Sequence record: PV660452
Direction: 5' to 3' (one strand)
Origin: Escherichia phage LF82-9
DNA length: 64,000 nucleotides
Part shown: positions 1 through 64,000 of the stretch, one piece after another
Position numbering within the stretch: the stretch's first letter is position 1
How the letters are laid out: every line of letters begins with the position of its first letter
Translations under genes and position numbers: made by a program
Notes under the pieces: model-generated
What the model was told of the DNA's origin: nothing
Databases searched by the model: none
Seen by the model: the letters and a program-made list of their open reading frames with translations, nothing else

Positions 1-498
1 AGAATACTTAGGACGAGTTAGACCAGAATCTTCAACTTTATTATAGCCATTGATAACAATTTTACCATCTTTATTTGTAATAGCAATTGTATCAATCTGA
101 AGACCACGTGAAACTCGAAGCAATTGTTGAAGGTCTTCAGCTTTAATTTCAGTAATCACAGAAGCCACTGGGAATTGAATTGGCTTATTAGGAAAAACAA
201 TGGTGCTCTTGTCGGCAGCAGGCCAATAAACTGTGGAACGTGTGTCCGCAATTTTAATATTGCCATCAGTGTGCATTGAAATTTCAGCATCGTCAGACAC
301 TAGACTCAAAATGCTTAAGAAGCTATTCAAATCATAAAGTGCTACGTCAAAATCAATTTCATCAGAGATATTTGCTTCCGCATAAGTGGTGCCATTAACT
401 GCACGAGTCATAATAAATTTACCTTGACTCAGCAGAATGCCGGAGTTAATAGAGGCAAAGTTTTTCAGAATAGCGATAGTATCTTTAGACAGTTTCAT
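1..498 (-). CDS. 45: Sliding clamp gp45, N-terminal portion; gene continues beyond window start
   Basis: Minus-strand translation from ATG at 498 reads MKLSKDTIAILKNFASINSG..., matching the T4 gp45 N-terminus from memory; SD AAGGAAA upstream. Confidence 0.85.
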   Translation of the reverse strand, partial: MKLSKDTIAILKNFASINSGILLSQGKFIMTRAVNGTTYAEANISDEIDFDVALYDLNSFLSILSLVSDDAEISMHTDGNIKIADTRSTVYWPAADKSTIVFPNKPIQFPVASVITEIKAEDLQQLLRVSRGLQIDTIAITNKDGKIVINGYNKVEDSGLTRPKYS

Positions 499-540
499 TT
501 TATTTCCTTTCAAGACAATTCAAAGTTTATAACAAATTTA

Positions 541-957
541 TTATGCAGCAACCATCTGCTTTTTAATAGCTTCAGGCAGTGATTCAATATATTCTGGAAT
601 TTTAGAAGCAACAATTTCGCCAGCTGCAATTAATTGTTCATCGGCATCAACGCAGTAGAAATCTTCCAGGCGCTCAGAACCATCTTTATCAAGAACGATT
701 TTTCCACCTGCTTCAATAGAATCTTTAAAGTGCTTACGCATCAGATGAATCCACATATCAGATACATCGTTATCAATAAAACCATAAATCATAAAACGAG
801 TTTCTTGTGGCAAAGATTGAAGCTTTTTAGCACTTGCGTCATCACAATGCAGGACCCATGCTTTACGAACACGATTATGGTTATGCGGGTTAGCGTCAGT
901 ACGGATAGAAGTAACTTTCAGATCAGCAGCAGTGAAACCTTTAGCAGTAGTAAACAT
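541..957 (-). CDS. Hypothetical 138 aa protein at the position of T4 rpbA (RNA polymerase-binding protein); identity not verified
   Basis: ORF track; ATG at 957 with upstream GAGAGAAA; sits between genes 46 and 45 as rpbA does in T4. Confidence 0.5.
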   Translation of the reverse strand: MFTTAKGFTAADLKVTSIRTDANPHNHNRVRKAWVLHCDDASAKKLQSLPQETRFMIYGFIDNDVSDMWIHLMRKHFKDSIEAGGKIVLDKDGSERLEDFYCVDADEQLIAAGEIVASKIPEYIESLPEAIKKQMVAA

Positions 958-969
958 ATTATTTCTCTC

Positions 970-1158
970 TTATTCGTAGAAGTCAGTAACTGTCCATGCG
1001 GAATTGCGATTAGACATTATTTTATTATACTCATCTTTAAAAGCAGATTTGAGCATTTGTTCAGTAACAATATGTTCTTCACCTGAAAACGTATTGGTCA
1101 AAACATATTTTTTAATTTCAGGGACAACAAGAAGATGTTGTCCGGTTGAATACTCCAT
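970..1158 (-). CDS. Hypothetical small protein (62 aa from second ATG)
   Basis: ORF track 970..1170; start moved to ATG at 1158, which has SD GGAG 6-7 nt upstream. Confidence 0.45.
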   Translation of the reverse strand: MEYSTGQHLLVVPEIKKYVLTNTFSGEEHIVTEQMLKSAFKDEYNKIMSNRNSAWTVTDFYE

Positions 1159-1212
1159 GTTGTTCTCCATTTAATTTGATGTGGTCATTATAACCACATC
1201 GTGTTAAAGCGT

Positions 1213-2901
1213 TTATGAAACAGTCATTACAGTAAATCGTCCAACTTTACTCATCTGAAGATGTTGTCCATAACGTTGAGGGTCATGGTCTCGATGAGAG
1301 ATAATGAACACGTTAGTATTTTGTAAACTTCCAAGAATGGTATCTATAGCCTTAACAGCTTCAGAATCTACAGCGCCGTCAAAAACCTCATCAAGAATCA
1401 ACGTGTTGATTTTAACACCAGAAACTTTTTCAGCAATATCTCGCCATGTAAACAACAATGCGATATCGATACGTGCCTTTTCACCTTGACTAAATGAAGC
1501 ATAACTAAAATCTTCACGACCACGTGATTTTATAGATTCATTGAATTCTTCGTCAATAGAAAACACATAATCAGCTTCCATGATTTTAAGGTAATGGTTA
1601 ATCTGCTTGTTGAACAGAGGCACATATTTTTTAATGATAGCACCTTTAATACCAGAATCTTTTAACATATCTGTTATAATACCACGATGGTATTTTTCAA
1701 GAACGTTATCCGATTTTGTTTTAATGATTTTATCAAGTTCTTTTTGAAGCAAAGCTATCTCATCGGCATGGTCGATAAATTCCGCCGAGGCTTGTTCTAT
1801 TGCAGCTTTAACTTTCTTAGCTTTATCAATAGTGGCAATCATTGCTTGTTTCTTGGTACGAATATCAGATGCAAGGTCCTGTTTAGTCTTAACATTAGCT
1901 CTATATTCGTCCACTAGGACACTCAGATTATCTCTGTGACAGGTAAGTTGCTCGAATGAGTGATTACATTCATGAAGCTTATCGGTAATCTTAGAGACAA
2001 TAGGATCACCCTGGTGCAACTGTGATGCACAAGTAGGACATGTGCCACCGTCATGATACATCTTAATAACTTTGTTGTATGAGTCGATTTTAGATTTAAT
2101 CAAGAATGCTTCTTGTCCTATCTTGTTGAATGCCTCAGTAGGGTCTTCATCAAGAACGATATTAAGTAGTCGCTCATTAGCTTCTTCGATTTCCGCTTTT
2201 AATGAACGAGCTTCTTTGGCTAGGTCGTCATACATATTCTGTAGACGCGCTACATTATCACCAGATAATTTCTTTTGACGTTCGATATTCTCGTTATAAA
2301 TCTTAATTTGTTGGATAACACCATCTTTCTTAGCATCGAGAACTTGTCCCTGGGAATTAAGTTCTCGAACTTGAGACTTATTGATTTTATCCATTTCAGC
2401 GAGTGTGCCGACTTCTAAAAGGTCTTCGACAAGTTTTCTACGAGCAGGGGTGCTAAGAGCCATGAAAGGGGTATACCCTGCCGTCCCAAGCACAACGATC
2501 TGTTTAAAAGACGCGTATGACATTCCGATGCTACGTTCAAATTCTTCTTGGAAGTCACGACTGCTGGCAGATTCATCGAGACGAACACCGTCAACGGAGA
2601 TTTCGAAAATATTGGGCTTTTGGCCTCGTTTAATGAAGTATTTTTTATCATCGAATTCCATCCAAAGCTCAACTAAGAGCTCTTTCTTGTTCGTGCTATT
2701 AATGATTTGTCCTTTCTTAACATCACGAAATGGTTTACCGAAAAGTCCGAAAGTAATGGCTTCTAACATCGTAGATTTACCACCGCCATTTTTACCAGTG
2801 ATTAATGTCTTTTGGACTTTATCTAATTGGATATCAATAGGATTCCCACCTACCGACATGATGTTTTGATAACGAACACGATTTAATTTAAATGATTTCA
2901 T
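1213..2901 (-). CDS. 46: Recombination endonuclease subunit gp46 (Rad50/SbcC-like ATPase)
   Basis: 562 aa; N-terminus MKSFKLNRVRYQNIMSVG and Walker A GKNGGGKST match T4 gp46; coiled-coil middle; C-terminal FIISH motif. Confidence 0.92.
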   Translation of the reverse strand: MKSFKLNRVRYQNIMSVGGNPIDIQLDKVQKTLITGKNGGGKSTMLEAITFGLFGKPFRDVKKGQIINSTNKKELLVELWMEFDDKKYFIKRGQKPNIFEISVDGVRLDESASSRDFQEEFERSIGMSYASFKQIVVLGTAGYTPFMALSTPARRKLVEDLLEVGTLAEMDKINKSQVRELNSQGQVLDAKKDGVIQQIKIYNENIERQKKLSGDNVARLQNMYDDLAKEARSLKAEIEEANERLLNIVLDEDPTEAFNKIGQEAFLIKSKIDSYNKVIKMYHDGGTCPTCASQLHQGDPIVSKITDKLHECNHSFEQLTCHRDNLSVLVDEYRANVKTKQDLASDIRTKKQAMIATIDKAKKVKAAIEQASAEFIDHADEIALLQKELDKIIKTKSDNVLEKYHRGIITDMLKDSGIKGAIIKKYVPLFNKQINHYLKIMEADYVFSIDEEFNESIKSRGREDFSYASFSQGEKARIDIALLFTWRDIAEKVSGVKINTLILDEVFDGAVDSEAVKAIDTILGSLQNTNVFIISHRDHDPQRYGQHLQMSKVGRFTVMTVS

Positions 2902-3152
2902 ATGTATTCTCTTCGAATGAAGTCCTCTACATATTTTAACATGTCATCCCTATCAGCAAAATATTCATCTAGTTCTGCATACATAACAACACCTGGTGCG
3001 TACTCACAGGTAACATACATTGTTCCAAAGAAACGAGGAGTTGATTCCTCGTAATTCTCAGTCCATTCAACGATACCAATATAACCGTCACCAATACTAA
3101 ATTCATGACGATGGATTTCATAATCAGTCTTCGTCATTATACGCATCCTCAA
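2898..3152 (-). CDS. Hypothetical acidic protein (84 aa), translationally coupled between 47 and 46
   Basis: ORF track; 4-nt overlaps with both neighbours. Confidence 0.5.
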   Translation of the reverse strand: MRMRIMTKTDYEIHRHEFSIGDGYIGIVEWTENYEESTPRFFGTMYVTCEYAPGVVMYAELDEYFADRDDMLKYVEDFIRREYI

Positions 3153-3381
3153 TACACGCTTCAGCCATTTTAAGAATAGAGCCAGGAGTATCGTTGTCCA
3201 TTATATTAAAGCTAAATTCAACAGCCCAGTCGGTGCAGACATGAACTGCTTTAACTTCATTGCCTTCAACACGTAATGGCTCAATCCAATACTTGATAGT
3301 GTTCTCGAATCCATCATCATCTTTAACGTCTATTTCAACTTCAAGCCCGAGCCCAGCATTGTTAAATTCATCTAAAGTCAT
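3124..3381 (-). CDS. Hypothetical acidic protein (85 aa) between 47 and 46
   Basis: ORF track; start overlaps the gp47 stop. Confidence 0.5.
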   Translation of the reverse strand: MTLDEFNNAGLGLEVEIDVKDDDGFENTIKYWIEPLRVEGNEVKAVHVCTDWAVEFSFNIMDNDTPGSILKMAEACIEDAYNDED

Positions 3382-4397
3382 TGTGTTGCCTCAATATAAA
3401 GTTCGTTGGAATATTTAACCAGCGCTTCTCTGTCTTCGTTTGAGATATCTGGAATCGCGTCAATATATTCTTTAATGATATCTTGAAGTGATTTAATCTC
3501 GATTTCCTGGTCGTCATCAGATTCAACACTGTTATCAACTTTAGAAACCATACGAAGAGAGTGAACTACTTTTTCAAGTTCAGATTCAAATTTAGTCAAC
3601 TCTGAATCAATTTCTGATACTATAACACGTACGGCTAGATTAGTATAATCAGAATAATTGATTTTGCCTTTAAATGGATAAGTGATTCGTCGATGCCATG
3701 TTGTTTCATTAGGAATAAATTCCATACGTTCAACATCAGTGTCAAATACCCAGAATCCGCGAGGGTCGTTCTCGTCACCTGCAGTAAGGGTCCATGGTGT
3801 CCCAATATATTTGACGTTAGCAGCTTCAGAGATTGTGTGGAAGTGGCCAGACCAGACTTGTTTATAGGTCTTTAAGAAATCAGGTTCAAGCCCATGAGAC
3901 TTCATTCCTTTATAGAAATAAAAGCCGTTCAGTTCCCAGTGGCCAACACAATACGCGGCAGAAGAAGTCTTGATGTGCTCTAAGATTTCACCTGTATTTT
4001 CTTCACACATCCATGGAACGATATCAATCAGACATCCGTCAAAATCTACAGTAGTTGGATGCTCGTAAATAGTAAAGTTTTCAAATTGAGTCAACAATTC
4101 AGAAACAGTGTTAGGTGTTATTGTATTCTTAAACGCCATGTCATGGTTTCCTATCGTGACATGAACGTGAATGCCTGCTTTAGAAATCATATCAACGATT
4201 TCACGATTGAATTCCATTGTACGATGTGTTATTGCTTTACGGACGTCAAACCAATCACCGTACTGAATCCAAGTTTTAATCCCGTGTTTCTTAGAGTATT
4301 CAATTGCTTGACGAATACCATCACGTTGAATATCTTGGACCCATGGGTCGTCTTGTTTGACTCCGATATGGAAGTCGCCTAAGTGCAAAATTTTCAT
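3378..4397 (-). CDS. 47: Recombination endonuclease subunit gp47 (Mre11/SbcD-like nuclease)
   Basis: 339 aa, same length as T4 gp47; phosphoesterase motifs GDFH, GDWFD, GNHD, GHWE, GHFH. Confidence 0.92.
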   Translation of the reverse strand: MKILHLGDFHIGVKQDDPWVQDIQRDGIRQAIEYSKKHGIKTWIQYGDWFDVRKAITHRTMEFNREIVDMISKAGIHVHVTIGNHDMAFKNTITPNTVSELLTQFENFTIYEHPTTVDFDGCLIDIVPWMCEENTGEILEHIKTSSAAYCVGHWELNGFYFYKGMKSHGLEPDFLKTYKQVWSGHFHTISEAANVKYIGTPWTLTAGDENDPRGFWVFDTDVERMEFIPNETTWHRRITYPFKGKINYSDYTNLAVRVIVSEIDSELTKFESELEKVVHSLRMVSKVDNSVESDDDQEIEIKSLQDIIKEYIDAIPDISNEDREALVKYSNELYIEATQ

Positions 4398-4443
4398 ATT
4401 ATTTCCTCATTAGTTAATTCATTCTATCATCCGTTTATAAAGC

Positions 4444-4467
4444 AAAAAAGGAACTCCGAAGAGTTCC
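4444..4467 (-). terminator. Intrinsic terminator hairpin (GGAACTC-ttcg-GAGTTCC) plus U-run on the minus-strand transcript
   Basis: Perfect 7-bp inverted repeat at 4450-4467 followed on the minus strand by TTTTTT (plus-strand AAAAAA 4444-4449). Confidence 0.6.
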
Positions 4468-4640
4468 TATCCACATAGTACACCGTACAGAGGCTCATTT
4501 GAACTTTTAAATCGAATGGGCTTGTACGTAATAGTTCCTTCGGCTTTAGCTTTATCATAAGACTCTTTAAAACGTCTCATTCTTTCTGCTTTGCCTTTAC
4601 GGATTTTATCGAAATTTTCAGAAGTCGGGATGTTCGTCAT
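4467..4640 (-). CDS. Hypothetical small basic protein (57 aa); below the ORF-track size cutoff
   Basis: Manual translation MTNIPTSENFDKIRKGKAERMRRFKESYDKAKAEG...; SD GAGGTG upstream; terminator directly after the stop. Confidence 0.45.
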   Translation of the reverse strand: MTNIPTSENFDKIRKGKAERMRRFKESYDKAKAEGTITYKPIRFKSSNEPLYGVLCG

Positions 4641-4679
4641 GCATAAGCACCTCTCAGAAAATGCCTAAATCGATTTCTC

Positions 4680-4901
4680 TCATCGTTTCCACCATTTCTT
4701 AACTTGAAATGAATCAACCCACACGAGTTGTTTTGGGTCTGCCTTTACAATAGGCGGACAAATTTCTGTAATAGAACCGTCGTGATATTCCTTTTCGGAA
4801 ATTTTAACACAAAGAGGACCTCCCAATTTAAGGGAGAACCCTGCGTTCAGCTTCAGACGTTTAAACTTTGTTTGAACTAGCGCCATTAATGATGTCCTCA
4901 A
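4680..4901 (-). CDS. Hypothetical protein (73 aa)
   Basis: ORF track only; start uncertain. Confidence 0.35.
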   Translation of the reverse strand: MRTSLMALVQTKFKRLKLNAGFSLKLGGPLCVKISEKEYHDGSITEICPPIVKADPKQLVWVDSFQVKKWWKR

Positions 4902-5184
4902 TAGCCTGACGAGTAGTAATCCACTGGATTTTAATTAACTTGTCATTGTATGGTTGTCGTAGAATATCCCGAGATTTCTTAATAGCATATTCGTAAGCTT
5001 CGAAGTTGTTTTGAATTGCTGCTTCTTGAGCATGTGCATAAAGACGGTTTAGTTCAAAACGATTCTTTTTAAGAATCTTTTCGGATTTTTTACGTGCTTC
5101 AGCTTCATTTTTCTTTTGGATTTCTTGTAGCATTTTAGCTACTGCATCTTCTGCTTCTTTATTTTCAATAATCTCGGTAGTCAT
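4861..5184 (-). CDS. Hypothetical protein (107 aa), K/E-rich helical
   Basis: ORF track; lies where alpha-glucosyltransferase sits in T4. Confidence 0.45.
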   Translation of the reverse strand: MTTEIIENKEAEDAVAKMLQEIQKKNEAEARKKSEKILKKNRFELNRLYAHAQEAAIQNNFEAYEYAIKKSRDILRQPYNDKLIKIQWITTRQAIEDIINGASSNKV

Positions 5185-5185
5185 A

Positions 5186-5401
5186 TTATCTCATTAAATT
5201 AAAATAAAAACGTCCATCCTCTTCAATACAGAACTCGTACTCAACTGGAGTCCCATTTATTGAAAATGACACGTCATGTGGGTTCAAAGGGTCGATGTCA
5301 AAATTAATTTTAAATTCACGACCCAACAGTTTTACCAAATAAGGGATTGCTTCGTCAAAAGGTTCTTCTAAGTAGTTAGAGATGTCAATTGTCATCCTCA
5401 T
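5186..5401 (-). CDS. Hypothetical protein (71 aa)
   Basis: ORF track 5186..5479 trimmed to the internal ATG (MRMTIDIS...) so it no longer overlaps gene 55. Confidence 0.4.
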
Positions 5402-5942
5402 ATAAAAAATCCAAACTAGGCGAATCGCTAACAACTTCCTTCTTTTCAGCCCCAGGAGCTTTATAAGCGGATTCTTCATAATGCGTCATTTTATCGTAGA
5501 TGTCTTGAATAAACGTTTCATCTACCAACGCTACCATATCATCGTCATGACTGTCGTAGACATTATGAACGAAGTAACTATATTTCTTTGCAACTTCCTT
5601 ACGTTCTTTTTTGATACGTTGGACAAAAGCATTAAAACAAGCTCGAGTTATGTATGCATGTGGGTTATTGTACTTAGTTTCGTCGAAATTATGAAGTCCC
5701 TTAATAGAGGCTTCAATCCCATCTGCAATCATCTCCTGCTTCCAAGACTGGGTATATCCTGAAAAGTTGAAACGTTTGGACAGGCCTTCGGCGATAAGCA
5801 TAATTGCTAAACCGATGGTATCATTCTGACGAATAATTTTGTTTGGGTCTTTATTATTTAAGAGCTCCTTTTTCCACTCGATTATAGCGGCGAGAAGCTC
5901 TTTATTATTCACATAGTTATTTTTAGGTTTTTGTTCAGTCAT
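5385..5942 (-). CDS. 55: Late-transcription sigma factor gp55
   Basis: 185 aa from ATG at 5942 (SD AGAGG); sequence ...[23 protein letters not shown]...[39 protein letters not shown] matches T4 gp55 from memory. Confidence 0.9.
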
Positions 5943-5963
5943 AAGTACCTCTTGGCTCAATTC

Positions 5964-5996
5964 ATAGGTCTATTATATCATAATATTTAGAGACCT
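5964..5996 (-). promoter_or_regulatory. Stem-loop-embedded TATAAT element upstream of gene 55 (promoter-stem-loop cassette; -35 weak)
   Basis: 8-bp inverted repeat ATAGGTCT/AGACCTAT enclosing minus-strand TATAAT. Confidence 0.35.
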
Positions 5997-6014
5997 ATCT
6001 TAAAGCACGAGATA

Positions 6015-6284
6015 CTATCGGAGCAAACAATAAGCCTGGAATACTTTTTCCATTAAACGTTTGAACTCATGGATATCGATATAAAGCTCGGTTAATCCAG
6101 CTCCATAAAGAAAATCTAAAAAGTTCTCATGTGTTTCGTTATAGTCGCCTTCGTTTAATTGAGATACATGAGTTTCCCAAAAACCGACACCTTTAACAAA
6201 TGGAAAATACGTAACTTTCATAAAGTTGTCGACGTAAAATTCGCCCAGCTTTTCTTCAGTTATACTGATTCGAGTTAATTTCAT
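6015..6284 (-). CDS. Hypothetical protein (89 aa)
   Basis: ORF track; coupled 4-nt overlap with the upstream gene. Confidence 0.45.
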   Translation of the reverse strand: MKLTRISITEEKLGEFYVDNFMKVTYFPFVKGVGFWETHVSQLNEGDYNETHENFLDFLYGAGLTELYIDIHEFKRLMEKVFQAYCLLR

Positions 6285-6508
6285 TCTAGTTCCTTTGCTG
6301 CAAATAAGGCAGCATCCAATGAATCAAATTGGTCAACGAAATCAATATTCAACGCATCGTCAACCGTAGCATATAACCACCATTGTTTGAATTCGTATTC
6401 TAGAATAAATCCAGGACCTTCAATCTGAGGAAGACCTAGGCTATTTGTACCAACTTCGTAACCAGCTAGACGCAGGTCATTAATCAAAGTTTCTGTTAAT
6501 ACGCTCAT
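6281..6508 (-). CDS. Hypothetical acidic protein (75 aa)
   Basis: ORF track. Confidence 0.45.
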   Translation of the reverse strand: MSVLTETLINDLRLAGYEVGTNSLGLPQIEGPGFILEYEFKQWWLYATVDDALNIDFVDQFDSLDAALFAAKELE

Positions 6509-6837
6509 TTTGCCGCCTTAACAATTTTCAGGTCAACGAATTTTTTCTTACGTTGATTTTTCATACGACGGATAGTCTTTTCAGAGATTTCATGTTTCTG
6601 ATAAGCTTTAGATTCAACACCAAATGCAGCAACGTCAAATTCAGAAAGAATATATTGTACTAGAATTTCACGAATAGAATTACGTCCAATTTTCTGGTCG
6701 TGTTTTTGCATGATTTCATAAAGACGGAATTCCCACGCGTCAAGAACTTGAGGAGTAACAATACCACCTTTTTCTAGAAGACTAACAACTTTATCGAAAG
6801 CGAAAGAGTTCACTACGTTTTTGATTTTAGTAGACAT
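6505..6837 (-). CDS. Hypothetical protein (110 aa from ATG MSTKIKN)
   Basis: ORF track 6505..6876 begins at a TTG; ATG at 6837 is preceded by GAGGAAAATAAT. Confidence 0.5.
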   Translation of the reverse strand: MSTKIKNVVNSFAFDKVVSLLEKGGIVTPQVLDAWEFRLYEIMQKHDQKIGRNSIREILVQYILSEFDVAAFGVESKAYQKHEISEKTIRRMKNQRKKKFVDLKIVKAAK

Positions 6838-6868
6838 ATTATTTTCCTCTGTTATTTTATTATCCAAC

Positions 6869-6905
6869 GAGAGCATTATACTCTGCTCTCAAGAGTTTGT
6901 GCGTT
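6869..6905 (-). promoter_or_regulatory. Promoter-stem-loop cassette (TATAAT inside 7-bp stem GAGAGCA/TGCTCTC); near-identical copy at 36955-36998
   Basis: Minus-strand TATAAT; 44-nt segment repeated with one mismatch 30 kb away. Confidence 0.45.
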
Positions 6906-7143
6906 ATTTCGTGATAAGATAATGTAAATAGTTTGCTTGACGAACACTGATATCAACACCCATATCAAAGATACCTTTATAGAACGGGTATTTGTTTTCA
7001 GTAGAATCTAGACTAAAAGCCTTTCCGCCACAACTAACGGTAATAGCATCAGTTAAAGTGTCATATACAAACTTAATAGTTGAGCCGTTCACTACAACTT
7101 CAAGACGTTTTTTCGATGTAATAATGTCTAATTCTTGTTCCAT
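6904..7143 (-). CDS. Hypothetical protein (79 aa)
   Basis: ORF track. Confidence 0.45.
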   Translation of the reverse strand: MEQELDIITSKKRLEVVVNGSTIKFVYDTLTDAITVSCGGKAFSLDSTENKYPFYKGIFDMGVDISVRQANYLHYLITK

Positions 7144-7198
7144 GATATTCTCCTCAAATTGGTAGGAAGAAGTGTTATCTTCCTACCATCATAAACTA

Positions 7199-7411
7199 TT
7201 AACCGAACTTTTTAGCGCCTTTCCAGCCTTCGTACATAATTGCGCAAGTCAATAGCACAGCATGTTGGCATTCTTTGTATTTGTAAATCCAGAACCAGCG
7301 TAAAAAGTCTTCATCCTCAACACCGTTGAGTTTCATATTGGCAAAGAATTCGGCACGTTCTTCACGAAGCTTTTGCGATAACATAGATTCAGGATTCATT
7401 TTGTATTCCAC
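7199..7411 (-). CDS. Hypothetical protein (70 aa)
   Basis: ORF track. Confidence 0.45.
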   Translation of the reverse strand: MEYKMNPESMLSQKLREERAEFFANMKLNGVEDEDFLRWFWIYKYKECQHAVLLTCAIMYEGWKGAKKFG

Positions 7412-7530
7412 GCCCCATTTTCATCGATGAACTTAATCCAGTCATTTACAGACCATTTAGTTGTATCACCCTTTGGATTAACATTTAAAGTATATAATCC
7501 TTGCTTAAAAAGCATTCGTTTGATATTCAT
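7396..7530 (-). CDS. Hypothetical small protein (44 aa)
   Basis: ORF track 7396..7623 trimmed to the internal ATG after the stop of the upstream gene. Confidence 0.25.
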   Translation of the reverse strand: MNIKRMLFKQGLYTLNVNPKGDTTKWSVNDWIKFIDENGAWNTK

Positions 7531-7537
7531 AATTTCC

Positions 7538-7831
7538 TCAACTGTAACGATAACATTCGTTAGCTTTACGTTTGGCTTCAGTATGAGAAGTATTATAATC
7601 ATACTCTTCTTTACTGTAAACATCTTTTTTCAACTTACGAACTTCTTTGCGGAGTTGTCGATTCATTTCATTCTTGACTTCAGAATCAACACCTTTCATA
7701 CGTTTCCATTTATCTGAGCGGAAGATGTTTTCAACCATGTCTTTGTGGCTAACACCGTCAGGAGCTTTACGCTTACCAAAATAGTCGTAATCGCGAACTT
7801 TCAAATCTTTACGACGATATGTTTTACCCAT
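7538..7831 (-). CDS. Hypothetical basic protein (97 aa)
   Basis: ATG at 7831 with SD GAGG; the ORF-track start at 7858 is non-ATG. Confidence 0.45.
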   Translation of the reverse strand: MGKTYRRKDLKVRDYDYFGKRKAPDGVSHKDMVENIFRSDKWKRMKGVDSEVKNEMNRQLRKEVRKLKKDVYSKEEYDYNTSHTEAKRKANECYRYS

Positions 7832-7838
7832 AAGTACC

Positions 7839-8087
7839 TCAGAGGTTGATTGATACAATGCGTTTGATAAAATTCACTTCACTTACTGAAAGGTCTTTAA
7901 GTCCGATTGATTCTAAACGCTGAGTAAGCGTCAACATCGGGATATAGTCCCAATGAGTTTTATTTGCTTGATAAGTACGGACGCCATTAGCAATTTCAAC
8001 ATGTAAATCGGAAATGGTAATGAATACCGGATGCTCGTCATTAACTTTAAGGGTTAGAACAACCTTCTTTGAATCTAAACTAATCAT
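7839..8087 (-). CDS. Hypothetical protein (82 aa)
   Basis: ORF track. Confidence 0.45.
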   Translation of the reverse strand: MISLDSKKVVLTLKVNDEHPVFITISDLHVEIANGVRTYQANKTHWDYIPMLTLTQRLESIGLKDLSVSEVNFIKRIVSINL

Positions 8088-8266
8088 GGCTTAATTTCCT
8101 TCGCAATTGAACAGAAGATACTACGGTCACAAAGCATTTCACCAATTTCTGGGTATTTGATTGAACGGTACCAAACATCCAGGCTTGAAACTCTGGTTAT
8201 CTGTACTGCATTACCGTTGACAGAATAGTACTGGTCAACCTTAATTTCTTTATCTTCAATTGTCAT
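8084..8266 (-). CDS. Hypothetical small protein (60 aa)
   Basis: ATG at 8266 with SD GAGGAAAA; ORF track gives a longer upstream extension. Confidence 0.4.
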   Translation of the reverse strand: MTIEDKEIKVDQYYSVNGNAVQITRVSSLDVWYRSIKYPEIGEMLCDRSIFCSIAKEIKP

Positions 8267-8294
8267 TTTGTTTTCCTCTATAGCAGATGGTTTA

Positions 8295-8323
8295 ATCTTA
8301 ACATATCTATCGAGGATGTAAAC
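8295..8323 (-). promoter_or_regulatory. Candidate early promoter (GTTTAC-N17-TAAGAT)
   Basis: Minus-strand GTTTAC -35 motif with a weak -10. Confidence 0.3.
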
Positions 8324-8416
8324 TGTTTTATGAAAATATTTTTGATTTGAGAGGGGCACAAGGAGATAGTGAAGTGAAGATTCCAATGGATTATATTAGA
8401 AATGAGATAAAGAAGA

Positions 8417-8431
8417 CCAGGCGGCACCTGG
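8417..8431 (-). terminator. Hairpin CCAGG-cggca-CCTGG directly after the redoxin gene stop, followed by a U-rich tract
   Basis: 5-bp perfect inverted repeat; minus-strand downstream sequence is U-rich. Confidence 0.4.
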
Positions 8432-8755
8432 TCAATCTTCTATGATATCAGAGTCGTATCCTAATGAAATCAAGGACTTTTTAAACTCTGCAATATTCTT
8501 TTGTTTCTTATCATTTAAAAATATGACAGGATAACGAATATTAAGTGAAGTGAATCCTGCACGTTTAGCAAGAGATACGATTAAAGGACGGTCATATTCA
8601 ATCTTACCATTATTAGTGAGGACTTTATAAAATGTATAAGGAGCATTGAGCTCCTTTAAAAGTTTTGTAACAGTATAACATCCTGGACAACGTCCAACTT
8701 CTTCAGGGATGCCATAAATTTCAATCTTGTTCTTTAAGTTCGAGTTTTGTTCCAC
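8432..8755 (-). CDS. Glutaredoxin/NrdH-like redoxin (107 aa, GTG start inferred)
   Basis: CPGC dithiol motif in a thioredoxin-fold-sized protein near nrdG/nrdD; GTG at 8755 with AAGGA upstream; ATG-only reading would overlap the upstream ORF. Confidence 0.5.
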   Translation of the reverse strand: MEQNSNLKNKIEIYGIPEEVGRCPGCYTVTKLLKELNAPYTFYKVLTNNGKIEYDRPLIVSLAKRAGFTSLNIRYPVIFLNDKKQKNIAEFKKSLISLGYDSDIIED

Positions 8756-9038
8756 GAGAAATAATTCCTTGGTAAGCCCAATAAGGAGGATTAACCGAAT
8801 CCTCACCCGAGTTTTCTTCAGGAAAATAAACCTGGATAACGAAGCCGGATTCATCAAATGTAAAATAAACTGTAGGCAGTTCACCTAACAATTCGGCACG
8901 AGCATTAATTTCTTCGAGGTCTTGTTCACGTCCAGCCCAAAAACTAGGATTTAGATTACATTCGTAAAAATAATAGTCATTACCGAACATATCAAACCCC
9001 TTCCAACTCTCTACCACGTACCGCTCAAAACTAATCAT
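8721..9038 (-). CDS. Hypothetical protein (105 aa)
   Basis: ORF track. Confidence 0.45.
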   Translation of the reverse strand: MISFERYVVESWKGFDMFGNDYYFYECNLNPSFWAGREQDLEEINARAELLGELPTVYFTFDESGFVIQVYFPEENSGEDSVNPPYWAYQGIISRGTKLELKEQD

Positions 9039-9040
9039 AA

Positions 9041-9256
9041 TTAAGCCTTTTTATCAAGAACAGAATTCAGTTTGTTAGTAATTTTATCCAGACGCTCATT
9101 GAACTCATTAGAAGATAAGCCCTTTTCTGGAGAAATTAAACTAATCACGAAAAATACACCAGTAAAAGGAATAAGAAAAATAGCTCCAACTGCCATAAAC
9201 AGAAAGAATGTTACAGTTGTAAGAAAATCAGCTAAACCTTTACGAAATTTATACAT
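9041..9256 (-). CDS. Hypothetical small membrane protein (71 aa)
   Basis: ORF track; central hydrophobic stretch FFLFMAVGAIFLIPFTGVFFVISLI. Confidence 0.5.
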   Translation of the reverse strand: MYKFRKGLADFLTTVTFFLFMAVGAIFLIPFTGVFFVISLISPEKGLSSNEFNERLDKITNKLNSVLDKKA

Positions 9257-9367
9257 ATTTACCCTTAATTAATTAACCAAGCGTTGATAAGCAAACCATA
9301 TTGCGAATAAAATTCTGGGCCAAAATGAAAAATCATATCATTTATAGTATCCATAATATAATTCAAT

Positions 9368-9838
9368 TTAATCATGTTTCCACACCCCATCGGTATTTGA
9401 CCAAAGTCGCTGATTATCTGATCCTCGCCACAGCTTTTTGGTCGGAAGATTTTTCTCATACTTCCCATCAATAATAACATCAACATATTTAAGCATTTTT
9501 AGTTGTTTAATATCTTCAAACTTATATCCTGTCCACAACCAAATGCTTTTATTGGGATAAAGATTTTTAATAGTTTGAACCACAGAGTGAATCACATCTC
9601 GGTTATCAGGATAGAGAGGGTCACCTCCGGTTATAGTCAATCCTTCTATATAATCATTATTCAAACATTCAATTAATTGTTCTAGTGTTTCACCAGTGAA
9701 TGGAATACCATTTCTAGCATTCCATGTTGATTTATTATAACACCCTTCGCATTTATGCAAACAACCTGTGACGAAAAGAACGACCCTACAACCAGGGCCA
9801 TTCACAAAATCGCAAGGATAAAATCTATCATAATTCAT
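9368..9838 (-). CDS. nrdG: Anaerobic ribonucleotide reductase activating protein NrdG (radical SAM)
   Basis: 156 aa; cysteine cluster CRVVLFVTGCLHKCEGC typical of glycyl-radical activases; adjacent to nrdD. Confidence 0.88.
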   Translation of the reverse strand: MNYDRFYPCDFVNGPGCRVVLFVTGCLHKCEGCYNKSTWNARNGIPFTGETLEQLIECLNNDYIEGLTITGGDPLYPDNRDVIHSVVQTIKNLYPNKSIWLWTGYKFEDIKQLKMLKYVDVIIDGKYEKNLPTKKLWRGSDNQRLWSNTDGVWKHD

Positions 9839-11652
9839 TGGTGTTTAACCCTATGCATGATTTCTTTATTTTTGCCGAGATTAAATCCACGTTCGTTCGG
9901 GTTCCCCAAATAACCGCACGTTCTTCTTATGGTGTTCATCTTTTTAGGATCAGTTTCTCCACAAACTGAACAAACAAATCCATTTTCAGTAGGAGTCATC
10001 TCATGGGTACTTCCACACGTAAAACATTTATCTACTGGCATGTTAACACCAAAATAATCTAAATGTTGTGCAGCATAATCCCACACGGCCTCAAGACCTT
10101 TTAAGTTATTTTTCATATCAGGAAGTTCAACATAAGAAATGTGACCACCTGTCGCAATGAAATGATATGGCGCTTCACGAGAAATCTTTTCAAACGGAGT
10201 AATATTTTCTTCTACTGAAACATGGAAACTATTAGTGTACCAGCCTTTATCAGTAACATCCTTTACACTTCCATATTTTTCTGTATCAAGTTTACAGAAG
10301 CGATAACAAAGGTTTTCAGCAGGAGTAGAATACAAGCTAAAAGCAAATCCGGTTCTTTCAGTCCACTGTTTAAGACGAGCATTCATTTTAGTTAAAATTT
10401 CTTGCCCAATATCACGACCGACAAGAATATTCAATTCGTGAATACCAATGTATCCTAAAGACACTGAACTTCTACCGTTTTTAAATAACTCAATTATGTC
10501 GTCATCAGGTTTAAGACGAACCCCGAATGCACCTTCTTGGTAAAGAATAGGAGCAACAGTCGCTTTAACACCCTTTAAAGAACTAATTCTACACATCAAG
10601 GCTTCAAAACACAGATCCATTCGTTCATTAAATAATTCGATAAATTTCTGTTCATTGAACTGTGTTCCAATATAAGAATCTAATGCGATACGAGGAAGAT
10701 TCAGTGTTACAACACCAAGATTATTACGTCCATCAAGAATTTCATTACCAGTCGAATCTTTCCATACGCTCAAGAAACTACGGCAGCCCATTGGAGAAAC
10801 TGGAACTGAAGAACCGGTAATAGCTTTATTATTCTTAACAGAAATAATGTCAGGATACATTCTTTTGCTTGCACATTCTAACGCAAGTTGTTTAATATCA
10901 TAGTTCGGATCATCTTTATAAAGATTAACACCTTCTTCAACAAACATAACAAGTTTAGGAAAAATAGGAGTTATTCCATCACGACCAAGACCTTTAATCC
11001 GATTTTTCAGAATTGCCTTCTGAATCATTCGTTCAGTCCAATCGGTTCCCGTACCAAATGTAATTGTTACAAAAGGCGTTTGTCCGTTTGAACTAAAGAG
11101 AGTATTTACTTCATATTCATAAGCTTGGAACGCATCGTATACGTCTTTTTCTGTTTTAGATTGGGCATAATTCAACGCATCAGCGATTTGCCATTTTTCT
11201 GCATCCTCAATATGTTTTGCATAGGTGCGTTTAACATAAGGAGAAAGAACTTTATCGACATTCGCAAATGTAGTTCCGCCATACTGATGTGAAGCAACTT
11301 GTGCAGTAATTTGTGCCATAATTGCAGTAGCAACACCAATCGATTTAGGCGTTTCAATTTGAGCATTGCCTAATTTAAATCCATTCTCAAGCATCCCCTT
11401 TAAATCGACTAAACAGCAATTAGTAAATGGAAGAGCAGGAGAATAATCAATATCATGCATATGAATGATTCCGCTTTCATGCGCATTCATAATAAAAGAC
11501 GGGACCATATTTTTGGCAATGTGCTTAGACACAATACCAGCCATAAGGTCCCGTTGAGTTGGAAAAACACGAGAATCTTTATTAGCATTCTCGTTCAAAA
11601 GATCTTTATTAGTTTTATAAATTAATCCTTCAATTTCTTTTTCAATTTTCAT
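9835..11652 (-). CDS. nrdD: Anaerobic ribonucleotide reductase NrdD (class III, glycyl radical), uninterrupted
   Basis: 605 aa continuous ORF; C-terminal glycyl-radical motif RRTCGYLG and zinc-ribbon cysteines CFTCGS...CSVCG. Confidence 0.92.
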   Translation of the reverse strand: MKIEKEIEGLIYKTNKDLLNENANKDSRVFPTQRDLMAGIVSKHIAKNMVPSFIMNAHESGIIHMHDIDYSPALPFTNCCLVDLKGMLENGFKLGNAQIETPKSIGVATAIMAQITAQVASHQYGGTTFANVDKVLSPYVKRTYAKHIEDAEKWQIADALNYAQSKTEKDVYDAFQAYEYEVNTLFSSNGQTPFVTITFGTGTDWTERMIQKAILKNRIKGLGRDGITPIFPKLVMFVEEGVNLYKDDPNYDIKQLALECASKRMYPDIISVKNNKAITGSSVPVSPMGCRSFLSVWKDSTGNEILDGRNNLGVVTLNLPRIALDSYIGTQFNEQKFIELFNERMDLCFEALMCRISSLKGVKATVAPILYQEGAFGVRLKPDDDIIELFKNGRSSVSLGYIGIHELNILVGRDIGQEILTKMNARLKQWTERTGFAFSLYSTPAENLCYRFCKLDTEKYGSVKDVTDKGWYTNSFHVSVEENITPFEKISREAPYHFIATGGHISYVELPDMKNNLKGLEAVWDYAAQHLDYFGVNMPVDKCFTCGSTHEMTPTENGFVCSVCGETDPKKMNTIRRTCGYLGNPNERGFNLGKNKEIMHRVKHQ

Positions 11653-12122
11653 TTTAAACTCTTTCTAAGCTGCTTTTTGAATGAAGCTATTAATTGTGTT
11701 TTAGTATCAGATTCATTATATTCAAATCCTCTTTGAAGCATCTCGGTCATCATTTCCTCTTTACCTAGTCTTGAGAACTCTTTAGTTTTGTCTGGAACAA
11801 AATTAGGATGGATATTATTATCAGAATAATCTTGTTTCAAATAAGCAAGAAGAGCTTCAAGCCATTCGAGGTAGTCGACATCACGTCCTTTAAGACCGGA
11901 ACGGTTGAACTTATGCTTCATTTGACCTTCTGCTGCGTTGCACAGATTACAGAGTAATCCACGAACTCTACCGGCTTTTGGCCCGTTTAATTCATGGTCG
12001 TGGTCAAGATGGTTACCTTGAACATCAGGGTCTAATTCACGGTGGCAAATAGGACACTTACCATTCTGTGCATCATAAAATTTTTGTTTTTCTTCTTTAT
12101 ATTTTGCGCCTGATAATAACAT
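11649..12122 (-). CDS. 49: Endonuclease VII (Holliday junction resolvase) gp49
   Basis: 157 aa; ...GKCPICHRELDPDVQGNHLDHDHELNGPKAGRVRGLLCNLCNAAEG... matches T4 EndoVII. Confidence 0.92.
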   Translation of the reverse strand: MLLSGAKYKEEKQKFYDAQNGKCPICHRELDPDVQGNHLDHDHELNGPKAGRVRGLLCNLCNAAEGQMKHKFNRSGLKGRDVDYLEWLEALLAYLKQDYSDNNIHPNFVPDKTKEFSRLGKEEMMTEMLQRGFEYNESDTKTQLIASFKKQLRKSLK

Positions 12123-12157
12123 GATAAACCCTTACCTTAAATAGATAAGGGTATTTA

Positions 12158-12583
12158 TTAACTTAAACGTCTTTCTAAATATTCAATGTATTCTGCGGCT
12201 GCTTGCATCAGGTTACCTTCATAGCCGTCGTTATTTTCTTGTCCAGCTAATTTAGCTAATGCATAAGAAATTCGTTCACCTTCGAATTCACCAAGTTTAC
12301 TACCTAGCACATCAGCAATATCAGCCGAATCAATTTCTTCGAGTTCATCTATTGAATGGGATTCCCAGAAGCACCAAAGAGAAGTATCACGGTCATAGAT
12401 GCAAAGTTTCTCACCTGTGTTCAACATCACTTCGATAATGCCATGGTCGCCATAACCATCTTCGGTAGTAGTACCAATTACCTTGAGGATTGTTCCTTTC
12501 TTTAATTCAGGAAACTTGACTTGTAGTTCTTCGTCTTCTTTAACAATCTTGAACCATTTACCGCGAGTTTCAGAAATATTCAT
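12158..12583 (-). CDS. Hypothetical protein (141 aa); positional candidate for pin (Lon protease inhibitor), not verified
   Basis: ORF track 12158..12721 trimmed to ATG MNISETRGKWF...; lies between 49 and nrdC as pin does in T4. Confidence 0.45.
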   Translation of the reverse strand: MNISETRGKWFKIVKEDEELQVKFPELKKGTILKVIGTTTEDGYGDHGIIEVMLNTGEKLCIYDRDTSLWCFWESHSIDELEEIDSADIADVLGSKLGEFEGERISYALAKLAGQENNDGYEGNLMQAAAEYIEYLERRLS

Positions 12584-12584
12584 A

Positions 12585-12755
12585 TCAATATTCTCTATAA
12601 AAGTTACGATGAGAACGTTTAGCTTTGCGAAGCTGACGTTTAGTAGGACGAACTGTAAATAGTTGTCCAGAGAAAAAATTCGAATCGGTTTTAATAAGCA
12701 AATACCAATCATGCTTGCCATTTTTTAATAAACGGTACAATAATTTAACTTGCAT
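12585..12755 (-). CDS. Hypothetical small basic protein (56 aa)
   Basis: ORF track 12585..12782 trimmed to ATG at 12755. Confidence 0.3.
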   Translation of the reverse strand: MQVKLLYRLLKNGKHDWYLLIKTDSNFFSGQLFTVRPTKRQLRKAKRSHRNFYREY

Positions 12756-12903
12756 AATAATCTCTTCCCATTTCCATATCAATTAATTCATTTATTGAAG
12801 GTTCATCATAACATGGTTCTTCGTCGTTGTAAACCGTTTCGACGTCTGGCTCGACAGTCTCCCATCGAGCAGAATACCACGGTTTAACCCCGGAGTTTAT
12901 TGA
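12745..12903 (-). CDS. Hypothetical small acidic protein (52 aa); below ORF-track cutoff
   Basis: Manual translation MKSSINSGVKPWYSARWETVEPDVETVYNDEEP... Confidence 0.3.
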   Translation of the reverse strand, partial: SINSGVKPWYSARWETVEPDVETVYNDEEPCYDEPSINELIDMEMGRDYYAS

Positions 12904-13219
12904 GCTCTTCATAATCAATCCAGGATTCTAGCCCTGACGGCAGGTCACATTCAATGTTCCACAGAAGCTCTTCAATGGCTTGCAGGCGATTATATTCTTC
13001 AACAGTAATAGTAACCATTGTTTCAGGCTTTTTAACCATCATGTCATTCATCAGAATGTACAGATCTTCACAAACAGCCGGGTCGTCCCATGTCCATATT
13101 TCAGCATCTCGAACCAATGAAGTCGGAATAGAATTTAAAACTTCAAGCTTAGTAGGAGCGTCAGGACCGAGAAGAGTTGCTACAAATTTATATGCTTTGG
13201 CGAAATCAATATCGTTCAT
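12884..13219 (-). CDS. Hypothetical acidic protein (111 aa)
   Basis: ORF track; start region duplicates the nrdC-end/next-gene junction sequence. Confidence 0.5.
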   Translation of the reverse strand: MNDIDFAKAYKFVATLLGPDAPTKLEVLNSIPTSLVRDAEIWTWDDPAVCEDLYILMNDMMVKKPETMVTITVEEYNRLQAIEELLWNIECDLPSGLESWIDYEELNKLRG

Positions 13220-13238
13220 TTAAAATATTCTCGCAGTT
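13216..13238. repeat. 23-bp direct repeat, copy 1 (TCATTTAAAATATTCTCGCAGTT)
   Basis: Exact match to 13530-13552; each copy spans a start codon and its leader. Confidence 0.8.
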
Positions 13239-13534
13239 TATTGTTCTACCCAGGCACAGGAAACTTCGAAATCAGGACCACCGTATTCCCAGTGATATTC
13301 ACCAACAGGAATCCAGTCACCGTGCTCGTTTTCTTCGTAGTCTTCAGGTTCAAGACCAACGAATCGCCATTGAACACCTATGATTCGATTACCCATTAAT
13401 ATACGAAATTCACCCCATGGATTATCGATAGCATATTGGATATCGTTCTTAGCACGAGAACACATTTCTTGATATAACAAAGCTTCTAATTCGCCCTGAT
13501 CATAAGGGCCCGGGAAAGTTAAATCAATACTCAT
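13238..13534 (-). CDS. Hypothetical protein (98 aa) bounded by 23-bp direct repeats
   Basis: ORF track; ATG overlaps the nrdC stop (ATGA); W/E/Y-rich. Confidence 0.5.
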   Translation of the reverse strand: MSIDLTFPGPYDQGELEALLYQEMCSRAKNDIQYAIDNPWGEFRILMGNRIIGVQWRFVGLEPEDYEENEHGDWIPVGEYHWEYGGPDFEVSCAWVEQ

Positions 13535-13552
13535 TTAAAATATTCTCGCAGT
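13530..13552. repeat. 23-bp direct repeat, copy 2 (overlaps the nrdC 3-prime end)
   Basis: Exact match to 13216-13238. Confidence 0.8.
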
Positions 13553-13794
13553 TGGTCAAATCCACCAATATGACTTCCATCAGGAGCAAATACTTGAGGC
13601 ATAGTCAATCCAACTTGTGATTCACGTCCTAGTTTATTCAGAAGCTCGTCAATTTTTTCTTCATCAAATACACCTTTCTCTGGCATAACATTAATGAATT
13701 CGAATGGCTGTTTCTTAACAGTCAGCAATCGTTTCGCATTATCACAATAAATGCATTTATGAATAGTAGAGTCATACCCGTACACTTTAAACAT
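13531..13794 (-). CDS. nrdC: Thioredoxin/glutaredoxin NrdC
   Basis: MFKVYGYDSTIHKCIYCDNAKRLL...MPQVFAPDGSHIGGFDQLREYFK matches T4 NrdC from memory; start set at the ATG giving 87 aa. Confidence 0.9.
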   Translation of the reverse strand: MFKVYGYDSTIHKCIYCDNAKRLLTVKKQPFEFINVMPEKGVFDEEKIDELLNKLGRESQVGLTMPQVFAPDGSHIGGFDQLREYFK

Positions 13795-14200
13795 TATTTT
13801 TCCTTTCATCGATTAAATATGCAATGCCAAATACAATACATGTAATAAAACCTGTGATACAGATAGAAACCAACAACACTGTACCAAAGAACCAAATCAA
13901 GTTATCTTTAGTAGTTTGTTTGATATCCATCTCACGAATTTCTATAGCTATCGTATCACCTTTATTCAGAAGCGTATAAAACGACGGTGATACACGCCTG
14001 TCAAAAACTCGTCCTTGCTCATCTTTATAGACTGCAATAAATTCTAATTTAGAATATTTTCCTGTAGATTGGCCTGAGATTAATTCCACTACCTCCACAG
14101 GAATTACTTTAGTTTCCATGTAAGTATTCTGACTGTTCCAAATGAATGGAATAACGGCAAAAACTAAAGCTGCGATAAAACAACGAAGGCTATATCTCAT
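13787..14200 (-). CDS. Hypothetical membrane protein (137 aa; N- and C-terminal hydrophobic segments)
   Basis: ORF track; hydrophobic stretches at both ends. Confidence 0.5.
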   Translation of the reverse strand: MRYSLRCFIAALVFAVIPFIWNSQNTYMETKVIPVEVVELISGQSTGKYSKLEFIAVYKDEQGRVFDRRVSPSFYTLLNKGDTIAIEIREMDIKQTTKDNLIWFFGTVLLVSICITGFITCIVFGIAYLIDERKNNV

Positions 14201-14505
14201 TATAATATTCTCTCAAATTTGTGGAAGCATTTACGGCATTTCAATTTCAAGTTATCAGTGGTCCAGTTAACCAGTTGGACTTGGATAGTTCCACATTCCG
14301 GGCATGGATGTTTTGCTGCTGATTTGGCAGCATTTTCACGTCGTTCAACCATTTTCATTATTTCGTTCCATGCTGGAGGAACGAACTCTTCTTCACCGTG
14401 GATTTTATCTCGCTGAACAAATTCAATCTTTGAACTATCGTCAATAAACTTAACCAAGCCATGATTAGTGCTCATATCAATATCCTCTAAAAGACGTAGT
14501 TTCAT
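14200..14505 (-). CDS. Hypothetical zinc-ribbon protein (101 aa)
   Basis: CPECG...CRKCFHKF four-cysteine motif at the C-terminus. Confidence 0.5.
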   Translation of the reverse strand: MKLRLLEDIDMSTNHGLVKFIDDSSKIEFVQRDKIHGEEEFVPPAWNEIMKMVERRENAAKSAAKHPCPECGTIQVQLVNWTTDNLKLKCRKCFHKFERIL

Positions 14506-15455
14506 TATAACACCTCAATGGCATTTCGTAAACCGTCCGCTTTCGCATTCAGAGCTTTTAACGATTTAGTCTGTTCTTTAATCTGGGCTTCGACTTCTTT
14601 CAGACGAGATTTGAGATATTCACGTTCTTCGCTCAAGTTGTCAACTTTTTCTACTTTAGGTTCTTTAATAGTCTTAAGTTTATACTCGTTAGGGTTCTTC
14701 AGCTTAATTCGGGTGCGAGAACTGTATAACATTGAACCGTTATCTTCGGATTCGTCGAACGTTTCAACAACATCCATAGTCTCTAACAATGTAATAAGTT
14801 TATAAGACAATGAACGAACGGTTTTGTTATGCTTATTAATTTCTTCAGCTTTCATGGTACCGAGATTACGTGAGTAGTAATAAGGAACCTGGATATCAAT
14901 TGATAATGATGCGTTACCATTACCGGTCGGTTTGAATACTGCAGTAACCCAATCTTTAACATGAACTTTATTTGTACGACCATCACCGCCCGTGAATAAT
15001 TTACGAGAATGTTTAAAAAGCATATTCACTTGGTTATTGAATTCACAAGCAAATTTATCAGCGAATTTAGTTTCAGGAATGGTAGATAACCAATCAGCCA
15101 AATGAGTCTTTTTAACATCATTAATAATAGTGAATTCAACCAAATCAGTTTTAGATGTCACAGATTTAATAAAGCTCGGTTTCATAAAGTTTTTAATGTT
15201 ATCGCGAGCTACAGTAGAAGATAATAAACGAGAACGTTTGAACCATTGAAGCAGTGTCCCTAATGAATGAGAATACGCATTCTGAGTATCTTTACAGATA
15301 TGATTTTCTTGACCTGTGTATGTACCAAAATCGCGAAGAATACCACTTACTACATCTCGGTGTGGAACATCAAATCCTAGTGCACCAACAGCGCGCTGGG
15401 CACGAACGTTAGCGATAAGACCGGCAAAGTATTCAATGTAATGTGAACGTGTCAT
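14505..15455 (-). CDS. Hypothetical protein with C-terminal coiled coil (316 aa); first of three similar-sized genes
   Basis: ORF track; C-terminal ~60 aa K/E/L heptad-like; own upstream promoter cassette. Confidence 0.6.
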   Translation of the reverse strand: MTRSHYIEYFAGLIANVRAQRAVGALGFDVPHRDVVSGILRDFGTYTGQENHICKDTQNAYSHSLGTLLQWFKRSRLLSSTVARDNIKNFMKPSFIKSVTSKTDLVEFTIINDVKKTHLADWLSTIPETKFADKFACEFNNQVNMLFKHSRKLFTGGDGRTNKVHVKDWVTAVFKPTGNGNASLSIDIQVPYYYSRNLGTMKAEEINKHNKTVRSLSYKLITLLETMDVVETFDESEDNGSMLYSSRTRIKLKNPNEYKLKTIKEPKVEKVDNLSEEREYLKSRLKEVEAQIKEQTKSLKALNAKADGLRNAIEVL

Positions 15456-15480
15456 AATATTTTCCTCTCGTTAAGATAGA

Positions 15481-15513
15481 TTTATTATACTCCAACCATC
15501 CTTGGTTGTAAAC
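15481..15513 (-). promoter_or_regulatory. Early-promoter cassette (TTTACA-N17-TATAAT with spacer hairpin); 30-bp exact repeat of 16501-16530
   Basis: Minus strand reads GTTTACAACCAAGGATGGTTGGAGTATAAT; CAACCA/TGGTTG inverted repeat. Confidence 0.6.
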
Positions 15514-15517
15514 CGTT

Positions 15518-16477
15518 TTATGATTTTAATGCATTCATTGCATTAAAAAGTTTAGAGTACTGCAACTGGAGATTCGTTACAACACTTTGAGCATCACGAA
15601 GCTTAGCTTGTGCTTTGTCAAGTTCAACGGACAGTTGGTCTGCAGTAGCCTTGATTTGGTTGTAATGATAATCTTCGGCCGGAAGAAGGTCATTAGAAAC
15701 ATTTAGTTTTACTGCCGACAGTTTGCACACATTTGGCAAACCTTTAAACATACCGGGTTGTGTCGGAGAATATGCGCTTAGAACCTCTGCATTACCGACT
15801 GGTGTTGCTGTAATATTGCCTTCAAACAATGCATTTTCCTTTTTAAGATTTTGATAGTATTCAGAGTCTTTGTGCCACCATGGCGCAGGAACCTTTTTAC
15901 CAATAGATACACGAGCCTGGATAGCGATATGGCCCTTATTCTTGATAGGGTCGATAATATTAAGCTCACGAGAATAAATTGCTTTAATTTGGTGAATATT
16001 ATCACCTAACACTTCCAACGCTTGGTGGAATACACGAGCAACGTTATCGTTCTTAGGTTTATATGTAAGAGTGAACTCGTTCTCACTGATAACCATGATT
16101 TCTAACTTATCGTAAGTATATTTCAAATGTTTCATGTTAATTGCTTGAGGACGAATACGAGAAGCAATGGCCATCAGATTGTTAAGGTTATTTCGGAACT
16201 GTTTAGCGAAATATTGTCCTTCACCGCCGATACAAAAATTACGAAGTTTCTGTTTGGCTAATAAACGGCTGAACTCACCATTTTTAATGAACTCTTTAAC
16301 GGGTGTGTTAGTAATGCATTCAAATTGAGTAAACATACGAGAATTAATCCCATAATATGAACAGATTTCCTCAATCTCTTCAGGAGTCTTTACAGGCATA
16401 CGGATAGGATTAGGTCCTGGAGTATATGCGTTCGAGGTAAATTCTTTGATAAGTTCTCTACGTGTAATAAAAGCCAT
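15518..16477 (-). CDS. Hypothetical protein with C-terminal coiled coil (319 aa); second of three
   Basis: ORF track; flanked by 30-bp direct repeats. Confidence 0.6.
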   Translation of the reverse strand: MAFITRRELIKEFTSNAYTPGPNPIRMPVKTPEEIEEICSYYGINSRMFTQFECITNTPVKEFIKNGEFSRLLAKQKLRNFCIGGEGQYFAKQFRNNLNNLMAIASRIRPQAINMKHLKYTYDKLEIMVISENEFTLTYKPKNDNVARVFHQALEVLGDNIHQIKAIYSRELNIIDPIKNKGHIAIQARVSIGKKVPAPWWHKDSEYYQNLKKENALFEGNITATPVGNAEVLSAYSPTQPGMFKGLPNVCKLSAVKLNVSNDLLPAEDYHYNQIKATADQLSVELDKAQAKLRDAQSVVTNLQLQYSKLFNAMNALKS

Positions 16478-16500
16478 TTTATATTCCTCATGTTGAAAAA

Positions 16501-16532
16501 TTTATTATACTCCAACCATCCTTGGTTGTACA
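16501..16532 (-). promoter_or_regulatory. Early-promoter cassette (TGTACA-N17-TATAAT); 30-bp exact repeat of 15481-15510
   Basis: Sequence identity with 15481-15510; sigma70-like spacing. Confidence 0.5.
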
Positions 16533-17528
16533 TCATTCCTTAAGAAGTTTTACTACTTGAATAAGATTAGCTCGTTCTGTTTTATTTTTACCGTTTAAGC
16601 CTGCTAATCGTGAGATTTCATCGTCAGTCTGTTGAATAGTTACATTAAGTTCGTTAATCAAAGCTTCAAAGTATTTGATTTGCTCAGCATGTTTTGATTC
16701 AAATTTCTGAACCGGAATAACGTCTTGGTTCAGTCCATCAATAAGGTCTTTAAGAGCATCTTCTTGGTTGATATCATATTCAACTTCCTTTATTTCTTCA
16801 ACGAGCTCGTCTTTATATCTAACGTCTTTTAGTCCTGGTGCTGGTCCTGAAATCTCTTCTTTAAGAGTACAAACATACCCAATACGGTATCCAATGCCGT
16901 CTCGCTTGATATCAACTTCGTCGATAAATCCACAATGTTTAAGTCCAGAGCCGATTATGTCAAAATATCCTTGACGACGTCCTTCAAACGTTACACGAAC
17001 TACTAAGACAGTTTTGCCACCGACCTTTTGAAGCTCACATTTATAAAAGTCCGTTGAACCTGAATAACGTGGATGAGTTTTAAAGTTCATCTGACGATCT
17101 AGGCCCATTTGTAAACGTGCTGTTACGGCCATAAAACGTGTTTGGTTCTCGTTAAGATGAGCAACAATCCATTTCAAAGGCATTTTACACTGTTCACGAC
17201 CGAACAAATCAGTACGTCCTAGATTACGCAGGATGTTGTTAGAGTTAATCATCGACAGAACGTTAAGTTTATTCAACGCGCTGAAGATTCCGTCAGCCAT
17301 TGATTTTCCATAACCTTTACACGCTTTAATAAGTGCTCGCGGCAGATTAGTATAGATTTCAGACGGCATATGAAAATCAAATTTACTAGTCAGTAATTGA
17401 TGAACTTGGATAGCAATTTGCTCATAATTAAGTGCTCTGCGATCGTTATGGTCTTTAAACCACACTTTAATCTGTGAAGCACATAAACCGTTAATTTCAT
17501 GTTTTACCGCATCAGATGTAATGCTCAT
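16533..17528 (-). CDS. Hypothetical protein with C-terminal coiled coil (331 aa); third of three
   Basis: ORF track; C-terminal heptad-like region. Confidence 0.6.
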   Translation of the reverse strand: MSITSDAVKHEINGLCASQIKVWFKDHNDRRALNYEQIAIQVHQLLTSKFDFHMPSEIYTNLPRALIKACKGYGKSMADGIFSALNKLNVLSMINSNNILRNLGRTDLFGREQCKMPLKWIVAHLNENQTRFMAVTARLQMGLDRQMNFKTHPRYSGSTDFYKCELQKVGGKTVLVVRVTFEGRRQGYFDIIGSGLKHCGFIDEVDIKRDGIGYRIGYVCTLKEEISGPAPGLKDVRYKDELVEEIKEVEYDINQEDALKDLIDGLNQDVIPVQKFESKHAEQIKYFEALINELNVTIQQTDDEISRLAGLNGKNKTERANLIQVVKLLKE

Positions 17529-17563
17529 AACTATTTCCTCAGATTGAATTGGAACTCAAAACC

Positions 17564-17590
17564 ATTATAACCCGTCCTTGGGTAAAGCGT
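17564..17590 (-). promoter_or_regulatory. Candidate middle-type promoter (MotA-box-like GCTTTA ~13 nt upstream of TATAAT)
   Basis: Minus strand AAACGCTTTACCCAAGGACGGGTTATAAT; spacing matches T4 middle promoters, box has one mismatch to TGCTT. Confidence 0.3.
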
Positions 17591-18118
17591 TTATGCGTGA
17601 ACCGTCTTTAAACGTTCTTCAAATTTCCGAAGAGTACTAATACGTTCTGCTTTCTGTTTTGTATAGTTTGCAATACGTTCTGAAGTGAGAGCGTATCGTT
17701 CGTTTACTGTTTCTTTCATGAAGTCAGGGATTTCACGAGAAGCTTTAATTTCATCAAACTTGTCGAGTACTGCCTGGTCTTCAGCGATTAAATTTTCGTA
17801 CATCTCGATATCTTTCTTGATAAACTCGATATCTTCCTGGGTTACTTTGGATAAACGAGACGCTTTATCCTTTTTGTACTGCTCGTTAGTTTCACGAGAC
17901 CAGAATAATGTACGTTTTTTGTTAGTGTTTTTGTAGACTTCCACAATTCCAACTGAATCGATGATAACAATCCAATTCCAGCGAGATTTGAAAATCTGAC
18001 CTCCGTCCACGGTAATCTCGTTATCATAAGCAACGTCATTAAAGAACTTGCTCTGTGCTTCAGATTTAAATTTACCGTCGTTATAATTTACCAGGTTGAA
18101 AATATCTTTAGCGTTCAT
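17591..18118 (-). CDS. Hypothetical protein (175 aa)
   Basis: ORF track; promoter cassette upstream. Confidence 0.5.
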   Translation of the reverse strand: MNAKDIFNLVNYNDGKFKSEAQSKFFNDVAYDNEITVDGGQIFKSRWNWIVIIDSVGIVEVYKNTNKKRTLFWSRETNEQYKKDKASRLSKVTQEDIEFIKKDIEMYENLIAEDQAVLDKFDEIKASREIPDFMKETVNERYALTSERIANYTKQKAERISTLRKFEERLKTVHA

Positions 18119-18145
18119 GTTTTACCTCCAGTAGTTGATAGGTCT

Positions 18146-18174
18146 ATAATAACACAACCATAGACCTTGTAAAC
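18146..18174 (-). promoter_or_regulatory. Early promoter with stem-loop (GTTTAC-N17-TATTAT; AGGTCTAT/ATAGACCT stem)
   Basis: Minus strand GTTTACAAGGTCTATGGTTGTGTTATTATAGACCTATCAAC. Confidence 0.6.
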
Positions 18175-18176
18175 AA

Positions 18177-18464
18177 CTAAAAGAAACTTTTTTCAGTATT
18201 TTTTCCACTGAACCAAACCGACTTCGGGGTTTTCTGTAACTTTTCAGATTTAAGTTTCTCTTCCTGTTCTTTCTTATATACACTCTTGTCGTACTGGAGC
18301 ATCTCTATGGCATTCTTTTGCAAACGATCTAAGGTAATTAAGGCTTTAGTTTTTCCTTTCAAGGAAGAGTCCTGGCGAACCTCCTCGCTATATTGCATTG
18401 TAGAACTAACCATACGATGAGCATAGAGTTCGACTGCGGCTTTAATTTTTTGCATAAAATCCAT
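18177..18464 (-). CDS. Hypothetical protein (95 aa), K/E-rich
   Basis: ATG at 18464 with SD AGAGGA. Confidence 0.5.
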   Translation of the reverse strand: MDFMQKIKAAVELYAHRMVSSTMQYSEEVRQDSSLKGKTKALITLDRLQKNAIEMLQYDKSVYKKEQEEKLKSEKLQKTPKSVWFSGKNTEKSFF

Positions 18465-18565
18465 AACATATCCTCTTTGATTTGTACATCATTATTTTTA
18501 AATATTTCTATGCCCTCAGTAGGTTCCTGGTGTCCTTCTTTGAGGTAAGCCATATGATTATTCAT
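18359..18565 (-). CDS. Questionable small ORF (68 aa) overlapping the previous gene
   Basis: ORF track only; 106-nt out-of-frame overlap and weak RBS. Confidence 0.2.
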   Translation of the reverse strand: MNNHMAYLKEGHQEPTEGIEIFKNNDVQIKEDMLWILCKKLKPQSNSMLIVWLVLQCNIARRFARTLP

Positions 18566-18602
18566 CTTTATGGCTTTTGTTACCTCAGGACTTCCTGTAA
18601 GC

Positions 18603-19583
18603 TTATTTCAGTAAAGTTACTTCAGAGATTTCCTCCCAACCATCTTTATCAGTTGAAATAAAATCTGCCACATAAAGAGCCGTACGTAATGATACATTGC
18701 GAAGACGAGACACGTTAGCCTTCATCCAGGACAATGCTTTGTACGTTTCAGCATTAGTCAAGCCACGTTTCTGCATCATGTCAGTAGATAATATTACATC
18801 TTCAACTCGAACCATAATCTCTTCATTAGAGTGTACTCCAAGGTCGAGATACACTGAACGAGATACTAAAGCTTGAAGGTGCGGAGCAAGTTTCGAACCG
18901 CGTTCTAACTCTTTATCGATATCAACGTTTGTAATGAAAACAATAGTACCTTCAAACTCAAATTCTTTATCGATACCCTTATCATCAAGATAAGATGATG
19001 CAGTGCTCCAGCAAACTTTGCGTTTATCATCAGTATCTAATGCTGCTTTAAGAAGGTTCAAGATATCTATATCCGAGAATACATCAACATCGTCGATTAA
19101 GAGAACGCTGTCTGCATCACGGTTGAGCCAAAGTTGTTCGTAAAGGCCAATACCAGAGATTTTACCATTAATGCTTTTGTATTTGATGAAACCATTATCA
19201 TTAGCATTATTAAGCGCTTTATCCAGAGAATACGTCTTACCAATACCAGCTGCACCTGAAATAATGAGTGAACGAATTTTGCCATCGATAATGCCATTCG
19301 TCATCATGTTCATTACTTTAAAGCGTTTGTTGATACGAGTTTTCATATCTTCAGTGCTTTCAACAACTGCAACTGGTGTCGTCTCAACTCCTTCCATTAC
19401 GATGTCTGATTTGAAGACCCATACTCCACGTTCAGAACCATCAATCATAACGAAAATTTTACCGTCACCTAAGTGGGAACATTCAGGATTAAGCTTTGCT
19501 GGGAACCATGTCTTTGTGGCAACATAAGAACCGGAGATTTCATTATTACGATAGATACCTTTTTTGATTTGAACGTTGAACAT
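18603..19583 (-). CDS. AAA+-type P-loop ATPase (326 aa) with a ~110 aa N-terminal domain
   Basis: Walker A GAAGIGKT, Walker B VLLIDDVD, sensor-1-like VFITN; ATG at 19583 with SD GGAG. Confidence 0.7.
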   Translation of the reverse strand: MFNVQIKKGIYRNNEISGSYVATKTWFPAKLNPECSHLGDGKIFVMIDGSERGVWVFKSDIVMEGVETTPVAVVESTEDMKTRINKRFKVMNMMTNGIIDGKIRSLIISGAAGIGKTYSLDKALNNANDNGFIKYKSINGKISGIGLYEQLWLNRDADSVLLIDDVDVFSDIDILNLLKAALDTDDKRKVCWSTASSYLDDKGIDKEFEFEGTIVFITNVDIDKELERGSKLAPHLQALVSRSVYLDLGVHSNEEIMVRVEDVILSTDMMQKRGLTNAETYKALSWMKANVSRLRNVSLRTALYVADFISTDKDGWEEISEVTLLK

Positions 19584-19622
19584 TTTATTCTCCAAATTTA
19601 CTCATTTCGTTTTGATAGGTCT

Positions 19623-19651
19623 ATAATAACATATCCTAAAAACATGTACAC
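19623..19651 (-). promoter_or_regulatory. Candidate early promoter (GTGTAC-N17-TATTAT)
   Basis: Sigma70-like spacing upstream of the ATPase gene; degenerate -35. Confidence 0.4.
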
Positions 19652-19679
19652 TACTTTTTAAAAATATTTTGACCCCCTA

Positions 19680-19697
19680 AAGGGCCCGAAGGCCCTT
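19680..19697 (-). terminator. Hairpin AAGGGCC-ttcg-GGCCCTT after the nucleotidyltransferase gene; U-run not immediately adjacent
   Basis: 7-bp perfect inverted repeat with TTCG loop just past the stop at 19699. Confidence 0.45.
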
Positions 19698-19698
19698 A

Positions 19699-20688
19699 TC
19701 ATTTATAGTATGAATTGTGGTTTTCTAAGTAGACTTGCTCAAGGAAGTCATCCCAGAAACTCATATCTACTTTTTGCTGCATACCATTCTTGGCAGCTTG
19801 TTCTGACGCATGTTCAACTTGGTCAACGATATCTTCTAGGAATTCTTGTACAGTTTTAAACGTATGTTTACCAAGCTTAACATCGAGAATAAATGGAGCA
19901 TCCTGAAGCGGGTAAACCAGGTCGCCGGTTTTGTAAATTTCTAAGAGCTGAAGTCCACCACGGCATGCGTGACTCAATGCTTTCCAATCAATGCCTTCAT
20001 TGGCTTCTGCCTTACGAGCACGTTCACCGTAGTTCTCTTCAAGTTTAACCAGGATGGCATTGAACTCTTTGTTAGTTAACGTATCTTGGAATTTACGGTC
20101 TAACAGACTATAGAATGTTTGCTTACCTGTTTTCTCGTTTTCAGTTTCAACCCATGAAGCAAATTCACCTATAGGCAAAACATTCTTCATATGTGATAAA
20201 CGAATTACTGCACCGTTATCAAAGTATTGTCCCCATTCATTAGAACGTTTAAGGGCTTGACGAAGAACAGCCAGCCGAGAACCCTTGACACCGTATTTAG
20301 AAGCTTGCTTACGGACATACCCTAAATAAGATTTCATGTTAGTGGTATAGAAACGAGACCTGTTATCTTGAATATACTTCCATACATCAGGCAAATCAGA
20401 TTTAACTACTAGACTTTGTGGAGTGTGAAGCATATCTAATGCGACGGTTTCACCATCCGCAGCTAGTTTAAAGAAATATTTGAGACTATATAACTCATGG
20501 TCTACGTCGTCTTTTGTGTTCTTAGAAGATGTGTTATTCGTGTTCTTGCTCATATGTTCTTTAACGTTACCGGTCAAGATATCACGAGCATGAGGGACAT
20601 AAATTTCTTTAAAATCGACGTCAGACTCAGGAGTAGACGTTCCATAAAGGTGGCTACCAAAGTAGCCTTTCATAATTGTTTTCATCAT
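19699..20688 (-). CDS. Pol-beta-superfamily nucleotidyltransferase-fold protein (329 aa)
   Basis: N-terminal motif YFGSHLYGTSTPESDVDF (GS-x10-DxD); ATG overlaps the upstream stop (ATGA). Confidence 0.65.
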   Translation of the reverse strand: MMKTIMKGYFGSHLYGTSTPESDVDFKEIYVPHARDILTGNVKEHMSKNTNNTSSKNTKDDVDHELYSLKYFFKLAADGETVALDMLHTPQSLVVKSDLPDVWKYIQDNRSRFYTTNMKSYLGYVRKQASKYGVKGSRLAVLRQALKRSNEWGQYFDNGAVIRLSHMKNVLPIGEFASWVETENEKTGKQTFYSLLDRKFQDTLTNKEFNAILVKLEENYGERARKAEANEGIDWKALSHACRGGLQLLEIYKTGDLVYPLQDAPFILDVKLGKHTFKTVQEFLEDIVDQVEHASEQAAKNGMQQKVDMSFWDDFLEQVYLENHNSYYK

Positions 20689-21158
20689 TTAGCCTTATAT
20701 TCAAGAGTAGGACAGACTTTTTCTTTATGAGCTTTAAGGTATTCACCTATTAATGATTTCTTACGTTCAATAGGCTCAAGTCCATTTTTAATTCGTTCTT
20801 GGTTTTGTGCAATGAGCTCAATTTCTTTATAATATTTTCTGTCGTTATATTTGTCTAACAACCAAGACGGACCAATTACCAACCCGGTAGCAATAAAAGC
20901 CATGACTGCTACAATTAAAATGCCTACACCAATTGAGGCTGGAACTAATGTCCATAGACTGCTAAAAACAAAGAATTTAGTTAAAATTTCCTGGCCAATG
21001 ATTGTGACTGCTGCTAAAATCGCAAATCCAATAATTGAAGCAGCCAATACCGGGATTAACGTTTTCCAAAAATAAGCACACAACGTTTTAGGACGATTCC
21101 ATGTACTATTGAATGCAGCATAAATTTTATAGTGCCAAGAGTTTTCATTGATAATCAT
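20685..21158 (-). CDS. Hypothetical integral membrane protein (157 aa)
   Basis: Multiple hydrophobic helices (IPVLAASIIGFAILAAVTIIG; LVPASIGVGILIVAVMAFIATGLVIG). Confidence 0.55.
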   Translation of the reverse strand: MIINENSWHYKIYAAFNSTWNRPKTLCAYFWKTLIPVLAASIIGFAILAAVTIIGQEILTKFFVFSSLWTLVPASIGVGILIVAVMAFIATGLVIGPSWLLDKYNDRKYYKEIELIAQNQERIKNGLEPIERKKSLIGEYLKAHKEKVCPTLEYKAK

Positions 21159-21167
21159 AATAATTCC

Positions 21168-21704
21168 TTATTTCAAAGTCGGGATAATAGAATCAAGATA
21201 AGCTTTAAGAGCAACTGCTTCGTCTTTGGTAAACGTAGTAATATGTGAACGTAAATCATCAATTTGACGAATAGTTACGACATCACCATCTTCATAAGAA
21301 TTCCGTACATCCAACGTCGTGGTATAGTTTAGAGCTACCGGATTAATAATAAAAGCACCACGTCCTTTACCCCATTGAAGTTTAGCCTTTTCGGGTGTTT
21401 CAGGTGTTTCAGAATTCAAGAATTCTTTAACCTTATCAACGAATGTTTTCCAATTATCAATAGAAAGACACATATCTTCAGTTTCGATATTAGCACCACG
21501 TTCCCCACGATAAAAACGAACTTGTAGCTCATTGCCAATACTAGTTACGCTATTAAATCCTGAAGGAGCATAAGATAAAATCTCTTCCAATTCCATAGGA
21601 AGAATAGTAATACTATCATCTTCTTGAGTGAAAAGATAGGTATTACCGAGTTTTTCGATAGTCAAGTCACCGAACATTTCAGTTGTTTCAATTACAGTTT
21701 TCAT
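21168..21704 (-). CDS. Hypothetical protein (178 aa)
   Basis: ORF track 21168..21716 trimmed to the ATG at 21704. Confidence 0.5.
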   Translation of the reverse strand: MKTVIETTEMFGDLTIEKLGNTYLFTQEDDSITILPMELEEILSYAPSGFNSVTSIGNELQVRFYRGERGANIETEDMCLSIDNWKTFVDKVKEFLNSETPETPEKAKLQWGKGRGAFIINPVALNYTTTLDVRNSYEDGDVVTIRQIDDLRSHITTFTKDEAVALKAYLDSIIPTLK

Positions 21705-21705
21705 A

Positions 21706-21885
21706 TTATTCACCAATTAAAGTTTCAACAAAATTCACCAAATCATTCTGACGAGCATCAACTTGCTTTTCATAGAAGTCTCCGCTATCATTTACTGCGT
21801 GATAAGCTACATCATTTAAATCAGTATCGGCTTCACGCAAGTCATGGATAAGGTCCATCAATTTATTAGCTTGTTCACGGGTCAT
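21706..21885 (-). CDS. Hypothetical small protein (59 aa); below ORF-track cutoff
   Basis: Manual translation MTREQANKLMDLIHDLREADTDLNDVAYHAV... Confidence 0.4.
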   Translation of the reverse strand: MTREQANKLMDLIHDLREADTDLNDVAYHAVNDSGDFYEKQVDARQNDLVNFVETLIGE

Positions 21886-22021
21886 TTTACCATACTCGTT
21901 TCAATAAGATTCACTATGCCGTTTACCATGTTATAAGTAAACATCGGATAATTGTATTGTACTACAACATAAGCGATAAGCAAAAGTTTCATTTTGTTCT
22001 CCGTTCGTTTTGGTAGGACTA

Positions 22022-22050
22022 CTATAACATAGTCCTACCAAGATGTAAAC
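22022..22050 (-). promoter_or_regulatory. Early-promoter cassette with stem (GTTTAC; GGTAGGACTA/TAGTCCTACC)
   Basis: Minus-strand GTTTAC and 10-bp inverted repeat flanking the -10 region. Confidence 0.45.
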
Positions 22051-22283
22051 TACCGATTGTGTTTTAAATGTTGATAAAGTTCTTCAACTTGTTTAGGGTC
22101 CAAAACAATTAGGTCATTTTCTTGGCGAAGATAAAGCCATCCCTTATCCCCAGGACCATTTTTACAAAACATCGCCACCATATCATCATCTTCAGCGCTT
22201 TCAGGTAAAAGTTCAAGCACACCGTCTTCAGATTTTCCAGTATAATCGTAAAGCATAATATCCTCACATAATCTCGTTAACAT
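22050..22283 (-). CDS. Hypothetical acidic protein (77 aa)
   Basis: ORF track. Confidence 0.45.
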   Translation of the reverse strand: MLTRLCEDIMLYDYTGKSEDGVLELLPESAEDDDMVAMFCKNGPGDKGWLYLRQENDLIVLDPKQVEELYQHLKHNR

Positions 22284-22443
22284 ACATTTGCAATTCGGTG
22301 TGAGCGTCGGCCATCTTTTTCATAGCTCTGTTAATGTCGATGTCTCCATCTTCGCAACCATGAGCATTTTCCCAATCAGATACCGCATTAGCGTACTCTT
22401 CAATCAAAAACATCAACTTAGAAATCTTTTCTTTACGTGTCAT
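22264..22443 (-). CDS. Hypothetical protein (59 aa from ATG MTRKEKISK)
   Basis: ATG at 22443 with SD GAGGAGAA; ORF-track start lies inside the promoter. Confidence 0.45.
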   Translation of the reverse strand: MTRKEKISKLMFLIEEYANAVSDWENAHGCEDGDIDINRAMKKMADAHTELQMYVNEIM

Positions 22444-22470
22444 AACGTTCTCCTCTAGTAAGTAAGGTCT

Positions 22471-22499
22471 ACTATAACACAACCTGAGGAGAAGTAAAC
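22471..22499 (-). promoter_or_regulatory. Early promoter (GTTTAC-N17-TATAGT) with CTCCTC/GAGGAG stem pairing RBS to spacer
   Basis: Minus strand GTTTACTTCTCCTCAGGTTGTGTTATAGTAGACCT. Confidence 0.55.
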
Positions 22500-22515
22500 T
22501 GCTAAATGCAAAAAA

Positions 22516-22537
22516 GCCCCAACCTTTCGGAAGGGGC
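22516..22537 (-). terminator. Intrinsic terminator (GCCCC...GGGGC stem plus U6); member of a 4-copy family
   Basis: Plus-strand AAAAAGCCCCAACCTTTCGGAAGGGGCTTT. Confidence 0.7.
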
Positions 22538-22542
22538 TTTGA

Positions 22543-23100
22543 TTAGTTTTTGTAATATCGTAAAGGGTTGATATGGAATGAAAGCATTGCGCGTGGAATA
22601 GGACGTCTCAAAAGACTCTTAAGTTTCCAACCACAGTAAACACGCAGATAAAATGTAATACCACCAACCTTAAGATAAGGTATAGCAGCGAATAATCCCC
22701 ATGCAGACTCGTTCCAAACTAAAAGATATCCATGATGTGCTGGGTCAGGAGATCCTGATTTAGTTTCGGCGTTGCCTTTATAGTGCCATTTTGATGAAGC
22801 TTCGCGACCTAAAACATGATACGAAAAATTATATGCTTTGTTGCGCCATAACCAAGCTACGCGTTGAGCATATTTACCTATAACAGGAATTTTACGTATT
22901 TTAGACCAACGTTCAACATGGCCACGGTCACCATCGATAGGATTATCGTAAGTCATCATCCAGTCAAAGCCATAAGGTAGTTTACCGGTTTTTTCACTAT
23001 GGAATGGAACTACAAATGGTGCTAGAATAATTGCTAAAATCGCTGCGATCCAATCTATAGGAACAAGAACAACCCAACTTACATATTTTAAAAATTTCAT
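22543..23100 (-). CDS. Hypothetical membrane protein (185 aa) downstream of rI; late-promoter driven
   Basis: N-terminal transmembrane segment WVVLVPIDWIAAILAIILAPFVV; TATAAATA upstream. Confidence 0.55.
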   Translation of the reverse strand: MKFLKYVSWVVLVPIDWIAAILAIILAPFVVPFHSEKTGKLPYGFDWMMTYDNPIDGDRGHVERWSKIRKIPVIGKYAQRVAWLWRNKAYNFSYHVLGREASSKWHYKGNAETKSGSPDPAHHGYLLVWNESAWGLFAAIPYLKVGGITFYLRVYCGWKLKSLLRRPIPRAMLSFHINPLRYYKN

Positions 23101-23124
23101 ATATCCTCTCTTAGTTTACAAGGA

Positions 23125-23132
23125 TATTTATA
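23125..23132 (-). promoter_or_regulatory. T4-type late promoter TATAAATA
   Basis: Exact consensus on the minus strand ~25 nt upstream of the start at 23100. Confidence 0.5.
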
Positions 23133-23135
23133 CAA

Positions 23136-23160
23136 AAAGCCCCAACCTTTCGGAAGGGGC
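23136..23160 (-). terminator. Intrinsic terminator (same GCCCC/GGGGC family)
   Basis: AAAAAGCCCCAACCTTTCGGAAGGGGC; U-run on the minus-strand RNA. Confidence 0.7.
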
Positions 23161-23167
23161 TAGTAAA

Positions 23168-23470
23168 TTAGATAGATGTAGGCTCTAATTTTATTTTCAT
23201 GAACTCGGCAAATTGTCTGGCGGTTTTTATGCCTTGTTCATGACATTCAAATGCATCATCACAGGGGCTATTTTTGTAATGCTTTGCCATATACTTATAG
23301 AATTTTTCAGAGTTCTCGACATTTTGAATTTCAAACAAAGTATATACGTTTTTAATCCCTGATTCCATAAAGTTATCAAAGTATGGGTCAATATGTGCAG
23401 TACCAACGATAGGAGTTGTTGCTGCAAAAAACCCCAGCATCGCCATGACAGCTATCGCTCTTAAGGCCAT
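23168..23470 (-). CDS. rI: Lysis-inhibition regulator rI (antiholin)
   Basis: 100 aa; MALRAIAVMAMLGFFAA...DPYFDNFMESGIKNVYTLFE...KNSPCDDAFEC matches T4 RI. Confidence 0.85.
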   Translation of the reverse strand: MALRAIAVMAMLGFFAATTPIVGTAHIDPYFDNFMESGIKNVYTLFEIQNVENSEKFYKYMAKHYKNSPCDDAFECHEQGIKTARQFAEFMKIKLEPTSI

Positions 23471-23482
23471 ATAGGCCTCCTG

Positions 23483-23695
23483 TTAATTTTGGCCAGTATT
23501 TATTTTTCGCCTTTGGACGGCCTTAACATCTGTGAGGTATTTTTCCAGCTTGCGCTTGCGTGTATAATCAGCTTTAGAACCAGTTTGACGGATATCCTCG
23601 TTTAAATGAGAAATAGAATGTCCTAATTCTCTTCGGATTTCATCCAATTGGGTTACAGTAAGATTACGAAGTTGTCTTTCGTTTAATTGCTGCAT
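23483..23695 (-). CDS. Hypothetical protein (70 aa)
   Basis: ORF track. Confidence 0.45.
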
Positions 23696-23722
23696 ATATA
23701 CCTCTTGGTTAGATATTAGTAT

Positions 23723-24304
23723 TTATAACAACCCTGTCAAATCATTCCAATGCTTCCGGCATAATGACACATATCTATCGGTATCACCAATTTCAATTTG
23801 ACTGCCATCTGTAATTGGAAGTCCGTCTTCCGTGACTCTAGCTACCATTGTGGCCTTTTTACCACAATGACAGACACCTTTAAGTTCAACAAGCTTATCG
23901 GCAATAGCCATTAATGCTTGAGAACCTTCAAATAGATTACCTTTAAAATCTGTTCGTAGTCCATATGCCATTACCGGCACATTGTATACGTCAACAATAC
24001 GACTAAGTTGATACACCTTTTCAGTAGTTAAGAACTGAGCTTCGTCAACAAATACGCAGTGAATATCCTTTTGTGCTGCAGCCCATTTATAGAATTCAAA
24101 GATATCCATGTCTTTTGTAATTATATTGGCATCCTGACGAATACCAATACGAGAGACTATTTCACCTTTTGAATTACGAGTATCAATAGCCGGTTTAAGA
24201 ACTAATACACCCATGCCACGTTCTTTATAGTTATGTGCGGCAGTAAGTAATGAAGCAGACTTACCAGCGTTCATAGCGGCATAGGTAAAAATTAAACTAG
24301 CCAT
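23723..24304 (-). CDS. tk: Thymidine kinase
   Basis: 193 aa; P-loop AAMNAGKS, VFVDEAQF, zinc-ribbon cysteines CHCG...CRKH; same length as T4 Tk. Confidence 0.92.
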   Translation of the reverse strand: MASLIFTYAAMNAGKSASLLTAAHNYKERGMGVLVLKPAIDTRNSKGEIVSRIGIRQDANIITKDMDIFEFYKWAAAQKDIHCVFVDEAQFLTTEKVYQLSRIVDVYNVPVMAYGLRTDFKGNLFEGSQALMAIADKLVELKGVCHCGKKATMVARVTEDGLPITDGSQIEIGDTDRYVSLCRKHWNDLTGLL

Positions 24305-24494
24305 AAGAGTCCTTAGTTAAATTTTCTAAATATGTTTCTAAATCATTTTCAGCTTTATTGATAGATTTTACTAATTCGTAGTATGTTTCGGCATCTCCAT
24401 ATTCAGAAGATATTTCAAAAGACAAATCCTTTTCTAAACTAATAATTTCACCAACTAAAAATAATATTTCGTTCTTTTGTTCGCGAGTAATCAT
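24297..24494 (-). CDS. Hypothetical small acidic protein (65 aa)
   Basis: ORF track; coupled overlap. Confidence 0.45.
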   Translation of the reverse strand: MITREQKNEILFLVGEIISLEKDLSFEISSEYGDAETYYELVKSINKAENDLETYLENLTKDSYG

Positions 24495-24682
24495 AATGAA
24501 TTTATATAATCAATAAGTTCTTGCTCTTTATCGTCAAAATCTTTACACAGTTCTTCGTATTCGTCAGTATTAAAAGGACCGCATTCATTACAAACTTTTT
24601 CCAATTCGCTATTTTTATCCATAACTTCGTGGATAAGAGAAAAGAGTTTGTCTTTTTGTTCTTTACTTAAACTCATAACCAT
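24491..24682 (-). CDS. Hypothetical small acidic protein (63 aa)
   Basis: ORF track. Confidence 0.45.
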   Translation of the reverse strand: MVMSLSKEQKDKLFSLIHEVMDKNSELEKVCNECGPFNTDEYEELCKDFDDKEQELIDYINSL

Positions 24683-24900
24683 GTCACCTTTAAACAGTAT
24701 TCTTCTACATGCTGTTTACGACCTTTCTTATCAATAAAGGTATATTCAACGAATGTTCCAATGTAGTCTTTATCGACATCATGTGGACTATTAATTGGAC
24801 ATTTAGTACGACAAATGCGTTCCCATTGACGAATAATTACTGCTTTATTTTTAGGATCAAACGGATGTGGGTAATGCACATTCATAATAATGGTTCCCAA
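24673..24900 (-). CDS. Hypothetical protein (75 aa)
   Basis: ORF track. Confidence 0.45.
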   Translation of the reverse strand: MGTIIMNVHYPHPFDPKNKAVIIRQWERICRTKCPINSPHDVDKDYIGTFVEYTFIDKKGRKQHVEEYCLKVTWL

Positions 24901-25379
24901 TCAACAATCACAATTTCTAGTTTAGTGGAATATGTATCAAGAATTTCTTCAATGATATCCCAGTTTCCACCACCTATACCTGCACCAATTCTTGGCATGT
25001 AAATCACAGGCTTTGCTATCTTATTCTTTCCGAATTTATTTAATTCTATTATACAATTCATTAAAGCAGAGTACTCAAAATTAGGTCCGGGCTCAAACTG
25101 TGTATAAAGATTAAAGCAATAAGCTTTATGGGTCTTAAAATATTTTTCATAAACCGAATAGGAACCGAGTTTAGACTCGTCTCCGAATTCGGTTTGAAGT
25201 TTATCGGCTTCTAAAATTTTTGGATAAGCCTTTGCTAATTGTCCTGCTACACCAGCGCCCATTGTATGAAAACAATTGCACCCATGAGCAATATTATTAC
25301 CTTTAGAAAACAGGGCGACAATATCGCCCTTGATATAGTTTTTAATCACTTGCTGCAAGTCCTCTAGTATAAGAGTCAA
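24882..25379 (-). CDS. Macro-domain protein (ADP-ribose binding/processing), 165 aa
   Basis: Macro signature motifs HGCNCFHTMGAGVAGQ and PRIGAGIGGG. Confidence 0.65.
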   Translation of the reverse strand: MTLILEDLQQVIKNYIKGDIVALFSKGNNIAHGCNCFHTMGAGVAGQLAKAYPKILEADKLQTEFGDESKLGSYSVYEKYFKTHKAYCFNLYTQFEPGPNFEYSALMNCIIELNKFGKNKIAKPVIYMPRIGAGIGGGNWDIIEEILDTYSTKLEIVIVDWEPLL

Positions 25380-25689
25380 CTAGACGGTCCACCATAGAAT
25401 TGCATGCTGCCTTATCTTTAGGTTCCGCCACCGAGCATTCTAATATTTGCCATTTTTTATAGTATCTTTTAATTAAGGTAGACGCCTTGAACCTACTAGA
25501 CGCCCCATCTTTTTCTCCGTCTTTATATGCATATAACAATTTTTGTGAAAAATCTACTTTACACTCTTGACTTTTACCACAATAATCAGACGCCGTTCTG
25601 TTTGTATACTCCGTTACATCAGTATATGTAGTATTAGCAAGAGCGTTAAATGAAACCAAGCCAACTATTAAAGCCAACATTTTGGTCAT
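25342..25689 (-). CDS. Hypothetical secreted protein (115 aa) at the T4 vs position
   Basis: N-terminal signal-peptide-like MTKMLALIVGLVSFNALA; four cysteines. Confidence 0.5.
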   Translation of the reverse strand: MTKMLALIVGLVSFNALANTTYTDVTEYTNRTASDYCGKSQECKVDFSQKLLYAYKDGEKDGASSRFKASTLIKRYYKKWQILECSVAEPKDKAACNSMVDRLVDSYTRGLAASD

Positions 25690-26228
25690 TCTTTTATTTC
25701 CAGTAGTTTATTTGATTTAAGGTAATTAGCCTTTTCTAGGACTTCAGAAGCATATTTACTTCCAGCACTTGTCTTCCATCCAGCATTATATGAGGATATG
25801 GCTTTCCTTATATCCCCGTTATGTATATTTAACCAATAAGAAAATTCGATATAAGCCCATCTTGCTGAATTAGACCGCTTAGATAGCATTTTCTTAATTT
25901 GGGCATCAGTCATATTATAACCAAGCTGGTTAATTCTTGCCCTCATTGTTGGTAGATAATTTTGGAACATTCCATACGCATGGTGACCTTTCTTATCTTT
26001 AAGATTAATACCGGCAGATGATTCCTGCCATAGTATTGCGGCCATTATGTATCCAAGTCCTTTCTTATGCATATTTTCATGCGTTTTAAATTTTCCATCC
26101 TTAGAAAACTGTTCCCCAAACTGATAAGCATAATTCAAGTTATCGAGTTGGACATTACTAAAAGTATGCTCGGAGCTATGTGCTGATAACGAAAGAGCAA
26201 ATAGACCAGCGAGTAGTGCTTTTCTCAT
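25686..26228 (-). CDS. Secreted lytic-transglycosylase-like protein (SLT-domain motifs), 180 aa
   Basis: Signal peptide MRKALLAGLFALSLSAHS; motifs WQESSAG, GMFQ, SYNAG resemble family-1 lytic transglycosylases. Confidence 0.5.
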   Translation of the reverse strand: MRKALLAGLFALSLSAHSSEHTFSNVQLDNLNYAYQFGEQFSKDGKFKTHENMHKKGLGYIMAAILWQESSAGINLKDKKGHHAYGMFQNYLPTMRARINQLGYNMTDAQIKKMLSKRSNSARWAYIEFSYWLNIHNGDIRKAISSYNAGWKTSAGSKYASEVLEKANYLKSNKLLEIKE

Positions 26229-26236
26229 GTTTACCT

Positions 26237-26695
26237 CTAGATTTTAATCACTGCTTTAGAAGCTTTTCCTGGTAGTCGTTTACTGTTAATAATAGCCATT
26301 CTGCATTGAAGAGTCTTCATTTTGAATGCTGGATTTTCGCGACAAACTGTAAGTCCTAACCAAAGATTTCCATCAGTTATTTCTAAACGGCCTGGGCGAT
26401 ATTCGACACCTTCGACAAAATCTTCATCAACATCTGGACGTGCCGGCATTGATAAAAATTCTGCAACTTCTTTAGCATGATTTTTTACTTTATGAAATAA
26501 TTCAAAAACGTAATTCTCATCTATTTCTCTCTGGATGGCACGATCTAAGAGATGTTGAGAATACTTGATATGAAAGCCTGGTAGTCCAAGAGACTTTGCA
26601 GCATCTTTTATACCGGCATTTATTTTGCGGAACTCCGTTTCAAAGATTCGACGGAGTTTATTACGGCGGATAAAAACTTCCGAATTGATAGTCAT
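26237..26695 (-). CDS. regB: RegB sequence-specific endoribonuclease
   Basis: MTINSEVFIRRNKLRR...HLLDRAIQREIDENYVFELFHK...GRLEITDGNLWLG...QCRMAIINSKRLPGKASKAVIK matches T4 RegB; 152 aa. Confidence 0.9.
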   Translation of the reverse strand: MTINSEVFIRRNKLRRIFETEFRKINAGIKDAAKSLGLPGFHIKYSQHLLDRAIQREIDENYVFELFHKVKNHAKEVAEFLSMPARPDVDEDFVEGVEYRPGRLEITDGNLWLGLTVCRENPAFKMKTLQCRMAIINSKRLPGKASKAVIKI

Positions 26696-26723
26696 TTTGA
26701 TTTCTCCTCTAGTTGACAAGTCT

Positions 26724-26752
26724 ATAGTAACACAACTAGAGGAGAAGTAAAC
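26724..26752 (-). promoter_or_regulatory. Early promoter (GTTTAC-N17-TACTAT) inside a 13-bp stem that pairs the regB RBS with the spacer
   Basis: Inverted repeat TCTCCTCTAGTTG / CAACTAGAGGAGA flanking the -10. Confidence 0.6.
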
Positions 26753-27051
26753 TACTCTTTGAAAGGAATTAACTTTTTAACTGCTTTAGATACTTCGTCA
26801 CGAACCTGATGGAAGTTCTTGAGCTGTTCAAGGCGTTGTTCGTAATACGCAATCTCATCTTCTTCAAGACAATCGTCAGCGTCTTCTTTCAGATATGCCT
26901 TGTACTCATTAAAGAGGGCCCATAGGCGGTTCTCAAAGTCATCAAGGCTTTGAATTTTCTTGTGCTTCGGAACAAGGCCAAAAGGATTGCTTTCAGTTAT
27001 GCGTCTAGATGCTTCATAATGAGTTCCAAAGCCTGATAGGATTTGAGCCAT
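26752..27051 (-). CDS. Hypothetical protein (99 aa)
   Basis: ORF track. Confidence 0.5.
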
Positions 27052-27317
27052 TAGTATTTTTCCTCAGGTCGAAATACTGCACGACAGGCCCACATGCTGG
27101 CTTCTTTTAGATGTTGCTTAGCATACTTAAGAGCCTGTACTGCATCCATATCTTCTTTGGTTTGTTGCTCTGTTTCATTTTCTTTCAAGATATATGCTTC
27201 TTCAATCAGAGCATCAAACAACAATCCAAGACGGACTTCTGCATCTTTAATAGCGTTCACTTTACCGATTTTATCGTCGGTATGCGGCTTGTAGCCTTTG
27301 ATGTCTTCAATCGACAT
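27051..27317 (-). CDS. Hypothetical protein (88 aa) at the T4 vs.4 position; possible Acb2-type cyclic-nucleotide sponge, not verified
   Basis: ATG at 27317 with SD GAGGAA; synteny only (regB, vs.3, vs.4 ... glycyl-radical ORF). Confidence 0.4.
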
Positions 27318-27531
27318 AAGGAATTTCCTCATCGGTGACAAGGTCATATTCGACCAATTGGATAGGCTCGTTAATACCATATCCACGTACAGTGATATCG
27401 GTTGTCGGATATTTTCCAGTAATATCACCCATTCTAAATGCTTCAGTGAATGATTGCTCACCTGAGCAACTAAACCAGGCGGCAAAACATTTTAAAACAT
27501 CTTCAGACCCTTCTATAATCAATTTAGCCAT
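27307..27531 (-). CDS. Hypothetical protein (74 aa)
   Basis: ORF track. Confidence 0.45.
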   Translation of the reverse strand: MAKLIIEGSEDVLKCFAAWFSCSGEQSFTEAFRMGDITGKYPTTDITVRGYGINEPIQLVEYDLVTDEEIPYVD

Positions 27532-27893
27532 TATAGACTCTCAGTAAAGGTACGAGCGATAACGTCGCGCTGCTGTTCCGGAGTCAGAGAGTTAAAGCGA
27601 ACTGCATAACCGGATACACGAATGGTCAGCTGAGGATATTTTTCCGGATGCTTAACTGCATCTTCCAGAGTTTCACGACGCAGAACGTTAACGTTCAGGT
27701 GTTGACCACCTTCAATTTTAACTTTAGGTTGATGTTCAATTTCAATTTCACGGGCATGTAAACCGTAGAAAATTTCCGGGTCTACAATAGCGTCTTCTTT
27801 AAAAGTCTTAGAGACGATAATCCGGGCTTGAGTACCATCTTCAAAATAAATAGTGCCTTTATGTACACCTTCAAGAATTTGATATGCTTTCAT
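27531..27893 (-). CDS. Autonomous glycyl-radical cofactor (GrcA/YfiD-like; T4 Y06I-type)
   Basis: C-terminal ~65 aa ...[60 protein letters not shown] carry the RVSGY glycyl-radical motif and match E. coli YfiD/PflB C-termini from memory; N-terminal half unrelated. Confidence 0.8.
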
Positions 27894-27899
27894 ATAACC

Positions 27900-28208
27900 T
27901 CAATTAGAAAATAAATTTATCCAAGTTTTTTCTTTAATCAAAAATGGGTCGGAATTAAACGCCATTAAACTTTGAGTGATTAATCCCTTAAACGGCCCAT
28001 CAATAAATTCCATTTTGAAATGCGGAATACTAGTCATCAACCGTGCATTAGGAGCAGTACAAAGAACCTGCTGCCCCGCGAAAGGACCTTTAGTCAAACT
28101 GTATCGTTTAGGTTTAAAATGGTAAATCTCATAATTTTCTACAAGAGCCCTTTTATTGCATACTGGGCTGTTATAACAATATTCAAAAACTTCAATAGTG
28201 GTCATCAT
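27900..28208 (-). CDS. Hypothetical protein (102 aa)
   Basis: ORF track. Confidence 0.45.
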   Translation of the reverse strand: MMTTIEVFEYCYNSPVCNKRALVENYEIYHFKPKRYSLTKGPFAGQQVLCTAPNARLMTSIPHFKMEFIDGPFKGLITQSLMAFNSDPFLIKEKTWINLFSN

Positions 28209-28745
28209 TGCATTCCAATCACAAAAAATTGAGGACGAGCATTACCGCCGATGCAATATTTGCTTTTGCAACAGTGTTGGACTGTTTTAATATGGACATT
28301 GTAAATCTTATCCATATCAGGAGCTTTAATAGGCTCGTCAATTATGTACAGAATACGAGAAAGCGTTAATCCACGGAATTTAGAACCTTCATTGCCAATA
28401 AAACTACGGACAGAATCGGTAAATAAACGGAATCGAATATCATCGCTAGAATAACGAGAAAATTCTTTTTTTAATGTTGCCAGCAGAAATTTTAGCATAG
28501 GCTGAAGTATTAGAAAGAACAATAACTGTTCCACCATCATACAGCCAATTAGCAGCAAAGTTAGTCACAGCAATTGATTTACCTGATTGTCGGCCGCCGT
28601 CTAAACGAAGTGTACAGTACTGCTTGAGTACGTCTTCAAACGGTGGGATATAACCGTTCTTACAAATTTCTTCTACTCTAGCATCAGAATGGTGTGTAAA
28701 AGCATTCATCAGGGATAGATAAGGTCCAGTTAAAAATGTTCTCAT
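28205..28745 (-). pseudogene. P-loop NTPase gene split by a frameshift at an A7 run (Walker A and Walker B in different frames)
   Basis: Frame 1 (28446..28745) ends ...GGRQSGKSIAV...GNIKKRIFSLF*; frame 2 continues ...EFSRYSSDD...ILYIIDEP...; switch at the T7/A7 homopolymer 28476-28482. Confidence 0.5.
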
Positions 28746-28826
28746 TTAGTTTCTCTTTTAGGTTGGGCCATTCCGTGGCGCATGAATTGTCCATTTCTGT
28801 ATTTACCCCTCTAAGTAATTATGAAT

Positions 28827-28856
28827 ATACTATCACAATTCTAGGAGAAAGTAAAC
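28827..28856 (-). promoter_or_regulatory. Early promoter (GTTTAC-N18-TAGTAT)
   Basis: Minus strand GTTTACTTTCTCCTAGAATTGTGATAGTAT. Confidence 0.5.
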
Positions 28857-28858
28857 TG

Positions 28859-29161
28859 TTATTTACCTTTAATTACTTTAGCTGCTTCGATAGCCGCTTG
28901 CTGAAGGTCATCCATAGACATACCGAATTTAGAAGCAAAGTTATCAATTTTCTTTTCGACAGCATTCAAAGGCTTGGCCTGTTTACCTTCATTAGCGCCA
29001 GGAAGAGCGAGAATACGCTCTTTGTCAATATAAAGGCTTACAAGTTTCTTACGGTCTTTATCGGACAAATCATGAAATGAATGGGCCTTTTTATTTATAG
29101 CGGCTTCTAATTTACCTGCACTCACTCGCGCTTCAGTAATAAATTCTTGATATGTTTTCAT
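28859..29161 (-). CDS. Internal-protein-like (IPII/IPIII-type) with N-terminal capsid-targeting leader, 100 aa
   Basis: N-terminus MKTYQEFITEARVSAGKLEAA resembles the T4 internal-protein leader cleaved by the prohead protease. Confidence 0.65.
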   Translation of the reverse strand: MKTYQEFITEARVSAGKLEAAINKKAHSFHDLSDKDRKKLVSLYIDKERILALPGANEGKQAKPLNAVEKKIDNFASKFGMSMDDLQQAAIEAAKVIKGK

Positions 29162-29192
29162 TTTTTGTTTCCTTGTTTGTTTTGATAGAGTA

Positions 29193-29222
29193 ATTATACC
29201 ATATTAATACTTAAGCGTAAAC
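29193..29222 (-). promoter_or_regulatory. Early promoter (GTTTAC-N18-TATAAT)
   Basis: Minus strand GTTTACGCTTAAGTATTAATATGGTATAATTACTCTATCAAAAC. Confidence 0.6.
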
Positions 29223-29225
29223 AAT

Positions 29226-29486
29226 TTAAGCTTTACCGCCAGAAATAATTCCGAAGTTGTTAAAATCGTATCCAATATCGTCAACATCTACTTTAGGATT
29301 TACTACAACATAAGCAATTTCACTACGTTTTGCATAGGTGTTGATTTCTTTACCATCGCCACCTAAGAAAGAATACCCATTACGTTTTAATGAGCCAAAG
29401 TCTTCGGCATCACCAATGAAAGCTTTAACTTTAAATTTAGGACCTTTGGCATCTGCTTCAATGATAAATTCTTGATACATTTTCAT
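29226..29486 (-). CDS. Internal-protein-like with capsid-targeting leader (MKMYQEFIIEA), 86 aa
   Basis: Leader similarity to T4 internal proteins; body unrelated. Confidence 0.55.
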   Translation of the reverse strand: MKMYQEFIIEADAKGPKFKVKAFIGDAEDFGSLKRNGYSFLGGDGKEINTYAKRSEIAYVVVNPKVDVDDIGYDFNNFGIISGGKA

Positions 29487-29492
29487 TTTTCC

Positions 29493-29906
29493 TTAGTAAA
29501 TTGATTTACCATAGTATTTGTACCAAGTAGGACGTTGAGCAATTTTTTCATCTAAGCGTGCTTGACTTATCGCAACGGACGCTTCGGACGGGACATAATT
29601 ATTACGAAATTCGGCAGGGATGTCGGAAATATCCTGGACTGTCGTGTCCTTGATTTTGAAACCACGTTTCAAGCATTCAGCGATTAGCTCGATTTGTCGT
29701 AAACGTAAAAATTCAAGTTTGTCGTAAAAGAATGTTACGTGACCTGTGCCTAAGATAAATGTTGGAGAGATTTTAAAATCCTTTACACGTTTACCGTTTT
29801 GGACATGTTTACGGACTGCACTAAATACGCGTGGTAATTCACGATACTCAGCCATAAGATGTTGATCGGTCAGTTCAGAAACAAGTGTTAAATTGATACG
29901 AGTCAT
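29493..29906 (-). CDS. denV: Endonuclease V (pyrimidine-dimer DNA glycosylase) DenV
   Basis: [28 protein letters not shown]...[22 protein letters not shown] matches T4 DenV; 137 aa from ATG at 29906. Confidence 0.92.
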
Positions 29907-29933
29907 AATTTCCTCCAAGTAGTTGATGAATGT

Positions 29934-29963
29934 ATAGTATCAAAACCCTTGGAGGAAGTAAAC
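29934..29963 (-). promoter_or_regulatory. Early promoter (GTTTAC-N18-TACTAT) with CCTCCAAG/CTTGGAGG stem
   Basis: Inverted repeat pairs the denV RBS region with the promoter spacer. Confidence 0.6.
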
Positions 29964-29964
29964 A

Positions 29965-30246
29965 CTATTTTTCTGAAGCGCCTGAAATATATTTTTCAAG
30001 ACGTTGTTTCATCAGCGAGCCGTTCTTAGCGATTTCTTCCGGTTTATCGCACATACGTAACAAGGCTTCAAGCTTAGCGATATCGCTGGTACGTTCAAAT
30101 TTGCGAGTATCTATCTTACTAGCAAGTTCAGAAATACGTGCTAATAGACTTTCGGCTTCAACCAAAGCTGCACCTAGCTTAGTTGCAAATGTGTCAGTAG
30201 CTTCGTTAAGAATAGATTCTGATAAAAATTCACTATATGTTTTCAT
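29965..30246 (-). CDS. Internal-protein-like with capsid-targeting leader ([11 protein letters not shown]), 93 aa
   Basis: ATG at 30246 overlaps the lysozyme stop (ATGA); leader similarity. Confidence 0.55.
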
Positions 30247-30731
30247 ATATACGCTTTCCAAGTTCCTGTTTTAAATGTTGAGATTACGCGTTTCGCGCGA
30301 TTAGGTGTCTGACGATACCATTTAGATTGGGCGAGATTTACTGCCGCTTCATCCCAACGTTTCTGTTGAAGCATACGAAGAGAATTAGTAAAACCAGCAA
30401 CGCCTGCTACACCCATTTGGAAGACCATATTGACCAATGCACACCGACGAACTGCATCTAAAGAATCATATACCGGTTTAAGTTTAGCATTACCCAAGAT
30501 TCCGCGAACGGCTTTATCGACGTCTTCATTAAATAGCTTTTCAGCCTCATCAAGGGTAATTGTACCGTTGCATTTACGACCGATCATTCTGTCAAGTTCA
30601 GCTTTAGCTACGGCTAAAGACGGGTTCTTTGTTACCAAGTGGCCTATGCCAATCGTCCAAAAGCCTTCAGTGTCTTTGTATAAAGTCAGTCTAAGACCTT
30701 CGTCATTACGAAGCATTTCAAATATATTCAT
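30243..30731 (-). CDS. e: Lysozyme (endolysin) e
   Basis: [32 protein letters not shown]...[22 protein letters not shown] matches T4 lysozyme; SD GGGAGG. Confidence 0.93.
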
Positions 30732-30763
30732 AATACCTCCCACGTTTATAGGAGGTATTTATT
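30732..30763 (-). promoter_or_regulatory. RBS-sequestering hairpin of the lysozyme gene with an embedded late-promoter-like TATAAACG
   Basis: 9-bp inverted repeat AATACCTCC/GGAGGTATT covers the e Shine-Dalgarno; TATAAACG lies in the loop. Confidence 0.55.
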
Positions 30764-30765
30764 AC

Positions 30766-31224
30766 TTATAGGATGGTAGTGAGCACCTTATATAATGATT
30801 TGCCCATTACATATTCCCATTGAGAAGGTTTAATTAAAGCGAATGCATCAAATTCAGGAATCTGTCGTCCGTCCTGGAATGTATGATATGAATTACAAAC
30901 ACTGTTTCTGAATTGCTCGTGCTCTACAGGGATGGTATATAGGAACAGATGAATATTCTTATTGTCTGAGTAATGATGTTCACCTAGGTCTTTCAGGAAG
31001 GCAGGGTCATATTGTGTAAACCCAGTTTCTTCTTCGCATTCACGAATAGCGGCTTCGATAGGAGATTCGCCAGGTTCGACACGGCCTTTAGGAATATCCC
31101 ACCGATGAGCTAATGCACCTTTAGGACGAGAACCAGTTACACGACCCATGAATAATTCTTTATCTTTTGTCATGAAGATAATACCGGCTGATAGTTCTTT
31201 CACTTTATTTTTCTTACTCATCAT
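30766..31224 (-). CDS. Nudix hydrolase (T4 e.1/NudE-like)
   Basis: Nudix box GRVEPGESPIEAAIRECEEETG. Confidence 0.8.
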   Translation of the reverse strand: MMSKKNKVKELSAGIIFMTKDKELFMGRVTGSRPKGALAHRWDIPKGRVEPGESPIEAAIRECEEETGFTQYDPAFLKDLGEHHYSDNKNIHLFLYTIPVEHEQFRNSVCNSYHTFQDGRQIPEFDAFALIKPSQWEYVMGKSLYKVLTTIL

Positions 31225-31465
31225 CTCGGTCCCATGATTTGGCCATTAATTCGGACATAAATTCTTCAATACGCGTTTCTTTAGATGGACTTTCACTATT
31301 AGAGACCGCAAGTTTGTAATCTGCAATAGGACTGAACAAATCAAGGTCCGTATTAAGGTCGTCTTTGATTTTTTCTTCTGACACATCTTTATCATATGTG
31401 TACAGATAACTATCACATGATTCTGATTTAATGTAAATTGCTATACTCATCTCAAATTCCTGCAT
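31214..31465 (-). CDS. Hypothetical acidic protein (83 aa or shorter)
   Basis: ORF track; internal ATG MSIAIY has the better RBS. Confidence 0.45.
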   Translation of the reverse strand: MQEFEMSIAIYIKSESCDSYLYTYDKDVSEEKIKDDLNTDLDLFSPIADYKLAVSNSESPSKETRIEEFMSELMAKSWDRDDE

Positions 31466-31830
31466 TCGGTAATAAAACGTTCAACTTCGTTATTCTTGGC
31501 CTTTATCTTGTCTTTACGTTCCTGTAAACTACTTTTAACAAGATTAATAATGATGCCTATAGTACCTCCACCAATTATACCACCAATTATACTTACGATA
31601 GTAGATGCCAATAAGATAGCGATAATATCTGGTATGGCAAAGGCACTTACTTTAGTACTAAAAAACCATACCGACGGTACAAATATAATCCATCCTGTTA
31701 TCCATTGGCACTTATTGAAAAACTTTTCAAGATCAGCTTGAGTTGTTCGTATTACTTCATCGATAGGTTGATATCCATTAATGTATCTGTTCACGATAAT
31801 ACCTTCGTTGCCATCGTCTATATTAACCAA
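31447..31830 (-). CDS. Hypothetical membrane protein (127 aa) ending in the FITECR junction motif
   Basis: Two hydrophobic helices; C-terminus ...ERFITECRNLR. Confidence 0.5.
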   Translation of the reverse strand: MVNIDDGNEGIIVNRYINGYQPIDEVIRTTQADLEKFFNKCQWITGWIIFVPSVWFFSTKVSAFAIPDIIAILLASTIVSIIGGIIGGGTIGIIINLVKSSLQERKDKIKAKNNEVERFITECRNLR

Positions 31831-31846
31831 TATGTTTTGTTAATCA

Positions 31847-32533
31847 TTACCAGCCTTCCATAGGGAATTCCAGATAAACTTGGGCATTGACGCGAATTTC
31901 ATTGGTAATCTTTTTAACTCGGTCTGTATTACGAGATACACGTCCGAACCAACGCCATCCATTACTAATTGCACGAGAACCAGTGTGCCATGTTTGCCAA
32001 TCAAACTGAAGAAGAGTACGGTCTGGAGCTTCCCATTTCTCTAGTTCACCTTTTTCAATTTTTTCGAGGACTTCTTTGTGCCATTGGCGATAGATAAGTT
32101 CGCCATCAGGAATCTGACTGAACTCTGCAGTTCCTGTTGCAAAATGAGTAGGACACACGTCAGCGTTAACAAGACCAAGAATATGTTCAGACAAATAGCG
32201 AGGATTGTCATAGTCAGGTTGTCCTGCAGTAATAAAATGTTGACCAACCGGAATATCCGGGCGTGGTACATCATCATGGTGATAACCTGGGATAGCAGGG
32301 TACCAACCAGGCATCAGCATGTGGACTCGTGAATCAAATACAACCTGGTCGGTGTTCCAATCATCCGGCAAGTTCATGATGAAGCTGCGAGTAATAGGAC
32401 CGCCGTTATTATAAGCAAATTCTAAACTACAGTTGAAGAACATAGGCTCGTTCTTGATTTTATCATTAGAAATACCGCCGGCAAAACCACCTACTGCACG
32501 AGCTTGACTATTAAACACTTTAGAACTATTCAT
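31847..32533 (-). CDS. Hypothetical protein (228 aa), H/W-rich
   Basis: ORF track; SD GAGGAAAATAAT upstream. Confidence 0.55.
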   Translation of the reverse strand: MNSSKVFNSQARAVGGFAGGISNDKIKNEPMFFNCSLEFAYNNGGPITRSFIMNLPDDWNTDQVVFDSRVHMLMPGWYPAIPGYHHDDVPRPDIPVGQHFITAGQPDYDNPRYLSEHILGLVNADVCPTHFATGTAEFSQIPDGELIYRQWHKEVLEKIEKGELEKWEAPDRTLLQFDWQTWHTGSRAISNGWRWFGRVSRNTDRVKKITNEIRVNAQVYLEFPMEGW

Positions 32534-32534
32534 A

Positions 32535-32840
32535 TTATTTTCCTCGACATTCTTTAATGAAATTTTCTAGATTGGTAGATTCAATAGCTTTTTTACGAGC
32601 TTCTGCATGTTCTTCTTCAGACAATTTACATTTATAATTAACCCAGACGTTATGGTCAAAACTAGTCGTGGCATATAATAACAAAGCCCCGACGAATAAT
32701 AAAAATGGCGATAAGAATACAAAACCAGGAACACCATCCATATCGTAAGCCTTTTGTAATACTGCAACAGAAAGAGCTGCGTAAAAAAGTGATACAAATA
32801 TTGTTAAAAGACCAATTCGGTTGGTTTCTGTTAATTTCAT
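32535..32840 (-). CDS. Hypothetical membrane protein (101 aa) ending in ENFIKECRGK
   Basis: Two hydrophobic helices; shared C-terminal motif. Confidence 0.5.
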   Translation of the reverse strand: MKLTETNRIGLLTIFVSLFYAALSVAVLQKAYDMDGVPGFVFLSPFLLFVGALLLYATTSFDHNVWVNYKCKLSEEEHAEARKKAIESTNLENFIKECRGK

Positions 32841-32868
32841 AATATTCTCCTCATGTTTTAATAGGACT

Positions 32869-32898
32869 ACTATAACATAGTCCTATAATTGTGTAAAC
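32869..32898 (-). promoter_or_regulatory. Early-promoter cassette (GTTTAC; ATAGGACTA/TAGTCCTAT stem)
   Basis: Minus strand GTTTACACAATTATAGGACTATGTTATAGTAGTCCTATT. Confidence 0.5.
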
Positions 32899-32910
32899 AG
32901 TTTTGTGAAA

Positions 32911-33867
32911 TTATTTGAAAGGTTTTACCATATGAAAGTTTTGTTTGAAACGCTTGACGTAATCGTCGTGTCCTAAGCTTTGGTACATACTTACTACTTT
33001 GCTATAATTTTCCCAAGCGAACTCACGGAACCATCCTGATGTGATTGATGTACAGACCTTTTCAAGGGCCATCATAAAACTATCACGTGGATGGATTTCA
33101 AAGTTATTAGGAATCTGAGAACGTTCTAACGCTAGTACACATGATTCTTCGTATACGCCGGCCAATTTGACCATTTCTGGTAATGATTCGAACTTCTCGC
33201 GTGAGGTCATGACTTCAGAACCATCTTTCATATAAAATGTATACGCTGGACGGTCCGTTAGTGCAATGGCTTCGTGAATAGTATCATGGTCATACGTATA
33301 GATGTCATCTTTAAAGAATGCGCTTTTAGAAGTGTCAAGAACTGGGTGAGCATAGTTCAAGGTTTCTTTCTGGCGTTTCAGCATAATTTCATTAAGTTCA
33401 TCGTTCAGTGTAACACCTTTACCACGAAGATACTGAATATGGTTCATAGTCTTTAAAAAGAATGGATTATTTTTCTTGAAACGATGGGACATCTTAATTG
33501 CAAGGCACATCTCAGGAGTTGCCCAGTAAAACCCGTTCAAACGGTCTTTAGTCAAATTTTTCTTGGCGTATTTTAAAAGGTCATAAGAAGACGTGAAATC
33601 TTCAGGAGTGAGTTCACCGACTAATTCACGGACATTAGTGATTGCCGGAACAATATATGCTTCAAAATGAGTTTCGCGCCCATTATGGAAGCATTTGAAA
33701 ACTTGGACATCAGGGTTATCTTGGTGAACATATACACCCATCATTTGATTTTTGAATGCATTCCAAGAACCTTGGTCCGCAATAAAGTCCCAATCACTAT
33801 TTTTAATAGCGCTAGAATCAATAAGACCGTGATAGTGAAGTGCACGAGAACCAATAACTAACATCAT
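32911..33867 (-). CDS. Hypothetical protein (318 aa) with nucleotidyltransferase-like N-terminal motif
   Basis: N-terminus MMLVIGSRALHYHGLIDSSAIKNSDWDFIAD (GS ... SDWDF); spacing longer than canonical, assignment tentative. Confidence 0.5.
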   Translation of the reverse strand: MMLVIGSRALHYHGLIDSSAIKNSDWDFIADQGSWNAFKNQMMGVYVHQDNPDVQVFKCFHNGRETHFEAYIVPAITNVRELVGELTPEDFTSSYDLLKYAKKNLTKDRLNGFYWATPEMCLAIKMSHRFKKNNPFFLKTMNHIQYLRGKGVTLNDELNEIMLKRQKETLNYAHPVLDTSKSAFFKDDIYTYDHDTIHEAIALTDRPAYTFYMKDGSEVMTSREKFESLPEMVKLAGVYEESCVLALERSQIPNNFEIHPRDSFMMALEKVCTSITSGWFREFAWENYSKVVSMYQSLGHDDYVKRFKQNFHMVKPFK

Positions 33868-33895
33868 AATATTTTCCTCGGATTAATTCATTAAC

Positions 33896-34147
33896 TTAAA
33901 TTTCACGACATGCGATATTATATTCATCCCAGAGGTCATCATGTGAAGCCTCTACCAATGGAACGATTGTACCGTTTATGTCTTCATTATAAGGGCAAAT
34001 TGTACAGTGCGCATCTTCGAATCGGATGCCTTTGTGTTCAGATTTTTTATAACGCATATCGAATATCTTTGCAAACTTTTCACGAGTAATGGTTTTACCA
34101 ACCACTTTGGTTCCGATACTTTCGTAATAAATCATTGTGGACTCCAT
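33896..34147 (-). CDS. Hypothetical protein (83 aa)
   Basis: ORF track. Confidence 0.45.
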   Translation of the reverse strand: MESTMIYYESIGTKVVGKTITREKFAKIFDMRYKKSEHKGIRFEDAHCTICPYNEDINGTIVPLVEASHDDLWDEYNIACREI

Positions 34148-34163
34148 TTGTTTTGATAGGACT

Positions 34164-34193
34164 ACTATAACATAGCCCTATCTTGTTGTAAAC
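34164..34193 (-). promoter_or_regulatory. Early-promoter cassette (GTTTAC; ATAGGACTA / TAGCCCTAT stem)
   Basis: Near-duplicate of the cassette at 32869-32898. Confidence 0.5.
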
Positions 34194-34197
34194 TGTT

Positions 34198-34395
34198 TTA
34201 GCAAGAATAACTAGATGATACCCAGCCTTGAACAGTGATACTATTGTGGGATAATGAGATCGCGTCCTGGAGATTCAGACCTGCGTTATCTTCAATCCAT
34301 AATGTAACTTCTTCGCGTTCTTCTGTTGCAATTTGGAACAGGTTTTCCAGAGCAGCTACTGCCGTACGTACAGCACAATCTAATTCACGAGACAT
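34198..34395 (-). CDS. Hypothetical protein (65 aa)
   Basis: ORF track. Confidence 0.4.
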   Translation of the reverse strand: MSRELDCAVRTAVAALENLFQIATEEREEVTLWIEDNAGLNLQDAISLSHNSITVQGWVSSSYSC

Positions 34396-34404
34396 ATGAT
34401 TTCC

Positions 34405-34677
34405 TTAGCATTCCATAGAAGATGCAACCCAACCACCTGATTCGAGGCTGGTGTAATATGAGTGTTGGTTGACAGTGGCCCAATTCGGATTGCCTTGTTC
34501 GGTATAATGCTCAAGTTCTTTTTTCAAGAATCCAGGAGAATAATACGTTCCACCCATACCATAAGCTGGATACAAGTCGAATGTTGTGTTTTGTTTATCA
34601 GCAATTTCTTTGGCAGCCTCAATAGCTGCATAGATTTTTGCTACAGCTTCAGCCAGTTCGGTTTGTTCTTTAGACAT
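34405..34677 (-). CDS. Hypothetical protein (90 aa); paralog of the next gene (shared C-terminus GGWVASSMEC)
   Basis: Both start MSK..., share YYSPG/YYPKG and end WVASS-x-x-C. Confidence 0.5.
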   Translation of the reverse strand: MSKEQTELAEAVAKIYAAIEAAKEIADKQNTTFDLYPAYGMGGTYYSPGFLKKELEHYTEQGNPNWATVNQHSYYTSLESGGWVASSMEC

Positions 34678-34686
34678 AATGATTCC

Positions 34687-34992
34687 TTAGCACAACGCAG
34701 AAGACGAAACCCAAGCACCTTCAGTAATAACGTAACCATTACCTTCACGCTTAACATCGCCACCATTATTTTCAATTTCATCTTTCATCCACTGGGATAC
34801 GATTTCACCCTTAGGATAATAAGTACGACCGCTACCATAATCACCTACAGAAAACGATACAGCGTATTGGTCTGCAATCTTTGTAGCTTCTTCTTCGATA
34901 CGTTCAGCTTGATTCAGAAGTTTATAAATTGCATCTGAAGCGGATTTGGCATCATTAAACTCTGGTACTTTAATTTCAATAATCTTACTCAT
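34687..34992 (-). CDS. Hypothetical protein (101 aa); paralog of the previous gene (C-terminus GAWVASSALC)
   Basis: Shared N- and C-terminal motifs with 34405..34677. Confidence 0.5.
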   Translation of the reverse strand: MSKIIEIKVPEFNDAKSASDAIYKLLNQAERIEEEATKIADQYAVSFSVGDYGSGRTYYPKGEIVSQWMKDEIENNGGDVKREGNGYVITEGAWVSSSALC

Positions 34993-35348
34993 TTTCTACA
35001 TTCCTTAATAAAGTTTTCTATTGTTTCATTTTCACGTCTAGCTAGGAGTTCATTATAACTAATCATTTGAGAAGCGTAAACCTTTTTATTTTTCTTGTTA
35101 TGGTTTATAAAATCGTAGTAAAAATAGACTACAGTACAAAATGATGCGATGGATGCAAAGGCTTGAGTATATCGTAAGTCCTGCCATTGGTCTGTGAATC
35201 CACCGGTGTTCCCTATAAATCCTAACACAACTCCGTCAATAAGAAATCCAACTAATCCAAAGGCAAATCCCATGCCAATACTCATAATAAAAATTAGAAT
35301 GTTCTCACCGAGAGAAGGCCGTACGGTTAAGAGTTGAGGCTTTTGCAT
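34989..35348 (-). CDS. Hypothetical membrane protein (119 aa) ending in ENFIKECRK
   Basis: Two hydrophobic helices; shared C-terminal motif. Confidence 0.5.
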   Translation of the reverse strand: MQKPQLLTVRPSLGENILIFIMSIGMGFAFGLVGFLIDGVVLGFIGNTGGFTDQWQDLRYTQAFASIASFCTVVYFYYDFINHNKKNKKVYASQMISYNELLARRENETIENFIKECRK

Positions 35349-35722
35349 CTTATTTCCTTAACGAATTCCATAGCTTCTTCATATTCATACTTTTTAACAG
35401 CTTCAACATACTGAGCTTGGGCTTTTGCGCACTGAACTTTCCACTCGCGAACTCGAGCTCTGTGATGACGGCCTTGGTGCCAATATCCTGCCCAATTAAT
35501 AGGCATTAATAAAAACGGTACAATAAGTGGTGCGACGAACATTAATGAAAACGCTGCATCAGACGTTATAACTTTATTGGAATCTAAAATAGCTCCTATA
35601 ATCATAAAGATTAAAAATGCTAAAGCTAAAATAGGGCCAAATAGTACTTCGTTTGGGATTAATTTACGTTTGTATTCGTATGCCCAGGGCTTAATTGGCA
35701 TGTACAGGGTTGGCTTTGACAT
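35327..35722 (-). CDS. Hypothetical membrane protein (131 aa) ending in MEFVKEIRC...
   Basis: ORF track 35327..35752 trimmed to ATG at 35722; hydrophobic helices. Confidence 0.45.
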   Translation of the reverse strand: MSKPTLYMPIKPWAYEYKRKLIPNEVLFGPILALAFLIFMIIGAILDSNKVITSDAAFSLMFVAPLIVPFLLMPINWAGYWHQGRHHRARVREWKVQCAKAQAQYVEAVKKYEYEEAMEFVKEIRCKSLNS

Positions 35723-36308
35723 ATTCTCTACATTCCATAATAAATTGCTCAAGGATTAAATTGTTAGTGAAATTAGGACTAACAACCATAGTTTCATAAA
35801 GCGCATCAATAGCACTTAAAGCATCAACTCTTTTAAGCAAAGGCTTGCCTTCATACATAGTTTCAGAATCGATGATTAACGTAAAGTAATATTTTTTATT
35901 ATCGACTAGAACTTCTGTATCGATATAAAACATATTAGACCTCAGAAGCTTATCTCTAAAACCATAATAATCTTCTGAACGTTCGCTGATATATTCCCAT
36001 TCAGTGTTTAAACAACAAACAGACCATGTAGGAGCAACGAAATCAGTGAATCTAATATCATGGTCTGCAACTAGTTTAGCAATAGCTCCGATATCATGAA
36101 TCATAATACCTGGGGCTAATAAAGATTTTCGGCGATTTGCGTATTCAGTTGTCTCATAAGAAGCTGACCAGTACCATTTACGTCCAGTTGCAACATATCG
36201 TAATGAATCAACTAAAGACGTAGGTGGATTTACCTTATCTCGGAACTCTTCGAACATTGAGTCAATATCATTATTTTGGTTTCGCATGTTAACTCCTTTA
36301 TTATCCAA
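35691..36308 (-). CDS. Hypothetical protein (205 aa) ending in EQFIMECREY...
   Basis: ORF track. Confidence 0.55.
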   Translation of the reverse strand: MDNKGVNMRNQNNDIDSMFEEFRDKVNPPTSLVDSLRYVATGRKWYWSASYETTEYANRRKSLLAPGIMIHDIGAIAKLVADHDIRFTDFVAPTWSVCCLNTEWEYISERSEDYYGFRDKLLRSNMFYIDTEVLVDNKKYYFTLIIDSETMYEGKPLLKRVDALSAIDALYETMVVSPNFTNNLILEQFIMECREYVKANPVHAN

Positions 36309-36336
36309 AAGGAGGACCGGAGTCCTCCGTATTATT

Positions 36337-36930
36337 TTATTTCAAAGAGTTAATATATTCTTGTACATCAGCAGAAGTGGTTTCGACACCGGCTGGAGTA
36401 CCATTGAACGTTTCAACACGAGTCAGAGTGTCTTCGATATCAACCTTAGTCAGTGCAGCGATTTCAATTACATCATCGGCCGTAGAGATACCAAGGGCAT
36501 TGGCTGCTCGAGTTTCACGAATGTATTCGAGTTTGATTGCCAGGTTCTGACGAGCATCGTCAAGTTCAACCACCTTACGAGCAATTTCAATTCGCATAGC
36601 GGCATACCCGTCAGCTTTTGTATTAAGTTGTTCGGCAGTTCGACGATACAGAAGACCAAGCTTAGCATGCATGGTAACATCTTGTCCTTCAGCCAGGAGC
36701 TTACGAATTTCACGTTCCTTAGAAGCGGCTTGCTTGTTCTTTTCATTAACAAGTTCGCGAATACGTTTTTCTTCATTAATAGATTTAACAGAAGCCGTTT
36801 TTAGTTCTTTGATCTGGGTAATCAACTTATCTGCAGCTGCGTTATACTGTTCTTCGACAGTCAGATTTTTAGCCATAGCAGTACCCAGTTTAGTGCGGAT
36901 AAATTCAACAAGTTTCTTCAGTGTGTTCAT
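36337..36930 (-). CDS. PspA/IM30-like all-helical coiled-coil protein (197 aa); assignment tentative
   Basis: Length and continuous heptad-rich composition resemble the PspA/Vipp1 family; ATG at 36930 with SD AAAGGTAA. Confidence 0.4.
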
Positions 36931-36971
36931 ATTATTACCTTTCAATTGGTGGTTTATTATCCAATGAGAGC

Positions 36972-37000
36972 ATTATACTCTGCTCTCAAGAGTTTGTAAA
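36972..37000 (-). promoter_or_regulatory. Early promoter (TTTACA-N17-TATAAT inside GAGAGCA/TGCTCTC stem); near-identical to 6869-6905
   Basis: Minus strand TTTACAAACTCTTGAGAGCAGAGTATAATGCTCTC. Confidence 0.55.
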
Positions 37001-37228
37001 TTATTTTTTAATCAAATTGACATAAAACTTGGCGTCTTCGGGGTGCATGCCTTCGCAGTATTCTTCAACCATGAAATTCTTAACAGCTTCATAAGGACCA
37101 CTCAGATTAAGCTCAGTTGTCCAAAACTTGGAATCTTGGACTGAATCGATACGAACTTCAGGATGACGATTGCGAATAACTTCTTCGGTGTATTCATAAT
37201 CAACGACATCAATACTAACTTTAGCCAT
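37001..37228 (-). CDS. Hypothetical protein (75 aa)
   Basis: ORF track. Confidence 0.45.
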   Translation of the reverse strand: MAKVSIDVVDYEYTEEVIRNRHPEVRIDSVQDSKFWTTELNLSGPYEAVKNFMVEEYCEGMHPEDAKFYVNLIKK

Positions 37229-37258
37229 TTTGTTTCTCCTCTTGATTTGATGTGATTA

Positions 37259-37287
37259 CTATAACATAAACGTACTTAGATGTAAAT
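37259..37287 (-). promoter_or_regulatory. Early promoter (TTTACA-N17-TATAGT)
   Basis: Minus strand TTTACATCTAAGTACGTTTATGTTATAGT. Confidence 0.5.
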
Positions 37288-37441
37288 TATTTCAACGTCA
37301 CCTTTAGCGGCTTTATAACCTTCAGCCCAAGATACAACAGAGTTTTTATCTGAGGATTCAAATTCAGGCATTGGACTTTCACCAATATTCACACAGTATG
37401 TTTCTTCATTTTCATCGAACCAAATAATTAAAGTAGTCATT
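37277..37441 (-). CDS. Hypothetical small protein (54 aa); below ORF-track cutoff
   Basis: Manual translation MTTLIIWFDENEETYCVNIGESPMPEFESSDKNSVVSW... Confidence 0.35.
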
Positions 37442-37470
37442 TTGTTTACTCCTTTGTAGTTGATAAGTCT

Positions 37471-37499
37471 ATAGTATCACCATCCTTGGTGCTTGTACA
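37471..37499 (-). promoter_or_regulatory. Early promoter (TGTACA-N17-TACTAT)
   Basis: Minus strand TGTACAAGCACCAAGGATGGTGATACTATAGACTTATC. Confidence 0.45.
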
Positions 37500-37502
37500 C
37501 AA

Positions 37503-37766
37503 TTATTTCATATTATTGAAATATTCTTCTGCGATTTCGTCGTTATCATGGTAAACTTTAGAAGACAGTTTAACATAACCTTCTGCCGTGAACATGTTAA
37601 TCACAACCTTTACAGTATACCACTGACCGTCTTCATTACCCATTACTGCGTAAGTTTCAAACATCGGATGATCAGGACCAATAACTTTAATATCATTCAC
37701 TGTACGACCGAAATCTTCTGAAACACATTTCATAAAGAAGTTGAACAGTTCGCCGTAATTATCCAT
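37503..37766 (-). CDS. Hypothetical protein (87 aa)
   Basis: ATG at 37766 with SD GGAG. Confidence 0.45.
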   Translation of the reverse strand: MDNYGELFNFFMKCVSEDFGRTVNDIKVIGPDHPMFETYAVMGNEDGQWYTVKVVINMFTAEGYVKLSSKVYHDNDEIAEEYFNNMK

Positions 37767-37809
37767 TTCATTCTCCAAATTGTTTTCTGTATCAGTAGTT
37801 GATAGTTGT

Positions 37810-37839
37810 ATAGTACCATGGAAGAACAGGGATGTAAAC
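37810..37839 (-). promoter_or_regulatory. Early promoter (GTTTAC-N18-TACTAT)
   Basis: Minus strand GTTTACATCCCTGTTCTTCCATGGTACTATACAACTATC. Confidence 0.5.
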
Positions 37840-37975
37840 AGTTTTGTGAAAAAATTTTTTAAAAAGTTTTAGGGAATTCTAGGGTCAGGAGGGACAATTA
37901 AAAGGTAGGATAATATATTATAAAGGGTATAAACTAAATGATGCCCAGAGAGGCCCGGAAAGGCCTAGATACCAA

Positions 37976-38000
37976 AAAGCCCCAACCTTTCGGCTGGGGC
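37976..38000 (-). terminator. Intrinsic terminator (GCCCC/GGGGC family) after the internal-protein gene
   Basis: AAAAGCCCCAACCTTTCGGCTGGGGC; U-run on the minus-strand RNA. Confidence 0.7.
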
Positions 38001-38008
38001 TAAGAATG

Positions 38009-38482
38009 TTATATGATTTGTTTAGCAGACCAAATGCGGTCTTTAATAATTTTTTGGATGTCTTCAACATATTCAAGAGAGTGAACATGTGGGTTATCTT
38101 TGAAACTATAAGCACGAGCTAGCTTTTGGCCTTCAGTTTTGATTATCAAAAGTTCTTTAAGAATTGCTTCATACCTAGAGATAATTCCTTTAGCAATATT
38201 TTTTTCTTGTGCTGCTTTAGGGTCAGCCTTAGGAGCAGGTTTACCTGAAGCCTTTGCAAAAGCAGCTCCAGTAGCAACTAAACTTTTCCAAGCCATACTA
38301 ACTGCATTCCCTGTAAATCCTTCGGCTTTCATATCACGAGCAAATTGGAATCGTGATTCATCGGAAGCATCTTTATAGGAATATTTACCCGCGGCAATGG
38401 CAGCTTTTGCAACAGCTTGAATTTCAGTGCTAGATGCTTCATTTAACACCGCTTCATTTAAAAATTGAGCATATGATTTCAT
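38009..38482 (-). CDS. Internal-protein-like with capsid-targeting leader (MKSYAQFLNEA), 157 aa; late-promoter driven
   Basis: Leader similarity; A/K-rich body; TATAAATA upstream. Confidence 0.6.
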   Translation of the reverse strand: MKSYAQFLNEAVLNEASSTEIQAVAKAAIAAGKYSYKDASDESRFQFARDMKAEGFTGNAVSMAWKSLVATGAAFAKASGKPAPKADPKAAQEKNIAKGIISRYEAILKELLIIKTEGQKLARAYSFKDNPHVHSLEYVEDIQKIIKDRIWSAKQII

Positions 38483-38518
38483 CTTATTTCCTGTTTTAAT
38501 TCGTGGTTTTAATATACT

Positions 38519-38526
38519 TATTTATA
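38519..38526 (-). promoter_or_regulatory. T4-type late promoter TATAAATA
   Basis: Exact consensus on the minus strand ~37 nt upstream of the ATG at 38482. Confidence 0.5.
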
Positions 38527-38529
38527 CTA

Positions 38530-38556
38530 AAAAGCCCCAACCTTTCGGTCGGGGCT
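38530..38556 (-). terminator. Intrinsic terminator (GCCCC/GGGGC family)
   Basis: AAAAAGCCCCAACCTTTCGGTCGGGGC; U-run on the minus-strand RNA. Confidence 0.7.
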
Positions 38557-38560
38557 AAGC

Positions 38561-38760
38561 CTTGCGGCAACCTTGTCGGGGTTCCACCTGCTAAGGCAAG
38601 TGTTTGTACGAAACGCCGGGATTCGAACCCGGTTATTAAGCAGTTGACGCTACTCAATATTTTTAAAAGGCCATATCTCGACCATATCCGAACGTTCCGT
38701 CAAAAACGCTACTCGGCTTACGGCAAAGATATTTCCTCGAATCGATAATTCGGTGCGCCG
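38561..38760 (-). ncRNA. Candidate small stable RNA / tRNA-like remnant (T4 species-1/2 RNA region analogue)
   Basis: No plausible ORF; canonical tRNA T-arm CCGGGTTCGAATCCCGG at 38616-38632 (minus) without a full cloverleaf; ends at a terminator. Confidence 0.3.
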
Positions 38761-38843
38761 TTTCTGCTGTGATGTAAGAGGGCATCAATAAACGCAAAGA
38801 TTATTAACGCAATTCCTTACTCAGGGAACATCAGTCCGACGAC

Positions 38844-39398
38844 TTACCGGTAGCGACCCGGTTTCTCATTTGGTATTTCAAATTGTGTAGATTTAGTATC
38901 TAATTTTTTAACTATGGAACTTATGTCATGAAAGAAAAACCATTCACCATTTATATGGTCCTGATTATAAATGCTGTGCATATATTTTTCAAGTTCTACT
39001 GCATCCTGGGAATATCTAAATGATACTATTTTAAAACTTTTAAACGGTGAAAATGTATTTGCTGTTATAACTCTAACATCAGGTTCTATACTTCTTCCTA
39101 TTTTATAATAATTAGGATTTGTAGTATCTACCATTATGTATACGAAAGCCTGTCGATAGCTTTTTTCTATATCAAATTCATCTTTAAATTTCAAAAGATT
39201 TAGGGCGGCAGTCCTACAAAATACTTTCCATTTTGACAAGCGTTTGGCTTCAGTCATAGAAAAGAATTTTTTCTTATCTGTTATTTTAAGAAAAGCAACA
39301 TTTTCAATTAGTTCTTGTGTTATTTCAAAATTACCATGGTATATTAATCCAGCTTTTATAGCCAAATTAATTTGGTCCCAGTCTACATCACTTCTCAT
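38844..39398 (-). CDS. T5orf172/GIY-YIG-like domain protein (184 aa) adjacent to the tRNA cluster; possible seg-type endonuclease relative
   Basis: Motif FVYIMVDTTNPNYYKIGRS resembles the GIY...YIG/T5orf172 core, but in the middle of the protein. Confidence 0.4.
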   Translation of the reverse strand: MRSDVDWDQINLAIKAGLIYHGNFEITQELIENVAFLKITDKKKFFSMTEAKRLSKWKVFCRTAALNLLKFKDEFDIEKSYRQAFVYIMVDTTNPNYYKIGRSIEPDVRVITANTFSPFKSFKIVSFRYSQDAVELEKYMHSIYNQDHINGEWFFFHDISSIVKKLDTKSTQFEIPNEKPGRYR

Positions 39399-39419
39399 AA
39401 TATTATTCTCTCAATAATT

Positions 39420-39496
39420 TGGTCAGGGTGAAAGGATTCTAACCTTTAACCTGCGGTTTAGAGGACCGCTACTCTATACAATTGAGTTACACCCCG
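39420..39496 (-). tRNA. tRNA-Arg (anticodon UCU)
   Basis: Manual cloverleaf: anticodon stem GCGGT/ACCGC, loop CCUCUAA, T-arm AAAGG-TTAGAAT-CCTTT, encoded CCA. Confidence 0.7.
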
Positions 39497-39622
39497 TAAT
39501 TAGTTCACAGCAATACCTACTCCAACAATCAAGATGTCTTCACACGAAATTAAGAGAAGTGTGATCAGTTCAACCCCTATAATCGCGTCAAGTAGATATT
39601 AATGTGACAGTTGTCACAAGTT

Positions 39623-39697
39623 TGGCGGACATGCATGGATTCGAACCATGGACCAATTGATTAACAGTCAACTGCTCTACCACTGAGCTACACATCC
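39623..39697 (-). tRNA. tRNA-Asn (anticodon GUU)
   Basis: Manual fold: D-arm GCTCAGTGGTAGAGC, anticodon loop CUGUUAA, T-arm CATGG-TTCGAAT-CCATG, encoded CCA. Confidence 0.65.
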
Positions 39698-39701
39698 AAA
39701 T

Positions 39702-39788
39702 TGGTGGGGAGTGGTGGAGTCGAACCACCCGAGTCGCAATGACAATGAATTTACAGTCCACACCGCTACCTCTACGGGATAACTCCCC
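39702..39788 (-). tRNA. tRNA-Tyr (anticodon GUA), long variable arm
   Basis: 87 nt; acceptor GGGGAGT/ACTCCCC, anticodon loop CUGUAAA, T-arm GGTGG-TTCGACT-CCACC. Confidence 0.55.
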
Positions 39789-39794
39789 TTAATT

Positions 39795-39869
39795 TGGTGG
39801 CCCTGGGTGGAATTGAACCACCATCTGGCGATTATGAGTCGCTTGCTTGAACCTTCCAGCTACAGGGCC
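39795..39869 (-). tRNA. tRNA with CAU anticodon (Met or lysidine-modified Ile)
   Basis: Acceptor GGCCCTG/CAGGGCC, anticodon loop CUCAUAA, T-arm GGTGG-TTCAATT-CCACC, CCA encoded. Confidence 0.65.
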
Positions 39870-39870
39870 T

Positions 39871-39946
39871 TGGTGCTGATTAACGGAATCGAACCGCCGA
39901 CCTTCTCATTACAAGTGAGTTGCTCTACCTACTGAGCTAAATCAGC
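39871..39946 (-). tRNA. tRNA-Thr (anticodon UGU)
   Basis: GCTGATTTAGCTCAGTAGGTAGAGC...CUUGUAA...GGCGG-TTCGATT-CCGTT; matches T4 tRNA-Thr architecture. Confidence 0.8.
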
Positions 39947-39951
39947 AAAAC

Positions 39952-40041
39952 TGGCGGAGGCGATAGGATTTGAACCTATGAGTCGCCGGAGCGACTGCCG
40001 GTTTTCAAGACCGGTGCATTAAACCACTCTGCCACGCCTCC
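39952..40041 (-). tRNA. tRNA-Ser (anticodon UGA), long variable arm
   Basis: GGAGGCGTGGCAGAGTGGTTTAATGCACCGGTCTTGAAAACCGG... matches T4 tRNA-Ser. Confidence 0.85.
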
Positions 40042-40043
40042 AG

Positions 40044-40117
40044 TCTCCATACAAGGATTTGAACCTTGGACCTCCTGATCCCAAATCAGGCGCTCTACCA
40101 AACTGAGCTACACGGAG
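40044..40117 (-). tRNA. tRNA-Pro (anticodon UGG); 3-prime CCA not encoded
   Basis: Anticodon stem-loop CCTGA-TTTGGGA-TCAGG; T-arm CAAGG-TTCAAAT-CCTTG. Confidence 0.75.
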
Positions 40118-40127
40118 TAAATTAAAT

Positions 40128-40201
<74 letters not shown>

Positions 40202-40206
40202 AAATT

Positions 40207-40293
40207 TGGTGCGAGAAGTGGGACTCGAACCCACAAGGAAATCATTCCGCAGCATTTTAAGTGCTGTGCCTTTACCAATTTGACCATTCTCGC
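40207..40293 (-). tRNA. tRNA-Leu (anticodon UAA)
   Basis: GCGAGAATGGTCAAATTGGTAAAGGCACAGCACTTAAAATGCTGCGG...GGGTTCGAGTCCCACTTCTCGCACCA matches T4 tRNA-Leu. Confidence 0.88.
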
Positions 40294-40294
40294 G

Positions 40295-40367
40295 CTGGGA
40301 ATAAAGGACTCGAACCTTTGCATCCTGGAATCAAAATCCAGTGCCTTACCAACTTGGCTAATTCCCA
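40295..40367 (-). tRNA. tRNA-Gln (anticodon UUG); CCA not fully encoded
   Basis: TGGGAATTAGCCAAGTTGGTAAGGC...CTGGA-TTTTGAT-TCCAG...GGTTCGAGTCC resembles T4 tRNA-Gln. Confidence 0.8.
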
Positions 40368-40453
40368 ATTATTAACAAAGGCTCTCAAACAAGAACCCTT
40401 GATGATAGAGGGTATTAATCAGTGCGGTATAAGTTAATAATAACAAATAATTC

Positions 40454-40969
40454 TTAAAGCAAATTAAACATCTTAACGGTCGGCAAAACAATTTCTTCTT
40501 CTATATAAGAGTATTTAACACTCTCAACTACACGCAAAAAATCATAATCATAATACTCAGAAGCATTACCTAAAATATTAATAAGTCCTTCAAGCACTTT
40601 ATTACCATTCACAAAGAATAAGTCAAATACACGTTCTTCATCTTCTTCAGATTTATTACCAAGGTCAACTTCTATATCAAAGACCTTTTTAATGAATTCT
40701 GGATAAAGTTGGTCTGAGAACAGTCCTTCAACCAAGTATTCATAGATAAAAAGCGATTGCTCACTGAACGAAGCATTACCACAATAGTGATCAACTTTTG
40801 TGCTAGAATGACGGCTTTTAAACTTCTTTAAAAGATATTGGAATTGTAAGATTTCATGCTCTTCTACACCAAACAATGTTTTGGTTTTATAGTTGTCACC
40901 GTCATTTTCCCATGTAGTTACATCAATCACATAACCCTGCGGAATTGTAGTACCTAAACAAATATTCAT
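40454..40969 (-). CDS. Hypothetical acidic protein (171 aa)
   Basis: ORF track. Confidence 0.5.
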   Translation of the reverse strand: MNICLGTTIPQGYVIDVTTWENDGDNYKTKTLFGVEEHEILQFQYLLKKFKSRHSSTKVDHYCGNASFSEQSLFIYEYLVEGLFSDQLYPEFIKKVFDIEVDLGNKSEEDEERVFDLFFVNGNKVLEGLINILGNASEYYDYDFLRVVESVKYSYIEEEIVLPTVKMFNLL

Positions 40970-41259
40970 TTGCTCACCATATTAATGTAAGTATATTCAA
41001 TACATTCAAGACCCAAAGGATTCTTGAAAATATCATATTCAAGAGGACCTTTTTCCGTTTCAATAAAGAAATCAAAATTTACTGTATTAAATTTACGGTC
41101 TTCCTTCACTAATTTAACTTGAGAAGATGAACGGTCAACATAAACCTTTTCAACTTCAAAACACGTTAAAACGCCATAATCATCAATCAAGGCTTTAGCT
41201 GCTTCTTGATCATATTTATATCCATTTTCAATGGATGATACTTTTGCATAAAGAATCAT
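40966..41259 (-). CDS. Hypothetical protein (97 aa)
   Basis: ORF track; coupled overlap. Confidence 0.45.
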   Translation of the reverse strand: MILYAKVSSIENGYKYDQEAAKALIDDYGVLTCFEVEKVYVDRSSSQVKLVKEDRKFNTVNFDFFIETEKGPLEYDIFKNPLGLECIEYTYINMVSK

Positions 41260-41261
41260 TG

Positions 41262-41672
41262 TCAGCCTCTATCAACGATAGCATGAGTATGGGCATTTAC
41301 GATTTGCCACCAGTCGAAACGATTGGAACCATAATCTGGTTTATTTTCATTTTCTTTAATGATATCACGCAGCTTATCTTCTGTTTCAGCATACGCAATT
41401 AAATCATCATATCCACCGCAAGGATAATAATTATCACCTGCGAATAAAAGAAAATTTACCTTAGATGGATTTACGTAATAATGGTCTTTAGGATATTTAG
41501 TTCCTCTCCAATCAGTTACTTCAACATAACGGTAAGAAAATCCATTTTTACTTTCAATCCAACTCCACGCTTCAAAAGGAGTATTAAAAACTTTATCAGG
41601 TATTAAATTACCTTCAAAATGAGAAGGATTTGCATAATCCCCAGCATAAACATAATATTCGTTAATACTCAT
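41262..41672 (-). CDS. Hypothetical protein (136 aa), Y/W-rich
   Basis: ORF track. Confidence 0.5.
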   Translation of the reverse strand: MSINEYYVYAGDYANPSHFEGNLIPDKVFNTPFEAWSWIESKNGFSYRYVEVTDWRGTKYPKDHYYVNPSKVNFLLFAGDNYYPCGGYDDLIAYAETEDKLRDIIKENENKPDYGSNRFDWWQIVNAHTHAIVDRG

Positions 41673-41858
41673 TTATTCACCTTTAGAAATTTTATCCATA
41701 ACGATAGTGATTAAACCAATTAAAAATGCTACTACAAGTGAAAAAACATTTTCTGCTGTAGTTAATAATCCGCATATAAATCCAACAAACATTGAAAAAC
41801 TAAAAGCAGAAGCAGAAATTGCAATAGCAACATTTCGAATTAATTCACAGCGTTTCAT
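41673..41858 (-). CDS. Hypothetical small membrane protein (61 aa)
   Basis: Two hydrophobic helices. Confidence 0.45.
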   Translation of the reverse strand: MKRCELIRNVAIAISASAFSFSMFVGFICGLLTTAENVFSLVVAFLIGLITIVMDKISKGE

Positions 41859-41886
41859 TTTATTCTCCTCAGTAGTTGATAGGGTA

Positions 41887-41916
41887 ATAGTATCACAACT
41901 AAAACCCTATGTAAAC
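41887..41916 (-). promoter_or_regulatory. Early promoter (GTTTAC-N18-TACTAT) with TAGGGT/ACCCTA stem
   Basis: Minus strand GTTTACATAGGGTTTTAGTTGTGATACTATTACCCTATCAAC. Confidence 0.55.
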
Positions 41917-41934
41917 AACTTTGTGAAAAATTTA

Positions 41935-42222
41935 TTACAAAAGATTTTTAGCAATAATTTTAAGCTGAGCTACTGAAATATGCTTGGCTTTAAACAAAGC
42001 AGTTTCTTCAGCAGGGGAGATAACGATTGTAGCACCATCTTTCTTAGCGGACCATCCATCACCAAGGTAAACAGTACCTTTGACTTCTTCTCCATCAACC
42101 AGGCTAATCATCGGTTTACCTTCACGTCCTTTGTTTGCTTTAATAACTTCGGAAGTAAGGGTCGCTTCGGTCAGAGTAGAAACGTTAGCATCAGGTGATA
42201 TAAATTCTTTATAGGTTTTCAT
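41935..42222 (-). CDS. Internal-protein-like (IPI-position) with capsid-targeting leader (MKTYKEFISP), 95 aa
   Basis: Leader similarity; sits just upstream of 57B as ipI does in T4. Confidence 0.6.
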   Translation of the reverse strand: MKTYKEFISPDANVSTLTEATLTSEVIKANKGREGKPMISLVDGEEVKGTVYLGDGWSAKKDGATIVISPAEETALFKAKHISVAQLKIIAKNLL

Positions 42223-42256
42223 TTTATTTCCTTGAGGTTGTTTATTTTATAGGATG

Positions 42257-42286
42257 ATAGTAACACACCATCATCCTTATGTAAAC
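42257..42286 (-). promoter_or_regulatory. Early promoter (GTTTAC-N18-TACTAT) with AGGATGATG/CATCATCCT stem
   Basis: Minus strand GTTTACATAAGGATGATGGTGTGTTACTATCATCCTAT. Confidence 0.6.
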
Positions 42287-42299
42287 TGTTTTGTGAAAA

Positions 42300-42985
<686 letters not shown>

Positions 42986-42989
42986 TTTA

Positions 42990-43724
42990 TTACCTTAAGA
43001 TTTTTTCAATTTTAGAATAAAGCTCTTCTAACGAGCCGTCGTTTGTAATAACTAAGTCGCCTTCTTCAATAGGCAACCCAGCTTCTGTAATATGTTTATC
43101 AGTGGATTCCGTACCAGAGCGAACCACATGAATAACTGTAGCACCCATCGCTCTAGCGGTTTCCATTTCATGGACTTGTCGTGTATCGGTCACAACGTAG
43201 TAATCGAAATCACTTCCAATATAATCCATATAGTTTAATGCAAAAAGCTTAACCCAATACATACGGTCAAATAAATTAACGACAACATCCGTACCGAGGG
43301 CTTGCATAAGACGGCGGATCGACCATGTGTCGTTGATATTATTTATAGCTTCACGCAGGGCTTCATATGGTTTAATATCTAGATATGAATATCCACCTTC
43401 TAACGATGATAATACTTTAACATTATTAATTGGTAAATATTGACTTTGCAAATAAATTAGCGCTTCTTCCAATAATTCAATAACATCCAACTTATTGAGA
43501 TTTAATGGTGTTTCACGGTCGTATCCAATGCCTTCAAAGTATTCGTATTTCAACTCTGTGAATACATCAGGATTTTCAGCATGTCTACGTCCCCAGGCTA
43601 TTGCTAGAGCGTCTTTAATTGGATATGCTAATTGGTATTTTACGGATTTAAAGTTTGAATTGATGTAATCAGCAGTAGTGTCTTTACCACTACGTTTGAT
43701 GCCACTTAAAAAGATTAGCTCCAT
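42990..43724 (-). CDS. 1: Deoxynucleoside monophosphate kinase gp1
   Basis: 244 aa; MELIFLSGIKRSGKDTTADYI...RMYWVKLFALNYMDYIGSDFDYYVVTDTRQVHEMETARAMGATVIHVVR matches T4 gp1. Confidence 0.92.
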   Translation of the reverse strand: MELIFLSGIKRSGKDTTADYINSNFKSVKYQLAYPIKDALAIAWGRRHAENPDVFTELKYEYFEGIGYDRETPLNLNKLDVIELLEEALIYLQSQYLPINNVKVLSSLEGGYSYLDIKPYEALREAINNINDTWSIRRLMQALGTDVVVNLFDRMYWVKLFALNYMDYIGSDFDYYVVTDTRQVHEMETARAMGATVIHVVRSGTESTDKHITEAGLPIEEGDLVITNDGSLEELYSKIEKILR

Positions 43725-43777
43725 AGGTTTTCCTCATATAATTTATAAGTGATTATAACATACGGAGCTAGAAGCGA

Positions 43778-44362
43778 TTAACGCAAGGAAGGGTGTCTAG
43801 AAATGGATTTAGATTCGGCTGCTTGACGAGGCTGTTGAGATACAATGACTTCGCCGTCTTTTTCTATCGTCATATACGCGTAGTGAATAGTTGCTACGCA
43901 CGTAACGGCAGGATCAGAATCTTCAGTGTAACTAAATTCAATTTCGCTCAAATCAGAAATCCATGGTTTATAGAAATTTGCCGTCAAAACGACTTCAGTC
44001 TTATTGTTGTTTAAAATGTGCAAAGTAACAAACTCAGGACCATCGGCATGGGCTGTATTATGACCGGTTATATAGTTATTAGTGCTGAGCATCCATTTAT
44101 ACATGTTCATCCAGGACGTCATGTCTTCATCAACTATAAATCGTACAATAAAAGGGTCATATTCAAATGTAGTGCCTGCGCGCATTGCACGTCCTAACCC
44201 CATTGTGCCTGTCACAGTTTCAACAACAGGAATTCTCACACCTGGCAATGGTGCCGTTTGGGCATTGAGCACAAAACCTGAAGTTCGTGTACTATCTGGG
44301 ATATCCACAACAAAGTTTGTTATATTTGTTTGGTTAAAAATCTGTCTCGTTGGACGAGTCAT
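43778..44362 (-). CDS. 3: Tail completion / tail-tube terminator protein gp3
   Basis: Position between genes 1 and 2; start placed at ATG 44362 (ORF-track start is GTG); N-terminal extent uncertain. Confidence 0.7.
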   Translation of the reverse strand: MTRPTRQIFNQTNITNFVVDIPDSTRTSGFVLNAQTAPLPGVRIPVVETVTGTMGLGRAMRAGTTFEYDPFIVRFIVDEDMTSWMNMYKWMLSTNNYITGHNTAHADGPEFVTLHILNNNKTEVVLTANFYKPWISDLSEIEFSYTEDSDPAVTCVATIHYAYMTIEKDGEVIVSQQPRQAAESKSISRHPSLR

Positions 44363-44464
44363 AAGCACCTCAAAAACGCTTTAATAAAAATACAGTATAA
44401 TGGTTTTAGGTCTCTTCCATTAATCCGGTTCAACAGAATATCAGAAGAACGGAAGAGAATAGAA

Positions 44465-45286
44465 TTAAGATTTCCAAACAGTATTCGCAGAGAAACGTTT
44501 TCCTTTTGACATAAATTGCTGAGTAGGTAACATGATTATGTTAGCCCAGTCTTTAGGAGCGATTTCTGTTATTGTTCCTCTAATGTGGCCTGGCAGGTAT
44601 GCTTTAATCATTTTGTCAGCACCTTGAAATCCTTTCACCTTGCTCCAGTCTATCTTCAACTTTGTGTTATTAGTAATAGTAGTTGTGCTAGCATATTGCT
44701 TCAGCAATTCTTCAAGAAACTGTTGACGTGCTTTAGGTGGGATATAGTGCAAGTTTAACCCGTACATCAAATTATGTTTACCTAATCCTAAATAAATAAT
44801 CAAAGGATATCGGTCCCAGTATGGCAGAGTATCTTTATGTTTAGCATCATACACGTAAGTATAAATTTTGCCTGGTGTAGGCTTGACTACTTTGTGACCT
44901 TTTACACTTTTCTTAATTGTTTCAACAAACCACTTAGATGATTTGTTGTTTACTGCTGCGCCTTCATTTCTAATCTTTTCTCGTATTGAACTGCGAAACG
45001 AGTTTATCATCAGAAGTTGTCGTTCTTGCTTATTGAGTTTATTTTTAGGTTTGGATTCAAGCGTTTCAATTTTCTGTGCAGTCTTAATAGATGATGCATA
45101 TCTAGACATTGCAGATGTAAACGACGAGTATTTTATTCCTTTTGATTCTGCAAATGCTTTTGCAGTGATTCCTTTCTCTTTAGCTTTCTTGTATTCTAAT
45201 CCTATCTCAATCCATTTTCTTTCATTCATAGACTGAGCAATCTTAGGGGCTTGTACGCCTTCAGATATAATTTGGAATATGCTCAT
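44465..45286 (-). CDS. 2: DNA-end protector protein gp2
   Basis: 273 aa (T4 gp2 is 274 aa); basic; synteny 3-2-4. Confidence 0.8.
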
Positions 45287-45288
45287 AA

Positions 45289-45738
45289 TTACCCCTTGTA
45301 TCCGAGTTTCCTAAGTCCGTCTTCGGTTAGAACTCGAAATTTTATATTTCTCTTTTCTGCGACAGCAGAAGCAGCTTTCCATTTGTCGCAGTTCACAGAC
45401 CAGGTGTATATTTCATTCATATAACGTTTCTTTGCTGCGGTCGTAAGATTTGCAGGCTTAATAGGTGGTTGAGTTTCTTTCTTTGGTTTTATTTCTACAA
45501 AGAACTCTTGACCTGATGCATCTTTCATCCATATGTCCATATAGTATCGACGTTTCTTACCTTCAGCATTACAAAAATATGGAATTACGGCTGTTTCACT
45601 ACCCCATGCAATAATTTCCGGATTTTTATCCAACCATTCGAAAAAGAATTTTTCCCAGTTTGAACGATACGTTATTTTGGTATGGTCTCCACGGTATTTT
45701 TTTAAATTTTTTGGGACCCATTTACCAGAGTAGGCCAT
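45289..45738 (-). CDS. 4: Head completion protein gp4
   Basis: 149 aa; synteny; late promoter TATAAATA 27 nt upstream. Confidence 0.8.
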
Positions 45739-45749
45739 GTTGTCCTCCT

Positions 45750-45757
45750 TATAAATA
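45750..45757 (+). promoter_or_regulatory. T4-type late promoter TATAAATA for gene 53 and downstream baseplate genes
   Basis: Exact consensus in the divergent intergenic region. Confidence 0.5.
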
Positions 45758-45764
45758 GTATTAT

Positions 45765-45772
45765 TATTTATA
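45765..45772 (-). promoter_or_regulatory. T4-type late promoter TATAAATA (minus strand) for gene 4
   Basis: Exact consensus on the minus strand. Confidence 0.5.
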
Positions 45773-45799
45773 CCAATTTAATATTGGAAGGAGACTATT

Positions 45800-46375
45800 T
45801 TGTTATTTACATTCTTCGACCCAATAGGATATAGTGCTAAAACAGTTGATAAGAATGCACCTACTATTCCTATGACAGACATATTTCGTAACTATAAAGA
45901 GTACTTTAAACGTGTTGCTGCCAATTATAGATTACGTTCTTATTACATTAAAGGCTCTCCACGTCCTGAAGAACTAGCAAACATAATTTATGGCAACCCT
46001 CAATTATACTGGGTCCTTTTGATGTGTAATGATAACTATGATCCGTATTATGGTTGGATTACATCTCAGGAAGCAGCGTATCAAGCGTCTATTCAGAAAT
46101 ATGCAAATGCTGGCGGAGACCAAATTCTTTACCATATTAACGAGAATCGTGAGAAATTTTACAATTTAGTTTCATACCCAGACGAGCCTTTAGTGTGGTA
46201 TGATAAAGGTGATGAAGCTCGTAAGTATCCGCAATATAAAGGACCTTTAGCTGCAGTAGATACTTATGAAGCGGCAATATTAGATAATGAAAAACTTCGT
46301 AAAATAAAAATTGTTGCAAAAGAAGATATAAACTCGTTTATTACTGATTTGATTCGTGAGATGGAGATTGCATAA
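45800..46375 (+). CDS. 53: Baseplate wedge protein gp53 (apparent TTG start)
   Basis: MLFTFFDPIGYSAKTVDKNAPTIPMTDIFRNYKEYFKR... matches T4 gp53; first codon TTG with SD AAGGAG 7 nt upstream; no in-frame ATG. Confidence 0.88.
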   Translation: MLFTFFDPIGYSAKTVDKNAPTIPMTDIFRNYKEYFKRVAANYRLRSYYIKGSPRPEELANIIYGNPQLYWVLLMCNDNYDPYYGWITSQEAAYQASIQKYANAGGDQILYHINENREKFYNLVSYPDEPLVWYDKGDEARKYPQYKGPLAAVDTYEAAILDNEKLRKIKIVAKEDINSFITDLIREMEIA

Positions 46376-48108
46376 TGGAAATGATTAGCAGTAGCCTTAA
46401 TTGGTTCGTGGGTGTTGTTGAGGACAGAATGGACCCATTAAAACAAGGGCGAGTTCGAGTTCGAGTCGTTGGTCTTCATCCAGCACAGAGAGCACAAGGT
46501 GATGTACAAGGTATTCCTACAGAAAAACTTCCGTGGATGACTGTTATTCAACCTATTACGTCTGCATCAATTTCAGGTATTGGTGGTTCTGTTACAGGTC
46601 CTGTTGAAGGAACTCGAGTATATGGTCATTTCTTAGACAAATGGAAAACAAACGGGATTGTACTTGGTACATACGGCGGAATCGTACGTGAAAAGCCTAA
46701 TAGACTTGAAGGTTTTTCAGACCCGACTGGCCAATATCCGCGACGTTTAGGTAATGATACGAACGTATTAAACCAAGGTGGTGAAGCTGGTTATTATTCA
46801 AACTCTAACGTAATTCAAGATAACAACTTGGATTATGGTATAAACCCAGATGATACAGATTTGGCAAATATTCCAGAAGATGATGACCCTAATTTTACAA
46901 TAACAGAAATGTTACGTCGTGACGAAGGACTTCGTGATAAAGTGTATTGGGACCATCTAGGGTATCCTACAGTAGGTATTGGACACCTTATCGTAATGGA
47001 AAAGACCCGAGATATGTCTCGAATTAATAAATTGTTATCTGACCAAGTAGGGCGTGAAGTAACAGGAAATCCAGGGACTATTACATTAGAAGAAGCAACA
47101 GCGTTATTTGAGAAAGACCTTGCTAAGATGCAGAAAGATATTCGTTCTAATTCTAAAGTAGGTCCTGTTTATGCCAAAATGAATAGGTCTCGCCAAATGG
47201 CATTAGAAAACATGTGCTTCCAAATGGGTGTTGGCGGTGTAGCAAAATTCAATACTATGCTTAAAGCAATGGCCGCAGGCGATTGGAAAACTGCATACAA
47301 ATCTGGGCGTGATTCGTTATGGTTCCAACAGACTAAAGGACGTGCTTCACGCGTAACAACAATTATTTTAACTGGTAACATGGAATCATACGGTGTTCCT
47401 GTTAAAACACCACCTTCGCCTGGTGTTGGTGCCGATTTAGTTACTAGAAATACAGATCCAGAAGATCCGGCTAGTCCTCCTGTTCCATTAGATTCACGTA
47501 TCCTTTTTAAAGAACCGGAATCAAGTTATCGTGGTGAATACCCGTATGTTCATGCTATGGAAACAGAAAGCGGACATATCCAAGAGTTTGACGACACTCC
47601 AGGTAATGAACGTTATCGCTTAGTTCATCCGACAGGGTCATATGAGGAAGTTTCTCCATCCGGTCGTCGTACTCGTAAAACTGTAGAAGACCTTTTTGAC
47701 ATCACTAATGGCGATGGGAACTTCTTGATTTCTGGTGATAAACTTGTTAACGTTGGTGCTAATGAAATATATTATAACATGGCAGACCGCCTCCATCAAA
47801 TAGATGGCAGCGACACAATCTTTATTCGTGGTAACCAAACTAAAACTGTTGAAGGCGATGGAACTCTTTACGTTAAGGGCAATATCAAAATAGTTGTTGA
47901 CGGAAATGCAGATATTCTTGTTAAAGGTGATGCTAAGACTCAAGTTGAAGGGAATCATGACTATACTGTCAATGGTAATGTTAAATGGACTGTCAATGGT
48001 AATGTTGATATGACTGTTGCTGGCAATTGGTCTGAGACAATGACTACAATGAGCTCAATAGCTTCAGGACAATATACTGTTGACGGATCTCGTATTGATA
48101 TTGGGTAA
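46375..48108 (+). CDS. 5: Baseplate hub / tail-associated lysozyme gp5 (cell-puncturing device)
   Basis: 577 aa; MEMISSSLNWFVGVVEDRMDPLKQGRVRVRVVGLHP... plus lysozyme domain (RRDEGLRDKVYWD..GYPTVGIGHL) and C-terminal beta-helix VxGxxxxx repeats. Confidence 0.95.
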   Translation: MEMISSSLNWFVGVVEDRMDPLKQGRVRVRVVGLHPAQRAQGDVQGIPTEKLPWMTVIQPITSASISGIGGSVTGPVEGTRVYGHFLDKWKTNGIVLGTYGGIVREKPNRLEGFSDPTGQYPRRLGNDTNVLNQGGEAGYYSNSNVIQDNNLDYGINPDDTDLANIPEDDDPNFTITEMLRRDEGLRDKVYWDHLGYPTVGIGHLIVMEKTRDMSRINKLLSDQVGREVTGNPGTITLEEATALFEKDLAKMQKDIRSNSKVGPVYAKMNRSRQMALENMCFQMGVGGVAKFNTMLKAMAAGDWKTAYKSGRDSLWFQQTKGRASRVTTIILTGNMESYGVPVKTPPSPGVGADLVTRNTDPEDPASPPVPLDSRILFKEPESSYRGEYPYVHAMETESGHIQEFDDTPGNERYRLVHPTGSYEEVSPSGRRTRKTVEDLFDITNGDGNFLISGDKLVNVGANEIYYNMADRLHQIDGSDTIFIRGNQTKTVEGDGTLYVKGNIKIVVDGNADILVKGDAKTQVEGNHDYTVNGNVKWTVNGNVDMTVAGNWSETMTTMSSIASGQYTVDGSRIDIG

Positions 48109-48111
48109 TAT

Positions 48112-48627
48112 ATGGCACAAATACTTCCTTTAAATACCGACTTAGGAGAAGACATGGAAGTGGCGTCTATTGACGTCCTTTTTACTCCTCAGCTAGAAAC
48201 GTCCGAAACTTTAGTGTCAATAAATATAACAGATTATGAACCGACACAAGGCATTACGGTAGATGGTAATCGTTTATATGGAACATATGAAAGTGTGTTT
48301 AGCTTTTCTTCGGATGCATTGAAATATCGATTAAATGATGATTTTAAAACTGCATCTTCATGGGATGATTTACCGAAAGATGAATCCGCACAGTTATATT
48401 TGTGGAGAGCTCCTCAGAATCTTCGTAAAGTGTTTAGTTATACGGTTGAAATGATTTATAACTACCAAGAAGAAAGTTCATCAGGCGGCACAAGAAGTGA
48501 CTCTGGTGCAGAACCTCCACCGGCTCCAGTACAAAAAACTCTTACTAAGGTTTATACAAAAACTATAGTAGGAAATTGGAGCAAATGGGCACAACAATTA
48601 CGAAACTATGTTTATATGAGGCCATAA
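48112..48627 (+). CDS. 5.1: gp5.1-like hypothetical protein
   Basis: 171 aa ORF immediately after gene 5; synteny. Confidence 0.7.
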
Positions 48628-48629
48628 AA

Positions 48630-48923
48630 ATGTCTGGCTTAAGTTACGACCAGTGCGTTACAACAGGTCATGAAGCATGGCCTCCTACGGTAATTAACGC
48701 TTCTCAATCTAAAGTATTCACCGGTGGTATTCCTGTTCTTGTAGCAGGAGACCAAATAACACCTCATACAGAAATTAAAAAACCATACGAGACTCATGGT
48801 GGTGTTACTGAACCTCGTACATCTAAAGTATATGTCACCGGTAAAAAGGCCGTTCAAATGGCTGACCCAATTTCATGCGGGGATACTGTTTCTCAGGCCT
48901 CGTCAAAAGTCTTTATCAAATAG
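48630..48923 (+). CDS. 5.4: gp5.4 PAAR-repeat spike-tip protein
   Basis: 97 aa from ATG at 48630 (same length as T4 gp5.4); ORF-track start extends upstream in frame. Confidence 0.8.
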
Positions 48924-48931
48924 GAATTAAA

Positions 48932-50902
48932 ATGGCAAACACTCCTGTAAATTATCAATTAACCCGAACAGCGAATGCTATTCCCGAGATTTTTATCGGG
49001 GGCACATTTGCCGAAATCAAACAAAACATTATCGAATGGCTCAATGGACAGAACGAATTTCTTGATTATGATTTTGAAGGTTCGCGTTTAAACGTATTGT
49101 GCGACCTTTTAGCATATAATACTCTTTATATCCAACAGTTCAGTAATAGTGCGGTGTATGAAAGCTTTATGCGCACTGCAAACTTGCGTAGCTCTGTTGT
49201 ACAAGCGGCTCAAGATAACGGATACCTGCCTGCATCTAAATCGGCAGCACAAACAGAAATTATGCTCACATGTACGGATGCGTTAAATAGAAACTATATC
49301 ACTATTCCGCGTGGTACTCGTTTCCTGGCGTATGCTAAAGGTACTTCTGTTAACCCGTATAACTTTGTTTCCACCGAAGACGTCATTGTAGTTAAAGACA
49401 AAAATAATCAATATTTCCCACGTCTTAGGTTAGCTCAGGGACGTATTGTTCGTACTGAATTAACATTTGATAAATTAAAACCTATCATTATTCGTGATAA
49501 GAACATTGACCGTAATTTGGTTAAATTGTATGTTGACGGAGCAGAATGGATTAACTGGACTCGCAAATCGATGGTTCATGCTGGTTCTACTTCAACCATT
49601 TATTATATGCGAGAAACTGTTGACGGGAACACTGAATTTTATTTTGGTGAAGGTGAAATCTCTATTAACACATCAGAAGGTGCTTTAACATCTAACTACG
49701 TTGGCGGCCTTAAACCTGTCCAGGGTTCTAAAATCGTAATTGAATATATTTCTACTAATGGTGCTGAAGCAAATGGTGCAGTAGGATTCTCTTATGCTGA
49801 TACATTAGCTAATATCACAGTTATTGGAATTAATGAAAACCCAAGTAATAACCCTGACTTCGTTGGTGCGGATGGCGGTGGCGACCCTGAAGATATTGAA
49901 CGTATCCGTGAATTAGGTACAATTAAACGCGAAACTCAACAACGATGTGTGACTGCGACAGATTACGACACATTCGTCTCTGAACGATTTGGTTCTATTA
50001 TTCAAGCGGTTCAGACATTTACGGATTCATCTAAGCCTGGGTACGCATTTATTGCTGCTAAACCTAAGTCTGGGTTATATTTGACTTCCGTCCAACGAGA
50101 CGATATTAAAAATTATCTTAATGAGTATAACTTAGGGACGATAACTCCTGTTGTTATTTCTCCTGATTATTTGTTTATTAAAATGAATATTCGCGTTACG
50201 TATGCATTGAACAAATTACAGGAATCTGAACAATGGTTAGAAGGCCAAATTATTAATAAAATCGACCGGTATTATATTGAAGACGTGGAAATTTTTAACT
50301 CGTCATTCGCAAAATCTAAAATGCTAACGTATGTCGATGACGCAGATATTTCTATCATTGGTTCGTCTGCGACTATTCAAATGGTTCGCGAGGTACAGAA
50401 CTTCTACAAAACACCTGAAACAGGTATTAAATACAATAACCAGATTAAAGATAGAACATTAGAATCTAACGTGTTTTCATTTGATAGTTTACGCGTTGAC
50501 CCTGAAACGGAAGCTACTATTAAATACGACGTTCGCATTGTAGGTTCAGATAGAAATGACCGTGGCATTGGACAAGTTATCATTGGCCCGTTTGCAGATG
50601 GCGACGTTATAGAAAATGCTTATATTCAACCATATACTGGTGACGATTTTAATAAACTTCATGTTACGGACGGAAGAAACAAATATTACTCTATAGGTGA
50701 AGTAAATTATCCTGCTGATTCAATTTATTGGAATATAGCTAAAATTGATTTAACTTCTGATAGGTTTGAAGTTCAAACTATTGAACTCTATTCAGACCCA
50801 GCTGATGATGTTATCTTTACTAAAGACGGGTCATTAATTGTATTTGAAAATGACTTACGTCCGCAATATTTAACCATAGATTTGGAGCCTATTTCACAAT
50901 GA
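48932..50902 (+). CDS. 6: Baseplate wedge protein gp6
   Basis: MANTPVNYQLTRTANAIPEIFIGGTFAEIKQNIIEWLNGQ... matches T4 gp6; 656 aa. Confidence 0.93.
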   Translation: MANTPVNYQLTRTANAIPEIFIGGTFAEIKQNIIEWLNGQNEFLDYDFEGSRLNVLCDLLAYNTLYIQQFSNSAVYESFMRTANLRSSVVQAAQDNGYLPASKSAAQTEIMLTCTDALNRNYITIPRGTRFLAYAKGTSVNPYNFVSTEDVIVVKDKNNQYFPRLRLAQGRIVRTELTFDKLKPIIIRDKNIDRNLVKLYVDGAEWINWTRKSMVHAGSTSTIYYMRETVDGNTEFYFGEGEISINTSEGALTSNYVGGLKPVQGSKIVIEYISTNGAEANGAVGFSYADTLANITVIGINENPSNNPDFVGADGGGDPEDIERIRELGTIKRETQQRCVTATDYDTFVSERFGSIIQAVQTFTDSSKPGYAFIAAKPKSGLYLTSVQRDDIKNYLNEYNLGTITPVVISPDYLFIKMNIRVTYALNKLQESEQWLEGQIINKIDRYYIEDVEIFNSSFAKSKMLTYVDDADISIIGSSATIQMVREVQNFYKTPETGIKYNNQIKDRTLESNVFSFDSLRVDPETEATIKYDVRIVGSDRNDRGIGQVIIGPFADGDVIENAYIQPYTGDDFNKLHVTDGRNKYYSIGEVNYPADSIYWNIAKIDLTSDRFEVQTIELYSDPADDVIFTKDGSLIVFENDLRPQYLTIDLEPISQ

Positions 50903-53900
50903 CAGTAAAAGCGCCAGCAGTCACGAGTCTCAGATTATCTAAATTGTCCGCAAACCAAGTTCAAATTCGCTGGGATGAGGTTGGCGCTAATTTCTACTAT
51001 TTTGTGGAAATAGCTGAGACCAAAACAGCTAACGGGGAAGCAATTCCCCGTAATAGCTATAGATGGACTAATTTAGGATATACCGCTGATAACAATTTCT
51101 TTGAGTCTGGTTTAAATTCATTAACAACATATATGATGCGTGTGGCTACAGCAGCGGAGGGATTTGAGCAGTCTGATTGGAGATACACCGAAGAGTTTGA
51201 AACATTTGAAATAAACGCTTACACATTCCAACATATGATTGAAATGCAATTAGCTAACGAGTTTATTTCTGAAAAATTTACAAAAAATAATACAAACTAC
51301 GTTGATTTTAATAATGACACGATCATGGCAGCACTGATGAGCGAGTCGTTCCAATTTAGTCCTGCATACACCGATGTGTCATCGATTAGAAATTTTATAA
51401 TTGGTGAAAATCAGTATCATGAAATCCAGGGGCATATCCAGGATGTATGTAAAGATATAAATCGAGTATATCTAATGGAATCTGAAGGAATTCTTTACCT
51501 TTTTGAAAGATTCCAACCTATTGTAAAAGTGTCTAATGATAAAGGCCAAACATGGAAAGCGGTTAAATTGCTTAATGACCGTGTAGGATATCCACTTTCA
51601 CGAACCGTATATTACCAATCAGAATATACGACGTATTTGCTCGGCTATGATAAGATTTTTTACGGGCGTAAATCATCCGATATTCGTTGGTCTGCTGATG
51701 ATGTTCGTTTCAGTTCACAAGACGTAACATTTGCTAAAATCGGGGACCAATTAAATTTAGGTTTTGATGTAGAGATTTTCGGTACATACGCGTCATTGCC
51801 AGGAAACGTATCACGTATTGCAGAAGCTATTACTTGTAATGATGACTATGTTTATATTGCGGCCAGAGATAAAGTTCGCTTCGTTAAAACCAGTAACGCT
51901 CCTATTGATTCAGATCCATTATCTCCGACCTATTCCGAACGGTTGTTTGAACCTGAGATGTTTACAATAACAGGCAACCCTAAAGCAGTTTGTTATAAAA
52001 TGGATTCTGTTGGTGGAAGAATATTCGCTCTTATTATTGGTGAAGTCGAAAACGTTAATGACGACCCAAGAACAAAGCCTATTTTGGATTCTGTTGATAA
52101 AGGTGTATACGTTTTAGACCATGACGCTGGAACATTTAAAAGGATATTTGGTAATACTGAAGAAGAACGCCGTCGTATAGAACCGGCTTTCACCAATATG
52201 TCTACTGACGGTGTTGAGCTTTATATCTCTTCTAGTAATTTTAAATTTTTAGAATCTGATATTGTTGACGACCCGGAAACGCAATCTAAGTATGGACTTT
52301 TAGGAGCGGTTAAGTATGAATATCCTAGAGAATGGCTCGCAGATAAACATTACCATATGATGATTTTCGCATCAAACGAAGAAAGTAATTGGGAAACTTT
52401 TTCACCAACTCCTATGCAGTATTATGCAGAACCTTTCTTTAGTTATTCTAGAAAATCAGGCACACGTTCTTGGATTAATAACTCTGATAGAGCGGTAGTG
52501 ATTTATTCTGATTTGCTTTACACAAAGGTAGTGGAAAGCTACCCTAGCACTTCACCTGATCGTAAAGTTCACGAATACTGGAATGATGGCGATTGTAAGA
52601 TTGTTATGCCGAATATAGAATTCACTGGATTTAAAAAATACGCGTCTGGTATGTTGTTTTATAAATCATCAGGTGAAATAATTTCATATTATGATTTTAG
52701 TTATCGTGTTAGAGATAACGTTTCTATAATTTGGAAGCCCACTAACGTATTTTTGACCGCCTCATTACAAAACCAAGAAAAAGAAACTTCTTGGGTTCCT
52801 GTTGAAGAGACAGGTCTAGCTGACCCGGATTTACGCCCATTACTCACTACAATGATGCCAGAGTCTTATCTGTTGGATAATACAAACTTTGAAGCATTTT
52901 GTGAAGCGTATATTCAATATCTTTCTGATGGATATGGGACTCATTATAATAACTTATTGAATTTGATTAAAAATAAATACCCGCGAGAAGAACACGCATG
53001 GGAATATCTTTGGTCTGAAATTTATAAACGGAACATTTATTTGAATGCTGAGAAACGTGATTTAGTTTCTAGGTTCTTTGAGTCCAGAAGTTATGATTTT
53101 TATTCTACTAAAGGAACTGAAGCATCGTATAAGTTTTTGTTTAAAGTTCTTTATAACGAAGACGTTGAAGTAGAAATCGAGTCATCTGCTGGAACAGAGT
53201 ATGATATCATAATTCAATCTGATTCTATAAGTGAAGATTTGGTTGGACAAACTATATACACCGCTACAGGTAGATGTAATGTTACATATTTAGAAAGAAG
53301 CTATTCTAAAGGTAAATTACAATGGACTGTGACTATTCATAACCTTTTAGGTAGGCTTTTAGTCGGTCAAGAAGTAAAAGCCGAAAGACTAGCAGATTTT
53401 GAAGGTGAAATAGTTCGCGGTATTAAAGGTAAAGAACTTGCCCAAAACACTATCGATTATTTTAATCGTGGTAGAGCTTATTACGTCATGAAAATAAAGT
53501 CAAATCTTCCATCCTCTCGTTGGAAATCTGACGTACTACGTTTTGTACATCCGGTAGGATTTGGATTTATTGCAATAACCTTATTAACAATGTTTATTAA
53601 TACAGGATTAACGCTTAAACATGTTGAAACTATTATTAATAAATATAAAAATTATAAGTGGGATTCCGGACTGCCTACGGAATATGCAGACCGCGTCGCT
53701 CGTTTAGACCCTCAAGGTAATGTAGAATTCAATCCTGTTACAGGTGAAGTAATTTATGATGCTGGTCCTTATGCCGGTATCGAATACCCTTTACCTGCAA
53801 ATTATAATGAAGAAAATGATAACTCTATTTTCCAAGGACAATTACCGTCCGAACGACGCAAGCCGATGAGCCCATTATTTGATGCATCAGGTACAACGTT

Positions 53901-53997
53901 CTCTAGATTTAGAGAGCTTGTTAATGAAAGATTGTTAGATAACGTGGGAAATCCTAGAGACCCGATTAATCCACCACAGGTTAAATTAGATGAATGA
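50899..53997 (+). CDS. 7: Baseplate wedge initiator gp7
   Basis: 1032 aa, identical in length to T4 gp7; synteny 6-7-8. Confidence 0.93.
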   Translation: MTVKAPAVTSLRLSKLSANQVQIRWDEVGANFYYFVEIAETKTANGEAIPRNSYRWTNLGYTADNNFFESGLNSLTTYMMRVATAAEGFEQSDWRYTEEFETFEINAYTFQHMIEMQLANEFISEKFTKNNTNYVDFNNDTIMAALMSESFQFSPAYTDVSSIRNFIIGENQYHEIQGHIQDVCKDINRVYLMESEGILYLFERFQPIVKVSNDKGQTWKAVKLLNDRVGYPLSRTVYYQSEYTTYLLGYDKIFYGRKSSDIRWSADDVRFSSQDVTFAKIGDQLNLGFDVEIFGTYASLPGNVSRIAEAITCNDDYVYIAARDKVRFVKTSNAPIDSDPLSPTYSERLFEPEMFTITGNPKAVCYKMDSVGGRIFALIIGEVENVNDDPRTKPILDSVDKGVYVLDHDAGTFKRIFGNTEEERRRIEPAFTNMSTDGVELYISSSNFKFLESDIVDDPETQSKYGLLGAVKYEYPREWLADKHYHMMIFASNEESNWETFSPTPMQYYAEPFFSYSRKSGTRSWINNSDRAVVIYSDLLYTKVVESYPSTSPDRKVHEYWNDGDCKIVMPNIEFTGFKKYASGMLFYKSSGEIISYYDFSYRVRDNVSIIWKPTNVFLTASLQNQEKETSWVPVEETGLADPDLRPLLTTMMPESYLLDNTNFEAFCEAYIQYLSDGYGTHYNNLLNLIKNKYPREEHAWEYLWSEIYKRNIYLNAEKRDLVSRFFESRSYDFYSTKGTEASYKFLFKVLYNEDVEVEIESSAGTEYDIIIQSDSISEDLVGQTIYTATGRCNVTYLERSYSKGKLQWTVTIHNLLGRLLVGQEVKAERLADFEGEIVRGIKGKELAQNTIDYFNRGRAYYVMKIKSNLPSSRWKSDVLRFVHPVGFGFIAITLLTMFINTGLTLKHVETIINKYKNYKWDSGLPTEYADRVARLDPQGNVEFNPVTGEVIYDAGPYAGIEYPLPANYNEENDNSIFQGQLPSERRKPMSPLFDASGTTFSRFRELVNERLLDNVGNPRDPINPPQVKLDE

Positions 53998-54994
53998 TTC
54001 AAGTGTTGTCTATCGTGCGATAGTTACTTCAAAATTTAGAACTGAAAAAATGTTGAATTTCTACAATTCAATAGGTGATGGTGATAATAAAAACACCATC
54101 TTTATAACGTTTGGTCGGTCTGAACCATGGGCTGCTAATGAAAATGAGGTGGGCTTCGCCCCACCGTATCCAACAGACTCGGTTTTAGGTGTAACAGATA
54201 TGTGGACTAACATGATGGGTTTAGTTAAAGTTATCCCATCTATGTTAGACTCGGTTATTCCTAGACGTGACTGGGGAGATATTCGTTATCCGGACCCTTA
54301 TACATTCAAAATAAATGATATAGTCGTATGTAATACAGCCCCATATAATGCCACTGAAGTCGGAGCTGGATGGTTAGTATACCGTTGCGTAGATGTTCCT
54401 GATGTTGGGATATGTTCTATTGAGTCTCTCGACAACAAAGAAGAATGTCTTAAATTAGGCGGTAAATGGACTCCATCTGTTAGGTCTTTAACCCCTCCTG
54501 AAGGCCGTGGAGATGCTGAAGGGATTATCGAAGTTGGTGATGGATATATATGGGAGTATCTTTATGAGATTCCACCTGATGTGTCTATAAACCGATGTAC
54601 TAATGAATATATAGTCGTTCCATGGCCGGAAGAAGTTAAAGAAGACCCTGCTCGTTGGGGATATGAAAACAATCTAACCTGGCAACAAGATGATTTTGGC
54701 CTTGTGTATAGAGTTAAAGCAAACATAATTCGTTTTAAAGCCTATTTAGACTCAGTTTATTTCCCTAATGCAGCACTGCCTGGTAATAAAGGATTTAGAC
54801 AAATTTCTATTATCACAAACCCGTTGGAAGCTAAACTCCGTCCTAATGACCCTAATATAAAAGCTGAAAAGGATTATTATGACCCCAGAGATTTACAGCG
54901 TCATTCCGGTGAAATGATTTATATGGAAAACCGTCCACCTATTATTATGGCAATGGACCAAACCGAAGAGATCAATATTTTGTTTATGTTCTAA
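53990..54994 (+). CDS. 8: Baseplate wedge protein gp8
   Basis: 334 aa, same length as T4 gp8; synteny. Confidence 0.92.
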   Translation: MNDSSVVYRAIVTSKFRTEKMLNFYNSIGDGDNKNTIFITFGRSEPWAANENEVGFAPPYPTDSVLGVTDMWTNMMGLVKVIPSMLDSVIPRRDWGDIRYPDPYTFKINDIVVCNTAPYNATEVGAGWLVYRCVDVPDVGICSIESLDNKEECLKLGGKWTPSVRSLTPPEGRGDAEGIIEVGDGYIWEYLYEIPPDVSINRCTNEYIVVPWPEEVKEDPARWGYENNLTWQQDDFGLVYRVKANIIRFKAYLDSVYFPNAALPGNKGFRQISIITNPLEAKLRPNDPNIKAEKDYYDPRDLQRHSGEMIYMENRPPIIMAMDQTEEINILFMF

Positions 54995-54997
54995 TTT

Positions 54998-55016
54998 AGG
55001 GAGACTTCGGTCTCCC
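54998..55016 (+). terminator. Hairpin GGGAGAC-ttcg-GTCTCCC followed by UUUCGU, after gene 8
   Basis: Perfect 7-bp stem with UUCG tetraloop just past the gp8 stop. Confidence 0.6.
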
Positions 55017-55023
55017 TTTCGTG

Positions 55024-55031
55024 TATAAATA
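55024..55031 (+). promoter_or_regulatory. T4-type late promoter TATAAATA for gene 9
   Basis: Exact consensus 26 nt upstream of the gene 9 ATG. Confidence 0.55.
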
Positions 55032-55056
55032 GTATAAACTATTAAGGATTAGCCAC

Positions 55057-55920
55057 ATGTATATTCAAACTCCAAAACAATTGATTGACGTTGGCGAAAT
55101 TGGTAACGCTTCTACAGGCGATATCCTTTTTGACGGCGGTGTTAAAATAAACAATGATATAAATGCTATTTACAATGCGTTTGGCGACCAACGAAAAATG
55201 GCAACTGCTAATGGGACAGGACCAAATGGACAAATAATCCATGCTACTGGATACTACCAAAAAGGAGGTCCTACTGATTATTTCACCCCTGTTCCAGTAG
55301 GAAGTAGACACGACATAGATGCTTCCACCGGTGGTGTTATTGTTACTGTTGCTAGAGGTGAACTCGGTGATTCCGTGGAATTTATAAATTCAAACGGGTC
55401 AATTTCGGTAAACAACCCATTAAGTATCCAAGCATTAGATTCTATTAAAGGTGTTGCAGGTAATTTAGTTATAACCACACCTTATACTAAAGTTACTCTT
55501 CGTTGTATTTCTTCTGGTACAGGCGGCTCAATATGGGATTATTCTACAGAAAGTATGTTTAGTCATACCGAAATTCCTGTAGACGGGACATGGAATATTA
55601 TTTCAGACTATGTCAATATTCCTCTATTTTATAAAACTGAATATAATGCTGCTAAACTTTTGGTTACATGCCAATCTGCCAACGGCAGAAAAATTAAATC
55701 ATGCGAAATAAATATTCTAATAGATACAATTAATTCAAGAGTTATTTCAACCGAATACGCAGTGATGCGCGTTGGTAATGATAACGAAGAAGATGAAATT
55801 GCGAATATTAGTTTTTCGATAATTAACAATTTTGCCACTATGACAGTTTCTTCACATATAAATGGTCTTCGAGTGGCAGCTAAAGTTATTTCAACTCAGA
55901 AAATTAGGGTCGCTCAATAA
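55057..55920 (+). CDS. 9: Baseplate protein gp9 (long-tail-fibre socket)
   Basis: 287 aa; MYIQTPKQLIDVGEIGNASTGDILFDGGVKINNDINAIYNAFGDQRKMA... matches T4 gp9. Confidence 0.93.
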   Translation: MYIQTPKQLIDVGEIGNASTGDILFDGGVKINNDINAIYNAFGDQRKMATANGTGPNGQIIHATGYYQKGGPTDYFTPVPVGSRHDIDASTGGVIVTVARGELGDSVEFINSNGSISVNNPLSIQALDSIKGVAGNLVITTPYTKVTLRCISSGTGGSIWDYSTESMFSHTEIPVDGTWNIISDYVNIPLFYKTEYNAAKLLVTCQSANGRKIKSCEINILIDTINSRVISTEYAVMRVGNDNEEDEIANISFSIINNFATMTVSSHINGLRVAAKVISTQKIRVAQ

Positions 55921-57734
55921 TGAAACAAAATATTAAAATTGGGAACGTCGTTGATGACGGACAAGGCGATTACCTTCGTCGTGGTGGTGCAAAAATTAAT
56001 GAAAACTTTGATGAGTTGTATTATGAATTAGGCGATGGCGAAGTTCCATATTCCGCTGGTGCCTGGAAAACATACCATTCTTCAGATGGACTTAATTTAG
56101 CTGTTGAATGGGGTAAATCATACGCAATTGATACTTCAACAGGGCGTGTTTCTATAAATTTACCTAAAGGAACAGTGGAAGATTATAATAAAGTAATTAG
56201 AGCCCGTGATGTATTCGCCACGTGGAATATTAACCCTGTAACATTAATTGCTGCCAGCGGTGATACTATTAAAGGTTCTTCCAGCCCAGTAGAAATCAAT
56301 GTGCAGTTTTCAGACTTAGAATTAGTTTACTGTTCTCCTGGGCGCTGGGAATACGTTAAAAATAAACAAATAGACAAAATTACTAGTTCTGATATTAGTA
56401 GTGTAGCTCGTAAAGAATTTTTAGTCGAAGTTCAAGGTCAAACTGATTTTCTTGATGTATTTGGGTCTGTTTCTTATAATGTGAATAATATCCGTGTAAA
56501 ACATCGTGGTAACGAATTATACTACGGTGATGCGTTCAGTGACAATAGCGACTTTGGTTCTCCAGGAGCTAATCCCGGAGAAATCGTTGCATTAGATGGT
56601 AAAAACATCCGTTTAAGACAACCATGTAATATTGGCGACACCGTACAAATTGAAACCTTTTTGGATGGGATTACACAATTACGCAGTTCTTATTCTCGCC
56701 GCCAAATACGTATTTTAGATTCAAAATTAACAACCCGTCCTTCCTTAGAAGGAAGTGTATATGTCGCTGATTTGTCAACTTTGAAATCTATTCCTTTTTC
56801 CGCATTTGGAGTTAATCCTTCAGAACCGGTCAATACCAATTCTTTAGAAGTTCGTTTTAACGGTATTCTTCAAGAATTAGCTGGTACTGTTGGTTTACCT
56901 ATGTTCAGATGTGAAGGAGCTGACGCAGAAACTTCTACTGAGTGTTCAGCTTTAGGTGGGACTTGGGTTACATCTAACACAGATTATTCTATTGAATATG
57001 ATGATAACGATGCAACTATCGCACGTGCTTTAGTCTTTGACCGTAAGTTTGAAGACCAAGACATTATTGATATTACATGGTTTAATAACGATTTAGGCAC
57101 TTTATTAAGTATCGATGACATTTTAGATACAACTGATGAAAGGTATGTCGCACAAGGTGCAACCGTAAATGTGACAGGCGATGTGGCTTTGACCGATTTC
57201 AATAATATCGGATGGCCTAATGTAGAACCTGTTCCGACATATAGCAGGGAATTCTCGTCTATTGCAAATATTTTTAACACTATTTACCCTGTCGGTACTA
57301 TTTACGAAAATGCGGTGAACCCTAATAACCCAGCCACATATTTAGGATTTGGCTCTTGGAAATTATGGGGACAAGGAAAAGTATTAGTTGGATGGAATGA
57401 CGATATTAGCGATCCTAATTTTGCATTAAATAATAACGACCTTGATTCTAGCGGGAATCCTACACATACCGCCGGTGGAACAGTCGGAACAACGTCTAAC
57501 ACACTAACTAATTCTGATTTACCTCCTACTCAAACTGACGAGAAAGTTCTTATTTCCGATGAGAACGGTACAATTATTATTGGTGGTTGTCAATACGACC
57601 CTGATGCAGAAGGTCCTATATACACCAAATACCGTGAAGGCCACGCCACAACGAATAGTACACACATACCGCCTCAAGCTGTAAATAATATTCAACCGTC
57701 AATTACCGTATACCGTTGGGTAAGGATTGCATAA
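55920..57734 (+). CDS. 10: Baseplate wedge / short-tail-fibre attachment protein gp10
   Basis: 604 aa (T4 gp10 602 aa); synteny 9-10-11. Confidence 0.92.
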
Positions 57735-58393
57735 TGACCATACTTAGTACTAAAGCGGGAGTAATATCCCGCGAAGCAGATTTTTTAGGATTTAGAAAAA
57801 ATCCTACTCAAATTGATATTTTAAACAACCAAGGCGTAGGTTCTGTAACTATTTCTCAATTGGCAAAAGGATTCTATGATGATAACGTAGAATCTGCAAT
57901 AAACGATGTTCATAATATTGCTAGAGCAGATGTAGGAACAGTTACAATTAACACCTCAGGTGTATCTCCTGAAGGAACTTCACAGGTAGATTATTGGTCC
58001 TTTAGTGGAAGTGTAACTGACCCTAGTTTGCCCGATGGAAGCCCTGTTATTGTAAAAGTTTATGGACTTCCTGTTAATGCTACTGTAGGTATGACCGCCG
58101 ACGAATTTGTTGTACAATTACGTACTACTCTCCGGAATGCGATTTCCGACCAATTGGCTATTGCAGAGTATAAAGATGACCCCACTGTTGGGACTAAATT
58201 ACAAATAACATATTTAGATAACCAAAGACACGTACTCCCAACGTATTCCTCTTATGGTATCACGGTTTCTCAAGAAATAGTGTCTCAGGCTAAGTCCGGG
58301 TACGGCACTTGGAATTTACTAGGTGCGCAAACCATTACTCTTGACAACCATATTTCACCTACAACCTTTTATTATTTTGTGAGAACCGCATGA
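57734..58393 (+). CDS. 11: Baseplate wedge protein gp11
   Basis: 219 aa from ATG at 57734 (same length as T4 gp11); ...[42 protein letters not shown]... matches; ORF-track start is TTG. Confidence 0.92.
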
Positions 58394-59940
58394 GTAATAA
58401 TACATATCAACACGTTTCGAACGAATCTGTATATGTTGAATTTGACCCGGTAGGGTCAAATTTTGATAGTTCAATAACCAATGTCCAGGCAGCCTTAGCC
58501 TCAATTAGCGCGTATGGTGTTAAAGGTGTTCCGGACGCAAGTGAAGCAGAAAAAGGTGTAATTCAATTAGCGACAGAACAAGAAGTTCTTGATGGATTTA
58601 ATAGTACTAAAGCCGTTACACCCGCCACATTAAATGCAAGACTTCAGTATCCGAACGCGTCAGAAACACAATACGGTGTAACTAAATATGCAACACAAGA
58701 GGAAGCCATTGCCGGCACTTTAGACACTGTTTCTATTACTCCGCTTAAATTAGACAAAACTATTGATAACACGTTCTCTACTCGTTATTCCACCGAAACA
58801 ACTAATGGTGTTATTAAAATTGCAACTCAAACCGCTGCACTTGCCGGGTCTGATGATACCACGGCAATGACACCGCTTAAAACTCAGCAATTAGCAATAA
58901 AATTAATTTCTCAAATAGCTCCTAATAACGACCCGGCTTCAGAATCTATTACCGGTGTTGTGCGTTTAGCTACGGTGGCTCAAACACGTCAAGGAACTCT
59001 TCGCGAAGGATATGCAATTTCCCCATACACCTTTATGAATTCTGTTGCAACACAAGAATATAAAGGTGTTATACGTCTAGGAACACAAGCGGAAATTAAT
59101 AGTAATTTAGGAGATGTTGCTGTAACAGGTGAAACGCTAAATGGTAGAGGAGCTACCGGTTCTATGCGTGGAGTCGTAAAATTAACGACGCAGGCCGGTG
59201 TTGCACCCGAAGGCGATAGCTCTGGAGCATTAGCATGGAACGCAGATGTAATTAATACACGCGGTGGGCAAACTATTAATGGTTCTTTAAATTTAGACCA
59301 TCTAACAGCAAATGGAATTTGGTCACGTGGCGGAATGTGGAAAAACGGTGACCAGCCGGTTGCAACAGAGCGATATGCATCTGAACGTGTTCCTGTTGGA
59401 ACAATTCAAATGTTCGCAGGTGATAGCGCTCCTCCAGGTTGGGTTTTATGTCATGGCGGGACCGTTTCTGGGAACCAATTTCCAGACTATCGAAATGTGG
59501 TTGGAACGAGATTTGGCGGTGATTGGAATAATCCTGGAATTCCAGACATGCGCGGTCTTTTTGTTAGAGGAGCTGGTACAGGCAGCCATATTTTAAATAA
59601 TCGCGGTCAAGATGGCTATGGAAAGGATAGATTAGGTGTAGGATGTGACGGTATGCATGTTGGTGGTGTCCAAGCACAGCAAATGTCATATCATAAACAC
59701 GCTGGTGGATGGGGCGAATATCAACGTCATGAGGCACCATTCGGAGCATCCGTATATCAAGGTTATTTGGGTACTAGAAAATACGCTGATTGGGATAACG
59801 CGTCATATTTCACAAATGACGGCTTCGAATTAGGTGGTCACCGCGACGCAACAGGCACTCTTAACCGTGAAGGACTTATCGGATATGAGACTCGTCCATG
59901 GAATATATCTTTAAATTATATTATTAAAGTCCATTACTAA
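58390..59940 (+). CDS. 12: Short tail fibre protein gp12
   Basis: 516 aa; repetitive GV(I/V)(K/R)L(A/G)T(Q/V) units and C-terminal receptor-binding domain; synteny 11-12-wac. Confidence 0.9.
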
Positions 59941-59949
59941 GGGTAAAAA

Positions 59950-61392
59950 ATGATCGAATTAAAAAGTCTACCATACGTTGATGGCCCTCCTGATGTGGGT
60001 CAAAAACGCTTAAACTGGATTAAAAATTCAGAAGAAATAACTGGCGCTGATACGTTATACGGTTCTGAAGGAGTAATGAACCGTCCAATAACAGAAGTTC
60101 AACGAAATGTAGAAACAATTAACGATAACGTTAAGACTATCGCAGAATCTTTAGATACCGCTAATGCTGATATTGTCACAATTAAAAGTATCTTGGATGT
60201 TTCTGGTGATGTAGATGCTTTAGCACAAATTGGACATAACACTGATGATATTGAAGTATTAAAACACACTGTAAATTCACACGGTGTTGATATTTTAAAC
60301 ACTGAAGAAAAACTAGATGATACTATTGCTAATATCGGAGTAGTTAATCCAGAAACAGATTCGGTGTATCGTACGGTGCGTAACGACCTTCTTTGGATTA
60401 AAACCGAATTAGGGCAATATACTGGACAAGATATTAATGGTGTCCCAACCGAAGGTAATGAAAGCACCGGTATGAAACGACGTATTATTACTAACAGTTC
60501 AGTGTTGGTTGACCAAGGCGTTCGTTTAACCGAGTTAGAAAATAAATTTGCCGATTCTGATGTTGGGGCTCTGACAACCGAAGTTGAAAACCTCCGTCAA
60601 GAAATAGGTCCTAGACCATCGTTAACAGTACCGGTTTACACTCGTTTATCCGGTATTGATTCATCCATTTCTATCCAAACTAGAGATATTGCGGCATTAA
60701 AAGATTTTGTTGGATATCCTAATTCAACCGCTATTAAAACTCAAGTCGAGGCCAATCGTCTTTCTATATCAACAATAAATTCAGACATTAACTCGCCTGG
60801 CGGTATTAAACCACGTTTGACAACGTTAGAAACTACTATAGGCTCTCCAGATTTACCAACTACTCTTCAGGGTAAGATCAAATTAAATACCGATTCCATT
60901 TCAGGTATTAACACAGTTTTAGGTGTTGATTCTTCTAGTGGTTTACGTTTTAACGTAGAATGGCTTAATCAGGTGGTTGGCGTTGATTCAAACGGTGGAC
61001 AACCTGAACCGGCCGATTCACTTTTATATAGGACTCGTATTCTTGAAACTGGTGTTACCGACCTAGGCAATAACATTCAAAACGTTCAAACTGAATTGGG
61101 AACTAATTCGTCTGGTATTAAAGGACAAGTAACTAGTTTAAATAAACTTATAAGCGGCACCAACCCAAACGGTCAAACCATAGAAGAACGTGGTATATTG
61201 CCAACAGTTAAAAACCACGACACGACAATTACGGATTTAACTACGCGTGTTACCACTTTAGAAACAGACCTTGCTGCAGCAGAAGCAGAAATTCAAGCCC
61301 TTAAAGAGGCTGGATATATCGAAGATGCTCCTTCAGACGGTAAATTCTATGTTCGTAAAGATGGTGCTTGGGTTGAACTTCCTACAGCTTAA
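59950..61392 (+). CDS. wac: Fibritin (whisker antigen control) with C-terminal foldon
   Basis: 480 aa coiled-coil protein ending GYIEDAPSDGKFYVRKDGAWVELPTA, a foldon-like beta-hairpin motif. Confidence 0.9.
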   Translation: MIELKSLPYVDGPPDVGQKRLNWIKNSEEITGADTLYGSEGVMNRPITEVQRNVETINDNVKTIAESLDTANADIVTIKSILDVSGDVDALAQIGHNTDDIEVLKHTVNSHGVDILNTEEKLDDTIANIGVVNPETDSVYRTVRNDLLWIKTELGQYTGQDINGVPTEGNESTGMKRRIITNSSVLVDQGVRLTELENKFADSDVGALTTEVENLRQEIGPRPSLTVPVYTRLSGIDSSISIQTRDIAALKDFVGYPNSTAIKTQVEANRLSISTINSDINSPGGIKPRLTTLETTIGSPDLPTTLQGKIKLNTDSISGINTVLGVDSSSGLRFNVEWLNQVVGVDSNGGQPEPADSLLYRTRILETGVTDLGNNIQNVQTELGTNSSGIKGQVTSLNKLISGTNPNGQTIEERGILPTVKNHDTTITDLTTRVTTLETDLAAAEAEIQALKEAGYIEDAPSDGKFYVRKDGAWVELPTA

Positions 61393-61398
61393 TGAAAA

Positions 61399-61412
61399 GG
61401 GCCTTCGGGCCC
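61399..61412 (+). terminator. Hairpin GGGCC-ttcg-GGCCC after wac (no strong U-run; may be an RNA stability element)
   Basis: Perfect 5-bp GC stem with UUCG loop between wac and gene 13. Confidence 0.4.
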
Positions 61413-61424
61413 TAAAGGATTTAT

Positions 61425-62351
61425 ATGTCAGGTTATAATGCACAAAACCCTAAAGAATTAAAGGATGTAATATTACGTCGTTTAGGCGCTCCTATTGTAA
61501 ATGTTGAATTAACTACAGACCAAATTTATGATTGTATTTCACGAGCGTTAGAACTTTACGGCGAATACCATTTTGACGGGTTGAATAAAGGTTTCCATGT
61601 ATTTTTTGTTGATGACGAAGAAAAATACCGTCATGGCGTATTTGATATGCGTGGTTCTAATGTATTTGCTGTAACAAGAATTATAAGAACAAACGTTGGC
61701 TCTATTACTTCAATGGATGGTAACGCAACTTATCCATGGTTCACCGATTTCCTTTTAGGAATGGCTGGTGTTTCAGGTGGTATGGGCAGTAATTGTGGTA
61801 AATTCTACGGCCCGAACGCTTTTGGCGCTGACCTCGGATATTATTCTCAATTAGTATCTTATATGGGTATGCTTCAAGATATGATTGCTCCTCTTCCGGA
61901 TTTTTGGTTTAACTCTGCAAACGAGCAATTAAAAGTAATGGGTAACTTTAGACAGAAAGATGTCATTATCGTTGAATCGTATGTTCGCTCTTATATCGAG
62001 ACCCATAAGATGGTAGGAAATACAGTAGGGTACGGTCAGGACGGTCCTCGTGATTCATGGTCTATTTCTGAACGTTATGATAATCCAGACCATAATTTGG
62101 TAGGACGTCGAGTTGGTGAAGATCCTGCAACTAAACAAGGCGCATATAACAACCGCTGGGTTAAAGATTATGCAACTGCATTAGCTAAAGAGCTTAACGG
62201 ACAAATTCTTGCTAAACATCAAGGTATGATGTTACCAGGCGGTGTCACTGTTGATGGTGTTCGATTAATTGAAGAAGCCCGTTTAGAGAAAGAAGCTTTA
62301 CGAGAAGAGTTATATTTACTAGACCCTCCTGCAGGTATTTTGGTAGGTTAA
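61425..62351 (+). CDS. 13: Neck protein gp13
   Basis: 308 aa (T4 309 aa); synteny wac-13-14. Confidence 0.9.
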
Positions 62352-62352
62352 T

Positions 62353-63117
62353 ATGGCAACTTATGATAAAAATCTTTTCGCCAAACTAGAAAATCGTGGT
62401 GGGTATTCTAAGACAAATGAGACTGAAATCCTCAATCCATTTGTCAATTTTAATAACTACGAGAATAGTCAGACATTAGCTGATGTTCTAGTGGCAGAAA
62501 GCATACAAATGCGCGGTATTGAATGTTTTTATGTTCCACGTGAATATGTTGCTGTGGATCTTATCTTTGGTGAGGACCTTAAAAATAAATTTACTAAAGC
62601 ATGGAAATTTGCTGCGTATCTGAACTCTTTTGAAGGTTATGAAGGAGCGAAATCGTTCTTCAGCAACTTCGGAATGCAAGTTCAAGATGAAGTTACATTA
62701 TCTATTAACCCGGGTCTTTTCAAACACCAGGTCAACAATCAGGAGCCTAAGGAAGGTGATTTAATATACTTCCCAATGGACAACAGTTTGTTTGAGATTA
62801 ACTGGGTTGAACCATATGACCCGTTCTATCAAGTAGGTAAAAATGCGATTCGTAAAATTACTGCAGGCAAGTTTATTTACTCTGGCGAAGAAATCAATCC
62901 GGTGCTTCAGAAAAATGAAGGTATCAATATACCTGAATTTAGTGACTTGGAACTTAACCCTGTTAGAAATCTTGACGGTATCCATGACATTAATATCGAT
63001 GAATATTCTGAAGTTGAGCAAATCAATTCAGAGGCAAGTGAATACGTTGAACCATATGTAGTAGTTAACAACCGTGGTAGACAAAATTCACCATTTGACG
63101 ATGGGTTTATGAATTAA
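62353..63117 (+). CDS. 14: Neck protein gp14
   Basis: 254 aa (T4 256 aa); synteny. Confidence 0.9.
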
Positions 63118-63138
63118 TAAATAGATAAGATAAAGCAA

Positions 63139-63156
63139 ACACCGGTCGAAAGGCCG
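63139..63156 (+). promoter_or_regulatory. Stable hairpin CCGGTC-gaaa-GGCCGG upstream of gene 15
   Basis: 6-bp stem with GAAA tetraloop between genes 14 and 15. Confidence 0.35.
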
Positions 63157-63169
63157 GTTAGGAGAAATG

Positions 63170-63991
63170 ATGTTTGGTTATTTTTACAACTCGTCGTTCA
63201 GGCGATATATCACAATGATGGGCGATTTGTTTTCAAATATCCAAGTTAACCGTCAATTGACTACAGGCAATAAATTAATTAGAGTTCCTATTACGTATGC
63301 ATCTAAAGAGCACTTTATGATGAAACTTAATAAATGGACCTCTATAAACTCACAAGAAGATGTGGCTAAAGTCGAAACTATTCTACCACGTATAAATCTC
63401 CAAATGGTAGATTTCGTTTATAACCCGACTTTTAAAACGAATATATTGAATAACTCTCTTTTGAGTAAATCGACTAAGGATATTGTAGACCAATACAACC
63501 CATCACCAATTAAAATGATTTTTGAACTGAGCATCTTTACTCGTTACGAAGATGATATGTTCCAAATCGTTGAGCAAATTATTCCATATTTTCAGCCGCA
63601 TTTTAATACGACTATGATTGAGCAATATGGGCAGGATATTCCATTTGAAAGGGATATTAAAGTCGTATGGATGGCAGCAGCAATGGATGAACAAATAGAC
63701 GGTGATAATTTATCCCGTCGACGTTTAGAGTGGTCATTAACATTTGAAGTAAATGGATGGATGTATCCTCCGGTAGGCGCAGCTGAAGGCCTTATTAAAA
63801 CGACTTATCTTGATTTTCATGCTAATGAACGAGACCTTCAAACAGCCGCCAGCGTTTTTGAATCAGTTGATACAGAAATTAAACCGAGAGACGTTGAAGC
63901 ACAAGATTGGAATGGTGAAGTTGAACAAACTTATACTCATGATATTCCAATCCCGACTCCACCAACCCCTCCTGGTCCTAGAAAACAATAA
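63170..63991 (+). CDS. 15: Tail sheath stabiliser / tail terminator gp15
   Basis: MFGYFYNSSFRRYITMMGDLFSNIQVNRQL...VPITYASKEHFMMKLNKWTSINSQEDVAKVETILPRINL matches T4 gp15; start at the second ATG. Confidence 0.92.
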   Translation: MFGYFYNSSFRRYITMMGDLFSNIQVNRQLTTGNKLIRVPITYASKEHFMMKLNKWTSINSQEDVAKVETILPRINLQMVDFVYNPTFKTNILNNSLLSKSTKDIVDQYNPSPIKMIFELSIFTRYEDDMFQIVEQIIPYFQPHFNTTMIEQYGQDIPFERDIKVVWMAAAMDEQIDGDNLSRRRLEWSLTFEVNGWMYPPVGAAEGLIKTTYLDFHANERDLQTAASVFESVDTEIKPRDVEAQDWNGEVEQTYTHDIPIPTPPTPPGPRKQ

Positions 63992-64000
63992 GAGGTAAAT

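Follow-up and report, generated by a model that had tools for sequence, protein, structure and literature searches.

A C-terminal motif repeated in the e.2–e.5 genes of T4-type phages: probably a docking helix of the proteins rather than a DNA junction element

Ordinary translational coupling in compact phage operons uses ATGA overlaps, with the Shine-Dalgarno (SD) sequence inside the upstream ORF. At the protein level, several T4 proteins, gp43, gp33 and gp55 among them, bind the gp45 sliding clamp through common C-terminal docking peptides. In the Vipp1/ESCRT-III superfamily, a short helix (α5) docked on the hairpin tip of a neighbour is a known assembly contact (PMC8281802). At the DNA level, modular shuffling of T4-type genomes is mediated by promoter-early stem-loop (PeSL) elements (PMC2839356, PMC4122927). 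A short repeat at the ends of five genes in a 64,000-nucleotide stretch of Escherichia phage LF82-9 (PV660452; hereafter the window) shares some features with each of these systems.

The window belongs to Mosigvirus (RB69-like T4-type phages), and the motif carriers are the orthologues of T4 e.2, e.3, e.4 and e.5 and an extra e.2-like gene missing from T4 and JS98, all on the minus strand. The first-pass annotation had pointed to these five gene ends and taken four of the carriers for small membrane proteins; all five were found in their places, and hydropathy gives two transmembrane (TM) segments for four of them, the e.5 product being soluble. The transcription unit is headed by the conserved e.6 orthologue (36337..36930, 197 aa), which is a neighbour of all the motif-bearing genes. 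One promoter-like site is located upstream of e.6, and the gap between e.6 and e.5 contains no promoter but only a terminator-like hairpin (36311..36328, minus strand), directly followed by the SD of e.5 (AAAGGAG). The e.5 orthologue (35691..36287, 198 aa, phrog_2607) ends in EQFIMECREYVKANPVHAN, with the motif LEQFIMECR at 35727-35744 and a further 11 residues overlapping the start of e.4 (ATG 35722-35720). In an AF2 model of low confidence (pLDDT 60) this motif is inside a predicted helix (residues 177-192); a fold search with so poor a model gave TM scores of at most 0.29, which are meaningless. The e.4 orthologue (35327..35722, 131 aa, two TM, phrog_2604) ends in MEFVKEIRCKSLNS, and in its degenerate motif, MEFVKEIR at 35348-35365, the ATG of e.3 (35348-35346) begins within the Arg codon. 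The e.3 orthologue (34989..35348, 119 aa, phrog_2330) is a membrane protein with a single broad hydrophobic segment (residues 15-48), taken as two TM, and ends in ENFIKECRK; its motif, IENFIKECR at 34995-35012, runs into an ATGA stop/start overlap with the following gene (ATG 34992-34990). The extra e.2-like gene (32535..32840, 101 aa, two TM, phrog_2203) ends in ENFIKECRGK, with LENFIKECR at 32544-32561 and the ATG of a 228-aa gene at 32533-32531. The e.2 orthologue (31447..31830, also phrog_2203) has lost 1 nt at codon 8 and, in another deletion, 90 nt, so that its N-terminus is damaged and an open frame of 127 aa remains, ending in ERFITECRNLR; VERFITECR is at 31459-31476, in an ATGA overlap with a 78-aa gene (ATG 31450-31448).

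The recurrence is far beyond chance. With the entire 64 kb translated in all six frames, F[IV].E[CI]R is found five times against 0.19 per shuffle, none of 300 shuffles reaching five, and E.FI.ECR occurs four times against 0.003 expected. Every copy of the former is in frame and close to the C-terminus of a gene, and the four exact matches of a degenerate DNA pattern, TTYATTANNGAATGYMGR, are all at motif sites. In T4, of which 139 of 169 kb was examined, the strict motif is found in e.2, e.3 and e.5 only, together with a degenerate form in e.4; e.3 has EFVIDCRKIK, e.4 KFVKESRC and e.5 KFVKECREY, and e.2 of T6 and RB14 has NNFITECRKLK.

Because the motif proteins evolve too fast for sequence searches, e.6 was used as a synteny anchor for finding copies in other phages. 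A related-locus search with e.3 gave only two near-identical loci, a word-indexed protein search only close relatives of e.3 and e.5, an exhaustive phmmer search with e.5 only Mosigvirus and Tequatrovirus clusters, and a PDB sequence search with e.5 and e.6 no match. A scan of IMG/VR, which holds few coliphage T4-like genomes, with a degenerate DNA pattern gave 44 loci, almost all of them chance matches in unrelated viruses, and the literature searched held nothing relevant on the motif peptides, T4 e.3–e.6 or PspA in T4-like phages. In total, 14 phages, representing about as many genera, gave 46 copies (43 clear, three degenerate), every one of them downstream of e.6. Phe is present in 35 of them, Ile in 31 or Val in 13 at the next position, Cys in 35, Arg in 42, and Leu, Ile, Val or Phe at -3 in 38, which gives the consensus hydrophobic(-3)-x-x-[F/W/Y]-[I/V]-x-x-C-R, located 0 to 27 residues before the stop codon. 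In place of Cys, the e.4-type copies have Ile, Val, Met or Ser, and WSPA and Vi01 have Ala; a thiol-specific role is therefore unlikely.

The following ATG is located between 1 nt inside the Arg codon and 10 nt past it at all five junctions of the window, each of which also has a purine run resembling an SD that overlaps either the motif or the next codon. The first-pass annotation had correctly seen that the repeated block holds the SD and start of the next gene, and had offered two interpretations, a by-product of a repeated coupling junction that acts as a recombination linker, or a functional tag; the latter is supported, whereas the former is largely refuted. For the junction reading, a portable cassette of about 25 nt with SD and start would have been duplicated between genes, would be where homologous or illegitimate recombination takes place, and would impose the peptide on any ORF reading through it. 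Besides the five overlaps, it can draw on ORF130c, which is present or absent, depending on the genus, exactly between the junction ATG of e.2 and the ATG of nudE, and on the e.2 tail, which is intact despite the damaged gene body in the window and the frameshift in the T4 reference. This in-frame tail runs against a protein tag, and junction DNA could matter for the downstream ribosome binding site (RBS) even when the protein is lost. However, the nucleotide core common to the junctions is about 18 nt, or six codons, instead of the 25 nt first proposed, with 10-17 of 18 positions identical between copies; no similarity is seen beyond it, the flanks being at background, and the longest exact run common to any two copies is 10 nt. 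At the wobble positions of F, I and C, codon choice matches that of the genome (TTT:TTC 17:9 against a background of 0.62/0.38; TGT:TGC 18:11 against 0.66/0.34). Relative to the motif, the SD and ATG shift between -1 and +28 nt. Eight copies in relatives (JS98 orf131, IME523 234 aa, Roth21 186 aa and 102 aa, Merlin 214 aa, CHI14 273 aa, RB43 306 aa and Aeromonas AS4 315 aa) either are separated by at least 14 nt from the next start or lack a coupled one, so that the motif is kept where it does not serve as an RBS for the downstream gene. JS98 keeps the SD of the 228-aa gene without any motif upstream. None of the indels relative to APCEc01, phiE142, JS98 and T4 has its breakpoint at a motif copy, and the intergenic ones are in promoter/stem-loop (PeSL-type) DNA; relative to the first three phages, breakpoints are inside genes, in PeSL-type intergenic DNA, or between motif and SD. 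Like the motif, PeSL elements are short repeats between genes of hyperplastic regions, but they are non-coding, with an early promoter and a stem-loop, at least about 50 nt long, similar at the nucleotide level over tens of bases, and located at indel boundaries, whereas the motif is inside ORFs, 18 nt long, conserved only as amino acids and away from such boundaries. Genuine PeSL cassettes occur in the window at 32841-32910, 34148-34197 and 36931-37005, with promoter/stem-loop elements at 32897-32869, 34192-34164 and 37000-36972. Overall, a mobile junction is a very improbable origin of the repeat.

The nucleotide overlay on the motif is dual coding only, occurring when the downstream start is adjacent. 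T4-type genes abut or overlap, and therefore the codons of a C-terminal motif inevitably fall where the next RBS must be; this second constraint is absorbed at the free positions of the motif. If the next ATG follows within 4 nt, the SD is spelled by the two variable codons (AAGGAA, AAAGGA, GAGGAA, AGGAGC), as is the AAGGA for the gene after e.3 by the K-E codons of e.3. When the ATG is 7-10 nt away, the SD comes from a purine-rich Arg codon and the codon after it (AGGA, CGAGGA, AGAGG), as in GAGGA for the 228-aa gene, made of CGA (Arg) and GGA of the extra e.2-like gene. Arg is encoded by AGA, AGG or CGA in 16 of 18 copies with the next ATG within 10 nt and in two of eight far copies (background 35%; Fisher p=0.003), such p-values being optimistic because the copies are not phylogenetically independent. 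An SD 4-mer is found within the variable codons of 9 of 12 adjacent copies and of none of 17 others. All five junctions of the window are of the translational-coupling type, with the SD in the upstream ORF and the start overlapping the upstream stop or motif or within about 10 nt of it, an arrangement that is not universal in relatives. Coupling accounts for the purine-rich Arg and the variable codons, but neither for the invariant F, I/V and C nor for the decoupled copies.

As judged from these sequences, selection at the amino-acid level keeps the motif in at least six protein families and at least 12 phage genera, in support of the functional tag. The carriers comprise soluble e.5-like proteins and several two-TM families without detectable homology outside the tail. 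The proteins at the e.5 position form one divergent family in which the motif is within the last conserved helix. That the carriers are otherwise unrelated, as first proposed, is right for most groups: tail-masked BLAST and hhalign of 10 groups related only two pairs, e.2 with the 'w' group (86% probability) and e.4 with the e.3-like group of other phages (71%), all others being at 14% or less, and the e.3 and e.4 of the window at only 14%. It does not apply to these two pairs or to e.2 and the extra gene, which both match phrog_2203. The same links, the tandem arrangement and an M-x-K-P-x-L N-terminus in both e.3 and e.4 would fit tandem-duplication paralogues whose tail is the slowest-evolving remnant of common descent, devoid of a common function. 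Such a relic is improbable, since a tail evolving slowest across 14 genera while the rest diverged past detection is itself purifying selection on the tail; moreover, nothing relates the soluble families (e.5-type, a 92-102 aa family and Roth21 102 aa) to those of the membrane proteins. A somewhat less unlikely alternative is an anchor at the membrane surface, in which an amphipathic basic C-terminal helix in the plane of the inner membrane would target the soluble e.5 product and stabilise the small membrane proteins, comparable to the membrane-targeting sequences of MinD and FtsA. An amphipathic helix is consistent with the hydrophobic periodicity (-3, 0, +1, +4) and with the R and K/R after it, and membrane proteins that have a basic juxtamembrane segment make up most of the carriers. 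However, the near-invariant F, C and R and the acids that often occupy the polar face (E at -2, -1, +3) are more specific than a generic lipid-binding helix requires, and in distant e.5 homologues the motif is 19-27 residues before the C-terminus, inside a longer conserved segment. Many copies are near stop/start overlaps, where the nascent peptide might slow termination or the ribosome and promote re-initiation on the next gene; the varying distance to the stop codon and the several copies without an adjacent downstream start make this the least credible explanation. Nascent-peptide arrest, a RegB (GGAG) site and a RegA operator were rejected on sequence, as GGAG is not conserved and the stop codon follows at no fixed distance. 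The repeat is probably a protein motif rather than a DNA element, a C-terminal amphipathic helix that would dock all carriers, on the cytoplasmic side, to one common partner. The same peptide recurs without other detectable homology, its amino acids conserved and its synonymous sites free, as in short linear motifs. Like the gp45-binding peptides, it is a short C-terminal peptide conserved as amino acids in unrelated phage proteins, with presumably one hub; it differs from them in sequence and in being carried mostly by small membrane proteins.

For this partner, the e.6 product is the preferred, if tentative, candidate, to which synteny and operon structure point. With e.6 as the hub, the small membrane proteins would be interchangeable membrane adaptors, as PspB/PspC are for PspA and LiaI for LiaH. 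In all 14 phages examined, the gene directly after e.6 encodes a protein with the motif, intact or degenerate, and the pair of e.6 with an e.5-like gene is conserved in T4, Aeromonas phages, RB43 and Gualtarvirus and degenerate in Ackermannviridae. The AF2 model of e.6 (pLDDT 77), with helices at 2-22, 25-80, 86-145, 166-175 and 186-196, is a helical hairpin resembling PspA/Vipp1/ESCRT-III, and its Foldseek hits, perhaps not specific, are to Vipp1/PspA; the predicted fold has the layout of the superfamily, namely an N-terminal helix, a long α1-α2/3 hairpin, α4 and α5. In a profile search against PDB, Vipp1 is colinear over about 135 residues, but with E values of 1-2.4. The C-terminus of e.6 itself (EYINSLK) weakly resembles the motif; its PSSM rank, 4-52 of 299 control ORF tails, makes the resemblance not significant, and it was rejected as a further copy. 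It is conceivable, though doubtful, that the FIxxCR helix is the docking peptide of a phage Psp-like membrane system whose polymer, of the PspA/Vipp1/ESCRT-III type, would be e.6. By this one C-terminal helix, the e.5-type protein and a variable group of two-TM proteins would plug into the polymer, possibly where α5 binds the hairpin tip in the superfamily, and would anchor or regulate it at the inner membrane of the infected cell. The likeness to the PspA system lies in a predicted helical-hairpin protein encoded with several small membrane proteins having putatively cytoplasmic C-terminal helices. In contrast to that system, e.6 has no significant match in Pfam or NCBIfam, PspA_IM30 included, and the products of e.2, e.3, e.4 and the extra gene have none in Pfam, including the PspB, PspC and LiaI models, and match only PHROG families of unknown function.

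The motif is a clean natural case of dual coding, in which a protein motif lends its free positions to the SD of the next gene, and it cautions against taking repeated gene-end sequences in compact phage genomes for recombination elements. The e.2–e.6 block is conserved across more than a thousand sequenced T4-like phages, yet no function is known for any of its genes. With one selected C-terminal helix in several of them and the constant company of e.6, these hypothetical proteins become a single testable module with a defined handle, the residues F, C and R.

The motif genes occupy 5.5 kb of the minus strand and, in the sense of transcription, immediately precede nudE (30766-31224) and the lysozyme gene e (30243-30743). 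Numerous genomes of Mosigvirus (RB69/JS09-like T4-type phages), Escherichia phage 55 and APCEc01 among them, share 94-96% identity with this region. By comparison with the T4 annotation, e.6 (36337-36930), e.5 (35691-36287), e.4 (35327-35722), e.3 (34989-35348) and an e.2 orthologue (31447-31830; "e.2" has 164 aa in JS98 and 163 aa in APCEc01) are assigned. An extra small gene (32535-32840) has no counterpart in T4 or JS98 and weakly matches phrog_2203, the PHROG of e.2. None of the five motif proteins (e.2 to e.5 and the extra gene product) has a Pfam match; e.5 homologues carry a precomputed, unnamed Pfam entry, PF26876. Promoter-like sites on the gene strand score best upstream of e.6, an 83-aa gene and the extra gene. 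The e.6-e.5 gap holds only a terminator-like hairpin, directly followed by the Shine-Dalgarno (SD) sequence of e.5, so e.6, e.5, e.4, e.3 and three small genes make up a single unit.

The C-termini of the five genes read exactly as in the first-pass annotation, sharing the motif hydrophobic(-3)-x-x-[F/W/Y]-[I/V]-x-x-C-R. Six-frame translation of the 64 kb yields five matches to F[IV].E[CI]R against a shuffle mean of 0.19, none of 300 shuffles reaching five, and four to E.FI.ECR against 0.003 expected. A degenerate DNA pattern has four exact matches in the window, all of them motif sites. The looser pattern [FW][IV]..C[RK] also matches ..YWVEECK-stop at 45806-45823 (minus strand), where just 37 codons are open upstream, and ..WFIEICR at 43967-43984 (plus strand), on the non-coding strand; both are probably due to chance, because 3.6 matches are expected per shuffle. 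Four of the five carriers are indeed membrane proteins, with two transmembrane segments each by hydropathy and none in e.5. The description of the five genes as otherwise unrelated has to be narrowed, since the extra gene and e.2 share phrog_2203 and a tail-masked comparison relates two pairs among 10 groups of carriers.

In T4, the motif is found in e.3 (..MKEFVIDCRKIK), e.4 (..MKFVKESRCKSQS) and e.5 (..LEKFVKECREYVKAITIPSK), and an intact 162-aa e.2 ending ..NLNNFITECRKLK is present in T6, RB14 and UTI-E2. In the 139 of 169 kb of T4 that were scanned, e.2, e.3 and e.5 are the only coding frames with the strict motif, and e.4 has a degenerate one. Among the best non-member scores of the PSSM control are the tails of T4 e.7 (..INAFIDELDEE) and e.8 (..AEEYFNNMK), whose genes are situated just upstream of e.6; this weak resemblance is possibly coincidental. 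Sequence searches with the fast-evolving motif proteins reached close relatives and nothing further, and therefore e.6, found in about 1100-1190 phage records, was taken as a synteny anchor. By tblastn, roughly 640 e.5 loci and 680 e.2 loci were recovered. The region after e.6 was read in JS98, IME523, Marfa, Roth21, Merlin, CHI14, RB43, WSPA, Aeromonas phage AS4, Providencia phage PSTRCR_121 and Salmonella phage Vi01. Motif proteins are encoded directly downstream of e.6 in every one of them, in degenerate form in WSPA and Vi01 (..IIHQAR.. and ..IVERAR..). In PSTRCR_121 (Gualtarvirus; 4133-6926), e.6 is directly followed by an array of six motif genes, most of which end C-R-G-[EK], and the codons for Arg and Gly (AGAGGT, CGAGGT) make up the SD of the next gene. 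Over 46 copies from 14 phages, position -3 is L/I/V/F in 38, the aromatic residue is F in 35, W in 4 and Y in 3, the following residue is I in 31 and V in 13, the variable positions are K in 21 and then E in 19, the Cys position is C in 35, and the Arg position is R in 42 and K in 4.

In the window (31798-31848), the e.2 orthologue has lost 1 nt at codon 8, which gives MINKTYWLI-stop. Compared with APCEc01, it also lacks 90 nt, deleted in frame between two direct repeats of GGTATT, and the remaining 127-codon frame begins at TTG with no obvious SD; this gene may be decaying. The annotated 102-aa T4 e.2 (NC_000866 67481-67960), compared with those of T6, RB14 and UTI-E2, appears to be cut short by a pair of compensating frameshifts: an in-frame TAG and TAA occur in frame 0, which then reopens into ..NNFITECRKLK. 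Either laboratory-strain mutation or an old sequencing error would account for them.

The first-pass annotation offered two readings of the repeat, a by-product of a repeated gene junction serving as a recombination linker or a functional tag of the proteins. For the former, a conserved nucleotide block had been described, and the ATG of the downstream gene does lie between 1 nt inside and 10 nt past the Arg codon in all five copies. Nucleotide similarity is confined to the motif's six codons, where 10-17 of 18 positions are identical; on either side it falls to background, and no two copies share an exact run longer than 10 nt. Four tests point to conservation at the protein level. Synonymous positions track genome codon usage: TTT:TTC is 17:9 for Phe (background 0.62/0.38), TGT:TGC 18:11 for Cys (0.66/0.34) and ATT/ATC/ATA 18/4/2 for Ile (0.59/0.25/0.15). 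The positions of the SD and start shift against the motif. With the ATG no more than 4 nt past the Arg codon, 9 of 12 copies have an SD 4-mer within the pair of variable codons (AAGGAA as K-E, AAAGGA as K-G, GAGGAA as E-E, AGGAGC as R-S); at 7-10 nt, the SD is made of the Arg codon and the following codon; further off, it lies elsewhere, with a variable-codon SD in 0 of 17 copies. Arg is AGA/AGG/CGA in 16 of 18 near copies versus 2 of 8 far copies (background 35%). A dual-coding overlay on the motif is clear, although its p-values (0.003 and 0.001) are indicative only, as they ignore the shared ancestry of the copies. The motif also persists where no ribosome-binding site needs it. In the e.5-position proteins of JS98, IME523, Roth21, Merlin and CHI14, Arg is CGT and the following gene has its own SD and begins 14-28 nt downstream; the motif is 25 residues before the stop in RB43 and 19 in AS4, where the next gene begins about 175 nt downstream; and in Roth21, a protein whose gene lies between nudE and e has the C-terminus ..FIAKCRAK, after which come TAAATA... 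and a hairpin but no start. Finally, tail-masked all-against-all BLAST and profile comparison finds just two related pairs (86% and 71%) among 10 groups, and the membrane families show no relationship to the e.5-type proteins, to a soluble 92-102 aa family or to other carriers. The e.5-position proteins align into one divergent family, in which the motif helix is the most conserved element.

Nor do indels break at the motif copies, as a linker would imply, and among the indels examined, none has its two ends in such copies. Relative to APCEc01, the 90-nt deletion and the 1-nt frameshift lie inside e.2, and a 262-nt insertion lies in intergenic DNA upstream of the extra gene and is marked by a cassette of the promoter-early stem-loop (PeSL) type, known as intergenic elements of T4-type genomes (PMC2839356). 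Such cassettes (TTTACA-N17-TATAGT/TATAAT plus an inverted repeat such as TAGGACTAT..ATAGTAGTCCTA) are found on the minus strand at 32841-32910, 34148-34197 and 36931-37005, the first two having copies at other intergenic sites of APCEc01. In phiE142 (apparently the 121-kb IMG/VR UViG_2974739009; 2484-2500), a deletion inside e.3 takes out about codons 5-88, leaving 12 nt at the start of the gene and its last 30 codons, with the motif and the junction that follows. In JS98, which lacks the extra gene, homology to the window restarts at the SD of a 228-aa gene, past the motif, and the ORF upstream of that gene is motif-free. The linker or by-product reading is accordingly rejected, with the examined indels elsewhere, alignment limited to six codons and codon usage at background; unlike PeSL cassettes, the motif junctions are ordinary translational-coupling junctions.

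A second family of C-terminal tails is present in the same region. Three tandem small proteins (34687-34992, 34405-34677 and 34198-34395; minus strand, together 34198-34992) end G-x-W-V-[AS]-S-S-x-x-C-stop (..GAWVSSSALC, ..GGWVASSMEC and ..QGWVSSSYSC), the last residue being invariably Cys. This family has four members in JS98 and five in IME523, and in these relatives most of the genes lead into a TAAGGAAAnnnnATG junction; further members occur in Marfa, Merlin, CHI14 and WSPA. In the window, TAAGGAA follows only the middle gene.

The fold evidence for e.6 is mixed. Its predicted model (31 sequences, pLDDT 77) begins with a helix and continues into a long hairpin, with two short helices at the C-terminus. 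In Foldseek, Vipp1 or CdvB2 takes each of the nine top ranks (best E=5e-4, probability 1.0, TM about 0.5), with PspA itself at ranks 32 and 41. A profile search against the PDB aligns Vipp1 colinearly, yet with E of 1-2.4, and Pfam and NCBIfam give no match. On this mixed evidence, a PspA/Vipp1-like e.6 is reasonably likely. In Vipp1/ESCRT-III assemblies, the contact is made by a short helix, alpha5, on the hairpin tip of the neighbouring subunit (PMC8281802). The C-terminus of e.6 itself weakly resembles the motif, in which hydrophobic residues at -3, 0, +1 and +4, then R and K/R, form an amphipathic-helix pattern. AF2 predicts a helix at e.5 residues 177-192, and the tails would be cytoplasmic by positive-inside reasoning. 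From these features, the motif is proposed to be a common docking helix, for which the e.6 product would be the preferred candidate partner.

T4 replication and transcription proteins carry clamp-binding C-terminal tails, and the motif is likewise a C-terminal peptide common to unrelated phage proteins. In the literature searched, neither the motif nor a PspA-like e.6 of T4 is mentioned. As small membrane proteins encoded next to a PspA-like protein, its carriers recall PspB/C-PspA or LiaI-LiaH, although the PspB, PspC and LiaI family models do not match them. The reading of the motif as a functional tag is supported, and its function may be docking, with e.6 as the putative partner.

Follow-up and report, generated by a model that had tools for sequence, protein, structure and literature searches.

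A putative Pol-beta-type nucleotidyltransferase of large virulent phages and its gene linkage with small proteins sharing a C-terminal tail

A stretch of 64,000 nucleotides from Escherichia phage LF82-9 (sequence record PV660452), termed here the window, contains an open reading frame of 318 amino acids for which an initial annotation, made from the sequence, proposed a nucleotidyltransferase (NTase)-like protein. This raises the question of whether the protein belongs to the Pol-beta NTase superfamily and, if so, which molecule might receive the nucleotide. Sequence profiles, a structural model and the gene neighbourhoods of homologues in distant phages provide a fairly firm answer to the first part, and point to an unusual set of candidates for the second.

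The gene and its genomic setting

The reading frame starts with ATG and occupies exactly positions 32911-33867 of the minus strand, as seen in both the open reading frame list and the sequence. The initial annotation was thus right about the frame, although it left the strand unstated, and the N-terminus that it quoted, MMLVIGSRALHYHGLIDSSAIKNSDWDFIAD, is found in the sequence. The source of the gene is a Mosigvirus of the T4-like type. Escherichia phage LF82-1 encodes a hypothetical protein of the same sequence (100% identity), and identity with gp251 of Mosigvirus p000v is 98%. To one side of the gene are lysozyme gene e (30243-30743) and the nudix gene nudE (30766-31224), and on the other side is a cluster of 10 tRNA genes (39420-40367); the placement between lysozyme and tRNAs had been correctly described. 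The interval between the tRNA cluster and nudE/lysozyme e is a plastic region. In phage T4, the syntenic region contains homologues of the flanking e.3, e.4, e.5, e.6 and nudE genes, and the interval that corresponds to the locus has neither the 318-amino-acid gene nor the open reading frames for the tail proteins described below.

The gene had also been credited with its own promoter cassette, and this was not borne out. Only 28 nt separate it from the stop codon of an 83-amino-acid open reading frame directly upstream (33896-34147, minus strand; PHROG 3723). This gap holds a ribosome-binding site, GAGGAA (33874-33879, minus strand), 6 nt 5′ of the ATG, and a consensus scan found no promoter-like site within it. 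Sigma-70-like sites on the same strand are present at 34192-34164, before the 83-amino-acid frame, and at 32897-32869, after the transferase gene. The first of these, TTTACA-17-TATAGT with a TG, resembles T4 early promoters (10 of 12 consensus matches; 34164-34192, minus strand) and, as a pattern match, is the nearest candidate promoter for both the 83-amino-acid frame and the transferase gene. The sigma-70/T4-early-like sites suggest, again at the level of pattern matches, early expression of these genes. The further statement that the gene is flanked by membrane-protein genes is correct for the downstream side, where a 101-amino-acid frame (32535-32840) has two hydrophobic segments, and incorrect for the immediate upstream neighbour, since the 83-amino-acid frame has none. 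Additional small membrane open reading frames are found farther out on both sides.

A predicted transferase core and a highly conserved helical domain

Profile matching places the protein in a family defined by two Pfam domains, DUF7277 (amino acids 2-101, E = 9e-28, 97.2 bits) and DUF7275 (amino acids 120-305, E = 2e-79, 266 bits; 32953-33510, minus strand), both of which exceed the gathering cut-off of 27. The protein also matches PHROG 2141 (E = 1.6e-150), a group with no assigned function. Thus the approximately 280 residues that had been termed an unknown domain are indeed without a recorded function, but the region is catalogued as DUF7275 and the N-terminus as DUF7277. A Pfam scan at E ≤ 10 returned these two domains alone, which argues against membership in the RlaP or PolyA_pol/CCA-adding families, and NCBIfam gave zero matches. 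PADLOC produced no meaningful match; a weak match to Cas8b (E = 0.008, 13.5 bits) is attributed to chance. In sequence searches of the PDB neither the single sequence nor a 40-sequence profile gave a genuine match, MenT chains included, and a match to PsaB is spurious as it rests on the string 'GWFRE(Y/F)AW'. A literature search found nothing on DUF7277, DUF7275, the PHROG identifiers or related concepts for this enzyme family.

Conservation was counted in the 85 distinct homologues that the 88 loci provide. G6 and S7 (codons GGT TCT, 33847-33852, minus strand), D25 and D27 (within the D25-W26-D27 codons GAT TGG GAC, 33787-33795, minus strand) are each found in 84 of the 85. The GS...DWDF pattern pointed out initially is therefore real and not a chance occurrence. 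Residue 69 (codon GAA, 33661-33663, minus strand) is glutamate in 76 homologues and aspartate in three, and hence is acidic in 79 of 85. The short forms of the protein found in actinophages also keep the hhGS...DxD signature.

An AlphaFold2 model built on the 40-sequence alignment has a mean pLDDT of 91.5 and a pTM of 0.86. In the predicted structure the N-terminal part displays Pol-beta topology: a strand (2-5) leads to G6-S7 and a helix (7-12), which is followed by a loop, a strand (26-31), a helix (32-41) and three strands, the last of which (64-73) bears E69. The characteristic features of the superfamily can be located on this model. The hG[GS] motif is represented by I5-G6-S7 directly after strand 2-5, the metal-binding [DE]h[DE]h motif by D25-W-D27-F, which opens strand 26-31 (beta2), and the third carboxylate by E69, which alignment and model together identify as the candidate and which presumably has a catalytic role. 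In Pol-beta enzymes the first carboxylate canonically follows G[GS] after 9-13 residues. Here 17 residues separate S7 from D25, a longer spacing than canonical as had been remarked, and the model places the difference in the loop after helix 7-12; it appears to be a variation in length and not a loss of the motif.

The core (approximately amino acids 1-105; 33553-33867, minus strand) has an alpha/beta fold that can be superposed on known Pol-beta members. Foldseek returned NTase-type structures as top matches (the NTase-like 5uvd, MenT1 and TM1012), with probabilities of 0.99-1.00 and modest E-values of 2e-3 to 6e-2, and ANT(2″) and LnuA are close structural neighbours. Structure prediction, which might have revealed some other fold, thus upheld the initial proposal, and so did the conservation of the acidic residues. 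The more specific suggestion of an antibiotic-NTase-like or AbiEii-like protein holds with respect to the nearest structural neighbours; it found no counterpart in sequence matches to Pfam, NCBIfam or the PDB. Taken together, the model and the conserved motifs make it very probable that the 318-amino-acid protein is a catalytically competent, if putative, NTase of the Pol-beta superfamily. In all likelihood it consists of a minimal MenT1/ANT-like core, spanning amino acid 1 to approximately 145, fused to the phage-specific helical DUF7275.

DUF7275 is all-helical and very highly conserved, and has no relative among solved structures. In the homologue alignment its conservation exceeds that of the catalytic core. 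K125, H128, K139, E240, E241, E248, R249, S274 and G278 are among the residues invariant in 85 of 85 homologues, and H174, H194, D195, H198, K270 and C272 are among those nearly so. The conserved positions of the domain include K125-x-x-H128-R129, K139, H174, D193-H194-D195-x-x-H198, E240-E241, E248-R249, K270 and S274-x-T276-S277-G278. Two actinophage lineages deviate at R129, T140, R165, Y172, H174, P175, C272 and S277. The H128...H194-D195 arrangement brought to mind an HD-domain phosphohydrolase, but the domain lacks the HD fold with its H...HD...D metal site and is not an HD domain. The first helices of the C-terminal region are probably part of an extended NTase module, because 145 residues align to MenT1; in the model, the helix that bears K125 probably belongs to this module. 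K125 is on the post-core helix, and position 143, some 15-18 residues later, alternates between aspartate and histidine; the motif IV aspartate of MenT1 is D152. By analogy of position, K125 may correspond to the catalytic motif-III lysine of MenT toxins, which is K137 in MenT1 (PMC10435456).

The family is large: clustering at 90% leaves 2,241 matches, and at 50% identity there are 1,599 representatives, 569 of these with E ≤ 1e-30. Nearly all members are approximately 300 amino acids in length and have both domains. They are present in 733 phage records, and the hosts include Escherichia, Acinetobacter, Aeromonas, Pseudomonas, Vibrio, Klebsiella and Enterobacter. T4-like, rV5-like, Otagovirus, Phapecoctavirus and jumbo phages carry the enzyme, and Streptomyces and Gordonia phages carry the short forms. 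A pattern scan of 185,579 prokaryotic species, with one genome each, detected only five loci, all on contigs of metagenome-assembled genomes (MAGs) of 2-167 kb that resemble phage DNA. For this reason the family appears, within the sensitivity of the scan, to be essentially phage-restricted; the enzyme is almost confined to large virulent phages.

Linkage with small tail proteins

The initial annotation did not mention the conserved small-protein neighbours. Upstream of the transferase gene, on the same strand, three tandem paralogues occupy positions 34198-34992. These are termed here tail proteins 1 (65 amino acids, 34198-34395, PHROG 4882), 2 (90 amino acids, 34405-34677, PHROG 899) and 3 (101 amino acids, 34687-34992, PHROG 899), all on the minus strand, and they end in ...QGWVSSSYSC, ...GGWVASSMEC and ...GAWVSSSALC, respectively. 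By sequence comparison the shared C-terminal tail is W-x-[SA]-S-S-x-x-C-COOH, and within the 64-kb window it is present in these three frames only. PHROGs 899 and 4882 have no assigned function.

An iterated profile search of the 88 loci detected 189 small-protein open reading frames of 61-160 amino acids, of which 185 end in cysteine. The median pI of the small tail proteins is 4.4. In their consensus, an N-terminal helix (...AE.IADE...F) is followed by a YG.G.tYyP segment, then by an acidic part, and at the end by G.W.SSS..C-stop. The tail does not vary at positions W(-7), S(-4) or C(0) and hardly varies at S(-3), and the bodies of the proteins are variable and helical, with one to six paralogues per locus. 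A simple tail pattern recovers further body types. One of the subfamilies has a 'double motif', an internal F-x-D-W-x-S-S-C-Y-G-E in addition to a terminal W-x-[PSA]-S-S-C. The 83-amino-acid frame at 33896-34147 clusters with it by BLAST single linkage and has lost the tail, and is thus classed on sequence as a divergent 'double-motif' relative without the Cys tail. The tail family has no Pfam match and no meaningful PDB match; the PDB matches obtained were to designed helical bundles and reflect compositional bias. Nothing was found in the literature on the tail-protein family, nor any description of an enzyme paired with C-terminal-Cys tail proteins.

When the neighbours seen in the window were searched by local tblastn in six distant phage loci, only the upstream small open reading frames recurred beside the enzyme. 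The 228-amino-acid downstream frame, the membrane frames and the nudix gene are not kept with the enzyme beyond close relatives. Within 3.5 kb of the transferase gene, 219 of 225 tail frames lie upstream on the same strand, and the midpoint of 127 of these 219 is 1 kb or less from the enzyme gene. Downstream tail frames number only five of 225, although the search was similar in extent (673 kb upstream vs 666 kb downstream). An upstream tail protein is present at 80 of the 88 loci. It should be pointed out that such locus counts overstate independence, because many loci come from related phages. A fairer figure is obtained from lineages, defined by clustering the enzymes at 60% identity with single linkage (n = 20): an upstream tail protein is found in 18 of 20, and the exceptions are the two actinophage short-form lineages. 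In an analysis of neighbour families, the tail family was detected in 17 lineages and the next real family in four, so that the tail family is the sole neighbour family common to more than four lineages. An apparent second conserved neighbour family proved to be an artefact, an antisense frame inside the transferase gene.

The pairing is also seen in an independent sample, the five MAG loci, where it is present in five of five. In the reverse direction, searches that started from two metagenome tail proteins led to a same-strand gene for DUF7277+DUF7275 at a distance of 0.5-1.2 kb downstream, and the pairing holds for every contig that extends far enough. With two tail subfamilies as tblastn queries against 50,697 phage records, 391 and 324 records were matched, in the genera that have the enzyme. 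Among the matches listed there were no Tequatrovirus phages, and these phages lack the enzyme in the region examined. The nearest tail-bearing gene of enteric T4-like phages does not adjoin the enzyme gene but is 0.3-1.3 kb off, with another open reading frame in between, which weakens the case for a module. The tRNA genes, in contrast to the tail genes, are a poor functional clue. They occur within 8 kb of the enzyme in only 6 of 20 lineages (5.5 kb in the window), mostly as shared synteny, and adjacency to tRNA genes is too weak to be used. The linkage between the enzyme and the small tail proteins is a new observation, and the gene arrangement makes it reasonably probable that the two constitute a functional module.

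Candidate substrates and comparison with known systems

As far as gene order is concerned, the tail proteins might be substrates, regulators, adaptors or co-effectors of the enzyme, and linkage alone is compatible with each of these roles. As a committed guess, tentative in nature, it is proposed that DUF7275 docks the invariant C-terminal tail and brings it to the active site of the transferase, and that the enzyme would transfer an NMP, taken from an NTP, to the hydroxyl of a serine in the tail, i.e. protein O-nucleotidylylation. A single enzyme would in this manner serve to mature or arm several small early proteins that have diversified, and the armed proteins would plausibly be host-takeover or anti-defence effectors. 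From the observed motifs and linkage and the predicted fold, we infer here a physical interaction, an acceptor, the nucleotide used and a biological role. The proposal favours a tail that is a recognition tag of client proteins and not part of an antidote, because the body is variable, the tail is conserved to its last residue and there are one to six paralogues. A tail substrate is also favoured because DUF7275, the non-catalytic part, is the most conserved part of the enzyme, because the structural neighbours ANT(2″) and LnuA O-adenylylate hydroxyls of small substrates, and because the two lineages that lack tail proteins deviate at DUF7275 positions that are otherwise invariant. The near-neutral character of the enzyme (median pI 6.3) points in the same direction, as tRNA binders are usually basic.

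The full explanation with its three layers, an NTase, a module and transfer to a tail serine, is given somewhat less than an even chance. A general enzyme-and-tag system, in which one NTase/DUF7275 enzyme would covalently modify diversified small effectors on an invariant tail, would amount to a novel mode of protein maturation or arming during phage infection, and is rather doubtful. In a further variant, Ser-O-nucleotidylylation would prime an elimination and the terminal Cys would close a lanthionine-like S-x-x-C thioether ring, perhaps with conserved DUF7275 His and Cys residues assisting the ring step; this is highly improbable.

The main rival is a MenT-like transferase that acts on RNA 3′ ends, either tRNA acceptor ends or others, so that host tRNAs are crippled for translation takeover or damaged 3′ ends are rebuilt. 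The upstream acidic proteins would then inhibit or regulate the enzyme by plugging its active site, in the manner of MenA1. MenT1 is the best structural match, K125 is on the post-core helix where, as judged from secondary structure, MenT toxins carry the motif-III lysine, and the partner resembles MenA1 in size, in helicity and in the place of its gene relative to that of the enzyme (PMC10435456). Weak echoes come from the tRNA genes near the enzyme in 6 of 20 lineages (≤8 kb; 5.5 kb in the window) and from RNA ligase or polynucleotide kinase genes near it in two distant phages. However, the protein has no DUF1814/AbiEii sequence membership, position 143, which would match the motif-IV aspartate, varies between D and H, and a median pI of 6.3 is not that of a basic protein. 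The proximity of tRNA genes is mostly synteny inherited within one lineage. An inhibitor role leaves unexplained the variable bodies, a tail conserved to the last residue and as many as six paralogues, and a toxin with its antidote would be of little gain to a virulent phage. Both the RNA-directed activity and the inhibitor role of the small proteins are considered unlikely.

Other readings retain the tail proteins in lesser or different roles. If the nucleotide is accepted by some macromolecule of host or phage, the tail proteins might be interchangeable targeting subunits, with variable bodies that bind differing targets and a constant tail that recruits the enzyme. The linkage data hold for such adaptors too, and a variable body, a constant tail and paralogues fit equally well, yet the invariant Ser-Ser and terminal Cys look more like reactive groups than like a pure docking peptide; this adaptor reading appears quite unlikely. 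Alternatively, the enzyme might be a small-molecule NTase of the ANT(2″)/LnuA type that adenylylates a hydroxyl group, be it on a metabolite, on a signalling nucleotide or on an antibiotic-like compound, with the tail proteins merely co-inherited. The conserved polar set of DUF7275 (His, Asp, Glu, Cys and Ser) could form a pocket and bind such a ligand. A tail linkage that is independent of lineage and specific in strand and order would remain unexplained, and there is no sequence relation to antibiotic NTase families, which makes a small-molecule substrate very unlikely.

Tail modification, if it takes place as proposed, would be a post-translational system that is new to the early gene expression of phages, and the C-terminal tail would provide a rule for spotting client proteins. 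If, on the other hand, the enzyme modifies tRNAs as MenT toxins do, a bacterial toxin family would have its counterpart in phages. In either case the module is common among phages that matter in medicine and ecology, several phage groups that carry the enzyme are used in phage therapy, and a function is recorded neither for the enzyme nor for its partners.

How does the enzyme compare with well-characterized systems? In type VII MNT-HEPN toxin-antitoxin pairs, a minimal Pol-beta NTase AMPylates a genetically linked partner, on a tyrosine of the toxin. The proposed phage module is similar in that a minimal Pol-beta NTase would nucleotidylylate a linked partner protein. It differs in that the partner is not HEPN and the acceptor is a hypothesised serine and not a tyrosine, and MNT is not among the top structural matches of the phage enzyme. 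ANT(2″)-Ia (AadB) and LnuA show likeness at the level of the fold and have no sequence relation; they are much smaller, single-module enzymes with small-molecule substrates and without partner proteins. As for the AbiEii/DUF1814 toxins (MenT3/TglT and MenT4), the phage enzyme has no PF08843 match even at E ≤ 10, and an antitoxin of the AbiEi/COG5340 type, as in AbiEii systems, is absent from the phage locus. RlaP and the CCA-adding enzymes are Pol-beta NTases of jumbo and T4-like phages that are linked to RNA repair (PMC7824862). RlaP is likewise a phage-encoded NTase of the Pol-beta superfamily, but among the loci inspected an RNA ligase was found near the phage enzyme gene in one distant locus only.

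The closest parallel is MenT1 (Rv0078A, of MenAT1) of Mycobacterium tuberculosis. Both proteins have a minimal NTase core followed by helices with a conserved lysine, and in both cases a small helical protein is encoded upstream on the same strand. In MenAT1 this is MenA1, a helical antitoxin of 68 amino acids that blocks MenT1 active sites and so is an inhibitor, not a substrate (PMC10435456). The targets of MenT1, MenT3 and MenT4 are 3′ ends of tRNAs and not proteins, and in these respects the parallel speaks against a tail protein as the acceptor. The differences are also considerable. Sequence identity is 8-10% with no profile match, and MenT1 has T-x-D where the phage enzyme has D-x-D. 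MenT1 has 195 amino acids and nothing like the remainder of DUF7275, approximately 170 residues. The phage partner is a multi-copy family with an invariant tail, unrelated to MenA1, and the setting is a virulent phage instead of a bacterial toxin-antitoxin locus. The novelty of the phage locus is thus one of combination: a known catalytic fold is joined to a new appended domain and accompanied by a new conserved family of partners.

Small acidic proteins with a C-terminal cysteine tail

The window encodes three members of a phage protein family whose members are small and acidic, at positions 34198–34395, 34405–34677 and 34687–34992 on the minus strand; the family also occurs among the phage loci that carry transferase homologues (L001–L093). 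The C-terminus of these proteins is an invariant W-x-[SA]-S-S-x-x-C followed by the stop codon; 185 of the 189 tail proteins detected have the terminal Cys. The family corresponds to PHROG 899 and 4882, and no Pfam match was found for it. There are one to six copies per locus, and the genes are almost always located immediately upstream of the DUF7277/DUF7275 gene, which encodes the predicted nucleotidyltransferase.

Adjoining the transferase gene on its upstream side is an 83-aa ORF (33896–34147, minus strand; PHROG 3723), which BLAST clustering groups with a ‘double-motif’ tail subfamily. Members of this subfamily have F-x-D-W-x-S-S-C-Y-G-E internally and W-x-[PSA]-S-S-C at the terminus. The 83-aa ORF has F-E-D-A-H-C-T-I-C in place of the internal motif, and it ends in ...NIACREI; the tail has therefore been lost.

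Homologues of the transferase

Database names of the transferase homologues disagree, as seen with the database proteins P0008 and P0073 and with orf067 of Acinetobacter phage Abraxas (L005, 4662–5615). The homologue in Klebsiella phage vB_KpnM-VAC36 is termed ‘prohead assembly scaffold protein’, one from a TPA record ‘HNS-dependent expression A’, and Abraxas orf067 ‘putative nucleotidyltransferase’. Only the last of these names agrees with the fold evidence.

Short homologues are found in two actinophages: gp203 of Streptomyces phage Beuffert (L007, 4878–5633; 251 aa) and gp16 of Gordonia phage Lozinak (L008, 3809–4600; 263 aa). Both retain GS...DxD in a shortened N-domain, and they show changes at otherwise invariant DUF7275 positions (R129S, T140H, Y172K, H174K/V, P175V, C272I and S277K, in the numbering of the 318-aa protein of the window). 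No tail protein was found near either gene. A tRNA cluster lies 1.2 kb from one of the two, and an annotated RNA ligase is close to the other.

Two plus-strand ORFs lie antisense within the transferase gene (33274–33456 and 33667–33861), with a counterpart at phage locus L001 (6412–6594). A naive neighbour analysis gave them apparent conservation in 15 lineages, i.e. transferases clustered at 60% identity. They were rejected as genes, the signal being an artefact of conserved coding sequence on the opposite strand.

The surrounding region and its relation to T4

Downstream of the transferase gene is a 228-aa ORF (31847–32533, minus strand) that matches PHROG 1843 (E 1e-95), has no Pfam match and contains a His/Asp-rich stretch, PGYHHDDVPRPD. 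Its conservation is limited to close relatives, and it is not kept with the transferase in distant phages.

Two nearly identical, promoter-like minus-strand sites (TTTACA-17 nt-TATAGT, with TG in front) are situated 5′ of the upstream 83-aa ORF (34164–34192) and 5′ of the membrane ORF that follows the transferase gene on its downstream side (32869–32897). In sequence they resemble T4 early promoters.

A small ORF adjoins lysozyme e (29965–30261, minus strand). Its phage p000v counterpart carries the annotation of internal head protein. The N-terminus of the window's ORF appears to resemble a T4-type capsid-targeting leader.

Window positions 31214–35000 were compared with the syntenic region of T4 (L002, 2036–3320). 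The content between the e.3-like ORF (34989–35348) and nudE (30766–31224), which border the replaced interval, differs: T4 has e.2 alone, whereas the window has ~3.8 kb of other genes, consisting of the three tail proteins, the 83-aa ORF upstream of the transferase, the transferase itself, a membrane ORF, the 228-aa ORF, a 127-aa membrane ORF and another 83-aa ORF. The interval is a plastic-region insertion relative to T4.

What the first reader, a model, noticed from the sequence alone, without database searches (positions are those of the whole stretch)
34405..34992. Tandem paralog pair sharing a C-terminal GWVASS-x-x-C tail
Adjacent 90 and 101 aa ORFs both start MSK..., share a YYSPG/YYPKG core and end ...GGWVASSMEC and ...GAWVASSALC. 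A conserved C-terminal cysteine-containing tail on small duplicated proteins could be a modification or targeting signal.
Basis: seen in the sequence. Interest (0 to 1): 0.4.

Follow-up and report, generated by a model that had tools for sequence, protein, structure and literature searches.

The report
Cysteine-tailed small phage proteins beside enzyme
Three (not two) neighbouring small genes of this T4-like phage belong to a large, uncharacterised, phage-only family of acidic proteins that all end in the same tryptophan-serine-serine-cysteine tail and are almost always encoded just upstream of one conserved enzyme-like gene, which points to an undescribed two-part phage system.

Summary
The ORFs lie on the minus strand: 34687-34992 (101 aa) and 34405-34677 (90 aa). 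They are true paralogs (32% identity over 76 aa). A third ORF, 34198-34395 (65 aa), carries the same tail and was missed.

The window is a Mosigvirus (RB69/JS09 group). The proteins belong to PHROG 899 and 4882. They have no Pfam or NCBIfam family, no PDB fold match despite a confident model (pLDDT 93), and no literature.

Among 479 distinct relatives the C-terminus reads W-x-[SAP]-S-[SG]-(x-x)-C. Cys is the last residue in 96%. The spacer before Cys is 0 or 2 residues, never 1.

The main new result is synteny. Every locus that could be assessed (35/35) has a ~300-aa DUF7277-DUF7275 protein directly downstream on the same strand; in the window this is 32911-33867. Starting from that protein, 69 of 79 loci have tail ORFs just upstream (184/1083 ORFs there versus 3/3072 elsewhere). 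The protein has an invariant GS...DxD signature, which is nucleotidyltransferase-like but unverified.

Best reading: a conserved phage module in which the tail is the handle through which the enzyme binds or modifies a diversifying set of small effector proteins. The mechanism is inferred, not shown.

The parts
34687..34992 (-). 101-aa acidic small protein, tail ...GAWVSSSALC; RB69ORF139c-type; phrog_899
   Evidence: ORF list. phrog_899 E=1.3e-22. AF2 model pLDDT 93.4: helix 15-43, five strands, tail strand 93-96 and terminal turn 97-100.
34405..34677 (-). 90-aa paralog, tail ...GGWVASSMEC; phrog_899; a rare mosaic allele
   Evidence: 32% identity over 76 aa to the 101-aa protein. Its 90%-identity cluster has only 4 members. 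It is 76-78% identical to the common 90-aa Mosigvirus allele.
34198..34395 (-). 65-aa third member, tail ...QGWVSSSYSC; phrog_4882; lacks the YGxGG loop
   Evidence: It matches the family profile only in the last 14 residues (hhalign probability 80%). Its N-terminal helix links to the 90-aa type through intermediates (43% over 30 aa).
34687..34713 (-). tail codons W-V-S-S-S-A-L-C plus stop of the 101-aa gene
   Evidence: Six-frame motif scan.
34405..34431 (-). tail codons W-V-A-S-S-M-E-C plus stop of the 90-aa gene
34198..34224 (-). tail codons W-V-S-S-S-Y-S-C plus stop of the 65-aa gene
32911..33867 (-). 318-aa enzyme-like protein (Pfam DUF7277 + DUF7275, phrog_2141), the constant downstream partner of tail genes
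   Evidence: Pfam E=9e-28 and 2e-79. Invariant G6 S7 D25 D27 K125 H128 K139 T140 R165 H194 D195 H198 E240 E241 E248 R249 K270 G278 R281 in 21 diverse homologs. Synteny statistics.
33896..34147 (-). 83-aa ORF (phrog_3723) between the tail genes and the enzyme; lineage-specific, membership in the module doubtful
   Evidence: Found in only about 12 T4-like loci in the neighbour clustering.
35052..35080 (-). promoter-like site upstream of the three tail genes (GCTT-N14-TATAAT, T4 middle-promoter pattern) inside the e.3-like gene
   Evidence: Consensus scan. Sequence read. The equivalent site is annotated as a middle promoter in phage SA35RD. Pattern match only.
34164..34192 (-). promoter-like site (TTTACA-17-TATAGT, TG-extended) between the 65-aa gene and the 83-aa/enzyme genes
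   Evidence: Pattern match only. SA35RD annotates a terminator in this gap.

Best explanation
The three ORFs are members of a large, phage-restricted superfamily of small (median 87 aa) acidic (median pI 4.4) cytoplasmic proteins. These have an N-terminal amphipathic helix, a short beta-sheet (often with a YG-M/S-GG-T-YY-P loop) and a hypervariable acidic insert. They end in an invariant C-terminal knob, W-x-[SAP]-S-[SG]-(0 or 2 residues)-Cys-COOH. Together with the DUF7277-DUF7275 protein encoded directly downstream they form a two-component module, expressed early or in the middle of infection. I propose that the tail is the common handle by which that enzyme recognises all the paralogs. The most likely chemistry is transfer of a nucleotide-derived group onto the invariant Ser at -4, next to the Cys, by a Pol-beta-type nucleotidyltransferase centre (GS...DxD). 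The variable bodies and inserts of the paralogs would then engage different host or phage targets. What is shown: paralogy, tail conservation, phage restriction, near-obligate synteny and gene order. What is inferred: physical interaction with the enzyme, the enzyme's class, covalent modification, and the effector role.
For: Paralogy and family membership: (148/148 aligned members hit phrog_899). Tail conservation: 130/146 cluster representatives end W-x-[SAP]-S-S-x-x-C. Of 479 distinct proteins, 423 have the long form, 39 the short form, none a one-residue spacer, and 43 carry extra internal W-x-x-S-[SG]-(0-2)-C copies. Portability: the 65-aa protein shares only the tail with the profile, and single loci carry 2-5 tail genes with different bodies. 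Synteny from the tail side: 35/35 assessable loci have the enzyme 14-2015 bp downstream on the same strand (with L015 rescued). Synteny from the enzyme side: 69/79 loci have tail ORFs within 3.5 kb upstream by a strict pattern, and most of the rest have variant tails. Enrichment is 184/1083 versus 3/3072 ORFs, p=7e-108. No other gene is universally linked, so the pair is kept together while the surroundings change. An independent source (a Logan contig) shows four tail genes followed by DUF7277/DUF7275. Named phages outside Straboviridae show the same arrangement: Phapecoctavirus nieznany gp064/065 and Pseudomonas PN09 gp142. T4 lacks both parts at the syntenic e.2/e.3 junction and in the 70 kb examined. 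The enzyme has invariant G-S, D-x-D and His/Asp/Glu/Lys/Arg positions typical of a catalytic protein. The module is phage-only: 6 hits, all MAG contigs, in 185,579 species genomes. Established knowledge supplies precedents for nucleotidyltransferase-fold enzymes modifying a partner protein encoded nearby: GlnD-PII, MNT-HEPN and CitX/MdcG-acyl carrier protein.
Against: The enzyme's class is unverified. No Pfam, PDB, PADLOC or NCBIfam similarity to any nucleotidyltransferase was found. hhalign against recalled E. coli CCA-adding enzyme and kanamycin nucleotidyltransferase sequences found nothing. The single-sequence AF2 model failed (pLDDT 37). There is no direct evidence of binding or modification. 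In the AF2 model the tail is an ordered strand plus turn of the fold, so its conservation could be structural. In this window a promoter-like site and an 83-aa gene separate the tail genes from the enzyme. Distant enzyme homologs have no tail gene nearby: actinophages, Vibrio XZ1, roseophage DSS3_VP1 and Stenotrophomonas IME-SM1. Known nucleotidyltransferase-type protein modifiers mostly target Tyr, and none is known to need a terminal Cys.
Confidence: 0.4

Rival explanations
1. The tail is simply the last beta-strand and C-cap of a small fold. Trp anchors the core and the Ser residues cap a terminal turn. The terminal Cys binds a metal or bridges subunits. The proteins act on their own as binders or inhibitors of host proteins (host take-over or anti-defence), and they sit next to the DUF7275 gene only because both belong to the same early accessory block.
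For: AF2 places residues 93-96 as a strand and 97-100 as a helical turn with pLDDT about 78-92. The proteins are small, acidic and tandemly diversified in a hyperplastic early region, as many anti-defence proteins are. In phage nieznany the module abuts a vs.4 (Acb2-type) gene. The spacer rule of 0 or 2, never 1, fits a geometric constraint.
Against: This does not explain near-obligate linkage and fixed order with one enzyme-like gene across unrelated genomic contexts. It does not explain extra internal copies of the motif in low-complexity linkers. It does not explain the same tail on the 65-aa body, which lacks the core loop.
Confidence: 0.25
2. The small proteins are regulators or inhibitors of the downstream enzyme, in the manner of an antitoxin. 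The terminal Cys thiolate plus free carboxylate plugs a metal centre formed by the enzyme's invariant His/Asp/Glu residues, keeping a potentially toxic enzyme in check or timing its activity.
For: Cys is required to be the very last residue in 96% of members. The enzyme has invariant H128, H194, D195, H198, E240, E241 and a near-invariant C272. The small genes always come first, the usual order for an antidote. Insertion of a terminal residue into a metalloenzyme site is a known inhibitory principle (TIMPs, carboxypeptidase inhibitors; established knowledge).
Against: Up to five different inhibitors for one enzyme is unparsimonious. Distant enzyme homologs exist without any tail gene. No metal site has been shown. 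Internal motif copies lack a free carboxylate.
Confidence: 0.2
3. The proteins are ribosomal precursors whose C-terminus is cyclised. A Ser at -3 is activated and eliminated to dehydroalanine and then attacked by the terminal Cys, giving a lanthionine/AviCys-like S-x-x-C ring, with the neighbouring enzyme supplying the activation step.
For: S-x-x-C-COOH is the ring spacing of AviCys peptides such as epidermin and cypemycin (established knowledge). Ser and Cys are co-invariant, and an enzyme is always adjacent.
Against: No dehydratase, LanD-type flavoprotein, protease or exporter recurs nearby. The -3 position can be Gly. The short form has Cys directly after Ser-Ser. The tail belongs to a confidently folded domain rather than a leader/core peptide. 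There is no precedent in lytic coliphages.
Confidence: 0.05
4. Chance similarity or gene-calling artefact.
For: None beyond the small size of the ORFs.
Against: Pairwise E=5e-7. There are hundreds of homologs with the same tail. The ORFs are annotated in 257 related phage records. Only these 3 of 184 window ORFs end in Cys.
Confidence: 0.01

Closest known systems
GlnD-PII and MNT-HEPN: nucleotidyltransferase-fold enzymes that nucleotidylate a partner protein
   Same: An enzyme with an hG[GS]...DxD signature is encoded beside its small protein partner. In MNT-HEPN the modified residue lies near the partner's C-terminus.
   Different: Those enzymes modify Tyr and their partners are PII or HEPN folds. 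Here the partner fold is unmatched in the PDB, the candidate acceptor is Ser next to a terminal Cys, there are 1-5 partners per enzyme, and the enzyme matches no nucleotidyltransferase model.
CitX/MdcG with the citrate-lyase/malonate-decarboxylase acyl carrier proteins
   Same: A nucleotidyltransferase-type enzyme attaches a nucleotide-derived prosthetic group to a Ser of a small acidic protein.
   Different: The ACP Ser is N-terminal and internal. The ACP has no Trp/Cys tail, the system is cellular metabolism rather than phage, and no sequence similarity was found.
ThiS/MoaD-type carriers with ThiF/MoeB, and LysW amino-group carrier (C-terminal EDWGE)
   Same: Small, often acidic proteins defined by an invariant extreme C-terminus that is the site of enzyme action, encoded next to the enzyme. 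LysW's tail also contains a Trp.
   Different: Those tails end in Gly-Gly or Glu, the folds are beta-grasp or zinc ribbon, and the enzymes are E1-like or ATP-grasp. None of these features is met here.
AviCys/lanthipeptide precursors (epidermin, cypemycin)
   Same: C-terminal S-x-x-C-COOH spacing.
   Different: No LanD or dehydratase genes, a folded 60-150-aa protein rather than a leader/core peptide, and a cytoplasmic lytic-phage context.
PHROG families 899 and 4882 (unknown function)
   Same: The three window proteins are members by HMM.
   Different: The PHROGs carry no annotation. The shared tail, the link between the two PHROGs and the synteny with DUF7277-DUF7275 are not recorded there.

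Membership tests
PHROG 899 (unknown function) | Significant match to the family HMM | tested here: met
   The 101-aa protein scores E=1.3e-22 and the 90-aa protein E=7.3e-19. All 148 aligned relatives match.
PHROG 4882 (unknown function) | Significant match to the family HMM | tested here: met
   The 65-aa ORF scores E=7.7e-37 over its full length.
Cys-tail superfamily as defined in this report | C-terminus W-x-[SAP]-S-[SG]-(0 or 2 residues)-C, with Cys last or nearly last | tested here: met
   All three window ORFs meet it. 479 distinct relatives meet it.
Cys-tail superfamily as defined in this report | Encoded upstream, on the same strand, of a DUF7277-DUF7275 gene | tested here: met
   In the window the enzyme starts 331 bp downstream of the 65-aa gene. 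The rule holds in 35/35 assessable loci and in 69/79 loci from the enzyme side.
Pol-beta-type nucleotidyltransferase superfamily (for the 318-aa partner) | Signature hG[GS]-x(9-13)-D-h-[DE]-h near a beta-strand/helix junction | tested here: met
   G6, S7, D25 and D27 are invariant in 21/21 sequences. The pattern occurs in 71/83 distinct sequences, starting at about residue 2, with spacing of 10-20 residues. Most misses are truncated ORF calls. The spacing is somewhat longer than the classical range.
Pol-beta-type nucleotidyltransferase superfamily (for the 318-aa partner) | Profile or sequence similarity to a recognised nucleotidyltransferase family | tested here: not met
   Pfam gives only DUF7277/DUF7275. 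The PDB profile search returned 0 hits at E<=10. PADLOC and NCBIfam returned nothing relevant. hhalign against recalled CCA-adding enzyme and KNTase sequences gave probability below 1%.
Pol-beta-type nucleotidyltransferase superfamily (for the 318-aa partner) | alpha/beta nucleotidyltransferase fold with three catalytic carboxylates | not testable with these tools
The single-sequence model is unusable (pLDDT 36.9). The fold-search jobs were exhausted.
HD-domain phosphohydrolases (C-terminal domain of the partner) | H...HD...D metal-binding motif in an all-helical domain | tested here: inconclusive
   Invariant H128, H194-D195, H198 and E240/E241 are compatible, but there is no HD Pfam hit and no structure.
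RraB (PF06877), suggested by a JGI name on relative P0241 | Match to the RraB profile or sequence | tested here: not met
   hhalign probability is 1.6% over 11 columns. P0241 has no Pfam hit, whereas E. coli RraB scores E=2.5e-34.
ThiS/MoaD/ubiquitin-like carriers | C-terminal Gly-Gly and beta-grasp fold | tested here: not met
CaaX-type prenylation signals | Cys at position -4 followed by two aliphatic residues and X | tested here: not met
   Cys is the last residue in 462/479 proteins.
Lanthipeptide/AviCys RiPP precursors | Neighbouring dehydratase/LanD-type enzymes and a leader-core peptide architecture | tested here: not met
   No third recurrent neighbour gene was found. The tail is part of a confidently folded domain.

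The most novel reading that the evidence does not exclude
A previously unrecognised phage post-translational modification system. A dedicated DUF7277-DUF7275 enzyme installs a nucleotide-derived group, or converts the Ser/Cys pair into a new covalent structure, on an invariant C-terminal W-x-x-S-S-(x-x)-C tag. That tag is shared by a rapidly diversifying family of small effector proteins, switching them on or off during infection.
Probability: 0.25. Interest if true: 0.85.

Novelty: categorically new. Interest (0 to 1): 0.62.

Why it matters
The enzyme-like gene occurs in 733 of 50,697 deposited phage genomes. Relatives of the 101-aa tail protein occur in 394 of them, and relatives of the 65-aa protein in 251. 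These include T4-like genera used for therapy against E. coli, Klebsiella, Enterobacter, Acinetobacter and Aeromonas, as well as jumbo phages. Every copy is annotated 'hypothetical'. A strictly conserved terminal motif coupled to one enzyme-like partner gives a concrete, cheap experimental handle on a block of phage 'dark matter'. One mass-spectrometry experiment on a defined C-terminal peptide, with and without one gene, would show whether phages run their own protein-tagging chemistry. If the paralogs are effectors against host functions or defences, the module would also explain why this slot is hyperplastic in T4-like genomes.

Tried and rejected
- **Weak Pfam hits:** the 101-aa protein gave Peptidase_S78_2 (E=0.007) and E217_Gp32 (E=0.01), both below the curated cut-offs, and other members do not share them. 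Rejected.
- **RraB lead:** this came from a JGI name and a local 'YDGWGTYF' resemblance. hhalign probability was 1.6%. Rejected.
- **Locus search with the small-protein profile:** The search for related loci with A2 failed because no stretch was conserved enough. It was replaced by a codon-pattern scan for YGMGGTY.
- **Enzyme structure:** The single-sequence AF2 run gave pLDDT 36.9 and was discarded.
- **Enzyme classification:** Pfam, NCBIfam, PADLOC, the PDB, and hhalign against recalled CCA-adding enzyme and KNTase sequences were all negative.
- **Literature:** searches for phrog_899, the RB69ORF names, DUF7275/DUF7277, 'SSxxC' and broader anti-defence or nucleotidyltransferase terms found nothing relevant.
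- **A third module gene:** none is universal. A lambda-type phosphatase and a Pnk-like kinase recur only in one jumbo-phage lineage.
- **Other known motifs:** CaaX, ThiS/MoaD and lanthipeptide readings fail defining features (see membership tests).
- **T4 coverage:** only 70 kb of T4 was scanned. The remaining 99 kb was not checked.

Full report
**What is in the window.** The window is a T4-like phage of the genus Mosigvirus (RB69/JS09/ATK47 group). Region 33800-35400 is 96% identical to ATK47, mar005P1 and many others. It lies in the block between nudE/e.2 and e.3-e.6/frd.3 of the T4 map. The two ORFs of the finding are on the minus strand: 34687-34992 (101 aa) and 34405-34677 (90 aa). The quoted cores are right. 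The 90-aa tail is quoted correctly. The 101-aa tail reads GAWVSSSALC, so one residue was misread.

BLASTP between the two proteins gives 32% identity over 76 residues, E=5e-7. Both match phrog_899. The similarity therefore extends well beyond the tail, and they are true paralogs.

A third adjacent ORF, 34198-34395 (65 aa, phrog_4882), ends QGWVSSSYSC and was missed. Of 184 ORFs of at least 50 aa in all six frames, only these three end in Cys. The genes are packed with 9-nt spacers in which the stop overlaps a GGA ribosome-binding site. The first gene overlaps the stop of the upstream e.3-like gene. A T4 middle-promoter-like site (GCTT-N14-TATAAT) lies just upstream. This fits early or middle expression, but it is a pattern match only.

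**The family.** A word-indexed search found few relatives. An exhaustive profile search of 1.84 billion cluster representatives found 164 at E<=1e-3. Nearly all are 70-120 aa, and the match runs to their last residue.
- Of 146 short representatives, 130 end exactly W-x-[SAP]-S-S-x-x-C, and 8 more have one or two extra residues.
- Pooling all sequences gathered gives 479 distinct proteins. Of these, 423 have the long form (two residues between Ser-Ser and Cys), 39 the short form (Cys directly after Ser-Ser), none a one-residue spacer, and 17 have residues after the Cys.
- 43 proteins carry extra internal W-x-x-S-[SG]-(0-2)-C copies in acidic linkers.
- Median length is 87 aa and median pI 4.4.
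- The -3 Ser can be Gly in some lineages. The hard invariants are therefore Trp, the Ser at -4 (long-form numbering) and the terminal Cys.
- Other near-invariant positions are an Ala-Asp/Glu at the end of the N-terminal helix and the loop Y-G-x-G-G-x-Y.

No Pfam or NCBIfam family matches. All 148 aligned members match phrog_899, which has unknown function. All source names are 'hypothetical'.

**Relation of the 65-aa protein.** Against the family profile it aligns only over its last 14 residues (hhalign probability 80%). With tails removed, single-linkage clustering still joins 197 of 212 distinct tail proteins. The 65-aa type connects to the 90-aa type through its N-terminal helix and first strand (43% over 30 aa). 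It is best seen as a shortened paralog that kept the helix, one or two strands and the tail but lost the YGxGG loop.

In sister genera the same slot holds three to five consecutive Cys-tailed genes. These genera are Dhakavirus JS10, Mosugukvirus PM2, Kanagawavirus CIP9 and the unclassified Klebsiella phage Biddle_MM4. One subtype there has an internal DW[LMN]NSSCYGEE and a short W-x-[PA]-S-S-C end.

**The constant neighbour.** I scanned IMG/VR for the codons of YGMGGTY, which gave 73 loci, 41 of them with tail ORFs. Clustering the neighbouring ORFs showed one ~300-aa protein in 30 of 41 loci. It is the homolog of window ORF 32911-33867 (318 aa; Pfam DUF7277 + DUF7275; phrog_2141).
- **From the tail side:** taking flank lengths into account, every locus with enough downstream sequence (35/35, including the window and four named phages) has this gene directly downstream on the same strand, 14-2015 bp away. 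The other 11 loci end less than 900 bp after the tail genes (L015 is rescued).
- **From the enzyme side:** 80 loci were retrieved with the enzyme profile. Of 79 with a callable enzyme ORF, 69 have at least one tail ORF within 3.5 kb upstream by a strict pattern. Most of the remaining ten have variant tails immediately upstream, such as WVQSSC, NWDGSSC, WYNSSESC and WQSSQQNC.
- **Enrichment:** tail ORFs make up 184 of 1083 ORFs in that upstream window against 3 of 3072 elsewhere, and those three are also upstream of an enzyme. Fisher p=7e-108.
- **No third partner:** no other gene is universally linked. The pair stays together while the surroundings change.
- **Independent confirmation:** a Logan contig carries four tail genes followed by DUF7277/DUF7275.
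- **Named phages outside Straboviridae:** Phapecoctavirus nieznany (gp064, gp065, beside a vs.4/Acb2-type gene) and Pseudomonas phage PN09 (gp142).
- **T4:** e.2 abuts e.3, and neither part is present in the 70 kb examined.
- **Phage restriction:** the module is essentially phage-only. Only six hits, all MAG contigs, were found in one genome from each of 185,579 species.
- **Range of the enzyme family:** it is wider than the tails, with 733 phage records. Distant homologs have no tail gene nearby. These are Streptomyces Muntaha, Gordonia Aphelion, Vibrio XZ1, roseophage DSS3_VP1 and Stenotrophomonas IME-SM1.

**What the partner protein looks like.** In 21 diverse homologs the invariant positions are G6, S7, D25, D27, K125, H128, K139, T140, R165, H194, D195, H198, E240, E241, E248, R249, K270, G278 and R281. 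The N-terminal 'hhhIGSxA...DxDhh' starts at about residue 2 and occurs in 71 of 83 distinct sequences; most misses are truncated ORF calls. It reads like the hG[GS]-x(9-13)-D-h-[DE]-h signature of Pol-beta-type nucleotidyltransferases. The C-terminal H...HD..H...EE pattern is compatible with a metal site.

This is a motif-level inference only. No Pfam, PDB, NCBIfam or PADLOC model of any nucleotidyltransferase matches. hhalign against recalled CCA-adding enzyme and KNTase sequences is negative. No usable structure could be obtained.

**Interpretation.** Four things are shown:
- a triplet of paralogs;
- a very large phage-only superfamily defined by an invariant C-terminal W-x-x-S-[SG]-(0/2)-C;
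- a confident fold with no solved analogue;
- near-obligate, ordered synteny with one enzyme-like gene.

The rest is inferred. I think the tail is the element through which that enzyme recognises all the paralogs. The most likely action is modification at the invariant Ser beside the Cys, by analogy with GlnD-PII, MNT-HEPN and CitX/MdcG-ACP. The variable bodies and acidic inserts would then address different targets.

Internal repeats of the motif and its presence on bodies that share little else favour a recognition or modification site over a purely structural strand. The ordered tail in the model and the 0-or-2 spacer rule show that geometry matters.

The rivals are a purely structural or metal-binding tail on independent host-binding proteins, antidote-like regulators that plug the enzyme's metal centre with the terminal Cys, and a lanthionine/AviCys-type cyclisation. 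None can be excluded without experiments.

**Novelty.** No publication, curated family or solved structure covers either component. The closest known systems resemble it only in logic (enzyme plus tail-defined small partner), and each fails at least one defining feature. I therefore rate it as lying outside known kinds. The mechanism is unproven, and the enzyme may turn out to be an ordinary nucleotidyltransferase acting in a GlnD-like way.

Noticed in passing
window 32535-32840, 34989-35348, 35327-35752, 35691-36308 (all minus strand): Four neighbouring ORFs (e.2/e.3/e.4/e.5-like, several with hydrophobic segments) share another C-terminal motif: ...NLENFIKECRGK, ...IENFIKECRK, ...AMEFVKEIRCKSLNS and ...EQFIMECREYVKANPVHAN. 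This is a second, different conserved Cys-containing tail in the same block.
   Followed up: no
window 34405-34677: The 90-aa gene is a rare mosaic allele. Its first ~45 residues are the common Mosigvirus type. Its C-terminal half (YYSPGFLKKELEHYTEQGNPNWATVNQHSYYTSLESGGWV...) matches the version in Kanagawavirus CIP9 and Klebsiella phages (e.g. vB_Kpn_F48, Biddle_MM4). Its 90%-identity cluster has 4 members, against 76-78% identity to the usual 90-aa allele.
   Followed up: partly
protein P0002 (RB69ORF139c): The RB69 reference copy of the 101-aa gene is truncated to 71 aa (...SQWYEK) and has lost the tail. This is probably a frameshift in that isolate or record.
   Followed up: no
L106, L110, L116, L118, L119, L123 and others (16 loci); L119:44-847 type (10 loci): In one jumbo-phage lineage a lambda-type Ser/Thr phosphatase or metallophosphoesterase (GD[LIV]HG) lies 150-1650 bp downstream of the DUF7275 gene, and a T4 Pnk-like kinase is nearby. 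The association is lineage-specific, not universal.
   Followed up: partly
L166 (Streptomyces phage Muntaha), L167 (Gordonia phage Aphelion), L168 (DSS3_VP1), L169 (Vibrio phage XZ1): Distant DUF7275 homologs lack tail genes. They sit near RNA-repair genes or tRNA clusters: polynucleotide kinase, RNA ligase 2 and a tRNA array. In three of them (Muntaha, Aphelion, XZ1) they also sit next to a different ~97-aa Tyr/Gly-rich small ORF. Muntaha gp196 versus XZ1 gives 25% over 69 aa, which is weak.
   Followed up: partly
L172:1638-1913 (phage nieznany gp063); window 27051-27380: In Phapecoctavirus nieznany the module is directly preceded by a vs.4 (Acb2-type anti-CBASS sponge) homolog. The window has a vs.4-like ORF (ending ...[18 protein letters not shown]) about 7 kb away.
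   Followed up: no
proteins P0241 and P0295/P0296/P0305: Source annotations that look spurious: 'regulator of RNase E activity RraB' on a family member (rejected by hhalign) and 'Ig-like domain-containing protein' on the 65-aa protein in UniRef.
   Followed up: partly
L001:4528-4902 (Shigella phage JK36): The e.4-like membrane protein next to the cluster is annotated 'sulfurtransferase' in several JK-series records and 'hypothetical/predicted membrane protein' elsewhere. This was not checked.
   Followed up: no
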